This document shows, piece by piece, positions 1 through 43,053 of a DNA stretch of 43,053 nucleotides; the first letter of the stretch is position 1; every line of letters begins with the position of its first letter. A program made the translations under genes and the position numbers. Below the pieces are notes generated by a model. It did not search any database, had not been told where the DNA came from, and worked only from the letters and a program-made list of their open reading frames with translations. Origin of the DNA: Eubacteriales bacterium (lineage in GTDB: Bacteria; Bacillota; Clostridia; Oscillospirales; CAG-272); NCBI GenBank assembly GCA_045580065.1, contig JAZNNA010000020.1, forward strand, positions 1-43,053. The letters run 5' to 3'.

Positions 1-28
1 AGGACTGCCGCTTGGCGGCAGTCCTTTT
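1..28. terminator. GC-rich hairpin, likely terminator of the minus-strand operon ending at 33
   Basis: AGGACTGCCGC-TTG-GCGGCAGTCCT (1-25), 11-bp perfect stem just past the stop at 33; the minus-strand U-tract would lie outside the window. Confidence 0.65.
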
Positions 29-32
29 GCGA

Positions 33-284
33 TCAATAGTATTCGTCGCTGTTTTCGTCGTGATCGGCGTGGTCGTGGCCGTCGTCAGTAGGGGTCTGCG
101 TGCCAATGTCAACGTTTCCGGCTTCATCCTTGGGGGTTTCGTCCTTGTTGGCCTCGGCGATCTGCTGAACGATCATCATGATGGTGTAGGTGGCAAGACC
201 GATCACCATCAGGGCTACCAGGATGTAGATCAGGATCTTGACCCAAAGGTTTACGGGTCTTTTTTGAATTTTCTTGTCTTTCAT
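33..284 (-). CDS. Small single-pass membrane protein with acidic/His-rich tail (DUF4044-like N-terminus possible)
   Basis: ATG at 284 preceded by GGAGAT, preferred over TTG at 302; basic N-terminus, one hydrophobic helix, tail DDGHDHADHDENSDEYY. Confidence 0.7.
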   Translation of the reverse strand: MKDKKIQKRPVNLWVKILIYILVALMVIGLATYTIMMIVQQIAEANKDETPKDEAGNVDIGTQTPTDDGHDHADHDENSDEYY

Positions 285-298
285 GTTTTTATCTCCAT

Positions 299-2542
299 TC
301 AAAGTTTATCAATAGAAAGCTGCTCGCCGGCAGAATCCAGCGGCTGTCCCGTTGCAGGGAGCTTAGTGCGGCGGAAGCCCTTGGCATCGCCAATGAGCTC
401 GGCAAAATCGGTGGTGGCAAGCGTTACCGCTTTTTCATAGCGCCCAAGTGTCATCAGATTGTTTCCGTGTGAGCCCTTGGTGGACATAAAGGGGATCAGC
501 GAGGATTTAAATACGATCGCGCGCTCGCGGTCAGTGACCATCATGATCTCAAAGGGCTGCTTTTCGTTTTCATAAAACATTCCCACAAGCGGCGAGGCGG
601 TGGAATACACGCCCTTGAGCATATGGCGGTTACCCTTGGTCTCATATGCCTTCAGCGGCGTGCGCACACCCTTGCCGTTGGCAAAGATAAACACCATATT
701 TTCGCCCTCTACGTATTCGTTTTGCACACGCATCAAAAGCGGACGCTCGTCGGGGCTCATTTTAAGCTTGCCGTTCAGGAAGTCACCGAAGGCAGAGGCC
801 TTGGTCGCCTCAAAATCGTCTACGGCCACGCGATAGATCTGTGCCTTGTCGGTAAAGAAGATCAGCTGATCCGCGTTTTCTGCATCAATGATCTGGTTGA
901 TGGCATCGCCATCCTTCAGCTTTTGCTCGTCGTTTCCCTGCAGAGAACGGAAGGTGATCTTTTTGAAGTATCCTTCCTTGGTCAGCACAAGACGCACGGG
1001 ATAATTTTCTACCTGCGCTTCTTCAACCACCTCAACCACCTCAGAGGCATCGATCAGCTGCGATTCACGCGGCTTGCCATACTTTTTCTTGATATCGGAA
1101 AGCTGATTTGCGATCTTCTGGCGGAGCTTCAGCTCGTCTGCCAGCGTTGCTTCCATATCCGCAATATCGTTTCTGAGATCCTGTGCCTCTTTGATGTTGT
1201 TAAGAATGTAGTTTTTGTTCAGGTTACGCAGCTTGATGTTGGAAATATACTCGGCCTGGATCTCGTCAATGCCAAAGCCTGCCATCAGATCGGTGATGAC
1301 CTGCTCGTCGGTCTGGGCGTTTCGGATGATCTTGATCGCCTTGTCAATGTCAAGCAGCACCTTGGAAAGTCCGGTGATCAGATGCAGGCGATCACGTTTT
1401 TTCTTTAGATCAAAGCGCAGCTCGCGGCGCACGCACTCGGTGCGGAACTTGATCCATTCCTTTAAAATATCCACAACGCCCAACTGCTGCGGGGCAGAGT
1501 TGATCAGAATATTAAAGTTGCACTTAAAGCTATCCTCAAGGGGGGTGATCTTGTAAAGGCGATTCATCAGCTGGTCGGGATCCACACCCTTTTTGAGGTC
1601 CAGTGTCAGTTTAAAGCCGTTCAAGTCGATCTCATCTCGGAAATCTACCACTTCCTTGAGCTTTCCTTCCTTTACAAGAGAAGAAATGCTGTCCAGGATC
1701 GCCTCGATGCTGGTGGAATAGGGGATCTGCAAAATATCAATGCAGTTTGCCGCCTTATCGTAGCTGTAGCGCGAACGGATGCGGAACGAGCCCTGGCCCG
1801 TTTCGTAAATGCGGCGCATCTGCTCGCGGTCGTAGATGATATAGCCGCCACCGGAAAAGTCGGGCGCCTTGATGATATCAAGCAGCTTGTCCACGCTGGT
1901 TTTAGGGTTGCGCAAAAGCGCAATGGTGCCGTCGCAGATCTCCGCAAGGTTGAACGAGCAGATATTGGATGCCATGCCTACCGCAATGCCCACGTTGGGG
2001 GTGACCAACACGTTGGGGAAGGTGGTGGGCAGCAGGACCGGCTCCTTCATTGTGCTATCGTAGTTATCTACAAACTCAACGGCATCCTTGTCAATACCGG
2101 CAAACAGCTCCTGGCAAAAGCTATCCAGCTTGACCTCGGTATAACGCGAGGCAGCGTATTTCATATCGCTGGAATACTGCTTACCAAAGCTACCCTTAGA
2201 GTCTACAAGTGGGTGCAGCAGCGCCGCGTAGCCGCGCGTTAGACGCACCATCGTTTCATAAATGGCGGCATCGCCGTGTGGATGCAGCTTCATCGTCTGG
2301 CCCACAACGTTGGTGCTCTTGGTTCGTCCTCCGCTGAGCAGCCCCATTTTATACATAGTATAAAGCAGCTTTCGGTGCGAGGGCTTCAAGCCGTCGATCT
2401 CGGGAATAGCTCGGGAAATGATCACGCTCATAACGTAGGGCATGTAGTTTTTCTCGATGGTTTCTGTGATCGGCTGCGGAGTTGCGGGGGCAGGGATGAT
2501 CTGGGAGAGGTCGGTGACCGGCTTATTTTTCTTTTTGGCCAT
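299..2542 (-). CDS. parC: Type IIA DNA topoisomerase subunit A (ParC-like; GyrA/ParC family)
   Basis: SRAIPEIDGLKPSHR, HPHGD, catalytic AASRYTEV; 747 aa; no QxRGGxG GyrA box visible, so parC versus gyrA is an inference. Confidence 0.85.
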   Translation of the reverse strand: MAKKKNKPVTDLSQIIPAPATPQPITETIEKNYMPYVMSVIISRAIPEIDGLKPSHRKLLYTMYKMGLLSGGRTKSTNVVGQTMKLHPHGDAAIYETMVRLTRGYAALLHPLVDSKGSFGKQYSSDMKYAASRYTEVKLDSFCQELFAGIDKDAVEFVDNYDSTMKEPVLLPTTFPNVLVTPNVGIAVGMASNICSFNLAEICDGTIALLRNPKTSVDKLLDIIKAPDFSGGGYIIYDREQMRRIYETGQGSFRIRSRYSYDKAANCIDILQIPYSTSIEAILDSISSLVKEGKLKEVVDFRDEIDLNGFKLTLDLKKGVDPDQLMNRLYKITPLEDSFKCNFNILINSAPQQLGVVDILKEWIKFRTECVRRELRFDLKKKRDRLHLITGLSKVLLDIDKAIKIIRNAQTDEQVITDLMAGFGIDEIQAEYISNIKLRNLNKNYILNNIKEAQDLRNDIADMEATLADELKLRQKIANQLSDIKKKYGKPRESQLIDASEVVEVVEEAQVENYPVRLVLTKEGYFKKITFRSLQGNDEQKLKDGDAINQIIDAENADQLIFFTDKAQIYRVAVDDFEATKASAFGDFLNGKLKMSPDERPLLMRVQNEYVEGENMVFIFANGKGVRTPLKAYETKGNRHMLKGVYSTASPLVGMFYENEKQPFEIMMVTDRERAIVFKSSLIPFMSTKGSHGNNLMTLGRYEKAVTLATTDFAELIGDAKGFRRTKLPATGQPLDSAGEQLSIDKL

Positions 2543-2564
2543 GGGTCCTATCCTTTCTTAGTTG

Positions 2565-3605
2565 TTATTCTATCGTTTCCACGGTGTGAGCCGCGGCGCG
2601 TATGCATCGGTTATAAAGGGCAAGTCCAAGCCCTTCCTTTGGGGGTAAATGCGCGTAAAGCTTGGTCAGCGCAGGGTGCGCATCGGCCTCGCGCAGGGCA
2701 GAAAACAAGCGGTGTGCCTGTGTTTGCAGATCGGCACGTGCTCCAACCGGAAACAGCGTTGCCTTTCCCTGCAAAAGGGGAATTTCCTCGTCATAGCAAA
2801 GAATACCCACCTGCTCACCTGCGGCAAGCACCTGCAAGCGCAAAAGCACAGCCTCCTTGCTGCCGTCAAGCAGCACAAGGGGTGCCTTGGGGGCATAATG
2901 ACGGTACTTCATACCGGGGGAAAGCGGGCGCTCGTTTGCGGCAAGAGCCGCAGTAACGGCAGGTGCCACCGATATCTCACAAACGCAGGAAAGCGCGTCA
3001 GGCGTGATCCCGCCGGGGCGCAGTAAAACGCCCTTATCTCCCTCGATCTTTACGATAGTGGATTCCAGCCCGACCTCGCATTCGCCGCCGTCGATGATGG
3101 CATCAACACGCCCCATCAGATCCTCGATCACGTGAGCAGCACAGGTGGGGGAGGGGCGGCCTGAGCGATTGGCAGAGGGCGCGGCGATCGCCGCACCGGT
3201 CGCGCGGATCAGGGCGTTTGCCACGGGATGCGCGGGGCAGCGCACCGCAACGGTGTCAAGTCCGCCCGTGACCGAATAGGGGATCGTGTCCTTTTTGGGC
3301 AGGATCACCGTCAGCGGCCCCGGCATAAATTGCCTTGCCAGGCGATAATACGTATCGTTGGTCACGGCGTACAGCTCTGCATCGGCAGGGTCTGCAATAT
3401 GAATGATCAATGGGTTGTCCGAGGGACGCCCCTTGGCTTCATAGATCGCCCTTGCGGCATTCTCTGAGGTAGCGATACCGCCCAAGCCGTAAACGGTTTC
3501 TGTCGGTAGCACTACAAGCCCACCGCGCCGCAGAATGTCGGCTGCGCGGGCTATTTTATCCTCGTTCCCGCAAAGGGTGAGGATCTCCAGTAACTCGGTG
3601 TTCAT
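2565..3605 (-). CDS. sua5: L-threonylcarbamoyladenylate synthase (Sua5/YwlC type)
   Basis: PTETVYGL, KGRPSDNPLI, APSANRSG, SPGMKYRHYAP motifs with C-terminal SUA5 domain. Confidence 0.95.
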   Translation of the reverse strand: MNTELLEILTLCGNEDKIARAADILRRGGLVVLPTETVYGLGGIATSENAARAIYEAKGRPSDNPLIIHIADPADAELYAVTNDTYYRLARQFMPGPLTVILPKKDTIPYSVTGGLDTVAVRCPAHPVANALIRATGAAIAAPSANRSGRPSPTCAAHVIEDLMGRVDAIIDGGECEVGLESTIVKIEGDKGVLLRPGGITPDALSCVCEISVAPAVTAALAANERPLSPGMKYRHYAPKAPLVLLDGSKEAVLLRLQVLAAGEQVGILCYDEEIPLLQGKATLFPVGARADLQTQAHRLFSALREADAHPALTKLYAHLPPKEGLGLALYNRCIRAAAHTVETIE

Positions 3606-4675
3606 TTTGTTTCACCTTGCAATTTTCTCGCAATTTCCTCGGCGACAAGAGCATCGATCAGCTCCTGAATGTTGCCGTCAAGCATTTTATCCAATTTATA
3701 AAGCGTCAATCCAATGCGGTGATCGGTCACGCGGTTTTGCGGATAGTTATAGGTGCGGATGCGCTCGCTGCGATCTCCCGTGCCCACCTGGTCACGGCGC
3801 GCACCGGCGATCCTCTCGTTTTGCTCGCGCTGTTTGATATCAAACAGCTTGGCACGCAGCATCTTCATGGCCTTATCGCGGTTTTTAAACTGACTGCGCT
3901 CCTCCTGACATTCTACAACAATGCCGGTGGGCTTGTGCGTCAGACGTACGGCAGACTCGGTCTTATTGATGTGCTGACCGCCGGCACCAGAGCTTTTACA
4001 GGACTCCATCACGATATCGGAGGGGTCGATCACGATCTCCACCTCATCCGCCTCGGGCAGCACGGCAACCGTTACGGTAGAGGTCTGGATGCGGCCCTGC
4101 GACTCGGTCACGGGCACGCGCTGTACGCGATGCACGCCGGATTCAAATTTAAATTTTGAAAAAGCAGCCTCTCCCTCAAGCGAAAAGGTGATCTCGCGAA
4201 AGCCGCCAAGCTCGGTTTCGTTTGAGGAAAGACGCGCGGTGCGAAAGCCTGCGGCGTCGGCATACATAGTATACATACGGTAGAGAACCGCAGCAAACAG
4301 CGCCGCTTCCTCGCCACCCGCGCCTGCACGGATCTCAACGATAATATTTTTATCGTCATTGGGGTCCTTGGCGATCAGCATGATCTGCAGCTCACGTAAA
4401 AGCTGCTCCTCGCGCTGTGAAAGCTCACGCAGCTCAAGAGCGGCAAGCTCTAAAAGCTCGCGATCCTGCTCGCTCTCGCAAAGCATCCGCGCCTCCCTGG
4501 CATCGGCTTGCGTTGTGCGCAGCTCCTTGATCTTTTCAGCCATCGGGAGCAGCGAGCGATATTCCTTCATCAAAAGCGTAGCAGACTTTGCGTCGGCGTG
4601 CGCCGCCGGATCCATGCTCTTGGCCTCCAGCTCAGCAAATCTCGCCTCGATGATCTGTAAGGATTCCTCGATCAT
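3602..4675 (-). CDS. prfA: Peptide chain release factor 1
   Basis: GAGGQHINKTESAVR, RF1-specific PxT (VPVTE), GDRSERIRTYNYPQ. Confidence 0.97.
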   Translation of the reverse strand: MIEESLQIIEARFAELEAKSMDPAAHADAKSATLLMKEYRSLLPMAEKIKELRTTQADAREARMLCESEQDRELLELAALELRELSQREEQLLRELQIMLIAKDPNDDKNIIVEIRAGAGGEEAALFAAVLYRMYTMYADAAGFRTARLSSNETELGGFREITFSLEGEAAFSKFKFESGVHRVQRVPVTESQGRIQTSTVTVAVLPEADEVEIVIDPSDIVMESCKSSGAGGQHINKTESAVRLTHKPTGIVVECQEERSQFKNRDKAMKMLRAKLFDIKQREQNERIAGARRDQVGTGDRSERIRTYNYPQNRVTDHRIGLTLYKLDKMLDGNIQELIDALVAEEIARKLQGETK

Positions 4676-6063
4676 TTGCGGCAGAAAGCGGTAAAGGCGC
4701 GCAGCGTTTCGTAAAGGTCGACCTTGGCGATCACCTCATAAGGGGCGTGCATGGCGATCACGGGAACGCCGAGATCCACGGTTTCGATATTGTGCTGAGC
4801 AATAAATTTGGCAACGGTACCACCGCCGCCGCAATCCACCTTGCCAAGCTCGGCAGACTGCCATACCACCTGCTCCTCGTCCAGAATATTGCGCAGCCAG
4901 GCGATATACTCGGCATCCGCATCGTTGGTAGAGGATTTTCCACGTGCGCCGGTAAACTTGGTCAGCACCACGCCGGCAGAAAGCAGGGCGGCGTTTTTCT
5001 TTTCAAACACATCGGAAAAGTTAGGGTCAAATGCAGCGGAAACGTCGGCGGAAAGGCACTTGGAAGCGGCGCGCACCACGGCGGGATCGCCGCCGAGTGA
5101 GCCGGCGATCGCGTTGATCAGATCAAGCAAAAGATCGCTCTTCATGCCCGTGCTGCCCTCGCTGCCCGTTTCTTCCTTGTCCGCAAGCACGCACATGGTG
5201 GTATGGGCCGAGTCGGTATTATCCAGAACGGCGCAAAGCGCAGGATAAGCGCAAACGCGGTCGTCGTGACCGTAAGCACCGATCAGCGAGCGGTCAAGGC
5301 CGATATCGCGCGCCTTAAAGGCGGGCACAACGCAAAGCTCGGCAGAAAGAAAATCTTCTTCTGTAATGCCGTATTTTTCATGCAGCAGGTAAAGAGTGCG
5401 CAGCTTGATCGAGTCGCTCTCACCCTCGCTGTCAAAGGGGCGGCTGCCGACCAGAACGTTCAGCTTTTCGCCGGAGATGGCATCGCCAAGCGGCTTTTTA
5501 TCGTCGCCGTGGCTGAGGTGGGGGAGCAGATCGTTGATATAAAACACAGGGTCGGTATCCGCCTCGCCGATATTGACCTCAACAACGCTGCCGTCCTTCT
5601 TGGCCACAACGCCGTGCAGCGCCAAGGGGATGGCCAGCCATTGATACTTGCGGATGCCGCCATAATAATGCGTTTTGAAAAAGCTCATGCCGCCTTCCTC
5701 ATACAAGGGGCATTGCTTAAGGTCGATACGCGGAGAATCGATATGCGCAGCACAAATGCGAATGCCCTTGTCGATCGGCTCGCTACCGATGCTGAAAACA
5801 AACAGATTTTTGCCGCGATTATTGTAATAAAGCTTATCGCCCGCCTTTATCTTTTCACCAAGGCGATAGGGGCGAAAGCCCTTTTCCTCAGCAAGGCGGA
5901 TGCTCTCCCGTACAGCCTCGCGCTCGGTCTTTGCGGCATCCAGAAACGCCGCATAGCCCTTGGCATATTCATAGGCCGCCTCAATACCGGCATCCTCGCA
6001 TCTCTGATAAACGCTTTTTTTGCTGTAGCAGAGCTTTTCGCTCCATTTTTTGCTGTCTTTCAT
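4672..6063 (-). CDS. M18 family aminopeptidase
   Basis: AHIDSPR, GHDDRVC, DKEETGS, AMHAPYE metal-ligand motifs. Confidence 0.92.
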   Translation of the reverse strand: MKDSKKWSEKLCYSKKSVYQRCEDAGIEAAYEYAKGYAAFLDAAKTEREAVRESIRLAEEKGFRPYRLGEKIKAGDKLYYNNRGKNLFVFSIGSEPIDKGIRICAAHIDSPRIDLKQCPLYEEGGMSFFKTHYYGGIRKYQWLAIPLALHGVVAKKDGSVVEVNIGEADTDPVFYINDLLPHLSHGDDKKPLGDAISGEKLNVLVGSRPFDSEGESDSIKLRTLYLLHEKYGITEEDFLSAELCVVPAFKARDIGLDRSLIGAYGHDDRVCAYPALCAVLDNTDSAHTTMCVLADKEETGSEGSTGMKSDLLLDLINAIAGSLGGDPAVVRAASKCLSADVSAAFDPNFSDVFEKKNAALLSAGVVLTKFTGARGKSSTNDADAEYIAWLRNILDEEQVVWQSAELGKVDCGGGGTVAKFIAQHNIETVDLGVPVIAMHAPYEVIAKVDLYETLRAFTAFCRK

Positions 6064-6075
6064 ACTGCTAACTCC

Positions 6076-6639
6076 TTAAAAAGGATATTTTTCTTGATAT
6101 TTTTCAAATGCCGCCATCGTTTTTTCAACGTATGCGGCCGTTTCGGGAAAGGGGATATGCAAAAGCCTTTTGCCATCCGGAGAAAGTGCCGGATCGCGCA
6201 GCCATTCTGTGACCCGCCCCTCACCCGCGTTGTAAGCGGCAAGCGCCGTTTCTGTATTTTCAAATTTTTCCAAAAGATAAAAAAGATAATAGCTGCCGTA
6301 CCGGAGATTTGTCAGCGGATCAAAGATATCGGCATCGGCATGCGTCTCGCAAAGCCGCTCGTCCCGCAAAAAAGCAAAGGTTTCGGGCAAAAGCTGCATC
6401 AGTCCGCAAGCACCGGCGCTTGAAACGGCACCGCTTTGAAAATTACTTTCTGTACGGCACACTGCAAGAACCAGGGCAAGCGGCACCCCAAACTCCTTGC
6501 TTGCCGCGCGCGCATCATTCACGCACGCGCGCTCGCGTAAAGTTGGCTGCATGAGAAGCTGCGCCAAAAACAAAAAGAGCAGGCACAGGCACAGCAAAAG
6601 CAGTATAGCTTTGTATTTTTTGCCGGAAAACGGCTTCAA
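6076..6639 (-). CDS. Membrane-anchored lytic transglycosylase (SLT domain)
   Basis: N-terminal TM; ES (RTESNF), GLMQ, AYNAG, FPETxxYV; directly downstream of coaE, as is common in Clostridia. Confidence 0.92.
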   Translation of the reverse strand: MKPFSGKKYKAILLLLCLCLLFLFLAQLLMQPTLRERACVNDARAASKEFGVPLALVLAVCRTESNFQSGAVSSAGACGLMQLLPETFAFLRDERLCETHADADIFDPLTNLRYGSYYLFYLLEKFENTETALAAYNAGEGRVTEWLRDPALSPDGKRLLHIPFPETAAYVEKTMAAFEKYQEKYPF

Positions 6640-6645
6640 TCGGCA

Positions 6646-7254
6646 TCACACCCCAAGCGTTTCAATAAAGCGGCAAACCTCAAGGGAAAGGGGCTGAATA
6701 TCCCGGTAATTGTTTTCGATCACGGCATCACAGCGCTCCTTGAAAAAAGCATTATCATGCTGTGCCGCAAGCCTGCGGCGTGCCGTTTGCTCATCGATCC
6801 CATCACGCTCGATAATGCGCTGCACGCAGACGTCGTCCTCTGCAATGATGCCAAGAACAACGTCACACAAACGATCGGCACCGGCCTCAAACAGCTGCGG
6901 TGCGTCAAACACAACCGCCGAAGCACCTTTTTTGCCGTACTCCAGCAGCAGCTCCTTAACGTTTGCCATAATATATTTATGGGTGATCCCGTTCAAAGTA
7001 TGCAAGGCGGATTGTACATCCTCGCTTGCAAACACGGCACGGCTCAACGCCTTGCGGTCCACGCCGCCGTTTTCGGCCGCGATCCCGCATCCAAAGGCCG
7101 AGATCAGCTCGCTTGTGCAGGCGTTGCTTTCCTGCAGCATTTCGTGATACACACGATCGGCATCGATCACGGGAAAGCCGTGCTTTTTAAAAATGCTGCA
7201 AACGGCACCCTTGCCGGCACCGCTTTTACCGGTAAGGCCGATCAGGCGCGTCAT
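6646..7254 (-). CDS. coaE: Dephospho-CoA kinase
   Basis: IGLTGKSGAGK P-loop, IDAD, DAPQLFE; ATG at 7254 overlaps upstream stop (ATGA), RBS GGAGA. Confidence 0.93.
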   Translation of the reverse strand: MTRLIGLTGKSGAGKGAVCSIFKKHGFPVIDADRVYHEMLQESNACTSELISAFGCGIAAENGGVDRKALSRAVFASEDVQSALHTLNGITHKYIMANVKELLLEYGKKGASAVVFDAPQLFEAGADRLCDVVLGIIAEDDVCVQRIIERDGIDEQTARRRLAAQHDNAFFKERCDAVIENNYRDIQPLSLEVCRFIETLGV

Positions 7255-8387
7255 ATCTCCACCTCGCACCCGCACTCATCTGAGCGCAGCGCGGCTTCCA
7301 TCACACGTTGCACGTATGCGGCATGCGCAAAGGTGGGGGAATTTTGCTTTTCTTCGTAAACGGCATTTAAGAAATGATACATGCTCATCACGTGGCCGCG
7401 CAGCCAACCGGTGGCAGCCTTAGGGGAAGGGAACGCACCTGCAGGGGCAGGGTAGCGCCCCACGCACTCGATCCTGGTAAAGCCTGCAAGCCCACCGTAA
7501 GGAGCGTTTTGCACCGTAGCATCATAAAATTCAAGGTAGTTGGGGTCCATCAGCGAAAAGCGCAGTGCGCCCTTGCTGCCGTAGATCTGAAAATGCAGAT
7601 CGTCGTTACAGCCGGTAGAAAGCTTGCTTGAGGTAATGGTGCCCACGGCGCCGTTTTCCGCCCTTGCGGTGATATAAAACGCTTCCGGCGCATCGGTTAC
7701 CCAAGGGGAACCGTCACTGCCTGCACGGGTGGGATATGCGATCTGTGCCTTGCCGGTAACGCTTTTCAGCTTGCCGCAAAGCAGCACGGCAAGATCAATG
7801 ATATGCGCACCAAGGTCAAAAAGCACGCCGCCTCTGCCGCAAACGGCGGCAGTCTGCTTCCAACCTGCCTTTCGCTGCGGATCCACGCAGGAATTGTGCA
7901 GATAATCAAAGTGGAAGGAAAGGATATTGCCAAGCCTTCCCTCGTCGATCAGCTGCTTTGCACGCTGCACAGCGGCAAGGTGGCGGTTGTTAAAAACGAC
8001 CGTACAGATCCTGCCGGAGTTGTTTGCAAGCAGCGCCATTTCCTCAGCGGCGGCAAGGGTATCAGCCAGGGGCTTTTCGCAATATACGTGCTTTCCCGCC
8101 GCAAGCGCCGCCTTGGCGGTTTCCAGGTGGCAAATGTTCGGGGTGCAGATGTCGATCACGTCCACGTCGGAGGCGATCAGCTCAGCCTCGCTTGCAAAGG
8201 CGTTTTGTGCGCCAATGTCACTTGCCACGGCAGCGGATTTTTCAAGGCTGCGTGTAACAACGCCCGTGACCTTGGCGGTAAAGGGGAGATCCCCAAAAAA
8301 GAAGGGAAGCGCCGATACGGCATATGCGTGTGTTTTTCCCATAAAGCCGTAACCGACAAGCCCGATTTTGATCTCTTTCTTTTGCAT
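7251..8387 (-). CDS. Gfo/Idh/MocA family NAD(P)-dependent oxidoreductase
   Basis: Start trimmed to ATG 8387 (MQKKEIKIGLVGYGFMG); CEKPLA, GGVLFDLGAHIID motifs. Confidence 0.92.
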   Translation of the reverse strand: MQKKEIKIGLVGYGFMGKTHAYAVSALPFFFGDLPFTAKVTGVVTRSLEKSAAVASDIGAQNAFASEAELIASDVDVIDICTPNICHLETAKAALAAGKHVYCEKPLADTLAAAEEMALLANNSGRICTVVFNNRHLAAVQRAKQLIDEGRLGNILSFHFDYLHNSCVDPQRKAGWKQTAAVCGRGGVLFDLGAHIIDLAVLLCGKLKSVTGKAQIAYPTRAGSDGSPWVTDAPEAFYITARAENGAVGTITSSKLSTGCNDDLHFQIYGSKGALRFSLMDPNYLEFYDATVQNAPYGGLAGFTRIECVGRYPAPAGAFPSPKAATGWLRGHVMSMYHFLNAVYEEKQNSPTFAHAAYVQRVMEAALRSDECGCEVEI

Positions 8388-8427
8388 TTTCAGCTCACCG
8401 CCCTTCAAAAACCAATGTTTAAATATT

Positions 8428-8456
8428 ATTATACTACAAAAAATATAATATTGCAA
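8428..8456 (-). promoter_or_regulatory. sigma-A promoter for the leftward oxidoreductase-coaE-prfA-parC operon
   Basis: Minus strand TTGCAA-17 bp-TATAAT. Confidence 0.75.
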
Positions 8457-8487
8457 GAGAAAAATCGCGGAAAGTTGCGCTTGTGTA

Positions 8488-8516
8488 TTGAAATTTTTCA
8501 AAAAATCCGTTATAAT
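8488..8516 (+). promoter_or_regulatory. sigma-A promoter for HAD-murB-whiA-dnaE operon
   Basis: TTGAAA-17 bp-TATAAT. Confidence 0.8.
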
Positions 8517-8546
8517 AGAAGAAACACTAGGAAGGGTGGGAGCTTT

Positions 8547-9239
8547 TTGCCGAAATATCAGATCCTGTTGTTTGATGCAGACAACACCTTGTTTGATTTT
8601 TACCGTGCCGAGCGCGAAGCGCTGCTTGATGCGCTGCAGGCACTTGAAATACCCCGCGCGCCCGGTATGGTTGCTGTCTATAGCGCCATCAACGATGGGC
8701 TTTGGAAAAAGCTGGAGCGCGGTGAGGTCACAAAGGATGCGCTGCGCGTGCAAAGATTTCGCGATTTCTTTGCGCACTACGGCATTGATGCAAATGCAGA
8801 GCGCATGGCAAAGGCCTATACTGACTTTCTCGCGCAAAAGGGGCACCTGATGCCAGAGGCGCTTGAGGTGTGCGGTGAGCTTGCAGGGCATTGCGACATG
8901 TACATCATTACAAACGGCATCAGCACCGTACAACGCAGTCGATTTGAAGGATCGCCCTTGCGTAAATTTTTCAAGGACCTTTTTATTTCTGAGGAGCTGG
9001 GCTTTGAAAAGCCGCGGCGAGAATATTTTGATGCCGTTGCTGCAGCCATCCCGGATTACAAGTCAAAAAATGCGCTTGTGATTGGCGACTCGCTTTCCTC
9101 GGATATGCAGGGCGGCGCCAACGCCGGGCTGGACATTTGTTGGTATAACCCGGGCGCAAAGCCTGCCCCCGACCACCTGAAGATCACCTATACCGTAAAG
9201 AACCTTGGGGAAGTGATCCCCTTGGTTCTCGGCAAATGA
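8547..9239 (+). CDS. HAD hydrolase, YjjG family noncanonical pyrimidine nucleotidase
   Basis: TTG start; FDADNTL motif I, ITNG, EKP, IGDSLSSD. Confidence 0.88.
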   Translation: MPKYQILLFDADNTLFDFYRAEREALLDALQALEIPRAPGMVAVYSAINDGLWKKLERGEVTKDALRVQRFRDFFAHYGIDANAERMAKAYTDFLAQKGHLMPEALEVCGELAGHCDMYIITNGISTVQRSRFEGSPLRKFFKDLFISEELGFEKPRREYFDAVAAAIPDYKSKNALVIGDSLSSDMQGGANAGLDICWYNPGAKPAPDHLKITYTVKNLGEVIPLVLGK

Positions 9240-10150
9240 TCAAGCTGCTTGAGGACGTTTTAAAAAGCAAAAATATTTCTTATCGCCGCGGGGTGCTGAC
9301 CGCATTGCTTTGCAGCTTTCGCATCGGTGGCATTGCCTCACTTTTGATCGAGCCGGATTGCACGCTTGAGCTTATTGAGGCTGTGCGCCTTTGCCATAAT
9401 GCCAAAGCACCTTATTATATTGTGGGAAGGGGAACAAATCTTCTTTTCCCGGACGAAGACATCAAAACCGTTCTGATCTCCACCGCACGCCTGCAGGGGA
9501 TGAGAGAACGATCCGACGGAATTTTTGCCGGGTGCGGCACACCGCTGATCCTGCTTGCCTACCACTCCGCAAGATGCGGATTTGGCGATCTTGTATTTGC
9601 CGGCGGCATTCCCGGCAGCCTTGGCGGCGGCGTGTTTATGAACGCCGGTGCCTACGGCGGCGCGCTTTCCGACGTGATAAAAAGCGTGTGTGTCTATGAT
9701 CCGTTAGAGGATAAAATAAAGACGTATTTTAACAATCAGTTGAGCTTTTCTTATCGAAAAAGCATATTTCAAGAAAAACCGTGGGTGATTTTGTCGGCAG
9801 ACCTGCTTTTAAAAAGCCACGGAGATCCTACTGAGCTTTTACAAAGGATCCGACAGCAGAATCGCGCAAGATCCGCCGCCCAACCCCTGGATCACCCAAG
9901 TGCAGGTAGCTGCTTCTTACGTCCTGCACCGCAGCTTTTCGCTGCGCGGATCCTGGATGAGCTGGGACTGAAGGGCTTGCAGATCGGCGGTGCAGCCGTA
10001 TCGCAAAAGCACGCGGGATTTGTTGTTAACCTTGGCGGCGCCACGGCACACGACGTGATGCAGCTGATTGAAAAGATTCAAAAAATCGTGCAAAAGGAAA
10101 GGGGCATTCTGCTGCAGCCGGAGCTGCGGTTCGTGCCGTGTGGAAAATGA
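9236..10150 (+). CDS. murB: UDP-N-acetylenolpyruvoylglucosamine reductase
   Basis: FRIGG, GRGTNLL, GIPGSLGGGVFMNAGAYG, SAGSCF, KHAGF. Confidence 0.95.
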   Translation: MIKLLEDVLKSKNISYRRGVLTALLCSFRIGGIASLLIEPDCTLELIEAVRLCHNAKAPYYIVGRGTNLLFPDEDIKTVLISTARLQGMRERSDGIFAGCGTPLILLAYHSARCGFGDLVFAGGIPGSLGGGVFMNAGAYGGALSDVIKSVCVYDPLEDKIKTYFNNQLSFSYRKSIFQEKPWVILSADLLLKSHGDPTELLQRIRQQNRARSAAQPLDHPSAGSCFLRPAPQLFAARILDELGLKGLQIGGAAVSQKHAGFVVNLGGATAHDVMQLIEKIQKIVQKERGILLQPELRFVPCGK

Positions 10151-10995
10151 ATTATTCGCTTTCTGTAAAAGAGGAACTGATCGATGGCGCACCGCACGCG
10201 CGGTGCTGCAAGGCCGCTTATGCAAAGGGGCTGCTTTACGATCTGCGCGAGTTGCGCGAGAACTGCCTTGTGCTGGTACTGTCCGGCACGGCGGCCCGAC
10301 GCGAATGCGCCAAGGCCTTTCGCGACCAATATCGCCGTACCGCGCTGCTCAATGGTTCTGTTTTGCTATTTCCATCTGAGGAATTGTATAAGGAGTACAC
10401 CGCACCTCCAGTGTTTGTCTGTCCGCATTGTATGGGACATTTTTTGCGCGGCCTGATGATCGCCAGCGCATCCTTTACAGACCCCACAAAGGCTTATCGG
10501 CTTGAATTTCGCCTTTCAAATCCAGAGCGCGTTGAGTTCCTGGCAAGCTTTTTAGAAGAGCAGGGATGGCGCGCCGGATGCCGTGCGATCAAGGGCGGCG
10601 GTGTGAACATTTATTTTAAAAACAGCACCGTGATCGAGGAGATCTTAAGCCTTACCGCCTGCAACAAGGCATTATTCACGTTGATGAACGCCAAGATCGC
10701 GCACACCATCCGCAACGAGGAAAACCGCGTAACAAACTGTGAAACTAACAATATCAAGCGCTCGGTCAGCGCCTCGGTGCGCTGCTGCGAGGCGATAAAA
10801 AAATTGGAGGAGAACGACCGCCTGGCGGCACTGCCCACCGAGCTGCGCGAAACGGCAACGCTACGCGTGGAAAATCCCGACGTATCCTTAGAGCAGCTCG
10901 CCCATCTCCATAATCCGCCCATCACCAAGTCGGGGCTCAATCACCGGTTGCAAAAAATTCTTGCAGCGGCCGAGGAAATTCCGGGAAATACTTAA
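10147..10995 (+). CDS. whiA: DNA-binding protein WhiA
   Basis: FLRGL...DP..YRLEF, RNEENRVTNCETNN, ITKSGLNHRL; ATG 10147 overlaps murB stop. Confidence 0.92.
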   Translation: MNYSLSVKEELIDGAPHARCCKAAYAKGLLYDLRELRENCLVLVLSGTAARRECAKAFRDQYRRTALLNGSVLLFPSEELYKEYTAPPVFVCPHCMGHFLRGLMIASASFTDPTKAYRLEFRLSNPERVEFLASFLEEQGWRAGCRAIKGGGVNIYFKNSTVIEEILSLTACNKALFTLMNAKIAHTIRNEENRVTNCETNNIKRSVSASVRCCEAIKKLEENDRLAALPTELRETATLRVENPDVSLEQLAHLHNPPITKSGLNHRLQKILAAAEEIPGNT

Positions 10996-11038
10996 TTTTG
11001 CCAAAAATACATGATTTTTAAAAGAAAGGAGCGTTTCC

Positions 11039-14000
11039 GTGTCTAGCTTTGTTCATTTGCATTTGCACAGCGAATACAGCCTGCTTGACGGTGCCTGCCG
11101 TATCAGCGAGATCCCAAAGCGCGCCAAGGAGTGCGGCCACAGCGCGGTAGCGCTTACCGACCACGGCGTGATGTACGGTGCCGTGGCATTTTATCGCGCC
11201 TGTAAGGCTGAGGGCATCAAGCCCATCATCGGCTGCGAGGTCTACGTGGCACCGCGTTCCCGCTTTGATAAAGGAACGGGCGATGCGCATCCCGCGCATC
11301 TTGTTCTTCTTTGTGAAAATGAGATAGGATATCGCAACCTCATCCATCTGGTGTCCCGCTCCTTTACCGAGGGCTTTTATGCGAAGCCGCGCGTGGATCT
11401 GGAGCTGCTGCGCGAGCACTCCGAGGGCCTGATCGCCCTTTCTGCCTGCCTTGCGGGGCGCATCCCACAGCTTTTGCTGCGCGGTGATCTTACCGCCGCG
11501 ACTGAGAGTGCAAAGGAGCTTTCCGGCATTTTCGGAAAGGATCATTTTTATATCGAGCTGCAAAACCACGGCCTTGAGGAGCAAAAGCAGGTGCTGCCAC
11601 TGCTTGTCAGGCTGGCCGAGGAATGCGGGCTACCCATGGTAGCCACCAACGACTGTCATTATCTGCGCCGTAGCGATGCACAAACGCAGGCAGTACTGCT
11701 TTGCATCCAGACCAACAACCAGCTGGATGACGGCAGACCCATCGGCTTTGAAACCGACGAGTTCTACTATAAGGACACTGCCGAGATGCAGGCGTTGTTC
11801 GGGCGCTTTGAGGGCGCGATCGAAAACACCGCAAGGATCGCCGAGCGCTGCCGATTTGAGTTTGATTTTTCTAAAACCTTTTTGCCAAAATTCCCGTGCC
11901 CCACAGCAAAGACCTCGCCGCAATACCTGCGCGAGCTTGCCGAGCAGGGCTTTGAAAAAAGAAAAAGAGCAGGGCATCTGCACCCCGAGCGCCACACCGA
12001 CGAGGAATACCGTGCCCGTATGGAATACGAGCTTTCTGTGATCGAAAAGATGGGCTATGCCGATTATTTTCTGATCGTGCAGGACTACGTAAACTTTGCG
12101 CGCTCCAGAAAGATCCCCGTGGGGCCCGGCAGAGGCTCGGGTGCGGGGAGCATCGTGGCCTTTTTCCTTGGGATTACCGACGTAGATTCGCTTTATCACG
12201 ATCTGCTCTTTGAAAGGTTTTTAAATCCTGAGCGCGTCAGCATGCCCGATATTGATATGGATTTTTGCTACAACCGCCGCGAGGAGGTCATCGCCTACGT
12301 CAGCGACCGATACGGCAAGGATCACGTTTCACAGATCGTTACCTTTGGTACTCTTGCTGCCCGCGCCGCTATCCGCGACGTCGGCCGTGTGCTGGGTATG
12401 CCTTACAGCGCGGTTGACGAGGTGGCAAAGGCTATCCCGCGCGAGCTTGGCATCACCATCGCGCAGGCGCTGCAGCTTCCGGACCTGAAAAACCTGTATC
12501 GCTCGCCGGAATACAAGCGTCTGATCGACCTTGCCATGGCGTTGGAGGGAATGCCGCGCAATCTTTCTATCCACGCGGCGGGCGTTGTGATCACCGAGCG
12601 CCCCTTGTCTGAGTATCTGCCGCTTGCGGCCAGCAATGGCGTTGTCGTAACGCAATACGATATGGATACCATTGCCGAGCTTGGGCTTTTAAAGTTTGAT
12701 TTTCTTGGCCTGCGCTATCTCACCATCATCAACGATGCCGTGCTGCAGATCAAGGAAAGCGAGCCGGATTTTGACATTGAAAAGATCCCGCTTGACGACA
12801 AAAAAACCTACAAGCTCATCTCCAAGGGCGCCACGACCGGCATCTTCCAGCTGGAATCCGGCGGAATGCGCCAGATGCTGATGAACCTGCAGCCCGAGCG
12901 CTTTGAGGATATCGTGGCGGCCATCGCGCTTTATCGTCCCGGCCCCATGGACTCTATCCCCACCTTTATTGAAAACCGCAAAAAACCGCAAAGCATCACC
13001 TATCGCACACCGCAGATGCAGCCGATCCTGCAAAACACCTACGGATGTGTGGTGTATCAGGAGCAGGTGATGCAGATCTTCCGCGAGCTTGCCGGCTACA
13101 CCTTCGGCCACGCCGACGTGGTGCGCCGCGCTATGTCCAAGAAAAAGGCAAGCGTGATGGAAGCCGAGCGCGACGGATTCTTGTCGGGATGCGCCGAGCG
13201 CGGCATCGCACCTGATATTGCCGGTGCGATCTTCGATGATCTTGCAGCCTTTGCGCATTATGCGTTCAACAAAAGCCACGCCGCGGCGTATGCGGTGATC
13301 TCTTATCGCACAGCCTATCTCAAGGCACACTACCCCAAAGCGTATTTCGCGGCTCTGCTTACCTCTGAGCTTGGCAATATGCCAAAGATCGCCGAATATA
13401 TTGCCGAGGCCGCCAAGTTTGGTGTGCGCGTGCTACCACCCGATATCAATGAGTCTAACGTGACCTTTCACGTCAGCGGCGAGCATATCCGTTTTGGGCT
13501 GCTTGCGCTGAAAAACGTTGGCAAGGCCTTTTTAGAGGCTGCCGTCAGCGAGCGCGTCAGAAACGGCGCCTACACCTCATTTGACGACTTTTTAGAAAGA
13601 CTTTGCGACGCAGACCTCAACCGCAGACAGATCGAATCGCTGATTAAGGCGGGCGCATTTGACACGCTGGGAACGGCGCGCAGCCGCCTGCTTGCAGTAA
13701 GCGAACAGATCCTGGAAAGCCTGCAAAGCCGCAACCGCGCAAACCTCACAGGGCAGCTTGATATGTTTTCGACTGCCGGAAGCGCGCGCCCCGCGCTGGA
13801 ATACCCCAACATTCCTGAATTTGGCCTAAAGGAATTGCTTGCCATGGAGAAGGAAGCAACCGGTATGTATTTTTCCGGCCATATGCTCGACGGCTTTTCC
13901 AAGGCACTTGACGACCCGGATCTCACGCAGATCCGCGACCTTTTACAAACCGACGCGGATGGGGAATACGCTTTTGCCGACCGCGCACGCGTCAGTGTTG

Positions 14001-14551
14001 CGGGTATCGTGACGGCGATCACCTCAAAGGTAACCAAAAAAGATGAGCGCATGGCATTCTTCACGCTTGAGGACCGCTATGCGGATATTGAGTGCATCGT
14101 GTTTCCGAAGTCGCTTAGCGAATATGGCCACCTTTTGCGTGCAGACAGTGTTCTGCGCGTTGAGGGAACGCTTTCCCTGCGTGAGGATGAAAAGCCCAAG
14201 CTCCTGCTCTCGCGCGTGAGTGAGCTTGCGGATAACGAGCATTTTCAGCAGCAAAGCCCCACCACAAGGCAAACGCCGCCCGTGCAAAAGCCGGCAGAGC
14301 AAGCAGCAGCGCCGGGGCCAAGCACGCAAAAAGCCCCAAGGATCCTTTATCTCCGCGTACCGGATCTGAAGGGAGAGCCTTACAAGCGCGCCAAAAATCT
14401 GCTGGAGATCTTTGAGGGCAGCTTGCCCGTCAGCATTTTTGATGCTGCAAGCAAAAGCTATCACAAGCTTGAGCTTGGCTTTGACTGCACGCCTTATACG
14501 CTCGGCGAGTTAAAAAAGCTCCTCGGCGAGGATAACGTTGTTTTAAAATAA
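11039..14551 (+). CDS. dnaE: DNA polymerase III alpha subunit
   Basis: HLHLHSEYSLLDG PHP domain, GPGRGSGAGS, SMPDIDMDF, KFDFLGL, YAFNKSH; GTG start with AAGGAG RBS; no intein. Confidence 0.97.
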   Translation: MSSFVHLHLHSEYSLLDGACRISEIPKRAKECGHSAVALTDHGVMYGAVAFYRACKAEGIKPIIGCEVYVAPRSRFDKGTGDAHPAHLVLLCENEIGYRNLIHLVSRSFTEGFYAKPRVDLELLREHSEGLIALSACLAGRIPQLLLRGDLTAATESAKELSGIFGKDHFYIELQNHGLEEQKQVLPLLVRLAEECGLPMVATNDCHYLRRSDAQTQAVLLCIQTNNQLDDGRPIGFETDEFYYKDTAEMQALFGRFEGAIENTARIAERCRFEFDFSKTFLPKFPCPTAKTSPQYLRELAEQGFEKRKRAGHLHPERHTDEEYRARMEYELSVIEKMGYADYFLIVQDYVNFARSRKIPVGPGRGSGAGSIVAFFLGITDVDSLYHDLLFERFLNPERVSMPDIDMDFCYNRREEVIAYVSDRYGKDHVSQIVTFGTLAARAAIRDVGRVLGMPYSAVDEVAKAIPRELGITIAQALQLPDLKNLYRSPEYKRLIDLAMALEGMPRNLSIHAAGVVITERPLSEYLPLAASNGVVVTQYDMDTIAELGLLKFDFLGLRYLTIINDAVLQIKESEPDFDIEKIPLDDKKTYKLISKGATTGIFQLESGGMRQMLMNLQPERFEDIVAAIALYRPGPMDSIPTFIENRKKPQSITYRTPQMQPILQNTYGCVVYQEQVMQIFRELAGYTFGHADVVRRAMSKKKASVMEAERDGFLSGCAERGIAPDIAGAIFDDLAAFAHYAFNKSHAAAYAVISYRTAYLKAHYPKAYFAALLTSELGNMPKIAEYIAEAAKFGVRVLPPDINESNVTFHVSGEHIRFGLLALKNVGKAFLEAAVSERVRNGAYTSFDDFLERLCDADLNRRQIESLIKAGAFDTLGTARSRLLAVSEQILESLQSRNRANLTGQLDMFSTAGSARPALEYPNIPEFGLKELLAMEKEATGMYFSGHMLDGFSKALDDPDLTQIRDLLQTDADGEYAFADRARVSVAGIVTAITSKVTKKDERMAFFTLEDRYADIECIVFPKSLSEYGHLLRADSVLRVEGTLSLREDEKPKLLLSRVSELADNEHFQQQSPTTRQTPPVQKPAEQAAAPGPSTQKAPRILYLRVPDLKGEPYKRAKNLLEIFEGSLPVSIFDAASKSYHKLELGFDCTPYTLGELKKLLGEDNVVLK

Positions 14552-14583
14552 CAAAAAACGAGCGATCCACCAGAATATAACCT

Positions 14584-14613
14584 GTATTTTCACCCCCCAC
14601 TCATGGCAAAATG
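14584..14613 (+). promoter_or_regulatory. Putative forespore sigma-G/F-type promoter of the class A PBP
   Basis: GTATT-18 bp-CAAAATG versus sigma-G consensus GHATR-N18-CATAxTA; imperfect match. Confidence 0.4.
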
Positions 14614-14634
14614 TCAGTGAGTGGGGGTGTTTTT
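14591..14634 (+). terminator. Hairpin plus T-run after dnaE that also covers the PBP RBS
   Basis: CCCCCACTCA (14594-14603) pairs perfectly with TGAGTGGGGG (14618-14627); TTTTT follows, then ATG. Confidence 0.6.
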
Positions 14635-17019
14635 ATGTGGATAAAAAAACTGGGGCGCGTATTGCTTGTAGCAATGCTTTCTGTGCTGCTTTTTTCCTTA
14701 ATCGCAGCAAGCGCGGCGGTCGCAGCCTTTGGCGCGTGGGCATATCAGCTGCCCGACAGGCGCCTTGATACCGAGATTTTTGAAAGCGTTAACAAGGACC
14801 GTACTACGCGGCTGTACTGCCGCACACTATCGGGCGAGGTGACCGAGCTTTCCGAGGATCGCATCAGCGGTTATGAAAACGCCTTGTTTTGCCCGCTTGA
14901 GCAAATGTCGCCGCATTTGATCGATGCCTTTGTTGCTATTGAAGATAAGCGCTTTTTTCAGCACGGCGGTATTGACTGGGCGCGCACAGCATCGGCGGTG
15001 CTGAATTATATGCGCGGTAGCGATAAAAGCTTTGGCGGTTCTACCATTACGCAGCAGCTGGTAAAAAACATTACGGGCGATAACGAGCGAAGCGTGCGCC
15101 GCAAGGTCGCAGAGCTGCTGCGCGCCGTGCAGGTGGAAAAAATCTATAGCAAAAACGAAATATTAGAGCAATATCTGAACGTGGTAAGCCTCTCGCAGGG
15201 CTGCTACGGCGTGCGCACCGCCGCAAACGTTTATTTTTCTAAGGAACCAAGCGAGCTTTCGCTTGACGAAGCGGCAACACTGGCCGCGATCACCAATAAT
15301 CCCAGCAAATACGACCCCATCAAGCACCCGCAGCAAAGCCGCGCGCGGCGCGATATCATCCTTTCTGAGATGCTAAAGCAAGGAAAAATAACACAAAAGG
15401 AATACGAGCATGCCGTTTCCGCCGAAACCGTTCTTACAGTAAATGATGCCGCGCGCTCGGTGCGCATCAACTCCTGGTATGCAGATATGGTGATCGAGGA
15501 CGTGATCGCGGCCCTTGTGCGCGAGCGCGGCATGACCGAGGCAGCTGCAAGCCGGCTTGTATACTGCGGCGGGCTGAAGATCTACACACCTATGATACGG
15601 GAGCTGCAGGAGATCGTCAGCGATTTTTATGAAGATCCAAACAATTTTCCAACGCACGAGTGCGGCAAAAAAGCACAAAGCGCCCTGATGCTGCTTGATC
15701 CGCACACCGGTGAGATCCTTGCCGTATCCGGCGCCGTGGGTAAGAAAAGCTCAAACCGCGTCCAAAGCTATGCCACAAAGGCAAAGCGCCCATCCGGATC
15801 GGTCATAAAGCCGCTTTCGGTCTATGCTCCCGCCCTGGAAGGGGGACTGATCACTTATGCCACGGTGTTTGATGATGTTCCGCTTTCCTTTCGCGAAAAC
15901 GGCGCGCCTTGGCCGCGCAACTCGCCAAATCTTTACCGAGGGCTGACCACGGTGAACACTGCCCTGATGCACTCTGTCAATACCGTAAGCGTTTCTGTGC
16001 TGAAAAGGGTGGGGAATGCAAATTCCTATCGCTTCCTCACGGAAAAGCTTGGATTTTCCTCGCTGGATAAAGAAAAGGATCTGGGCGCGGCGGCACTGGC
16101 GCTCGGACAGCAGCACACAGGCGTGATGCTGCGCGAGATCGTTGGCGGATATACGGCGCTTGCAGGGGAGGGGGTCTATCACGCACCGCAAAGCTTTTTG
16201 AGAGTTGAGGGGAGCGACGGTAAAATATTGCTACAGGAAAAGGAGCAGGGCAAACGCGTTTTGGATAGGTCAAATGCTGCGATACTCACCATGATGCTGC
16301 GCGGTGCAGTACGTGAGGGAACGGGAAGTGCGATCACCGCAGACAAGCAGGTGGAGATCGCAGGCAAAACGGGAACAACGGGCAAAAATTGCGACAAATG
16401 GTTTGTTGGCTACACCCCGGAGCTTTTGTGCGGCGTGTGGTACGGATACGAGTATCCCGCACCGTTAAACGATGTAAAGGGCAATCCTGCGCTTGGGATA
16501 TTTGATACGGTGATGCAAAAAATACTGTCCGTGTCCCCCGCAAAAAAACGCGTGTTCGAAACGCCGGACGACGTGATCGCCGTGCGCTTTTGCCGCGACT
16601 CCGGGCAGCTGCTGTCGGATGCCTGCCACCTGGATCCTCGTGGTGATCGCTCTGAGATCGGATACTTTAAAAGGGGAAGCGAACCACGGGAGCACTGTAG
16701 CTGCCACGTCTGTATCTCCTACTGCGAGGGAGGTGGTATTGCCGGCATCGGCTGCCCACACGAGGGGTGCAGGCAAGTGGCACTTTTGCGGATCCTGCGG
16801 CATTTTCCACGTCAGATCTGCGTGCAGGATGCCCCTTACACCTATGCTGGAGTGGTGCCGAATATACAACCAAATTTCACATCTAATGAACCATATTATG
16901 CGCTTTATTACAATTCAAAGCAAAATTTCGGCATTGGAATGGGCGTTATCCCTTACAACCGTCTTTGTCCCGCGCATCATGGCGACCCCTTCTGGCGTCG
17001 ACGTGGTCCGGCGGCATAA
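14635..17019 (+). CDS. Class A penicillin-binding protein (transglycosylase + transpeptidase) with Cys/His-rich C-terminus
   Basis: EDKRFFQHGG, GGSTITQQLVKN, SxxK (SVIK), SxN (SVN), KTG. Confidence 0.95.
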   Translation: MWIKKLGRVLLVAMLSVLLFSLIAASAAVAAFGAWAYQLPDRRLDTEIFESVNKDRTTRLYCRTLSGEVTELSEDRISGYENALFCPLEQMSPHLIDAFVAIEDKRFFQHGGIDWARTASAVLNYMRGSDKSFGGSTITQQLVKNITGDNERSVRRKVAELLRAVQVEKIYSKNEILEQYLNVVSLSQGCYGVRTAANVYFSKEPSELSLDEAATLAAITNNPSKYDPIKHPQQSRARRDIILSEMLKQGKITQKEYEHAVSAETVLTVNDAARSVRINSWYADMVIEDVIAALVRERGMTEAAASRLVYCGGLKIYTPMIRELQEIVSDFYEDPNNFPTHECGKKAQSALMLLDPHTGEILAVSGAVGKKSSNRVQSYATKAKRPSGSVIKPLSVYAPALEGGLITYATVFDDVPLSFRENGAPWPRNSPNLYRGLTTVNTALMHSVNTVSVSVLKRVGNANSYRFLTEKLGFSSLDKEKDLGAAALALGQQHTGVMLREIVGGYTALAGEGVYHAPQSFLRVEGSDGKILLQEKEQGKRVLDRSNAAILTMMLRGAVREGTGSAITADKQVEIAGKTGTTGKNCDKWFVGYTPELLCGVWYGYEYPAPLNDVKGNPALGIFDTVMQKILSVSPAKKRVFETPDDVIAVRFCRDSGQLLSDACHLDPRGDRSEIGYFKRGSEPREHCSCHVCISYCEGGGIAGIGCPHEGCRQVALLRILRHFPRQICVQDAPYTYAGVVPNIQPNFTSNEPYYALYYNSKQNFGIGMGVIPYNRLCPAHHGDPFWRRRGPAA

Positions 17020-17020
17020 A

Positions 17021-17062
17021 AAAGGTTTGCAGCCCTTTGCGCGCAAAGGGCTGCAAGCCTTT
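17021..17062. terminator. Long palindrome, likely bidirectional terminator between convergent genes
   Basis: Perfect 30-bp palindrome TTGCAGCCCTTTGCGCGCAAAGGGCTGCAA (17027-17056), extended by AAAGG/CCTTT. Confidence 0.75.
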
Positions 17063-17095
17063 GATCCTTGTATGATCTTATTCCATAAGGCGATA

Positions 17096-17971
17096 CTATT
17101 CTTTCTGTGCGTTGCTGCCAAGCAGCACAACGCCAAGCAGCACAAGCAGAATGCCAATCGCCAGAAGGACCGTCATTTTTTCTTCAAAAAACAAAATGCC
17201 AAACACCGTAGCAGAAAGCGGTTCCATCACTCCAAGTGCGGTGGCGGTTCCGGCCGGAAGCTTACGCATAGCCAATGTGTACAGCGTATACGGTGCAATA
17301 AAGGTCATAAGCCCGATGCCAAGCATAAGTGGGATCGTTAGCAGGGGCTCCTTTGCGGCATTTTTTGCGATATCAAGCGGCTGGCACACAGCGATCGCCA
17401 CAAGTGCCATAAAAAGAAATGCGTAAAGATTTATCTGCAGGGCAGACGTCTTTTTTTGCACGGCAATTTTGGTAAACACATTGTAGGCCGCATAGCAAAC
17501 GCCGGAGAGCAGTCCCAGTAAAACGCCGACAAGATTTGCTTCAAAATCCCCGATGATACCGGAAACAAAGCAGCAACCAAGCAGCACGCAGGCGAGTGCG
17601 CCAAGCTTTTTGGGCGAGAGCCTTTCGCCAAAAAAGATGACGGAAAAGATCAACACGTAAACGGGCGCCATATACATCAGCATCACGGCCGTTGCAATGG
17701 TGGTCAGCTGCATCGATGCATAATAGGCGCTTGCCGTTCCAAACAGCGAAAGGCCGATCAAGGCGCAAAGCAGCAGCATTTTAGGGGAAATGCGAAAGAG
17801 CGAGCGCTTGCAGATAAGTGCATACAGAAGGATGCACAAAAAGGAAACACCGCCGCGCATTGCAACCATTTGCAGCGAGGTAAATCCAAAGGGGGCAAGA
17901 AGATTTACAAAGATGCCGGAGGTGCCCCAAAGAATACCGGCAGTGATAATATAAAGAAATTCCTTTTTCAT
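17096..17971 (-). CDS. EamA/DMT family transporter
   Basis: About 10 TM segments in two repeats; LWGTSG, FFGERL, EPLSATVFGILFFEE. Confidence 0.92.
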   Translation of the reverse strand: MKKEFLYIITAGILWGTSGIFVNLLAPFGFTSLQMVAMRGGVSFLCILLYALICKRSLFRISPKMLLLCALIGLSLFGTASAYYASMQLTTIATAVMLMYMAPVYVLIFSVIFFGERLSPKKLGALACVLLGCCFVSGIIGDFEANLVGVLLGLLSGVCYAAYNVFTKIAVQKKTSALQINLYAFLFMALVAIAVCQPLDIAKNAAKEPLLTIPLMLGIGLMTFIAPYTLYTLAMRKLPAGTATALGVMEPLSATVFGILFFEEKMTVLLAIGILLVLLGVVLLGSNAQKE

Positions 17972-17997
17972 AGTCGTTTGAGTGGATGTATGTAATT

Positions 17998-18747
17998 TTA
18001 GTCCTCAAAGACCAGCTTGATGCCCATATCCTGCACGCGCTTGCAATAATCCTGCACGCGCTGTGGCAGATAATCCTCGATGCGGTGGCCATCGAAGCCG
18101 ATGGAAAGCCGCACGCCGGAGCGACGCACCAGCTGCTGCTCCTCCTTGCTTTCAAAAAAGCGGAGCATATACTCGTGCTCGTGATATTTGTGGATGCTAT
18201 CAAAGCTTACGTTCATTTCCCAAAAGATATTTTGCTCTGCCATGCGCGAAAGATACTCAAGCGGATCCTCGCCCCGTTTTTTGATAAAAGAAAGCAGATC
18301 GGTATGCGCCACGCCGACGGCAGGACAGCCGCATCGCTTTGCAAAGGAGAACAGATCGCCTTTGGTGCAGGAGGTTTCATCATCCAGATGCTCCAGCAGA
18401 CAATAATCAAAAAAGGAGATATCTGCATCGTCAGGCAGGATCACCTTTTCAAGGCTTGTAGTAGTCGCCACCTCGATACCGCGCAAAATGCGGATCTTAC
18501 CGGCATATTTATCGCGGATCAGGGTCATATGCTCAAAATAGCGCTGCAGCGTGCGCTGCGGATACTTGTTTGGGATCACATCGATCGGCGCTTTTCTGGC
18601 GTCGTGACGGCAAAAGCCAACGCCGTGGGCATGGTCGGTAAAGCCGAAAAGCTGAATACCGCCCTCGATCGCCGCTTCAACGATCCGCTCAGGGCTGTCC
18701 TTTCCGCAAAAGGAATAATAGGTGTGTGAATGCAGGTCCTGTATCAT
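17998..18747 (-). CDS. PHP-domain phosphoesterase (HisJ/HisK-like)
   Basis: DLHSHT, TDH, GIE, AH and DxH (FDGH) motifs. Confidence 0.88.
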   Translation of the reverse strand: MIQDLHSHTYYSFCGKDSPERIVEAAIEGGIQLFGFTDHAHGVGFCRHDARKAPIDVIPNKYPQRTLQRYFEHMTLIRDKYAGKIRILRGIEVATTTSLEKVILPDDADISFFDYCLLEHLDDETSCTKGDLFSFAKRCGCPAVGVAHTDLLSFIKKRGEDPLEYLSRMAEQNIFWEMNVSFDSIHKYHEHEYMLRFFESKEEQQLVRRSGVRLSIGFDGHRIEDYLPQRVQDYCKRVQDMGIKLVFED

Positions 18748-18754
18748 AATTTCC

Positions 18755-19462
18755 TCAGATCTTGGTTATGCATGCAGTGATAAACTCACTAAACAACGCT
18801 TTGTTTTTCTCATCGCGCTCGCAAAGGCGCTCGGGATGCCATTGATAAGCGCGCAAATAGGTGTGTGCAGGGAAGTACATGGCCTCAACAATGCCGTCGG
18901 CAGCATATGCCATCGGCAAAAGCCCGTTCCCCAAGCGTTTGGCCGCCTGATGGTGAAAGCTGTTGGCAGGCATCTCCCCCTCGCCAACAAGGGCGGCAAG
19001 CGGGGTGTTTTCAAGCACGGTCACGCTGTGTGAATACTCCATTTTTTCCTCTACCTGTCGGTGAGCGATCTCGGTTTTATATTCCGAGGGAATATCCTGG
19101 TACAAGCTGCCGCCAAGCGCCACGTTGATCAGCTGTGCGCCGCGACAGATGCCTATGATGGGCTTTTGCGTTTTCACCGCAGCGCGAAATAGTGACAATT
19201 CAAACGTATCGCGGATATCCGTAACGGTTCCACAGGCCTCACTCACCTGCTCACCGTAATAATTGGGGTGGATATCACCACCGCCTGTAAAGCAAAAGCC
19301 ATCGCACAGCTCCACAAGATGCTTTTGCGTTTCCTCGCTTTCTGTATAAGGGATCACAAGCGGCACGCCGCCACCAAGCTCAATGGCTTTTGTATAGGTA
19401 TAAAAGGCGCTGATGGTTGCCTCATCATTCACAGCAACCGATAATCCGATCAAGGGCTTCAT
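18755..19462 (-). CDS. Peptidase C26 / gamma-glutamyl-gamma-aminobutyrate hydrolase family (class I GATase fold)
   Basis: TGGGDI, GICRGAQ, NSFHHQA, QWHPE. Confidence 0.92.
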   Translation of the reverse strand: MKPLIGLSVAVNDEATISAFYTYTKAIELGGGVPLVIPYTESEETQKHLVELCDGFCFTGGGDIHPNYYGEQVSEACGTVTDIRDTFELSLFRAAVKTQKPIIGICRGAQLINVALGGSLYQDIPSEYKTEIAHRQVEEKMEYSHSVTVLENTPLAALVGEGEMPANSFHHQAAKRLGNGLLPMAYAADGIVEAMYFPAHTYLRAYQWHPERLCERDEKNKALFSEFITACITKI

Positions 19463-20370
19463 TTCTTATTCTCCGTTTTCACTAAAACTTTTCGCTTGAA
19501 ATTGCCAAATACCTCGTTGACCTTTGTAAAGCTTGCAAAGCTGCCGGGATATTTTTTGAGGATCTTCATCATCTCACCGATCTGGCGCTTGTTGATAATG
19601 CAGACCAGCATGTATTTGTCGGTATCCGAATACATGCCGTGCACCTTCACCTCTGTCACGCCGTGGCGCAGCTGCGTCATCAGATCTGCCGCAAGCGCGT
19701 CGGGCTGATCGGTAACGATCTCAAATTTATAACCGTTTTTGATACCGGAAAGGCCGTGATCAACGATCACGTTGGCGATAAACAGGTTCATCAGCGTGCA
19801 GATCACGGGGGTGATACGCATGCCATACACAAAAAACGCCACAAAAACCACGCAGGCATCCATAATAAAGGAAACGTAAGCAATGTTCATTTCCGGCCTT
19901 GCTTTTTTCAGCAATGCGGAAATACCGTACGTGCCCCCGCTGGCGCCAAAGCGCCGCAGCATCAGCGAAAAGCCAAAGCCGGAGATCACGCCCGTGGCAA
20001 CACACGCAAACACGATATTAAAATCCGCCGCGTTATTGGCAAGGGAATATGCTTTAAAGCCAAGCAGCTCGTAAAGCTGGGGAATAAAGGATTGCACGCA
20101 CATATAAAGAATCAGCATACCGCCAAGCTTGCGGTCGATCATAGCCGTAACCAGCACAAATATCGGCAGGTTGAAGGCGACCATCAGAATTGACCAGCTG
20201 ATCTTATCGGATAGCAGATAGTGCGTAATGGTGGCAAGACCGCCCACGCCGCCCGGCGCAAAGCCGTTGCTGTTTTGAAAAAAGAAATACGCCGTGCCAA
20301 CGATCACGCCTGCGACAGTAGCGATCAAAAGATCCACCAAGATTGTTTTCGCTGTGTATTTTGTGTTCAT
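19459..20370 (-). CDS. YitT family membrane protein with C-terminal DUF2179-like domain
   Basis: APGGVGGLA, NLPIF, GASGGT, HGVT..GMYS, EVFGNF; start may be GTG 20385. Confidence 0.88.
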   Translation of the reverse strand: MNTKYTAKTILVDLLIATVAGVIVGTAYFFFQNSNGFAPGGVGGLATITHYLLSDKISWSILMVAFNLPIFVLVTAMIDRKLGGMLILYMCVQSFIPQLYELLGFKAYSLANNAADFNIVFACVATGVISGFGFSLMLRRFGASGGTYGISALLKKARPEMNIAYVSFIMDACVVFVAFFVYGMRITPVICTLMNLFIANVIVDHGLSGIKNGYKFEIVTDQPDALAADLMTQLRHGVTEVKVHGMYSDTDKYMLVCIINKRQIGEMMKILKKYPGSFASFTKVNEVFGNFKRKVLVKTENKK

Positions 20371-20400
20371 TTTTCTTGTATACACCTCAATAATTGTCCG

Positions 20401-21315
20401 TTACTCTCCGTAACGGTCGCGCAAAATATTCTTCATCACCTTAATGGCAAATTCCGCTTCCTCGCGCACAAAATTCTGCCCAAAATGCGTCAAGGTGATC
20501 TCCATATTATACACGCCGTCAAAGCCCACCTCGTCCAAGGCATCAAACACATCGTTCCAGTTGATGCTGCCCGTCATCGGGATCTTATGCTGGTCGGTCA
20601 GGGTGTTGTTGTCATTCAGATGCAACACACCCACGTGCTTGCCAAGGCGACGGATCACGTCACCGGCCGAGGGCTGATCAAAGCGCGTTGCTTTATGGCA
20701 ATGACCCGTATCCACGCAGGTCGTCATATATTTGCCGTTATCGCCCGCAGAGCAAATGCGCTCATAAGAGCGCACAAACTCATCCATCTTGCCAAAATAA
20801 TCGCAAACGCCGTATTTGGCGGCATCGCCAAAGGTTTCGGAGGCGATCTTCACGTTGTATTTTTTTGCATGCTCCAAAATGCGGCTGAACATATCAAAAT
20901 TCAGATCGTGCATCAGCTGATCCGGGGCATCCGGGCCTAAAAATATGGTGGTAACACTATGTACCACGCAAGCGCGGACGCCAAGAGCCGCCGCCGCAAT
21001 GCAATCGCGTCGTGCATTTTCGATCAGCGCATCGTCTTCTTCCTTGTTGTTTTTAAAGCCGGGAAGCCTGCCGTGTGTTTGCGCGATCTCGATCCCCAGC
21101 TCGTCTGCACGGCGGCGCAAGGCAGAGAAGTAAGAAAAGATCTCATCATCACTTTTTGCATAGACCGAGTCCGGCAAGCGATAGTCCCAGCGCCTTGCGC
21201 TACTGGTGTCAAGATCCACCGCATCCGCGCCGATCTCCTTGGCGATCTCCAGAGCGCGCATATCACCGTAGCGCCCCTGGAACGTACCGATCGATATCCC
21301 AACCTTACGTTTCAT
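20401..21315 (-). CDS. Sugar phosphate isomerase/epimerase (xylose isomerase-like TIM barrel)
   Basis: IASET, CVDTGH, LHLNDN..DQHKIP.GSINW, NME. Confidence 0.88.
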   Translation of the reverse strand: MKRKVGISIGTFQGRYGDMRALEIAKEIGADAVDLDTSSARRWDYRLPDSVYAKSDDEIFSYFSALRRRADELGIEIAQTHGRLPGFKNNKEEDDALIENARRDCIAAAALGVRACVVHSVTTIFLGPDAPDQLMHDLNFDMFSRILEHAKKYNVKIASETFGDAAKYGVCDYFGKMDEFVRSYERICSAGDNGKYMTTCVDTGHCHKATRFDQPSAGDVIRRLGKHVGVLHLNDNNTLTDQHKIPMTGSINWNDVFDALDEVGFDGVYNMEITLTHFGQNFVREEAEFAIKVMKNILRDRYGE

Positions 21316-21330
21316 TGCTTTTCTCCTTTT

Positions 21331-22050
21331 TTAAAACGCCTCGTTTACCGCAGCGATCACGATCCTTCTTTCCTCGTCACTTACCGTCTCGTCAAACCCA
21401 TCAAAGGTGTCAGCCGAGATATCCTTGCCCGTCAGCGCCTTGTAAAAGCAAAGGGACAGCAAATAACGTCCTGCACCGCGAGAGGCGTGAAAGGTGTCGC
21501 GGTGCGCCTTTGCAAGTCCCGCCTTTGTGGCCTTCATCATCGCCTTGCCGCAGGGGATCACGCCGTCAGCTGCAATCACCTCAGCCGCTTTTTTATAGGC
21601 CTTGCACAGGGCATCGTACATCTCGCCCGCCGTGTTCAACCCGGTTCTGTTTGGGATGCGCTCGCACCCCTCTTCATAAGCCCAGGTCTGATGGATATAT
21701 ACCTTTGCCTTGGGGCAGTACTTGCGTACGTAGGCGGCAAGCTCCTCGATATAAGGGGTATAAGTATCAAAATTCACACTGTACTGACTTGCCTGCTGCA
21801 GGGTGATCACGTCCCAGCTATCGCTGACAAGCGCCTGCCTGATCGATACCTTGATGCCGGTAGGCTCGCCATTGAACTCAAAATCATAAGCGGCAACGTC
21901 ATCAAGCATATTCAGATAGTGCTTTTGCAGCGAGCAGCCGCCAATATAAAGGTTAACTGCCTTGATATCCTCTCCGTTTTTCTTGGCCAGGGCGTGAAGA
22001 TATCTTTGCGCATCCTGCGAAAAGCTGTTTCCGATCGATAAAACCTTCAT
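21331..22050 (-). CDS. SGNH-like hydrolase (DUF4886 family)
   Basis: LSIGNSFS, LYIGGCSL..H, WDVITLQQAS, HQTWAY, RDxxH. Confidence 0.8.
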   Translation of the reverse strand: MKVLSIGNSFSQDAQRYLHALAKKNGEDIKAVNLYIGGCSLQKHYLNMLDDVAAYDFEFNGEPTGIKVSIRQALVSDSWDVITLQQASQYSVNFDTYTPYIEELAAYVRKYCPKAKVYIHQTWAYEEGCERIPNRTGLNTAGEMYDALCKAYKKAAEVIAADGVIPCGKAMMKATKAGLAKAHRDTFHASRGAGRYLLSLCFYKALTGKDISADTFDGFDETVSDEERRIVIAAVNEAF

Positions 22051-22061
22051 AGTATCTCTCC

Positions 22062-22496
22062 TTATTCTAAATCAAGCCTCATAGAAACGTGGGGAACACC
22101 CTCCTCTAAAAATTCGGGAGAGCAAACGACAAACCCAAGCTTCTCGTAAAACCCCTTTGCGTGCGATTGCGCGTGCATCGTAAAGCTTTTACAACCGTTT
22201 TTTTCCCCGATCACAGCAAGCGAGCGCTGCATCAGCTCCTTGCCATGTCCCACGCCGTGCGTGATCGAAAGCACCCTGCCGATCTGCATTGTACCGTCCC
22301 CGGTGGGGAAGGCGCGCAAATACGCCAGTATCCTGCCGTTTTCCTCTAAAAAGCAATGCAAGCTCTCATAATCAACGCGGTCAAGATCCTGGCAAACGAT
22401 GTGCTGCTCCAGCAAAAACACCTCGGCGCGCGAGCGCAGGATCTCGTAAAGCTCACGCGGTGTAAGCTCATCAAAATATTTAGCCTCAAATTTCAA
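22062..22496 (-). CDS. ElaA-like GNAT N-acetyltransferase
   Basis: FDELT..ELYEILR.R..VF..EQ, IGRV, HAQ, FYEKLGF, FLEEGVPH. Confidence 0.9.
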   Translation of the reverse strand: MKFEAKYFDELTPRELYEILRSRAEVFLLEQHIVCQDLDRVDYESLHCFLEENGRILAYLRAFPTGDGTMQIGRVLSITHGVGHGKELMQRSLAVIGEKNGCKSFTMHAQSHAKGFYEKLGFVVCSPEFLEEGVPHVSMRLDLE

Positions 22497-22511
22497 AGCA
22501 AGCTCTCACTT

Positions 22512-24140
22512 TCACCTATACTTGAAAAGATCGTCCTTCAGAGCATTGTAGATCGTCAGATAATCGTTTGTCAGCACGGTATCCACACCCATTTCAAGAT
22601 AGCGCCTTGCCTCGGCGGGATCGTCGGCATAAAACACATTGCAAAGAATGCCGTGCTCGTGCGCTTTTTTGATCGTTTCCTGATTGAAATACGGCTTGAA
22701 CAGCTGCACCTTATAAGCGCCAAGCGCTATGGCGCGGTCCACAATGGACATCGGGTCCTTGTCGCCGTTCCAGCCCACGCACACTCGCATATCCGGGGCG
22801 TATTCCATCACGCGGCGGATCAGGGTATCGCTTGAGGTCATAAAATACACGTGCTTTGCACAGTCATACCTGCGCACAAGCGCCACGATCTCCTCAACCA
22901 TAGGCTTTTCCACCTTAGAGCTCCAGATCTTGACGTGAACGTTCATGATCACGCGCCCCGCAAATTTCTGCAGGATCTGTTCAAAGGTGGGGATCTTCAA
23001 TCCCTTGAATTTTTCGCCGTGCTTTGCACCAAAATCAAGCTGCAAAAGCTCCTCGTAGGTATGCTCGCAGATCCTGCCGGTGCCGTTGCTGACGCGATCC
23101 AGCGTTTCATCGTGGCAGGAGACAAGCACTCCGTCCTTGGTGGACCACAGGTCAAACTCGATCTCCGGGGCGCCAAGCGCCACGGCTGCGCCAAAGGCGG
23201 GCATGCTATTTTCCGGCGCCACGGTATTAAAGCCGCGATGCGCACAGATGCGCGGGTATTTCATCACGTCCTCAAAGGGAACAACCGAGGCACCGCCGTT
23301 GCGGTAAAGCCAGGGCCTGCGCCCTTCTTCAATATATTCATAATGAGATTTGGGCTTTCCAAGGTGTCCTGCGGGCTTGTAATACTTGGCCTTGGGATCT
23401 ATCTCGCAAATGCCAAGCCCCACACGGCTTTTCATATTCAAAAGCTCCTCGCCCCAAGGGGTAACCACCATGCTGCAGCCGCAAAGCCCGGACCCCTCAC
23501 CAAGCGACACGGAGGCGCGGATCAGATAGGCGTTTGTGTTGTAGCAAAGAAATTTGTTGATGATAGAAAGTGCCTTGTGCGTATCGGTGCGCTGCAGCGA
23601 GCAGCCGATGATAATATCCACGTTTTCACGGGCGATCCGCGCAAAATTTTCGTAAAAATAGAAATCGTAGCAGGTCAGAAAAGCAAAACGCAGTCCCTCA
23701 AGCTCTAAAACGTAAGGAGCATCGATCTCATAGCTGTAATCAACGTCAAGCTCGTGCCCGCCCTTGTCATCGGTCTTTACCTCGCTGGGGGCAGGATGTG
23801 CCTTAAAATAACGGCCCACGATATTACCATCTCTGTCAAACGCGTGCGTTGTGTTGCGGATGCCGTTTTCTGTTTGATAGCCGGCGTTTACAAAAACAAG
23901 CGCGTGGCAGCGTCTGGCCGTTTCGGCAGCCCTTTGCAAGAGCAGGGAATTGTATTTTTCAACAGCATCGTAAAACCCTTGCTTGCCCTTCACGTCAGCT
24001 AATGCATCACTGTATTCGGGCAGCAGGATCAGATCCATACTGTCATCGCACTCCTCAAGCAGTGAAAGAACGCCCGCAAAGCACTCGTCTACGTCCTTTT
24101 CATCAAAGGAATAGTTGGGTTGAATGACACAAACCTTCAT
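22512..24140 (-). CDS. Fusion: carbon-nitrogen hydrolase (nitrilase superfamily) + glycerophosphodiester phosphodiesterase
   Basis: N-half LPEY / YFKAH / TCYDF (E-K-C triad); C-half CAHRG..APENS, EIEFD, SCHD..LDR, GVDTVLTND. Confidence 0.88.
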   Translation of the reverse strand: MKVCVIQPNYSFDEKDVDECFAGVLSLLEECDDSMDLILLPEYSDALADVKGKQGFYDAVEKYNSLLLQRAAETARRCHALVFVNAGYQTENGIRNTTHAFDRDGNIVGRYFKAHPAPSEVKTDDKGGHELDVDYSYEIDAPYVLELEGLRFAFLTCYDFYFYENFARIARENVDIIIGCSLQRTDTHKALSIINKFLCYNTNAYLIRASVSLGEGSGLCGCSMVVTPWGEELLNMKSRVGLGICEIDPKAKYYKPAGHLGKPKSHYEYIEEGRRPWLYRNGGASVVPFEDVMKYPRICAHRGFNTVAPENSMPAFGAAVALGAPEIEFDLWSTKDGVLVSCHDETLDRVSNGTGRICEHTYEELLQLDFGAKHGEKFKGLKIPTFEQILQKFAGRVIMNVHVKIWSSKVEKPMVEEIVALVRRYDCAKHVYFMTSSDTLIRRVMEYAPDMRVCVGWNGDKDPMSIVDRAIALGAYKVQLFKPYFNQETIKKAHEHGILCNVFYADDPAEARRYLEMGVDTVLTNDYLTIYNALKDDLFKYR

Positions 24141-24165
24141 TTATAAGCTCCTTAATAAATGCTAC

Positions 24166-25203
24166 TCAGCAGATCACACCGCCACCATACAGATACTCGC
24201 CCTCGTAAAGCACAAGCGACTGTCCGGGGGAGATCGCGCGCTGCGGCTCGTCAAATTCCACAGTCAGCTCGTCAGCTCCCGTTTGCTCCACGCGTGCTGC
24301 AGTCATTTTTTGCGAATACCGCACCTTTGCCAGCAGCTTGCGCGGCGAGGCAAGAAGCTCCTCCGGGATCAGGTTGATATTTCTTGCCACAAGGCGCGTG
24401 GTAAACAGATCCTCGTTTTTCCCCAATGTAACCGTATTTTCCGCAGCGGATTTCGACACAACGTAAGCCGGCTCACCAAGAGCGATACCAAGCCCCTTGC
24501 GCTGCCCGATGGTATAGTGCAGCTGCCCTTTGTGCATACCAAGCGCCTTGCCGTCAAGCGACAAAAATTGCCCGGGAACGCCCCGGATCTCGCTATGCCT
24601 TTCGATAAAAGCGGCGTAATCACCGTCGGGAATAAAGCAAATATCCTGGCTATCCGCCTTTTGCGCCACCGCAAATCCAAGCGATGCCGCAAGCTCGCGC
24701 ACCTGCACCTTGGTCAGCTCCCCCAAGGGGAATTCCACGTGGGAAAGCACCTCTTGCGAGAGCGAGTAGAGCATATAGGTCTGGTCCTTGCTCTCATCCA
24801 CAGCGCGGCGCACAAGCATCCGCCCCGCGGGGGGTTTTTCAATGCGGGCATAATGCCCGGTGGCGATATGCGAATATCCCTTTTCCAAAACAAAATCAAG
24901 CAGCGCGCCAAATTTGATCCTCTTATTGCAGATCACACACGGATTGGGGGTGCGGCCGGCCGCATATTCTGCCATAAACGGGCAAACGACCTCGCGCCAA
25001 AAAGCATCCTGTAGATCTGCAACAAAATGCGGGATATTCATTTTTTGGCAAAGCGCCGCCGCCTCGGCAACGTCCCTCTCGCCACATTCTGCAAAATGCC
25101 GCATCGTCACGCCTGCAGCAGGGGAGTTGCCTTCCTTTATCAGATGGGCGGCGACCGCGCTGTCCACGCCGCCGCTCATTGCGATCATCACCGATTTACT
25201 CAT
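24166..25203 (-). CDS. mnmA: tRNA 2-thiouridine(34) synthase
   Basis: MSGGVDS, TPNPCVICN, ATGHYA, KDQTY, DSQDICF, YTIGQRKGL, SPGQ; ATG 25203. Confidence 0.96.
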   Translation of the reverse strand: MSKSVMIAMSGGVDSAVAAHLIKEGNSPAAGVTMRHFAECGERDVAEAAALCQKMNIPHFVADLQDAFWREVVCPFMAEYAAGRTPNPCVICNKRIKFGALLDFVLEKGYSHIATGHYARIEKPPAGRMLVRRAVDESKDQTYMLYSLSQEVLSHVEFPLGELTKVQVRELAASLGFAVAQKADSQDICFIPDGDYAAFIERHSEIRGVPGQFLSLDGKALGMHKGQLHYTIGQRKGLGIALGEPAYVVSKSAAENTVTLGKNEDLFTTRLVARNINLIPEELLASPRKLLAKVRYSQKMTAARVEQTGADELTVEFDEPQRAISPGQSLVLYEGEYLYGGGVIC

Positions 25204-25708
25204 GCGCACAGCTCCAATCAAAGCGCGTCAGCGCTCCCACTTCCTGCAGATCTGCAAAATCACGCTGACGTAAGATTTCATAGACCGCAACGGCAACCGA
25301 ATTCGAAAGATTCAGGCTACGCAGTCCCTCTCGCATCGGGATGCGCACCGCGTGGTCGGGGTGAGCGAACAGCACCTCCTCGGGTAGTCCCGCACTCTCC
25401 TTACCAAACATGATAAACACCTCGTCGGGGTAGGGGATCTCGGTATAAGCACGCGGTGCCTTGGTGGTAAAGTAATATACGGTAGCCCCCTCGTGCTTTT
25501 GGTAAAAATCCTGCAGATCGTCGTAATACGTGATATCCAGCTTGTCCCAATAGTCAAGCCCCGCGCGCTTTAATTTTTTGTCGTCCACCTCAAAGCCCAT
25601 CGGGCGGATAAGATGCAGCGAAGCGCCCGTTGCGGCACAGGTGCGCGCAATATTTCCGGTATTTTGCGGAATTTCCGGCTGATGCAATACAATATGGATC
25701 TTGGACAC
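25196..25708 (-). CDS. trmL: tRNA (cytidine/uridine(34)-2'-O)-methyltransferase
   Basis: PEIPQNTGNIARTC, RAGLDYW, FGKESAGLP, RSLNLSN. Confidence 0.94.
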   Translation of the reverse strand: MSKIHIVLHQPEIPQNTGNIARTCAATGASLHLIRPMGFEVDDKKLKRAGLDYWDKLDITYYDDLQDFYQKHEGATVYYFTTKAPRAYTEIPYPDEVFIMFGKESAGLPEEVLFAHPDHAVRIPMREGLRSLNLSNSVAVAVYEILRQRDFADLQEVGALTRFDWSCAHE

Positions 25709-25744
25709 GGCTAAAGCTCACTTTCTGTTTTCTTTTACACTCAC

Positions 25745-25773
25745 ATTATAGCGCATTTTTCGCGGATGTTCAA
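25745..25773 (-). promoter_or_regulatory. sigma-A promoter for trmL-mnmA and probably the downstream cluster
   Basis: Minus strand TTGAAC-17 bp-TATAAT. Confidence 0.7.
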
Positions 25774-25983
25774 GAGCAAAGAAAATTATTTGCAAATTTT
25801 TTCTCAAAGGTATGGTAATTTTATATTTAATGTTGTATAATGTTATATTATATCACGTGCAGAAGGCGCAAAAGCCGCCTTCTCACTACCATTATACTTT
25901 TTTCAGCATATTTGTAAAGAATTGCTTTTGATATGCCTGCCATACTGCAAAAAATATGCTTGAAATTTATTTCGGAGGCCAAA

Positions 25984-28731
25984 ATGGGACTTTTTAAAAA
26001 GATGTTCGGCACCTATAGCGACCGTCAGATCAAAAAGCTGCGCCGCGTAGCAGATCAGATCGAGGCGCTGGCACCCAAATATGCCGCAATGACCAACGAG
26101 GAGCTGGCAAACACCACCGTGTTACTGAAAGAACGCCTTGCAAACGGCGAAACGCTTGAGGACATCCTTTGCGACGCCTTTGCTGCCGTGCGAGAGGCAG
26201 ATGACCGCGTGCTTGGCAAGCGCCCCTTTTACGTACAGCTGCTGGGCGGCATCATTTTGCACCAGGGCCGCATTGCGGAAATGAAAACGGGTGAGGGTAA
26301 AACTCTTGTGGCAACCATGCCCGCATACCTCAACGCGCTTACCGGCAACGGCGTGCACGTGGTGACCGTCAACGATTATCTTGCCCGTCGCGACAGCGAG
26401 GAGATGGGCAGAGTTTACTCCTTTATGGGGCTTTCCACCGGCATTGTGGTGCACGGCCTTACCCCCGAGGAGAAAAAAGAGGCCTACAACGCCGATATCA
26501 CCTACGGCACAAACAACGAGTTTGGCTTTGACTACCTGCGCGACAATATGGTGGTCTACAAAAAGGATATGGTACAGCGCGGACACGCCTTTGCCATCGT
26601 GGACGAGGTAGACTCGATCCTGATCGATGAGGCGCGCACGCCCCTGATCATTTCCGGCGCAGGCCAGAAATCCACCGACCTTTACGAGCGCGCCAATGCA
26701 CTTGTACGCAACATGAAAAAGCTTGTGCGCAAGGAAGTGGATAACAAAGAAGAAACCGACGACCTTGACGCGGATTATCTGGTGGACGAAAAGGGGAGAA
26801 ACGCCATTCTGACCCCCCGCGGCGCCAAGCGCGCTGAGGAATTTTTCGGCATCGACAACCTCAACGACCCCGAAAATGCAGATCTTGCCCATCACGTAAA
26901 GCAAGCAATTCACGCCTGGGGCGTAATGAAATGCGACGTTGACTACGTCGTCAACGAAAACGGCGTGATGATCGTAGACTCCTTTACCGGCCGTATCATG
27001 CCCGGCCGCCGTTACTCCAACGGCCTGCACCAGGCGATCGAGGCCAAGGAAGGCGTTGAGGTGCAAAAGGAAAACCGCACGCTGGCTACCATCACCTTCC
27101 AGAACTATTTCCGTATGTATAAAAAGCTCTCCGGTATGACGGGCACCGCCCTCACCGAGGAGATGGAATTCCGTGAGATCTATTCGCTTGACGTGGTAGA
27201 GGTCCCCACCAACAAGCCGATGATCCGCATTGACCAGAACGACCTTGTTTACAAAAACCTCAAGGGGAAATACGATGCCATCATCGCCCAGATCGAGGAG
27301 TGCCACAAAAAGGGCCAGCCCGTGCTTGTGGGCACCGTCAGCGTGGATAAATCCGAGGAGCTTTCAGCAAAGCTGAAAAAGCACGGTATTCCGCACAATG
27401 TCCTGAACGCCAAGCATCACGAGCGCGAGGCGGAGATCGTGGCACAGGCAGGCAAATACGGCGCTGTGACCATATCCACCAACATGGCAGGCCGTGGTAC
27501 CGATATTATGCTTGGCGGCAACTCGGAATTCATGGCCAAAAACGAAATGCGCAAGCAGGGCTATGCCGAGGAAATGATCGCCGTAGCCACCGGCACCGTG
27601 GATATCGACGACGAGGAGATCCGCGCCGCACGCGAGGTATTCCAGAAGCTGAACAAGCATTTCAAGGAGATCATCGAGCCGGAGGCCGAAAAGGTGCGCG
27701 AGGCAGGCGGCCTTTATATCCTTGGCACCGAGCGCCACGAAAGCCGCCGTATCGACAACCAGCTGCGCGGCCGCTCCGGCCGTCAGGGTGACCCCGGCGA
27801 ATCCCGCTTCTTCCTTTCTCTTGAGGATGATCTGCTGCGCTTGTTCGGCGCCGGCAGACTGCAGGGAATGGTAGAGCGTATGGGCCTTCCCGAGGACGAG
27901 CCGATCAAGGCAGGCATCCTTTCCTCCGCGATCGAAAATGCGCAAAAGCATATCGAGGATAAAAACTTCAAGCGCCGCAAATACGTGCTGACCTACGACG
28001 ACGTGATGAACCAGCAGCGCAACCTGATCTATGATCAGCGCCGCCAGGTGCTGGACGGCGAGGACGTCAGCGAAACCGTAAAGGCCATGATGCGCACCTC
28101 GTTTGAAGAAACCGTTGCCGCTTACACGCTGGGCGACGGCGTGCAGGATTGGAATCTTGATGCTCTTGAGGACAGATACGAGGGGATCCTGCTTGAAAAG
28201 GGCGAGCTTACCCCCGAGGCAATCAAGGAAAACAAGTGGAAACCCGATGATCTTGTCGAGCTTTTGTGCGAGCGCGCAGAAAAGCGCTACGAGGAGAAAA
28301 AACAACTGTTTGGCGAGGAAACCTATGCCGAGGTACAGCGCTCGGTGCTTTTGCGCTCGGTAGACAGCCACTGGATGGATCACATCGATATGATGGACGA
28401 CCTGAAGGAAAGCATCGGCCTTCAGGCCTATGCCCAGCGTGACCCCGTAAACGAGTACCGTCTGCAGGGCGCTGAGATGTTTGACGTGATGGTTGCGGAT
28501 ATCCGTAACGAAACCGTGCGCATGATGCTTTCCGTCGTGCCGCGCAATCAGCCTGTGCAGCGCGTACAGGTGGCGCAGCCCCTGAGAGAAAACCTGAGCG
28601 ACAGCGCACAAAGCAAAAAGACTGTGGTCGTGCGCAAGGCCGAGCGCGTGGGGCGCAACGATCTTTGCCCCTGCGGCAGCGGCAAAAAATATAAAAAGTG
28701 CTGCGGCGCAAGCTCTCAAAATGCAAATTAA
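25984..28731 (+). CDS. secA: Preprotein translocase ATPase SecA
   Basis: EMKTGEGKT, VDEVDSILIDEARTPLIISG, STNMAGRGTDI, C-terminal CPCGSGKKYKKCCG; ATG 25984 after GGAGG. Confidence 0.98.
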   Translation: MGLFKKMFGTYSDRQIKKLRRVADQIEALAPKYAAMTNEELANTTVLLKERLANGETLEDILCDAFAAVREADDRVLGKRPFYVQLLGGIILHQGRIAEMKTGEGKTLVATMPAYLNALTGNGVHVVTVNDYLARRDSEEMGRVYSFMGLSTGIVVHGLTPEEKKEAYNADITYGTNNEFGFDYLRDNMVVYKKDMVQRGHAFAIVDEVDSILIDEARTPLIISGAGQKSTDLYERANALVRNMKKLVRKEVDNKEETDDLDADYLVDEKGRNAILTPRGAKRAEEFFGIDNLNDPENADLAHHVKQAIHAWGVMKCDVDYVVNENGVMIVDSFTGRIMPGRRYSNGLHQAIEAKEGVEVQKENRTLATITFQNYFRMYKKLSGMTGTALTEEMEFREIYSLDVVEVPTNKPMIRIDQNDLVYKNLKGKYDAIIAQIEECHKKGQPVLVGTVSVDKSEELSAKLKKHGIPHNVLNAKHHEREAEIVAQAGKYGAVTISTNMAGRGTDIMLGGNSEFMAKNEMRKQGYAEEMIAVATGTVDIDDEEIRAAREVFQKLNKHFKEIIEPEAEKVREAGGLYILGTERHESRRIDNQLRGRSGRQGDPGESRFFLSLEDDLLRLFGAGRLQGMVERMGLPEDEPIKAGILSSAIENAQKHIEDKNFKRRKYVLTYDDVMNQQRNLIYDQRRQVLDGEDVSETVKAMMRTSFEETVAAYTLGDGVQDWNLDALEDRYEGILLEKGELTPEAIKENKWKPDDLVELLCERAEKRYEEKKQLFGEETYAEVQRSVLLRSVDSHWMDHIDMMDDLKESIGLQAYAQRDPVNEYRLQGAEMFDVMVADIRNETVRMMLSVVPRNQPVQRVQVAQPLRENLSDSAQSKKTVVVRKAERVGRNDLCPCGSGKKYKKCCGASSQNAN

Positions 28732-28756
28732 AAACCAAGCAAGGGAGGGGAATTGA

Positions 28757-29392
28757 ATGGGCTTTGGACTTTTACTGATCGGATATTTCTTTGTGTCGGT
28801 CGTATCGCTGTATTCCCCCTTTTCCTTTGCCATGCTGATCGGCTATCCCTTGATGATCACGGGGCTGTGGCGCCTGGCGCCCTATCAGCGGAACTTCCGC
28901 ACGGCATTTTATCTCTCGCCGCTTTCCTTGCCCTTTGCGCTCTACTATGCATTTTTCTCTATGGAGCAATGGGGGCTGATCCGCCTTTCCATCCTCTCCG
29001 GCAGCTTTTACCAGACCGTGGAATGGCTCTATTTCGTCTTTGTACTGCTTTTCACAGCGCTTTGGCTTTACGGCATCCTTTCTCTTTGCCGCGAGCTGGA
29101 GCTTTTAAAGCTGCAATCGCCGGCGGTACGTGCTCTGTTTTTGTTTTTGGCAATGTACGTGCTGGATCTGATCTCCCGCCTACCCATCGCCTTTATCACA
29201 GAGCACCGCGCCGTGCTGGCGGTCCCGGTTCTTTTCATGCGACTTTTGATCATCTTTTTGATCCTGTACCTGCTTTACGGCTGCTACCGCTACATCGCCC
29301 CGGAGGATGAGGCACCTACCGACTATTCCGACCCGACCGAAAAGGCATTTGAATTTTTGAAAAACAAAAAGAAAGGGGGAAATAAAAAATGA
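28757..29392 (+). CDS. Hypothetical polytopic membrane protein
   Basis: About 6 hydrophobic segments; RBS GGAGG; stop overlaps next start. Confidence 0.8.
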   Translation: MGFGLLLIGYFFVSVVSLYSPFSFAMLIGYPLMITGLWRLAPYQRNFRTAFYLSPLSLPFALYYAFFSMEQWGLIRLSILSGSFYQTVEWLYFVFVLLFTALWLYGILSLCRELELLKLQSPAVRALFLFLAMYVLDLISRLPIAFITEHRAVLAVPVLFMRLLIIFLILYLLYGCYRYIAPEDEAPTDYSDPTEKAFEFLKNKKKGGNKK

Positions 29393-30807
29393 ACGAGCCG
29401 TATACCGAAACCAGAAAAAGGATCGGCTTTGGCGCGATCCTTGCCGGACTTTTCCTGTTTTTTAACCCTTACTTTGCCGTGTTTGACGTGCTGCCAGACT
29501 GGATCGGCTCTCTGATCCTTTTTCTGGCCCTGGCCAAATTTGCGCACATCGACCGCCGTATGGCGCAGGCGCGCGATGCCTTTTTAAAGCTGCTGGTCTT
29601 TTACCTTTGCAGAGATGCGGGCGTACTGATCGTATTTGGTATGTGCACCGAGGCAGAGCGCCCCACCGCACTTCTTGCCCTTGGGTTTGTAGGTGCTGTG
29701 CTTGGGCTGTACTTTGCTTTTTCCGCCTTTTCCAAGCTGTTTGAGGGCTTTTATTCGCTTGCGGTCAAATATGAGGCAAGCTCGCTTTACGGCACGTGCA
29801 AGACAGGGAACAGCGGCAAGGAATTTTGCCGCACCGAGCTTGCGCTGCGCGCCACCCGCATCTTTTTGGTGATCCGCGAGGTATTTGGCGTTTTGCCCGA
29901 GTTCTCCTCGCTCACGCTTTCCGATTATACCGACTCCGGCCTGATCCGCATCTACGATCATATCGGTGTGATGCGCGCCATGGCGTTTATCGTGGTGCTG
30001 TTTGCGGGCGTGATCTGGTATATCTCGATCTGCCGCTTTTTTGCACACGCCAAGGAGCAGCAGGACTTTTTGACCGAGCTTGGCAGAGCAGAGGAGCGCT
30101 ATCGCCAAACTCATCCCGGCAACGCGATCACGCGCCGCTATACCAAGGTCTTTATCCTTCTTTCGATCGGCGCATTTTTACTGGCGGATTTTTACCTTGA
30201 TTTTCAAAATATCCTGCCCGATCCGCTGGCTGCCGTTTTTCTGCTTGTCGGCATGCTTATCACCGATCTTTCCCACCGAGAAAAGCTTGCTTGCACGGCA
30301 GCTTGTGCGCTTTACGGCGTGGTCAGCGTTTTCTCAGCCCGCTATACGCTTGCCTTTGTGCAAAATTACATCGGGGCACAGATCTCCAAAAATGCCGAAG
30401 CGGCAGACGCTTACTTTACGATGTGGATCTGGTCACTTGTGGAAATGCTTGTGTTTTTACTGCTGCTGGCCGCTTTGCTGCTGGCTCTGCGCAAGATCAT
30501 TTCCAAATGGGCGGGGTACGTGGCAGAGTATGCCGATACTGCCTTTGAGCAGCGCCGCCGCCGCGCCTTTCTTGCAGATTTTGATGCCAAGCTGATCCGC
30601 ACGTTCGGCATCGGCTTTCTCAGCGCTCTTGCGTCATTTCTTTACGATTACGTCAAGGAAATTCCAAACAAGGGCATTTTCCACGTGATGGAATTTTTCT
30701 GGGCCGTGGACCTTTTGCTTGCCGTATTTTTTGCCGTGTCCTTTGCCGCGCTGCTTGGCAGCATCCGCGCGCAGATCAAAAACCGCTTTGCGCTGGAGGA
30801 GGACTGA
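29389..30807 (+). CDS. Hypothetical polytopic membrane protein with internal duplication
   Basis: Many TM segments; DVLPDWIG and NILPDPLA open the two halves. Confidence 0.8.
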   Translation: MNEPYTETRKRIGFGAILAGLFLFFNPYFAVFDVLPDWIGSLILFLALAKFAHIDRRMAQARDAFLKLLVFYLCRDAGVLIVFGMCTEAERPTALLALGFVGAVLGLYFAFSAFSKLFEGFYSLAVKYEASSLYGTCKTGNSGKEFCRTELALRATRIFLVIREVFGVLPEFSSLTLSDYTDSGLIRIYDHIGVMRAMAFIVVLFAGVIWYISICRFFAHAKEQQDFLTELGRAEERYRQTHPGNAITRRYTKVFILLSIGAFLLADFYLDFQNILPDPLAAVFLLVGMLITDLSHREKLACTAACALYGVVSVFSARYTLAFVQNYIGAQISKNAEAADAYFTMWIWSLVEMLVFLLLLAALLLALRKIISKWAGYVAEYADTAFEQRRRRAFLADFDAKLIRTFGIGFLSALASFLYDYVKEIPNKGIFHVMEFFWAVDLLLAVFFAVSFAALLGSIRAQIKNRFALEED

Positions 30808-30834
30808 ATAGCTTTGCACTTTTTACGCACACTA
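30805..30834 (+). promoter_or_regulatory. sigma-G-type forespore promoter
   Basis: TGAATA-17 bp-CACACTA versus classical sigma-G consensus TGAATA-N17/18-CATACTA (1 mismatch). Confidence 0.7.
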
Positions 30835-30884
30835 AGGGTTAGCAAGCAACCGCTTGCCATCAAGTGCTTGTAAGGAGAGATACG

Positions 30885-31028
30885 ATGCAAAACCAAAACC
30901 AAAACCAAAACCAAAATCAGAACCAAAACCAAAAGCAAAACCAGCAGCAAAACAACCAGAACCAGAATAAGCAAAACAATCAAAATCAAAGCAAGAACAA
31001 GGCCGAAAATAAAAATCAGAGCAAATAA
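30885..31028 (+). CDS. 47-aa Gln/Asn-rich microprotein (not in ORF track)
   Basis: AAGGAG RBS then ATG; MQNQNQNQNQNQNQNQKQNQQQNNQNQNKQNNQNQSKNKAENKNQSK*; synonymous CAA/CAG and AAC/AAT mixing; flanked by promoter and terminator. Confidence 0.8.
   Translation: MQNQNQNQNQNQNQNQKQNQQQNNQNQNKQNNQNQSKNKAENKNQSK
30888..30941 (+). repeat. CAAAAC hexamer tandem repeat encoding (QN)n
   Basis: Four perfect CAAAAC units (30888-30911), then variants CAAAAT, CAGAAC, CAAAAC, CAAAAG, CAAAAC. Confidence 0.85.
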
Positions 31029-31041
31029 TTTCCTTTTTGGG

Positions 31042-31073
31042 AAAAGAGGCGGAAAAATTCCGCCTCTTTTTTT
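31042..31073 (+). terminator. Rho-independent terminator of the Q/N microprotein gene
   Basis: AAAAGAGGCGGAA-AAA-TTCCGCCTCTTTT plus further T's. Confidence 0.85.
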
Positions 31074-31081
31074 CTTTTTCG

Positions 31082-31110
31082 TTGCAATTCAAGAAAAAAT
31101 ATTGTATAAT
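31082..31110 (+). promoter_or_regulatory. sigma-A promoter of pcrA
   Basis: TTGCAA-17 bp-TATAAT. Confidence 0.8.
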
Positions 31111-31140
31111 AGAGATATAAAGTATAAAACGAGGTTTCAA

Positions 31141-33564
31141 ATGACTGAGCTTTCCACACGTTATCTTGCCGCCAAGCGCGCGCTGTTCGACCGTTATTTT
31201 TCAACGCTGAACGAATGCCAGCGCGAGGCTGTTTATCATATCAAAAACCCCTTGCTGATCCTGGCAGGCGCAGGGAGCGGCAAAACCACCGTTCTGGTGC
31301 GCCGCATTGCGTACATCATCCGCTTTGGCAACGCCTATCACAGCGATTACGTGCCCTTTGACCTTTCCGAGCGGCAGGTGCAGATCCTTGAAGCGGGCGT
31401 GCGCGCCCCCCTCACCAAGGGCGAGCTTGAGGGGCTGCTTTCGCAGTTTGCCACCTCTCCCGCACAGCCCTGGCAGATCCTTGCCATCACCTTTACCAAC
31501 AAGGCCGCCAACGAAATGAAAACGCGTCTTGGAGCTGCATTCCCGGAGGATGAAACGCTGCCAAGCTCCATTTGGGCGGGCACCTTCCACTCGATCTGCA
31601 TGCGCATCCTGCGCCGCTTTTACGCCGAGGCAGGCCTTGGCGAGGGCTTTACCGTTTACGACACCGACGACTCGAAAAAGGCGCTCCAGGCGGTTTTAAA
31701 ATCCCTGAATATCGACGATAAGATCCTGCCCGTCAAAACTGCGATGAACGCTATCAGCCGCGCAAAGGATCGCTTGCTCACGCCGGAAAATTTTCTGCTG
31801 GAAATGGGCAACGATTATCGCATGAAGCTGCTGGAAAAGGTATTTATCGCCTATCAGCAGCGCCTTGCCGACTCCAACGCCCTGGATTTTGACGATATCA
31901 TCTGCCGCACCGTTAAGCTCCTGCAGGAAAACGAAAGCGTGCGCACACTGTATCAAAACCAGTTCCGCTACGTTTGCGTGGACGAGTATCAGGATACCAA
32001 CGAGGCACAGTTCCACCTGACCGCCCTGCTTTCCGGTGGCTCGCGCAATCTGATGGTGGTGGGCGACGACGACCAGAGTATTTATAAGTTCCGCGGCGCC
32101 ACCATTGAGAATATCCGCAACTTTACCAAGGTGTTCCAAAATGCCACCATTATCCGGCTGGAGCAGAATTACCGCTCTACACAGTCTATCCTGGATGCGG
32201 CCAACGCCGTGATCTCTCACAACACGAAGGCGGAAAATATGCGCAAGGAGCTGTGGTCTGACCGTGGTCAGGGCAAAAAGATCCGTGTGCTCAACCCCGA
32301 AAACCAAAACACCGAGGCACGCGCCATCATCGATATCGTGCAAAAGGGCGTTTCCGAGGGGAACAAATACCGCGACTATGCCGTGCTGTTTCGTGCCAAC
32401 GCGCAATCCAACGCGCTTGAAACAGCATTTGCACGCAGCGGCGTGCCTTACCGTATGCTGGGTGGCATCCGCTTTTCCGATCGCAAGGAGATCCGCGATA
32501 TCGTGGCCTATCTGCAGCTGATCGACAACCACGCGGACAAGGAGCGCCTTTTGCGCATCGTCAACGAGCCGCGCCGCGGCCTTGGCGACAAAACGCTTGC
32601 CGCGATCGAGGAAATCGCCACGGGCGAGGGAAGATCTATGTTTGCCGTGATGGAAAATGCGGAGAATTATCTTGCCTTAAAGCGCAGCGCCAAGACTCTG
32701 ACCGAGTTCACAGGTCTGATCAACGACCTGACCGAGAGATTGAAGGAGTTGCCGCTTGACGCCTTTGTTGAGGAGGTTCTGGAGCGCACCGGCTACCGCC
32801 AGATGATCGTTGATATGGGCGAGGAGGAGGCCGAGCGCCTTGACAACCTGCAGGAATTTATTTCAAACATCATCGAGTATCAACAGACCGCCGAGGATCC
32901 GACCCTGACCGAATTTTTGGAGGTAACGGCGCTTGTTGCCGACGTAGACCGCTACGACGACACCGCCGATGCCGTGGTGCTGATGACGATCCACAGTGCC
33001 AAGGGGCTGGAGTTCCCGCGCGTGTTCCTGCCCGGATTTGAGGAAGGGCTTTTCCCAAGCATGCAGACCGTGCTTGGGGGAGAGGAGGAGATCGAGGAGG
33101 AGCGCCGCCTTGCCTACGTGGCTATTACGCGTGCAAAGGACGAGCTGTATATCCTGCACGCCAAAAGCCGTATGCTCTACGGCCGTACTGCGCCCAATCC
33201 CGCCTCTCGTTTTCTCGGGGAAATCCCCGAGGAGCTGCTTGACCGCCCCAAGCCTCAGCAGCCCACCTACAATACCTACGGCGGCTACCGCAGCGCCACC
33301 GTTCCTACGGGCGAGCGCTACGCCCCCTCGCGCTATCAGAACTCCGCCGCAACCGAGCGGGCAAGCGTGGGGCAGCGCCCCCAGAGATCGGCCGTACCAC
33401 GCAAGACCTTTGCTGCGGGCGACCGCGTCAAGCACGCCGTTTTTGGCGAGGGAACCGTGCTTTCGGTGCAAAAGATCGCCGCGGATACGCTCTACGAGAT
33501 CGCCTTTGACAAGGTGGGCACCAAAAAGCTGATGGCGACCTACGCCAAGCTGGAAAATGCCTAA
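31141..33564 (+). CDS. pcrA: ATP-dependent DNA helicase PcrA/UvrD
   Basis: LAGAGSGKT, AITFTNKAA, VDEYQDTN, VGDDDQSIYKFRGA, LEQNYRS, MTIHSAKGLEF, EERRLAYVAITRA, C-terminal Tudor-like domain; ATG 31141 after GAGGT. Confidence 0.96.
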   Translation: MTELSTRYLAAKRALFDRYFSTLNECQREAVYHIKNPLLILAGAGSGKTTVLVRRIAYIIRFGNAYHSDYVPFDLSERQVQILEAGVRAPLTKGELEGLLSQFATSPAQPWQILAITFTNKAANEMKTRLGAAFPEDETLPSSIWAGTFHSICMRILRRFYAEAGLGEGFTVYDTDDSKKALQAVLKSLNIDDKILPVKTAMNAISRAKDRLLTPENFLLEMGNDYRMKLLEKVFIAYQQRLADSNALDFDDIICRTVKLLQENESVRTLYQNQFRYVCVDEYQDTNEAQFHLTALLSGGSRNLMVVGDDDQSIYKFRGATIENIRNFTKVFQNATIIRLEQNYRSTQSILDAANAVISHNTKAENMRKELWSDRGQGKKIRVLNPENQNTEARAIIDIVQKGVSEGNKYRDYAVLFRANAQSNALETAFARSGVPYRMLGGIRFSDRKEIRDIVAYLQLIDNHADKERLLRIVNEPRRGLGDKTLAAIEEIATGEGRSMFAVMENAENYLALKRSAKTLTEFTGLINDLTERLKELPLDAFVEEVLERTGYRQMIVDMGEEEAERLDNLQEFISNIIEYQQTAEDPTLTEFLEVTALVADVDRYDDTADAVVLMTIHSAKGLEFPRVFLPGFEEGLFPSMQTVLGGEEEIEEERRLAYVAITRAKDELYILHAKSRMLYGRTAPNPASRFLGEIPEELLDRPKPQQPTYNTYGGYRSATVPTGERYAPSRYQNSAATERASVGQRPQRSAVPRKTFAAGDRVKHAVFGEGTVLSVQKIAADTLYEIAFDKVGTKKLMATYAKLENA

Positions 33565-33575
33565 GGAGGAAGTAC

Positions 33576-34256
33576 ATGAAACACAAGCAATTTATCAAGG
33601 AATACGCCACAAGGCTTGCATTTCTTTGCGCTACGCTGGCCATCTTCCTGTTTATCCCCATGGGGCTGACACAGTCAATAGGCTTACGTGTACTCTTTGG
33701 CATACTGATCCTCCTGCTGCTTACGGGTGGCGGCGTGCTTTTGTACCTTTCCGCCAAGGAAAAGGGCGCGGCCGTGCATTATTTCCTTTACGACCGCCGC
33801 AGAAAGGTCATGCGCGCCAAAGAACAGCTGAACGCCGAGATCATTTTTGATACCATGGACTATTATCTGCGCCCCTTTGGAAAGGCCGCAACCGAGCTTT
33901 GGTCAGATCTGCCGAAGCCCCTGCGCTTGCAGCTGGATGCCGAGCCGCACTTCAAGCCCCTGGTAGCCTACCGTATGCTTTATGCGCTTTCCGCGCTTTC
34001 CGGCCAGGATGCAACAGCGCTGTTTGCCGCCGCTGACAACCGCGTTGTTTCTTATCTTTGCCGCACGCTTGCGGAATGCGGAGAGCAGGAGCTTGCCGAC
34101 TTTATCTATCAAATGAAAAAGAATGCGGAAAAGCAAAGCGAGCATATCGGCAGCTTTTTTCAAAAAAATGCCAAATTTTTTGCCGCGCGCGCCGAGCGAT
34201 ATATCGAGCAGCACTTTGAAGACTTTACCGTAGAAAAAAGCAAATTTGAAAAATAA
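33576..34256 (+). CDS. Hypothetical protein, two N-terminal TM helices and a soluble helical domain
   Basis: AAGGAG RBS, 11 bp after pcrA stop, followed by terminator. Confidence 0.8.
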   Translation: MKHKQFIKEYATRLAFLCATLAIFLFIPMGLTQSIGLRVLFGILILLLLTGGGVLLYLSAKEKGAAVHYFLYDRRRKVMRAKEQLNAEIIFDTMDYYLRPFGKAATELWSDLPKPLRLQLDAEPHFKPLVAYRMLYALSALSGQDATALFAAADNRVVSYLCRTLAECGEQELADFIYQMKKNAEKQSEHIGSFFQKNAKFFAARAERYIEQHFEDFTVEKSKFEK

Positions 34257-34292
34257 AAAAAGAGGCGTGCGCGAATGCGCACGGCTCTTTTT
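34257..34292 (+). terminator. Rho-independent terminator
   Basis: AAAAAGAG-G-CGTGCGC-GAAT-GCGCACG-G-CTCTTTTT. Confidence 0.75.
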
Positions 34293-34358
34293 AACAAAAT
34301 TTAACCCTTGTAAAACGAAGAATACTGAAAAGAATATTCTTGGAAGGGGAGTGAGTGT

Positions 34359-35132
34359 ATGAAAAAAATAATCTGTATTTTTTCTGTAATTTTGCTGCTG
34401 CAAGCTTTTGTGCAGCCGGTAGAGGCCGCAGAGGAGCTGCACTGGTACTGCATACGCAATAAAGCAAACAGGCAGCCGCCCTGTCCTGCGGAATTTTCTT
34501 TTATTTCGCAGCATGGGGGGATTTTTTTAGACAGCGCCCACGGCGATACGGCAGAGGAGCGCGTGGTATATCTCACCTTTGACGCAGGGTACGAAAACGG
34601 CAACGTAGCGCGCGTTCTGGATGCCTTGAAGGAGGCGGATGCGCCTGCGGCATTTTTTGTGTTGAAGCACTTTGTAAAAGCGAATGGTGATCTGATCGAA
34701 CGCATGCTTTGCGAGGGCCATCTTGTGTGCAATCACACGGCAAATCACAAAAATTTAGCGCGGCTTTCCAAAGCGCAGACCGAGCAGGAGATAAGAGAGC
34801 TTGAGGACGTATTTCGCGAGCAAACAGGGCGCGAGCTTTCTCGCTTTTTCCGTCCGCCGGAGGGGAGCTTTTCTGCAGAAATGCTGGAAACTGTAGCAGA
34901 AATGGGGTATAAAACCGTGTTCTGGAGCCTTGCTTATGCCGATTGGGACAATCAAAAACAGCCGGCACCGCAAAAGGCAATGGAGATCCTGATGACCAAT
35001 ATCCACAACGGCGCCATCCTTTTGCTGCACCCCACGTCAAAGACCAATGCGGATATCTTACCCCGGCTGATCGGTGAGCTGCGCGCTGCGGGATATCGGC
35101 TTGGCAGCCTGGAGGAGATATGCGCCGCCTGA
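34359..35132 (+). CDS. pdaA: Spore cortex delta-lactam-biosynthetic de-N-acetylase (PdaA type)
   Basis: Signal peptide; YLTFDAGYENG (PdaA-type motif 1), NHTANH, FRPPEG.FS, FWSLAYADW, HNGAILLLH. Confidence 0.85.
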   Translation: MKKIICIFSVILLLQAFVQPVEAAEELHWYCIRNKANRQPPCPAEFSFISQHGGIFLDSAHGDTAEERVVYLTFDAGYENGNVARVLDALKEADAPAAFFVLKHFVKANGDLIERMLCEGHLVCNHTANHKNLARLSKAQTEQEIRELEDVFREQTGRELSRFFRPPEGSFSAEMLETVAEMGYKTVFWSLAYADWDNQKQPAPQKAMEILMTNIHNGAILLLHPTSKTNADILPRLIGELRAAGYRLGSLEEICAA

Positions 35133-35806
35133 TCAGTCTTTTTTTGCTGTTTTCAACGCTGTTTTGCCTGGCGATGCCCGTGGCCGCAGCACCGCGCATC
35201 GTATATCGGTATGCCGGCAATACCGAGGGGCAGCGCATCGCCCTCACCTTTGACGACGGCCCTCATCCGCGCTACACCGCCGAGATCCTGGATATCTTAA
35301 AGGAATACAACGTAAAGGCCACCTTTTTTTGCGTGGGAAGCAATGCCGAAAGCTATCCGGAGCTGATCCGGCGCGAGATAGCAGAGGGACACGAGGTCGC
35401 CAACCACACCTACAACCATTATCACGTCTGCAAGCTTTCCGACAGCGAGCTTGAAAGCGATATTTTTGCTTGCAACGATACGCTGCAGCGCATCACCGGA
35501 CGCCGCGTGCGGCTGTTTCGCCCGCCCGAGGGGGTGTGCAGCGAGGACGTGAAAAGCATTTGCGACAAAAGCGATATGACCATTGTTTTATGGAGCGTGG
35601 ACACGCGCGACTGGGCGCATACTCCGCTTGAGGAGATGCTTTGCAACGTCAAAAGCAACGTGCGAAACGGCTCTATCATCTTAATGCACGATTTTATCGG
35701 CAAAAATAGCCCAACTCCCACGGCACTGCGGCAGATCATACCGATGCTGCGGGAATTGGGCTATGAAATGGTAACGGTCAGTCAGCTTGTTGGGCAGGCG
35801 GAGTGA
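35120..35806 (+). CDS. Polysaccharide deacetylase (CE4/NodB; PdaB-like)
   Basis: Signal peptide; LTFDDGP, NHTYNH, FRPPEG, WSVDTRDW, LMHD. Confidence 0.88.
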   Translation: MRRLISLFLLFSTLFCLAMPVAAAPRIVYRYAGNTEGQRIALTFDDGPHPRYTAEILDILKEYNVKATFFCVGSNAESYPELIRREIAEGHEVANHTYNHYHVCKLSDSELESDIFACNDTLQRITGRRVRLFRPPEGVCSEDVKSICDKSDMTIVLWSVDTRDWAHTPLEEMLCNVKSNVRNGSIILMHDFIGKNSPTPTALRQIIPMLRELGYEMVTVSQLVGQAE

Positions 35807-36788
35807 TCTCCGCCTCCTCGGCCTCGGCCTCAGCCTCATCCTCATCATCAAGCGCCATAAACGGCTCCAGCTCGGTGCGGCCGTCGATCATATAGCGGCG
35901 AATATTGGGATATGCGGCATACACGGCCATAAAGCCCGCAAAGCCGGGCAGGTAGAAGAAGGGGAGAATGATCGGCAGGGTAAAGCCGATGGAAAGCGAC
36001 GGGCCGATCAGCGCAATATTCAGCCCGACCAAAAGCATAATGCCCAAAAGGGCCATAATGTTGCGCTTGATGCCCAGCATTGAGAAGATCAGGGCATTTT
36101 TCAGCATTTTCCCAAGCGGAAGATCAAAGGTGATCATCATCAGATAAATGTAAAAGCGCATAAAGATATAGATCACCGCAAGGGCAAGGATCACAAAGTA
36201 CATCAACCCATAGGCAAAGGAACTGCCGGTCATAGCGCCGAAATAGTACCAATCAAAAAACAACACCGCGATCGCAAGCACGTCAAGAAGGCCCATGAAA
36301 AAGCCTTGCTTCAGGTTGCGCCTGATGGCGTAAAAGTAGTCTGACCACAAAAAGCAGGAGTCGCCGCGCACAAGACTGCGCAGATTATAGGTGCCGCCAA
36401 CCGTTTGCCAGCCCCAGGTAAGCACCGTAAACACGCCAAGCGCGATCATCACCACCCATGCGGCGGTAGAGGGGTTGGCACCCGTGCCTTGCTCGCCGAA
36501 AATACCAATCAAAGGAGCCGCAACACCCGATGTCCCGGTCAGCGAAATGCCTAGCAGGGGGGCGTACATCGTGTTGTTGGTGGTGGGGACATGCTGCCCA
36601 AAGATGTAAATCAGTAAAATCGCCACCAAGGGCAGAAAACGGAAGGTCATCATCAAATTAAGGGTAAGGATCTTGCCCATCTTACGCCACAGCTTTTTAA
36701 AAAAGTAGGCAAGCGTGGGGGAGGTATCCTCAGCCAGCGCATCACTGCGCTCCTTCTGGCTGAAAAAGCCAAATTTTTTCTCGCTCAT
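35778..36788 (-). CDS. YesL/DUF624 family membrane protein
   Basis: SDYFYAIRRNLKQG, YIYLMMITFDL..GKMLKNALIF pattern; ATG 36788 after GAAAGGAAG. Confidence 0.75.
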   Translation of the reverse strand: MSEKKFGFFSQKERSDALAEDTSPTLAYFFKKLWRKMGKILTLNLMMTFRFLPLVAILLIYIFGQHVPTTNNTMYAPLLGISLTGTSGVAAPLIGIFGEQGTGANPSTAAWVVMIALGVFTVLTWGWQTVGGTYNLRSLVRGDSCFLWSDYFYAIRRNLKQGFFMGLLDVLAIAVLFFDWYYFGAMTGSSFAYGLMYFVILALAVIYIFMRFYIYLMMITFDLPLGKMLKNALIFSMLGIKRNIMALLGIMLLVGLNIALIGPSLSIGFTLPIILPFFYLPGFAGFMAVYAAYPNIRRYMIDGRTELEPFMALDDEDEAEAEAEEAEITPPAQQAD

Positions 36789-36819
36789 AAACTTCCTTTC
36801 GTGCAGGAGATCTCCTGCC

Positions 36820-37344
36820 TTAAGCAAAAAGTGTCACCAAGGGCGACCAAATAAAATAAAGCATGGATGAAAGGGCTGCAAAAAAGGCAGCCTCAAGCAA
36901 AAAGTGCAAAAATTGGCGGGAGCATAGCAGCTGCATATCGCGTTGCCACACGCTGCCGGCAAAAAGACAGCTACGCGCCGCTGCGGTGGCAAATAAAAAT
37001 AGCGAAAACGCCAGATAGAAAAAGGCGGCGTTAAAGGCAAGCACGCCTTGTGTGGAAAGCGCAACGGATGCCACAAGAGAGAAAAACCAGGAGGCATCAA
37101 AAAAGGCCTTGCCAACACAAAGTAAAAACAAAAACGGCTTTGCGACCGTAAGAATTCCGGCAAGCAGCGCAAGCAGCACAAAGGCGCTCTCGCCCACCCC
37201 CACCTGCGTGATACCCTGCGGCAAAAGATCGCTGCGATGCATCAGAAACGCAACGGCAAGCGCCGCGGCATAGCAAAGAAAAAAGCGAAAGAACAGGCGC
37301 GCCACTGCGTTTTTTCGCGCGGCTCCATCTATTTGTAACGCCAT
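36820..37344 (-). CDS. Hypothetical membrane protein, possibly SpoIIM-like
   Basis: About 5 TM segments, RBS GAGGTG, sigma-E-like promoter upstream; the SpoIIM link is inference only. Confidence 0.65.
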   Translation of the reverse strand: MALQIDGAARKNAVARLFFRFFLCYAAALAVAFLMHRSDLLPQGITQVGVGESAFVLLALLAGILTVAKPFLFLLCVGKAFFDASWFFSLVASVALSTQGVLAFNAAFFYLAFSLFLFATAAARSCLFAGSVWQRDMQLLCSRQFLHFLLEAAFFAALSSMLYFIWSPLVTLFA

Positions 37345-37361
37345 AAAGATCACCTCACCCT

Positions 37362-37388
37362 ACCTTATGACAAGACAAAAGGGGATAT
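37362..37388 (-). promoter_or_regulatory. Putative sigma-E mother-cell promoter
   Basis: Minus strand cATA-16 bp-CATAAGGT fits ATA-N16-18-CATAnnnT. Confidence 0.55.
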
Positions 37389-37407
37389 GTGGCGATCCCA
37401 CCACTTT

Positions 37408-37436
37408 ATTTTAGCATAAAGTGCTGCAAAATGCAA
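37408..37436 (-). promoter_or_regulatory. sigma-A promoter with extended -10
   Basis: Minus strand TTGCAT-17 bp-TAAAAT, with TGc immediately before the -10. Confidence 0.65.
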
Positions 37437-37475
37437 GAAAAAGCCGCAAAATTCGCACAAAGTTCAAAATATAGA

Positions 37476-37502
37476 AAAAAGGGCTGCGCCGCAGCCCTTT
37501 TT
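37476..37502 (-). terminator. Terminator of clpX
   Basis: AAAAAGGGCTGC-GCC-GCAGCCCTTTTT, 8 bp past the clpX stop. Confidence 0.85.
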
Positions 37503-37510
37503 CTTATGCC

Positions 37511-38830
37511 TCAAGCATCCTCGGCATCCAGCTCGCGCAAGAGGATATAGCGCGGCTTTTCCTTTCCTTCAACGGCCTCTTTGGTGACCTGCACCTCGGC
37601 AACGTCCTTGCGCGCGGGGATCTCATACATAGTGGAAAGCATCAGGTTTTCCATAATGGCGCGCAGACCGCGAGCACCCGTGTTGCGCTCTATCGCCTGC
37701 TTGGCGATCGCCTTCATGGCATCGTCGGTAAAGCTGAGCCTTACGCCGTCCATTTCAAACAGCTTGGTATACTGCCTCACAAGCGAGCTTTTCGGCTCGC
37801 TGATGATGCGGACCAGCGCTTCTTCATCCAGATCCGAAAGCGAAACGATCACGGGGATACGCCCGACAAGCTCGGGGATCAGGCCATATTTTACAATATC
37901 GTGGGGCAGAGCATCCTTGAAAACGCCTGCCTTCTTTTTCTCCTCGCTGCGCAGGATCTCGCCGCCAAAACCAACGGTCTGATGGCCCTTTCTGCGCTCG
38001 ATGATCTTATCCAGCCCCTCAAAGGCGCCACCGCAGATAAACAAAATATTTTTGGTGTTGATCTGGATAAACTCCTGGTTCGGGTGCTTTCTGCCGCCCT
38101 GCGGGGGAACGTTGGCAACCGTGCCCTCAAGGATCTTCAGCAGGGCTTGCTGCACTCCCTCGCCGGAAACGTCGCGCGTGATCGAGCGATTTTCGCTTTT
38201 TCTTGCGATCTTGTCGATCTCGTCGATATAAATAATACCGCGCTCGGCAAGCGAGATATCAAAATCCGCAGCCTGGATCAAGCGCAAAAGGATATTTTCC
38301 ACGTCCTCACCCACGTAACCGGCCTCGGTCAACGTGGTTGCATCTGCAATGGCAAAGGGGACCTGCAGAGTTTTGGCAAGAGTTTGCGCAAGATATGTCT
38401 TGCCAACACCGGTGGGACCAAGCAGCAGCACGTTGCTTTTTTGCAGATCGATGCTATCCTGCGCCTCGGGCTCTTTTTTGCCCTTTTTACCCTTTTTAGG
38501 GCTATTTTGCTCGCTGTACAGCACGCGCTTATAGTGATTGTATACCGCAACCGAACGCGCCACCTTGGCATCATCCTGCCCGATCACGTATTCGTCAAGA
38601 ACGGCCTTGATCTGCGTGGGGCGGGGGAGAGTGTCCAACGTAAAGGCGCCGGCGCTTTGCTCCTGCTCCAGTGTTTCGTTGATCAGATCCGAGCAGGCCT
38701 CAACGCAATAGTTACAAATATAAATACCGGTGGGGGAAGGGATCAGAAAATCCACTTGATTTTCGTTTCTTGCACAAAAGGAGCAATGACGAAGGCTGTG
38801 GCCGCCCTTATTTGTGGTGGAATTTGCCAT
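37511..38830 (-). CDS. clpX: ATP-dependent Clp protease ATP-binding subunit
   Basis: CSFC/ICNYC zinc finger, [21 protein letters not shown] loop, GARGLR. Confidence 0.97.
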
Positions 38831-38853
38831 AATTACCTCAAAAAAGCTTGGAA

Positions 38854-39462
38854 TTAAGCGCGGCGCGCCAAGACCTTGTCAACAAGTCCGTATTCCAGGG
38901 CCTGCTGCGCAGTCATAAAGTTATCGCGATCGGTATCTCTTGCCACCTGCTCGATGCTCTTGCCGGTGTTTTCGGCAAGGATGCGATTGAGGGTATCTCT
39001 GGTGCGCAGGATAAGATCCGCCTGGATCTTGATATCCGAGGCCTGACCCTTTGCACCGCCGAGAGGCTGGTGGATCATGATCTCGCTGTTGGGCAGGGCA
39101 AGGCGCTTGCCCTTTGCACCGGAGGAAAGCAGAAATGCACCCATAGAGGCCGCCATACCGATACAGATGGTAGAAACGTCGCACTTAATGTAGTTCATCG
39201 TATCGTAGATCGCCATACCCGCGGTAACCGAGCCACCGGGGCTGTTGATATAAAAGGAAATATCCTTGTCGGGATCCTGTGCCTCAAGATACAGCATCTG
39301 CGCCACAACAAGAGAGGCAGTGGTGTCGTTGACCTCGTCGGACAAAAAGATCACACGGTCGTTGAGCAGGCGGGAAAAAATGTCAAACGAGCGCTCGCCG
39401 TGACCGGTCTGCTCGATAACCATGGGGACAAGAGCATTGTTACGGGTAAAATCCATCATCAT
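38854..39462 (-). CDS. clpP: ATP-dependent Clp protease proteolytic subunit
   Basis: [27 protein letters not shown]; ATG 39462 after GGAGGT. Confidence 0.97.
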
Positions 39463-39506
39463 AAGATCAAAAACCTCCATTTTTCGATTTTTTCTATAAT
39501 AGCAGG

Positions 39507-39531
39507 GTAGCCGTAACAAAAGTTGCGGCTA
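39507..39531 (-). terminator. Hairpin between tig and clpP (partial terminator or mRNA stabiliser)
   Basis: GTAGCCGTAAC-AAAA-GTTGCGGCTAC, no strong adjacent U-tract. Confidence 0.45.
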
Positions 39532-39550
39532 CGTTGCTTGATTGCGTTTA

Positions 39551-40858
39551 TTACTCTGCCTTGGGAGCCTCGGGAGCGACGTCGGTAACGACAGCCTTCT
39601 CACGAACCAGATCCATAGCCTTCTTTACGCGCATATCGTCAGCGATCGCATCGGTGGGAACGCTATCCTTGACCTGATCAACGGGCATGTTGTAAGCGTT
39701 GGCAATGCGCTCGATCTCGGCGTTGATATCCTCCTCGGTTGCCTCAAGCTTTTCAAGCTCAGCAATCTTCTCAAGTGCAAGGCGGGCCTTTACCTGACGC
39801 TCTGCCTGAGGACGGAACTGCTCGCGCAGGCCGTCGAGGGTGAGGCCGGTATACTTGAGGTAGGTGTTAAGATCAAGACCGGACATACGAAGTCTGTTGT
39901 CGTAGTCGCGCAGGAAGTTCTCGGTCTCTGCATCAAACATGGGGGCAGGGATCTCAGCCTGCAGCTTTTCGATCAGCGCATCAACCAGCTGCTCGTCAAG
40001 GGCAGTTGCAGCGGCATTCTCATGTCTTTTTTCAATTTTAGCCTTCAGATCGGCACGGTATTCAGCCATAGTGTCAAATTCAGAAACGTCCTTGGCAAAA
40101 TCATCGTCAAGCTCGGGGAGCTCTACGTGAGTCAGGGCGTGCAGCTTGCACTTGAACACAGCCTCTTTACCTGCAAGCTCCTTGGAGTGGTACTCGGTGG
40201 GGAAGGTTACGTTTACGTCGAACTCCTCGTCGATCTTCTTGCCAACGATCTGCTCCTCAAAGCCGGGGATAAAGGTATTAGAGCCAAGCTTCAGGGCGTA
40301 ATCCTCGCCCTTGCCGCCCTCAAATGCTACGCCGTCGGCAAAGCCCTCGTAGTCGATCACAGCGGTGTCGCCCATCTCGGCGGCACGGCCAAGAACCTCG
40401 GTCTCGCGGGAGTTGCGCTCGCGAACGGTCTGCAGCTCGGCATCGATCTCGGCATCCTCAACGGGTGCAAGGGTGCGGTTGGCTGCAAGGCCGAGATAAT
40501 CGGCAATGGCAACCTCGGGCTTTACATAAACCTTGGCGGAGAGAACAAGACCCTCATCGTCAAGAGAAACAATATCGAACTCGGGCTGAGAAACGGGGGA
40601 AATACCGGACTCGGTCACGGCCTCGCTATAAGCGCCGGGGATGATGTCGTTAATAGCGGTTTCGTAGAACACGCCCTTACCGTACATTTTTTCGATAATG
40701 GAACGGGGAGCCTTACCCTTGCGGAAGCCGGGAACGCTCATCTTTTTGCCGTCTTTCTGATAGGCCTTGTTTACAGCCTCGTCAAAAGTGGCCTTGTCAA
40801 CCGAGATATGCAGTTCGTACTGGCTATTCTCAAGTTTTTCAGCTTTTACCAATTTCAT
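39551..40858 (-). CDS. tig: Trigger factor
   Basis: VPGFRKGKAP ribosome-binding signature, FKBP domain (FIPGFEEQ, VTFPTEYH); ATG 40858 after GGAGGA. Confidence 0.97.
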   Translation of the reverse strand: MKLVKAEKLENSQYELHISVDKATFDEAVNKAYQKDGKKMSVPGFRKGKAPRSIIEKMYGKGVFYETAINDIIPGAYSEAVTESGISPVSQPEFDIVSLDDEGLVLSAKVYVKPEVAIADYLGLAANRTLAPVEDAEIDAELQTVRERNSRETEVLGRAAEMGDTAVIDYEGFADGVAFEGGKGEDYALKLGSNTFIPGFEEQIVGKKIDEEFDVNVTFPTEYHSKELAGKEAVFKCKLHALTHVELPELDDDFAKDVSEFDTMAEYRADLKAKIEKRHENAAATALDEQLVDALIEKLQAEIPAPMFDAETENFLRDYDNRLRMSGLDLNTYLKYTGLTLDGLREQFRPQAERQVKARLALEKIAELEKLEATEEDINAEIERIANAYNMPVDQVKDSVPTDAIADDMRVKKAMDLVREKAVVTDVAPEAPKAE

Positions 40859-40897
40859 TTTTTCATCCTCCAGAGATTGAAATTTCACACAAAGTAT

Positions 40898-40926
40898 ATT
40901 TTACTAATTTTTTCAAGTTTTGTCAA
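40898..40926 (-). promoter_or_regulatory. sigma-A promoter of tig-clpP-clpX
   Basis: Minus strand TTGACA-17 bp-TAAAAT. Confidence 0.85.
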
Positions 40927-40947
40927 GTGCTTTTCTTTAAATAATTA

Positions 40948-41682
40948 TTAATTATAAGAAAGATTTACGCGGTGCGGAATAAATTGCAAAAAATCCGACG
41001 AGATCAGCGTGTAGGTAACACCCTCAAATTCCTCGGATCTCGGCAGAGCGTATTGCCCGTGGATATGCCCGTAATAGCAGCGGCGCACGCCGTACTGCTG
41101 CAAAAGGTCAACGATCTCGCGGCAAACAAGCGAGTTCCACACAGGGGGGAAGTGCAAAAACACCACGATCTCCTTCTGTGCATGCTCACTCGTGCGCAAA
41201 GCCATAGCGGCATCCAGCGAAAGCTTTAAGCGCTGTGCCTCGCGGTTGCGGATCTTGGCAAAATCCACCTCGCCAACTGTCAGCTGCTTTTCTTCTTCCA
41301 TAAACCAGCCGCGCGTGCCGCACAGGATCAGATCCTCAACGACGTAAGCGTTGTTGTAGAGCAGGGAAAGTGAGTGAAAGCTGTTTTCCTCAAAAAAACG
41401 GTGCAGCTTTGTGGCGGTCTCCCACCAAAAATCGTGATTTCCCTTGCCGATCAGCTTTTTTCCGGGGAGAGCATCAAGAAAGGCAAAGTCCGCGCGCGCT
41501 TCTTTCAACTTCATCGCCCAGGAGATATCGCCCGGCAAAACAACGGTATCACCGTCGCTTACCACGGCGCGCCAATTTTTGCTGATTTTTTCGGTATACC
41601 CTTGCCAGCGCGACCCGAAGATATCCATCGGGTGATCGGTTGCGCAGGATAGGTGCAGATCCGCTATGGTAAAGATCGCCAT
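40948..41682 (-). CDS. Calcineurin-like metallophosphoesterase
   Basis: ADLH, PGDISW, KGNHD, HFPP, YGHIH; ATG 41682 after AAAGGAG. Confidence 0.92.
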   Translation of the reverse strand: MAIFTIADLHLSCATDHPMDIFGSRWQGYTEKISKNWRAVVSDGDTVVLPGDISWAMKLKEARADFAFLDALPGKKLIGKGNHDFWWETATKLHRFFEENSFHSLSLLYNNAYVVEDLILCGTRGWFMEEEKQLTVGEVDFAKIRNREAQRLKLSLDAAMALRTSEHAQKEIVVFLHFPPVWNSLVCREIVDLLQQYGVRRCYYGHIHGQYALPRSEEFEGVTYTLISSDFLQFIPHRVNLSYN

Positions 41683-41707
41683 CGGCCTCTCCTTTCCTTG
41701 AAAAATA

Positions 41708-41737
41708 GAATAAAAAGCGAAAAAACAGCCCATACTT
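41708..41737 (+). promoter_or_regulatory. sigma-G-type promoter of DUF1540 gene
   Basis: GAATA-18 bp-CATACTT. Confidence 0.7.
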
Positions 41738-41765
41738 TAAGTATCTCACGAAAGGAGATAAACAC

Positions 41766-41951
41766 ATGGAAAACAAGGATATGAACTGCTGCAGCGAGCG
41801 CGTGAACAAGGGCATCAGCTGCGACGTAAAGAACTGCCAGTATCACGAGGGGGATTGCTATTGCGTAGCGCAGAAAATTGCGGTAGGCCCCAGCTTTGCC
41901 ACCTCCAGCACCGACACCGTTTGTGCCACCTTCAAGCCCAAGAAGGATTAA
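41766..41951 (+). CDS. DUF1540 family small Cys-rich protein
   Basis: C.V.NC.YH....C.A..I.V...T.CATF pattern; RBS AAAGGAG. Confidence 0.88.
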   Translation: MENKDMNCCSERVNKGISCDVKNCQYHEGDCYCVAQKIAVGPSFATSSTDTVCATFKPKKD

Positions 41952-41961
41952 GACAATCCTT

Positions 41962-41986
41962 GCGGCAGCGCCAATGGCGCTGCCGC
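41962..41986. terminator. Terminator hairpin between convergent DUF1540 and thrC
   Basis: GCGGCAGCGCC-AAT-GGCGCTGCCGC followed by TTATTTT. Confidence 0.8.
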
Positions 41987-41991
41987 TTATT

Positions 41992-43053
41992 TTACTTTTC
42001 CACGTAAGCGGAAACGGCGTTCCACATCTTGTCAGAATCTACCACGTCGGTAAAGCGGACGGTGCGCTTACCAATACCGCAAAGAGGATAGGGGATCTCT
42101 GTCTTGGTGTTTGCAGAAAGAGTATCCAGCGCTGCCAGCGCGTCGGCAGGCTTTTCGCCGTAAAGCGAGGCGTAAACGTCAGCGGCAAACTTATAGGGGC
42201 TGGCGGTAGAAGCCACAACCATGGGCCTTTGATCACCACTTTCCTCAATGTATTGCTTGGCGGCGGAAAGTGCAACGGCGGTGTGCGTATCGGCAAGGTA
42301 GTTGTACTTTTTCATGATCTCACGGATGGTGGCAGCGGTTTTTTCCTCGTCGGCAAAATAGCCCTTGAAGGAAGCATCGATCGCAGCCTTGACGTCTGCA
42401 TCCACGGTGTAAGCGCCGTTTTTATTCAGCGCGGCCATATAAGCGGCAGTGCGCTCGGCGCCTGCGGTGAGATACAGCAGTCTTTCCAGGTTGCTGGAGA
42501 TCAGAATATCCATCGAGGGGGACATGGTAAGATGGAAGGCACGGTTGCGGTCGTAGGTGCCGGTGGCAAGAAAGTCTGTAAGGATATTATTCTTGTTAGA
42601 GGCACAGATCAGCTTGTCGATGGGCAGCCCCATCAGCTTGGCGAGATACGCAGCAAAAATGTTGCCGAAGTTGCCGGTGGGCACCGTTACGTTCATCTTA
42701 TCGCCCATCTTGATGCTGCCCTTATTCAGCAGATCGCAATACGCGGAAACGTAATATACGATCTGGGGGGCAAGTCTGCCCCAGTTGATCGAGTTGGCAG
42801 AGGAGAGGAAATATCCCTTTTCGTCCAATGCCTTTGCGGCTGCGAGATCGGAAAAGATCTTTTTCACGCCGGTCTGTGCATCGTCAAAGTTGCCGTTGAT
42901 GGCGCAAACGTAAACGTTATCGCCGGTCTGCGTCTGCATCTGCAGCTTTTGCACGCGGCTTACGCCGTTTTCGGGGTAGAACACGGCAATTTTGATGCGA
43001 TCGATATCCTTATAGCCCTCAAGTGCAGCCTTTCCGGTGTCGCCGGAGGTGGC
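41992..43053 (-). CDS. thrC: Threonine synthase (5' end outside window)
   Basis: ATSGDTGKAA at window edge, GNFDDAQ, SANSINWGRL, VPTGNFGNI, SPSMDILISSNLERL, STASPYKF. Confidence 0.95.
   Translation of the reverse strand, partial: ATSGDTGKAALEGYKDIDRIKIAVFYPENGVSRVQKLQMQTQTGDNVYVCAINGNFDDAQTGVKKIFSDLAAAKALDEKGYFLSSANSINWGRLAPQIVYYVSAYCDLLNKGSIKMGDKMNVTVPTGNFGNIFAAYLAKLMGLPIDKLICASNKNNILTDFLATGTYDRNRAFHLTMSPSMDILISSNLERLLYLTAGAERTAAYMAALNKNGAYTVDADVKAAIDASFKGYFADEEKTAATIREIMKKYNYLADTHTAVALSAAKQYIEESGDQRPMVVASTASPYKFAADVYASLYGEKPADALAALDTLSANTKTEIPYPLCGIGKRTVRFTDVVDSDKMWNAVSAYVEK

What the first reader, a model, noticed from the sequence alone, without database searches (positions are those of the whole stretch)
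30805..31073. Self-contained sigma-G unit encoding a 47-aa, 77% Gln/Asn microprotein: candidate clostridial gamma-SASP analogue
Seen: the apparent intergenic microsatellite is a complete gene. It has TGAATA-N17-CACACTA, a leader, an AAGGAG RBS, a 47-codon ORF (18 Q, 18 N, 6 K, 2 S, 1 A, 1 E, 1 M; no aromatic or large aliphatic residues) and a strong terminator. Synonymous CAA/CAG and AAC/AAT mixing suggests selection on the protein rather than pure slippage. Known: TGAATA-N17/18-CATACTA is the B. subtilis sigma-G consensus. Gamma-type SASPs (SspE) are sigma-G-dependent, monocistronic, Q/N-rich amino-acid reserves of the spore core and are generally reported absent from Clostridia. Inference: this may be a non-homologous nitrogen-storage spore protein that gene callers miss because it is short and low-complexity.
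Basis: partly seen in the sequence, partly recalled or inferred. Interest (0 to 1): 0.82.

Follow-up and report, generated by a model that had tools for sequence, protein, structure and literature searches.

The report
Hidden Gln/Asn-rich spore microprotein gene
What looks like a simple DNA repeat in front of the pcrA helicase gene is a small conserved gene, absent from the predicted-protein collection checked here, whose product is made almost entirely of glutamine and asparagine and is probably produced inside the developing spore of uncultured gut Clostridia.

Summary
Window 30805-31073 holds TGAATA-N17-CACACTA, AAGGAG, an ATG ORF at 30885-31028 (47 aa; 18 Q, 18 N, 6 K) and a -22 kcal/mol terminator.

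The unit is conserved. A same-strand Q/N-rich ORF lies before pcrA in 19 of 24 same-genus loci, where PcrA is only 65-77% identical. The exact motif GAATA-N17/18-CAYACTA occurs in 14 of those 19, and only once in the whole 2.14-Mb genome. Stand-alone Q/N microgenes also occur in 9 other genera of the family, often away from pcrA, and in 3 other Clostridia families.

The genome has an alpha/beta SASP, GPR, a SigG-like sigma, SpoVT, SpoVA and SpoIVB. None of 6 Q/N peptides is in a 15-billion-protein collection, and Pfam and NCBIfam give no hit.

My reading: a real, unannotated gene with a forespore-type (sigma-G-like) promoter, encoding a small basic Q/N-repeat spore protein. The gamma-SASP or nitrogen-reserve role is plausible but untested. 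There is no homology to any Pfam family, no GPR-type cleavage motif and no expression data. The gene is missing from some sporulation-competent relatives. Several first searches used a wrong frame and were redone.

The parts
30805..30810 (+). -35 element TGAATA of a forespore-type (sigma-G-like) promoter. Its TGA is the stop codon of the upstream 472-aa membrane-protein gene.
   Evidence: It is kept in orthologs even where the upstream stop is a TAA in another register (L017, L026).
30828..30834 (+). -10 element CACACTA, 17 nt after the -35.
   Evidence: The spacer sequence is not conserved, while both elements recur at fixed spacing.
30841..30884 (+). Inferred 5' leader with RBS AAGGAG at 30872-30877, 7 nt before the ATG. 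The transcription start is inferred, not mapped.
   Evidence: A GGAG-type RBS is present in all 17 aligned orthologs.
30885..31028 (+). ORF of 47 codons plus TAA: a basic microprotein that is 77% Gln/Asn.
   Evidence: Orthologous Q/N ORFs.
30888..30943 (+). Hexanucleotide (CAAAAC) repeat core inside the ORF. A strain-level length variant is seen in a DNA run.
   Evidence: In one search, record 19 of X2 bridges the repeat with 104 nt where the window has 122 nt.
31039..31073 (+). Intrinsic terminator: G+C-rich stem at about 31044-31068, then a U run.
   Evidence: One search gives -22 kcal/mol and z = -3.3.

Best explanation
This is a real, monocistronic, unannotated gene.

Inferred mechanism:
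- Late in sporulation, RNA polymerase carrying the forespore sigma factor (sigma-G, possibly also sigma-F) starts at TGAATA-N17-CACACTA.
- The short mRNA, with a strong RBS and bounded by a strong terminator, is translated into a 47-aa, basic, extremely hydrophilic Gln/Asn-repeat peptide.
- The peptide accumulates in the spore core as a non-alpha/beta, SASP-like small protein.
- Its most likely use is as a depot of amide-nitrogen amino acids (Gln, Asn) released by proteolysis at germination. A hydrophilic protectant role cannot be separated from this.
- The DNA repeat grows and shrinks by slippage in 6-nt steps, while selection keeps the start, the frame, the composition and the expression signals.

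Shown: the anatomy, its conservation, its uniqueness in the genome, and the sporulation gene set of the host.

Inferred: sigma-factor dependence, translation, location in the spore, and function.
For: 1. Anatomy is complete and exact.
2. Conservation:
- A Q/N-rich ORF sits on the pcrA strand, directly upstream of pcrA, in 19 of 24 same-genus loci including the window's own. PcrA there is 65-77% identical.
- Every one has an ATG behind a GGAG-type RBS and, by eye, a hairpin plus T-run after the stop.
3. Promoter:
- The strict motif GAATA-N17/18-CAYACTA is present in 14 of those 19 loci. It occurs once per locus and always at the expected place.
- It is also present in G240, G241 and 3 MAG loci. 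Overall 23 of 74 loci match; 4 of the 23 are duplicates of other loci.
- The other 5 of the 19 have near-variants by eye, for example TGAATA-N18-CAAACTC and GGTATA-N17/18-GATACTA.
- The same motif occurs once in the whole own genome.
- The sigG-like gene of this genome carries TGAATA-N18-CAATACT.
4. Protein-level constraint:
- Orthologs differ in repeat design (NQ, NNQ, NKNQ) and mix CAA/CAG and AAC/AAT freely, yet the Q/N frame stays pure.
- It stays open although every Gln codon is one C-to-T change from a stop.
- Interruptions are mostly K, R and S, so the peptides stay basic.
5. Autonomy:
- The same kind of unit (forespore-like promoter, RBS, Q/N ORF, terminator) is found in 9 of 15 examined loci from other genera of the family.
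- Three of those 9 keep pcrA synteny and 6 lie in other contexts.
- It is also found in 3 of 5 examined loci from other Clostridia families.
6. Host:
- The own genome has an alpha/beta SASP (92.9 bits), GPR (179 bits), a SigG-like sigma (394 bits), SpoVT-like, SpoVAC and SpoIVB genes.
- GPR is present in 40 of 40 genus genomes.
- SpoIVA is present in 5 of 5 checked genomes; 4 of them carry Q/N genes, and the fifth, G044, had no hit to the Q/N pattern.
7. Style: monocistronic, strong RBS, strong terminator and sigma-G-type promoter is the layout of ssp genes. SASPs are made under sigma-G late in sporulation (passages).
Against: - No transcript, ribosome or peptide evidence exists.
- The sigma-G assignment rests on a consensus from other species. 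In this genome the upstream regions of the alpha/beta SASP, gpr, spoVT, spoVA and spoIVB genes show only partial or unclear matches, so the lineage's own consensus is not calibrated.
- Some relatives (L043, L046) have a -10 that looks more sigma-F-like. L064 and L079 have no clear forespore promoter, and L084 could be read as an extended -10 sigma-A promoter.
- The gene is dispensable. At this locus it is absent in G005, G003 and G012, which keep GPR, and in MAG L070.
- The peptide lacks a GPR-type site (one Glu, no E-I/F-A). One Q/N-positive genome (G139, 92% complete) showed no GPR.
- A 6-nt repeat keeps its frame automatically, so in-frame length variation says nothing about selection. The 2:1 CAA excess in a 55% G+C genome points to slippage homogenisation.
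- In 5 of 19 same-genus loci pcrA has no visible promoter of its own behind the terminator. Transcription must therefore also pass through this unit in growing cells, and expression may not be spore-specific.
Confidence: 0.5

Rival explanations
1. Same gene and same forespore expression, but the peptide is structural or protective rather than a reserve. As a Q/N polar-zipper or gel-forming, prion-like peptide it would help immobilise water and macromolecules in the dehydrated spore core.
For: The composition is extreme (77% Q+N). GerG, an Asn-rich low-complexity spore protein of C. difficile, forms gels in vitro through its repeats, and its repeat number varies between strains (passages). Regularly spaced Lys or Arg is conserved across orthologs, as would be expected if solubility or assembly is tuned.
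Against: GerG is sigma-E (mother-cell) controlled and its repeats are dispensable for function. There are no assembly data here. The peptides are very short and strongly charged. The gene is dispensable in close relatives.
Confidence: 0.2
2. A basic nucleic-acid-binding spore protein. The Lys/Arg-spaced Q/N peptide would coat DNA or RNA in the forespore alongside the alpha/beta SASP.
For: The net charge is about +5 in 47 aa (6 K, 1 E). Most orthologs are basic. SASPs in general bind DNA (passage).
Against: There is no similarity to the alpha/beta SASP family. Some orthologs are nearly neutral, for example L004.
Confidence: 0.1
3. A leader peptide or attenuator. Translation of the Q/N codons would sense Gln/Asn-tRNA supply and control read-through of the terminator into pcrA.
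For: The ORF lies directly upstream of pcrA with a terminator in between. In 5 of 19 same-genus loci, and in L046, L048, L052 and L073, pcrA has no visible promoter of its own.
Against: The distance from stop codon to terminator stem varies from about 15 to more than 120 nt (L011), so a ribosome cannot act on the hairpin in a conserved way. No alternative antiterminator was seen. Most loci have a good TTGCAA-N17-TATAAT promoter for pcrA after the terminator. The same unit occurs away from pcrA in 6 other genera and 3 other families. A forespore-type promoter is not expected for a housekeeping leader.
Confidence: 0.05
4. A neutral coding-looking microsatellite. The A/C-rich hexamer repeat would be a slippage product in an intergenic region, and the ORF, RBS and promoter matches would be fortuitous or relics.
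For: The period-6 repeat gives open frames on all six frames. There is length variation between strains. CAA is in excess. The unit is absent from several close relatives. It is not called by gene finders.
Against: ATG, RBS, promoter elements and terminator are kept together across species whose PcrA is only 65-77% identical. The repeat DNA itself is not conserved, while the Q/N reading is. The strict promoter motif is unique in the genome. Independent genomic contexts keep the same anatomy.
Confidence: 0.07

Closest known systems
Gamma-type SASP (SspE) of Bacillales
   Same: Small, hydrophilic and Q/N-rich (recalled for SspE). The gene is monocistronic with a sigma-G-type promoter. SspE is hypothesised to be an amino-acid reservoir for outgrowth (passage). 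That family is reported absent from Clostridia (passages), so this could be a functional analogue.
   Different: No sequence similarity: 0 Pfam and 0 NCBIfam families at E<=10. About 77% Q+N in near-perfect dipeptide repeats. No GPR-type cleavage motif. Half the length or less. Length and repeat design change between species.
Minor SASPs and Tlp of Bacillus (SspG-SspP); SspH, SspI and Tlp in some clostridia
   Same: Very small proteins linked to sigma-G, lineage-restricted, individually dispensable and patchily distributed (passages).
   Different: Those families have ordinary, alignable sequences and curated models. This one is a low-complexity repeat with no model and is not in the protein collection.
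Alpha/beta-type SASP (Pfam PF00269)
   Same: Expected forespore expression, small size and basic character. A true member is present in the same genome.
   Different: No match to PF00269. No conserved DNA-binding helices and no EIA-type GPR site (passage).
GerG of Clostridioides difficile
   Same: A clostridial sporulation protein with an Asn-rich low-complexity repeat whose copy number varies between strains. It forms gels in vitro and scores as prion-like (passages).
   Different: GerG is sigma-E (mother-cell) controlled, much longer, about 30% Asn with Met/Pro/Ser, and has non-repeat parts that carry its function. The present peptide is nearly all repeat, and its promoter is forespore-type.
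Q/N-rich prion-like domains of bacterial proteins (e.g. Clostridium botulinum Rho)
   Same: Q/N-rich composition in a clostridial protein (title and abstract only, listing).
   Different: Those are domains of large housekeeping proteins, not stand-alone 40-70-aa peptides with sporulation promoters.

Membership tests
Gamma-type SASP (SspE) | Sequence homology to the SspE family model | tested here: not met
   hmmscan of 4 Q/N peptides against all of Pfam-A and NCBIfam at E<=10 gave 0 families.
Gamma-type SASP (SspE) | Cleavage site(s) for the germination protease GPR (an E-I/F-A-type motif; 'EIA' for SASPs in the passage, the gamma-type site is recalled) | tested here: not met
   The window peptide has a single Glu in ...KAENK.... 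No E-I/F-A is present in it or in the orthologs printed.
Gamma-type SASP (SspE) | Sigma-G-dependent transcription in the forespore | tested here: inconclusive
   A consensus-type promoter is present and conserved, but there are no expression data. RNA contigs did not cover the ORF.
Gamma-type SASP (SspE) | Abundant in dormant spores and degraded during germination | not testable with these tools
   This needs spore extracts or proteomics of a carrier organism.
Alpha/beta-type SASP (PF00269) | Match to the PF00269 model | tested here: not met
   One search gave 0 families. The genome's real member scores 92.9 bits.
Forespore (sigma-G/sigma-F) regulon | -35 GnATA / TGAATA and -10 CATnnTA at 17-18 nt spacing upstream of the gene (B. 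subtilis consensus recalled; similarity of the C. difficile consensus) | tested here: met
   TGAATA-N17-CACACTA. It is unique in the genome and conserved in 14 of 19 same-genus orthologs, with near-variants in the rest. No GG lies upstream of the -10, which fits sigma-G better than sigma-F.
Forespore (sigma-G/sigma-F) regulon | Loss of expression in sigG or sigF mutants | not testable with these tools
   The organism is uncultured. Relatives are MAGs titled Oscillospiraceae, Clostridia or Eubacteriales bacterium.
Transcription-attenuation leader peptides | Fixed geometry between the leader stop codon and alternative terminator/antiterminator hairpins, with the regulated gene downstream | tested here: not met
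   The stop-to-terminator distance varies from about 15 to more than 120 nt. The unit also occurs away from pcrA.

The most novel reading that the evidence does not exclude
These Q/N-repeat microgenes would be a previously unseen class of forespore-made spore-core proteins of Clostridia, invisible to gene callers and to homology search. They would fill the gap left by the missing gamma-type SASP. The peptide would act as a self-assembling polar-zipper or gel matrix that both stores amide nitrogen and helps vitrify the core. Its length would be tuned rapidly by hexanucleotide slippage.
Probability: 0.2. Interest if true: 0.85.

Novelty: new variant of a known kind. Interest (0 to 1): 0.62.

Why it matters
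The passages I read from spore-biology papers state that Clostridia lack gamma-type and most minor SASPs. That conclusion rests on homology searches and on annotated proteins. Here a gene with textbook ssp-like signals is conserved across dozens of uncultured gut Oscillospirales species, yet it is absent from a 15-billion-protein collection and undetectable by HMM methods.

If the peptide is in spores, three things follow:
- It would add a new class of spore-core protein.
- It would give a concrete candidate for the amino-acid reserve of clostridial spores.
- It would show that low-complexity microgenes are a systematic blind spot in sporulation gene inventories and in metaproteomic databases for gut spore-formers.

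If it is not expressed, it is still a clear example of a conserved coding microsatellite carrying a sporulation promoter.

Tried and rejected
1. Wrong frame. In (protein 1; protein 1 and the L048 reference) I gave 30886-31026, which is the +1 frame (CKTKT...). Those negative results are void. I found the error and repeated Pfam, NCBIfam and the homolog search with 30885-31025. The whole-genome protein search was not repeated.

2. Homology searches with the right frame:
- Pfam and NCBIfam gave 0 families.
- The search for homologous proteins found 1020 word-sharing candidates but none at E<=0.001. For such a repeat this mostly reflects composition correction, so it is not evidence of uniqueness.
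- The ESM Atlas gave 30 hits at 0.92 to unnamed 35-47-aa 'hypothetical protein' clusters of 61-77 members, with low recognition. This is a lead only.

3. RNA evidence. Two gut metatranscriptome runs (X19, X20) gave contigs only over 30525-30802 and parts of pcrA, and none over the ORF. All runs are contigs and break at the repeat. No conclusion on expression either way.

4. Calibrating the lineage's own forespore promoter. The upstream regions of the alpha/beta SASP, gpr, spoVT, spoVA and spoIVB genes gave only partial or ambiguous matches by eye. Only sigG gave a clean one.

5. Co-occurrence with sporulation:
- GPR is in 40 of 40 genus genomes and in 82 of 101 family genomes.
- Among the 19 GPR-negative genomes of that sample, 1 (G139) has the Q/N pattern. 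Among the 81 GPR-positive genomes other than the own genome, 14 have it, including 2 known false positives.
- The numbers are too small and phylogenetically dependent, so this is uninformative.

6. The pattern (AAYCAR)x4 with up to 1 mismatch is only a proxy. Six of 15 examined other-genus loci were short Q/N runs inside longer proteins or non-coding A/C runs: L040, L042, L049, L050, L066 and L069. At class level many hits are Pro-Glu linkers read in another frame (L088). The counts of 75 of 401 genomes in the family and 16 of 301 in the class are therefore upper bounds for that pattern. They also miss NNQ-type genes. Loci L041, L044, L045, L047, L053-L055, L067, L068, L075-L078, L080, L082, L083, L086, L087 and L090-L094 were fetched but not read.

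7. The attenuator reading was considered and rejected (see rivals).

8. The reverse-strand ORFs over the repeat (113 and 102 aa) were rejected. They are hydrophobic repeat artefacts without conserved starts, and they are not in the protein collection.

9. Not done because the script machine was lost: a genome-wide position-weight scan for forespore promoters, codon and substitution statistics over the orthologs, and a scan of all small Q/N ORFs with the low-complexity filter off.

Vyas et al. 2011 is not held. Supplements (for example the promoter tables of Saujet 2013) were not seen and could bear on the sigma-F versus sigma-G assignment. No structure or complex prediction was run, because a Q/N repeat would not give an informative model.

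11. Literature. Searches found no report of a Q/N-repeat small spore protein. 'NQNQNQ' together with 'sporulation' gave 0 papers. The library lacks most subscription journals.
Full report
**1. What is in the window**

Reading 30500-31400 gives the following order:
- The stop of a 472-aa membrane-protein gene with no Pfam family. Its TGA is the first half of TGAATA at 30805-30810.
- A 17-nt spacer, then CACACTA at 30828-30834.
- A leader of about 43 nt with AAGGAG at 30872-30877.
- ATG at 30885 and an ORF running to TAA at 31026-31028.
- A terminator at 31039-31073, which folds at -22 kcal/mol with z = -3.3.
- A separate sigma-A-type promoter, TTGCAA-N17-TATAAT, at 31082-31110.
- pcrA from 31144, with UvrD-helicase, UvrD_C and PcrA tudor domains.

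The peptide is 47 aa. By my count it has 18 Q, 18 N, 6 K, 2 S, 1 A, 1 E and 1 M. Only the first 56 nt are a clean period-6 repeat.

**2. Is it more than chance?**

In the laid genome (2.14 Mb, 176 contigs) this is the only short ORF of its kind. Two other hits, on contig C98, are longer Q/N/P/Y-rich proteins. The strict motif GAATA-N17/18-CA[TC]ACTA occurs exactly once on both strands, and that occurrence is here.

**3. Conservation in the genus**

PcrA orthologs were found in 41 of 41 relatives. I read the 24 same-genus loci (L001-L023 and L026, own included). Their PcrA is 65-77% identical to the window's.
- A Q/N-rich ORF (at least 50% Q+N in a 25-aa window) lies on the pcrA strand directly upstream in 19 of 24 loci. 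It is found in 0 of 6 loci from other families.
- Of the five without it, L018 has no upstream flank.
- L007, L019 and L020 show the membrane gene running straight into pcrA.
- L015 has a different upstream gene and a different small hydrophilic ORF behind GCATAA...CACACTA.
- All 19 have an ATG behind a GGAG-type RBS and, by eye, a G+C hairpin plus T-run after the stop.
- The strict promoter motif is present in 14 of the 19, once per locus and in the right place. The other five carry near-variants.

In an alignment of 17 such regions the spacer and leader are unconserved, while the ATG and RBS line up. The invariance of the -35 and -10 columns in that alignment is circular, because those loci were chosen by the motif. 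What counts is the 14 of 19.

The -35 is kept even where the upstream stop is a TAA in another register (L017, L026). It is therefore not just a stop codon.

A DNA pattern for four Asn-Gln pairs finds a single locus per genome in 25 of 40 genomes of the genus.

**4. Selection on the protein**

- The repeat DNA is not conserved. Species use NQ, NNQ or NKNQ designs and mix CAA/CAG and AAC/AAT, which scrambles the other two frames but leaves the Q/N frame pure.
- Each Gln codon is one transition from a stop codon, yet frames of 40-70 codons stay open.
- Replacements are mostly K, R and S, so the products stay basic.
- Against over-reading this: a 6-nt unit keeps its frame by itself. A strain-level variant is 18 nt shorter (X2 record 19). 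The CAA excess also shows slippage at work.
- I could not compute substitution statistics because the script machine was lost.

**5. Beyond the genus**

In a sample of the family, 75 of 401 genomes (40 of 97 genera) hit the pattern. I read 15 loci from other genera.
- Nine are stand-alone Q/N microgenes: L043, L046, L048, L051, L052, L056, L063, L064 and L065.
- Six are false positives.
- Eight of the nine have a recognisable forespore-type promoter, such as TGAATA-N18-CATACTT, GTATA-N17/18-CATACTA/T, or TGAATA-N17-AATAATA. L064 does not.
- Three keep the order membrane gene, Q/N gene, pcrA. Six lie elsewhere.

In a class-wide sample, 16 of 301 genomes hit a longer pattern. Of five loci read, three are stand-alone microgenes in three other families (L079, L084, L089) and two are false. 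Their promoters are less clear.

Named relatives of the upstream gene are all uncultured MAGs titled Oscillospiraceae, Clostridia or Eubacteriales bacterium. Two of the three that I read (L072, L073) carry the unit, and L070 lacks it.

**6. Host biology**

- The genome encodes an alpha/beta SASP, GPR, a SigG-like sigma plus three further sporulation-type sigmas, SpoVT-like, SpoVAC and SpoIVB.
- The sigG-like gene has TGAATA-N18-CAATACT upstream.
- The other sporulation genes gave only partial promoter matches by eye.
- GPR is present in 40 of 40 genomes of the genus, including those without the Q/N gene. The gene is therefore dispensable for the sporulation gene set.

**7. Annotation status**

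- Six Q/N peptides, a GTG-start form and the two antisense ORFs are not in the 15-billion-protein collection.
- Pfam and NCBIfam have no model that matches.
- The Atlas shows look-alike unnamed clusters of 35-47 aa. Some pipelines therefore do call such peptides.

**8. Interpretation**

The layout (sigma-G-type promoter, short leader, strong RBS, tiny ORF, strong terminator) is that of ssp genes, and the product is small, basic and acid-soluble in character. I therefore read it as a forespore-expressed, SASP-like microprotein.

The passages I read say that gamma-type SASPs are thought to be amino-acid reservoirs and have not been found in Clostridia. A peptide that is 77% Gln/Asn is a plausible amide-nitrogen depot. 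However, it is not a member of that family: there is no homology and no GPR-type site. A protective or gel role is equally open, with GerG as a precedent.

The attenuator and neutral-repeat readings are unlikely for the reasons given under rivals.

One unexplained point remains. In several species pcrA has no promoter of its own behind the terminator, so vegetative read-through across this unit must occur.

**9. Verdict**

- The reading as a gene is strongly supported.
- A forespore promoter is likely.
- The function is inferred.
- It is a new, homology-invisible variant of the small-spore-protein theme, in uncultured gut Clostridia.

My errors (wrong frame in four calls) and the tools that were lost are listed under Tried and rejected.

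Noticed in passing
window 28757-30807: Two membrane-protein genes (211 aa and 472 aa) without any Pfam family lie between secA and the Q/N gene. The 472-aa gene is syntenic with pcrA across the genus and in MAGs at 38-43% identity.
   Followed up: partly
L006, L010, L012, L013, L014; L046, L048, L052, L073: In these species pcrA starts 20-40 nt after the Q/N gene's terminator with no visible promoter of its own. pcrA must then be transcribed through the Q/N unit and its terminator. How is unexplained.
   Followed up: partly
G000 contig C98, about 6950-7660 on the minus strand: Two longer Q/N/P/Y-repeat proteins (146 and 233 aa open frames, with ...QQNPYQQNPY... and ...GNFYNPNGQ... repeats) lie about 3-4 kb from the second-best sporulation sigma gene (C98:2805-3500).
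   Followed up: no
L015 (G021), upstream of pcrA: The upstream gene is different, and a 40-aa hydrophilic ORF (MGKNQDKQSKQQ...) rich in K/Q/N/D/S with two Cys sits behind GCATAA...CACACTA. It may be a diverged or replaced version of the microgene.
   Followed up: no
G018:C56:66-113 versus L013 (G018 contig C4): G018 has a short 22-aa Q/N ORF before pcrA and a second Asn-Gln repeat at the end of another contig. It may have two copies, or this may be an assembly split.
   Followed up: no
window 30881-31002 in run X2 (record 19): A DNA contig at about 99% identity bridges the repeat with 104 nt where the window has 122 nt. This is an 18-nt (three-hexamer) in-frame length variant between strains.
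   Followed up: partly
L040 and L042 (genus g93): A short QNQNQNQ run lies inside a Lys/Glu-rich stretch of a longer open reading frame. This is a recurrent false positive for the pattern search.
   Followed up: no
G139 and G044 (genus g21): Both genomes (92% complete) have SpoIVA and an alpha/beta SASP, but no GPR match was found. G139 carries a Q/N microgene.
   Followed up: partly
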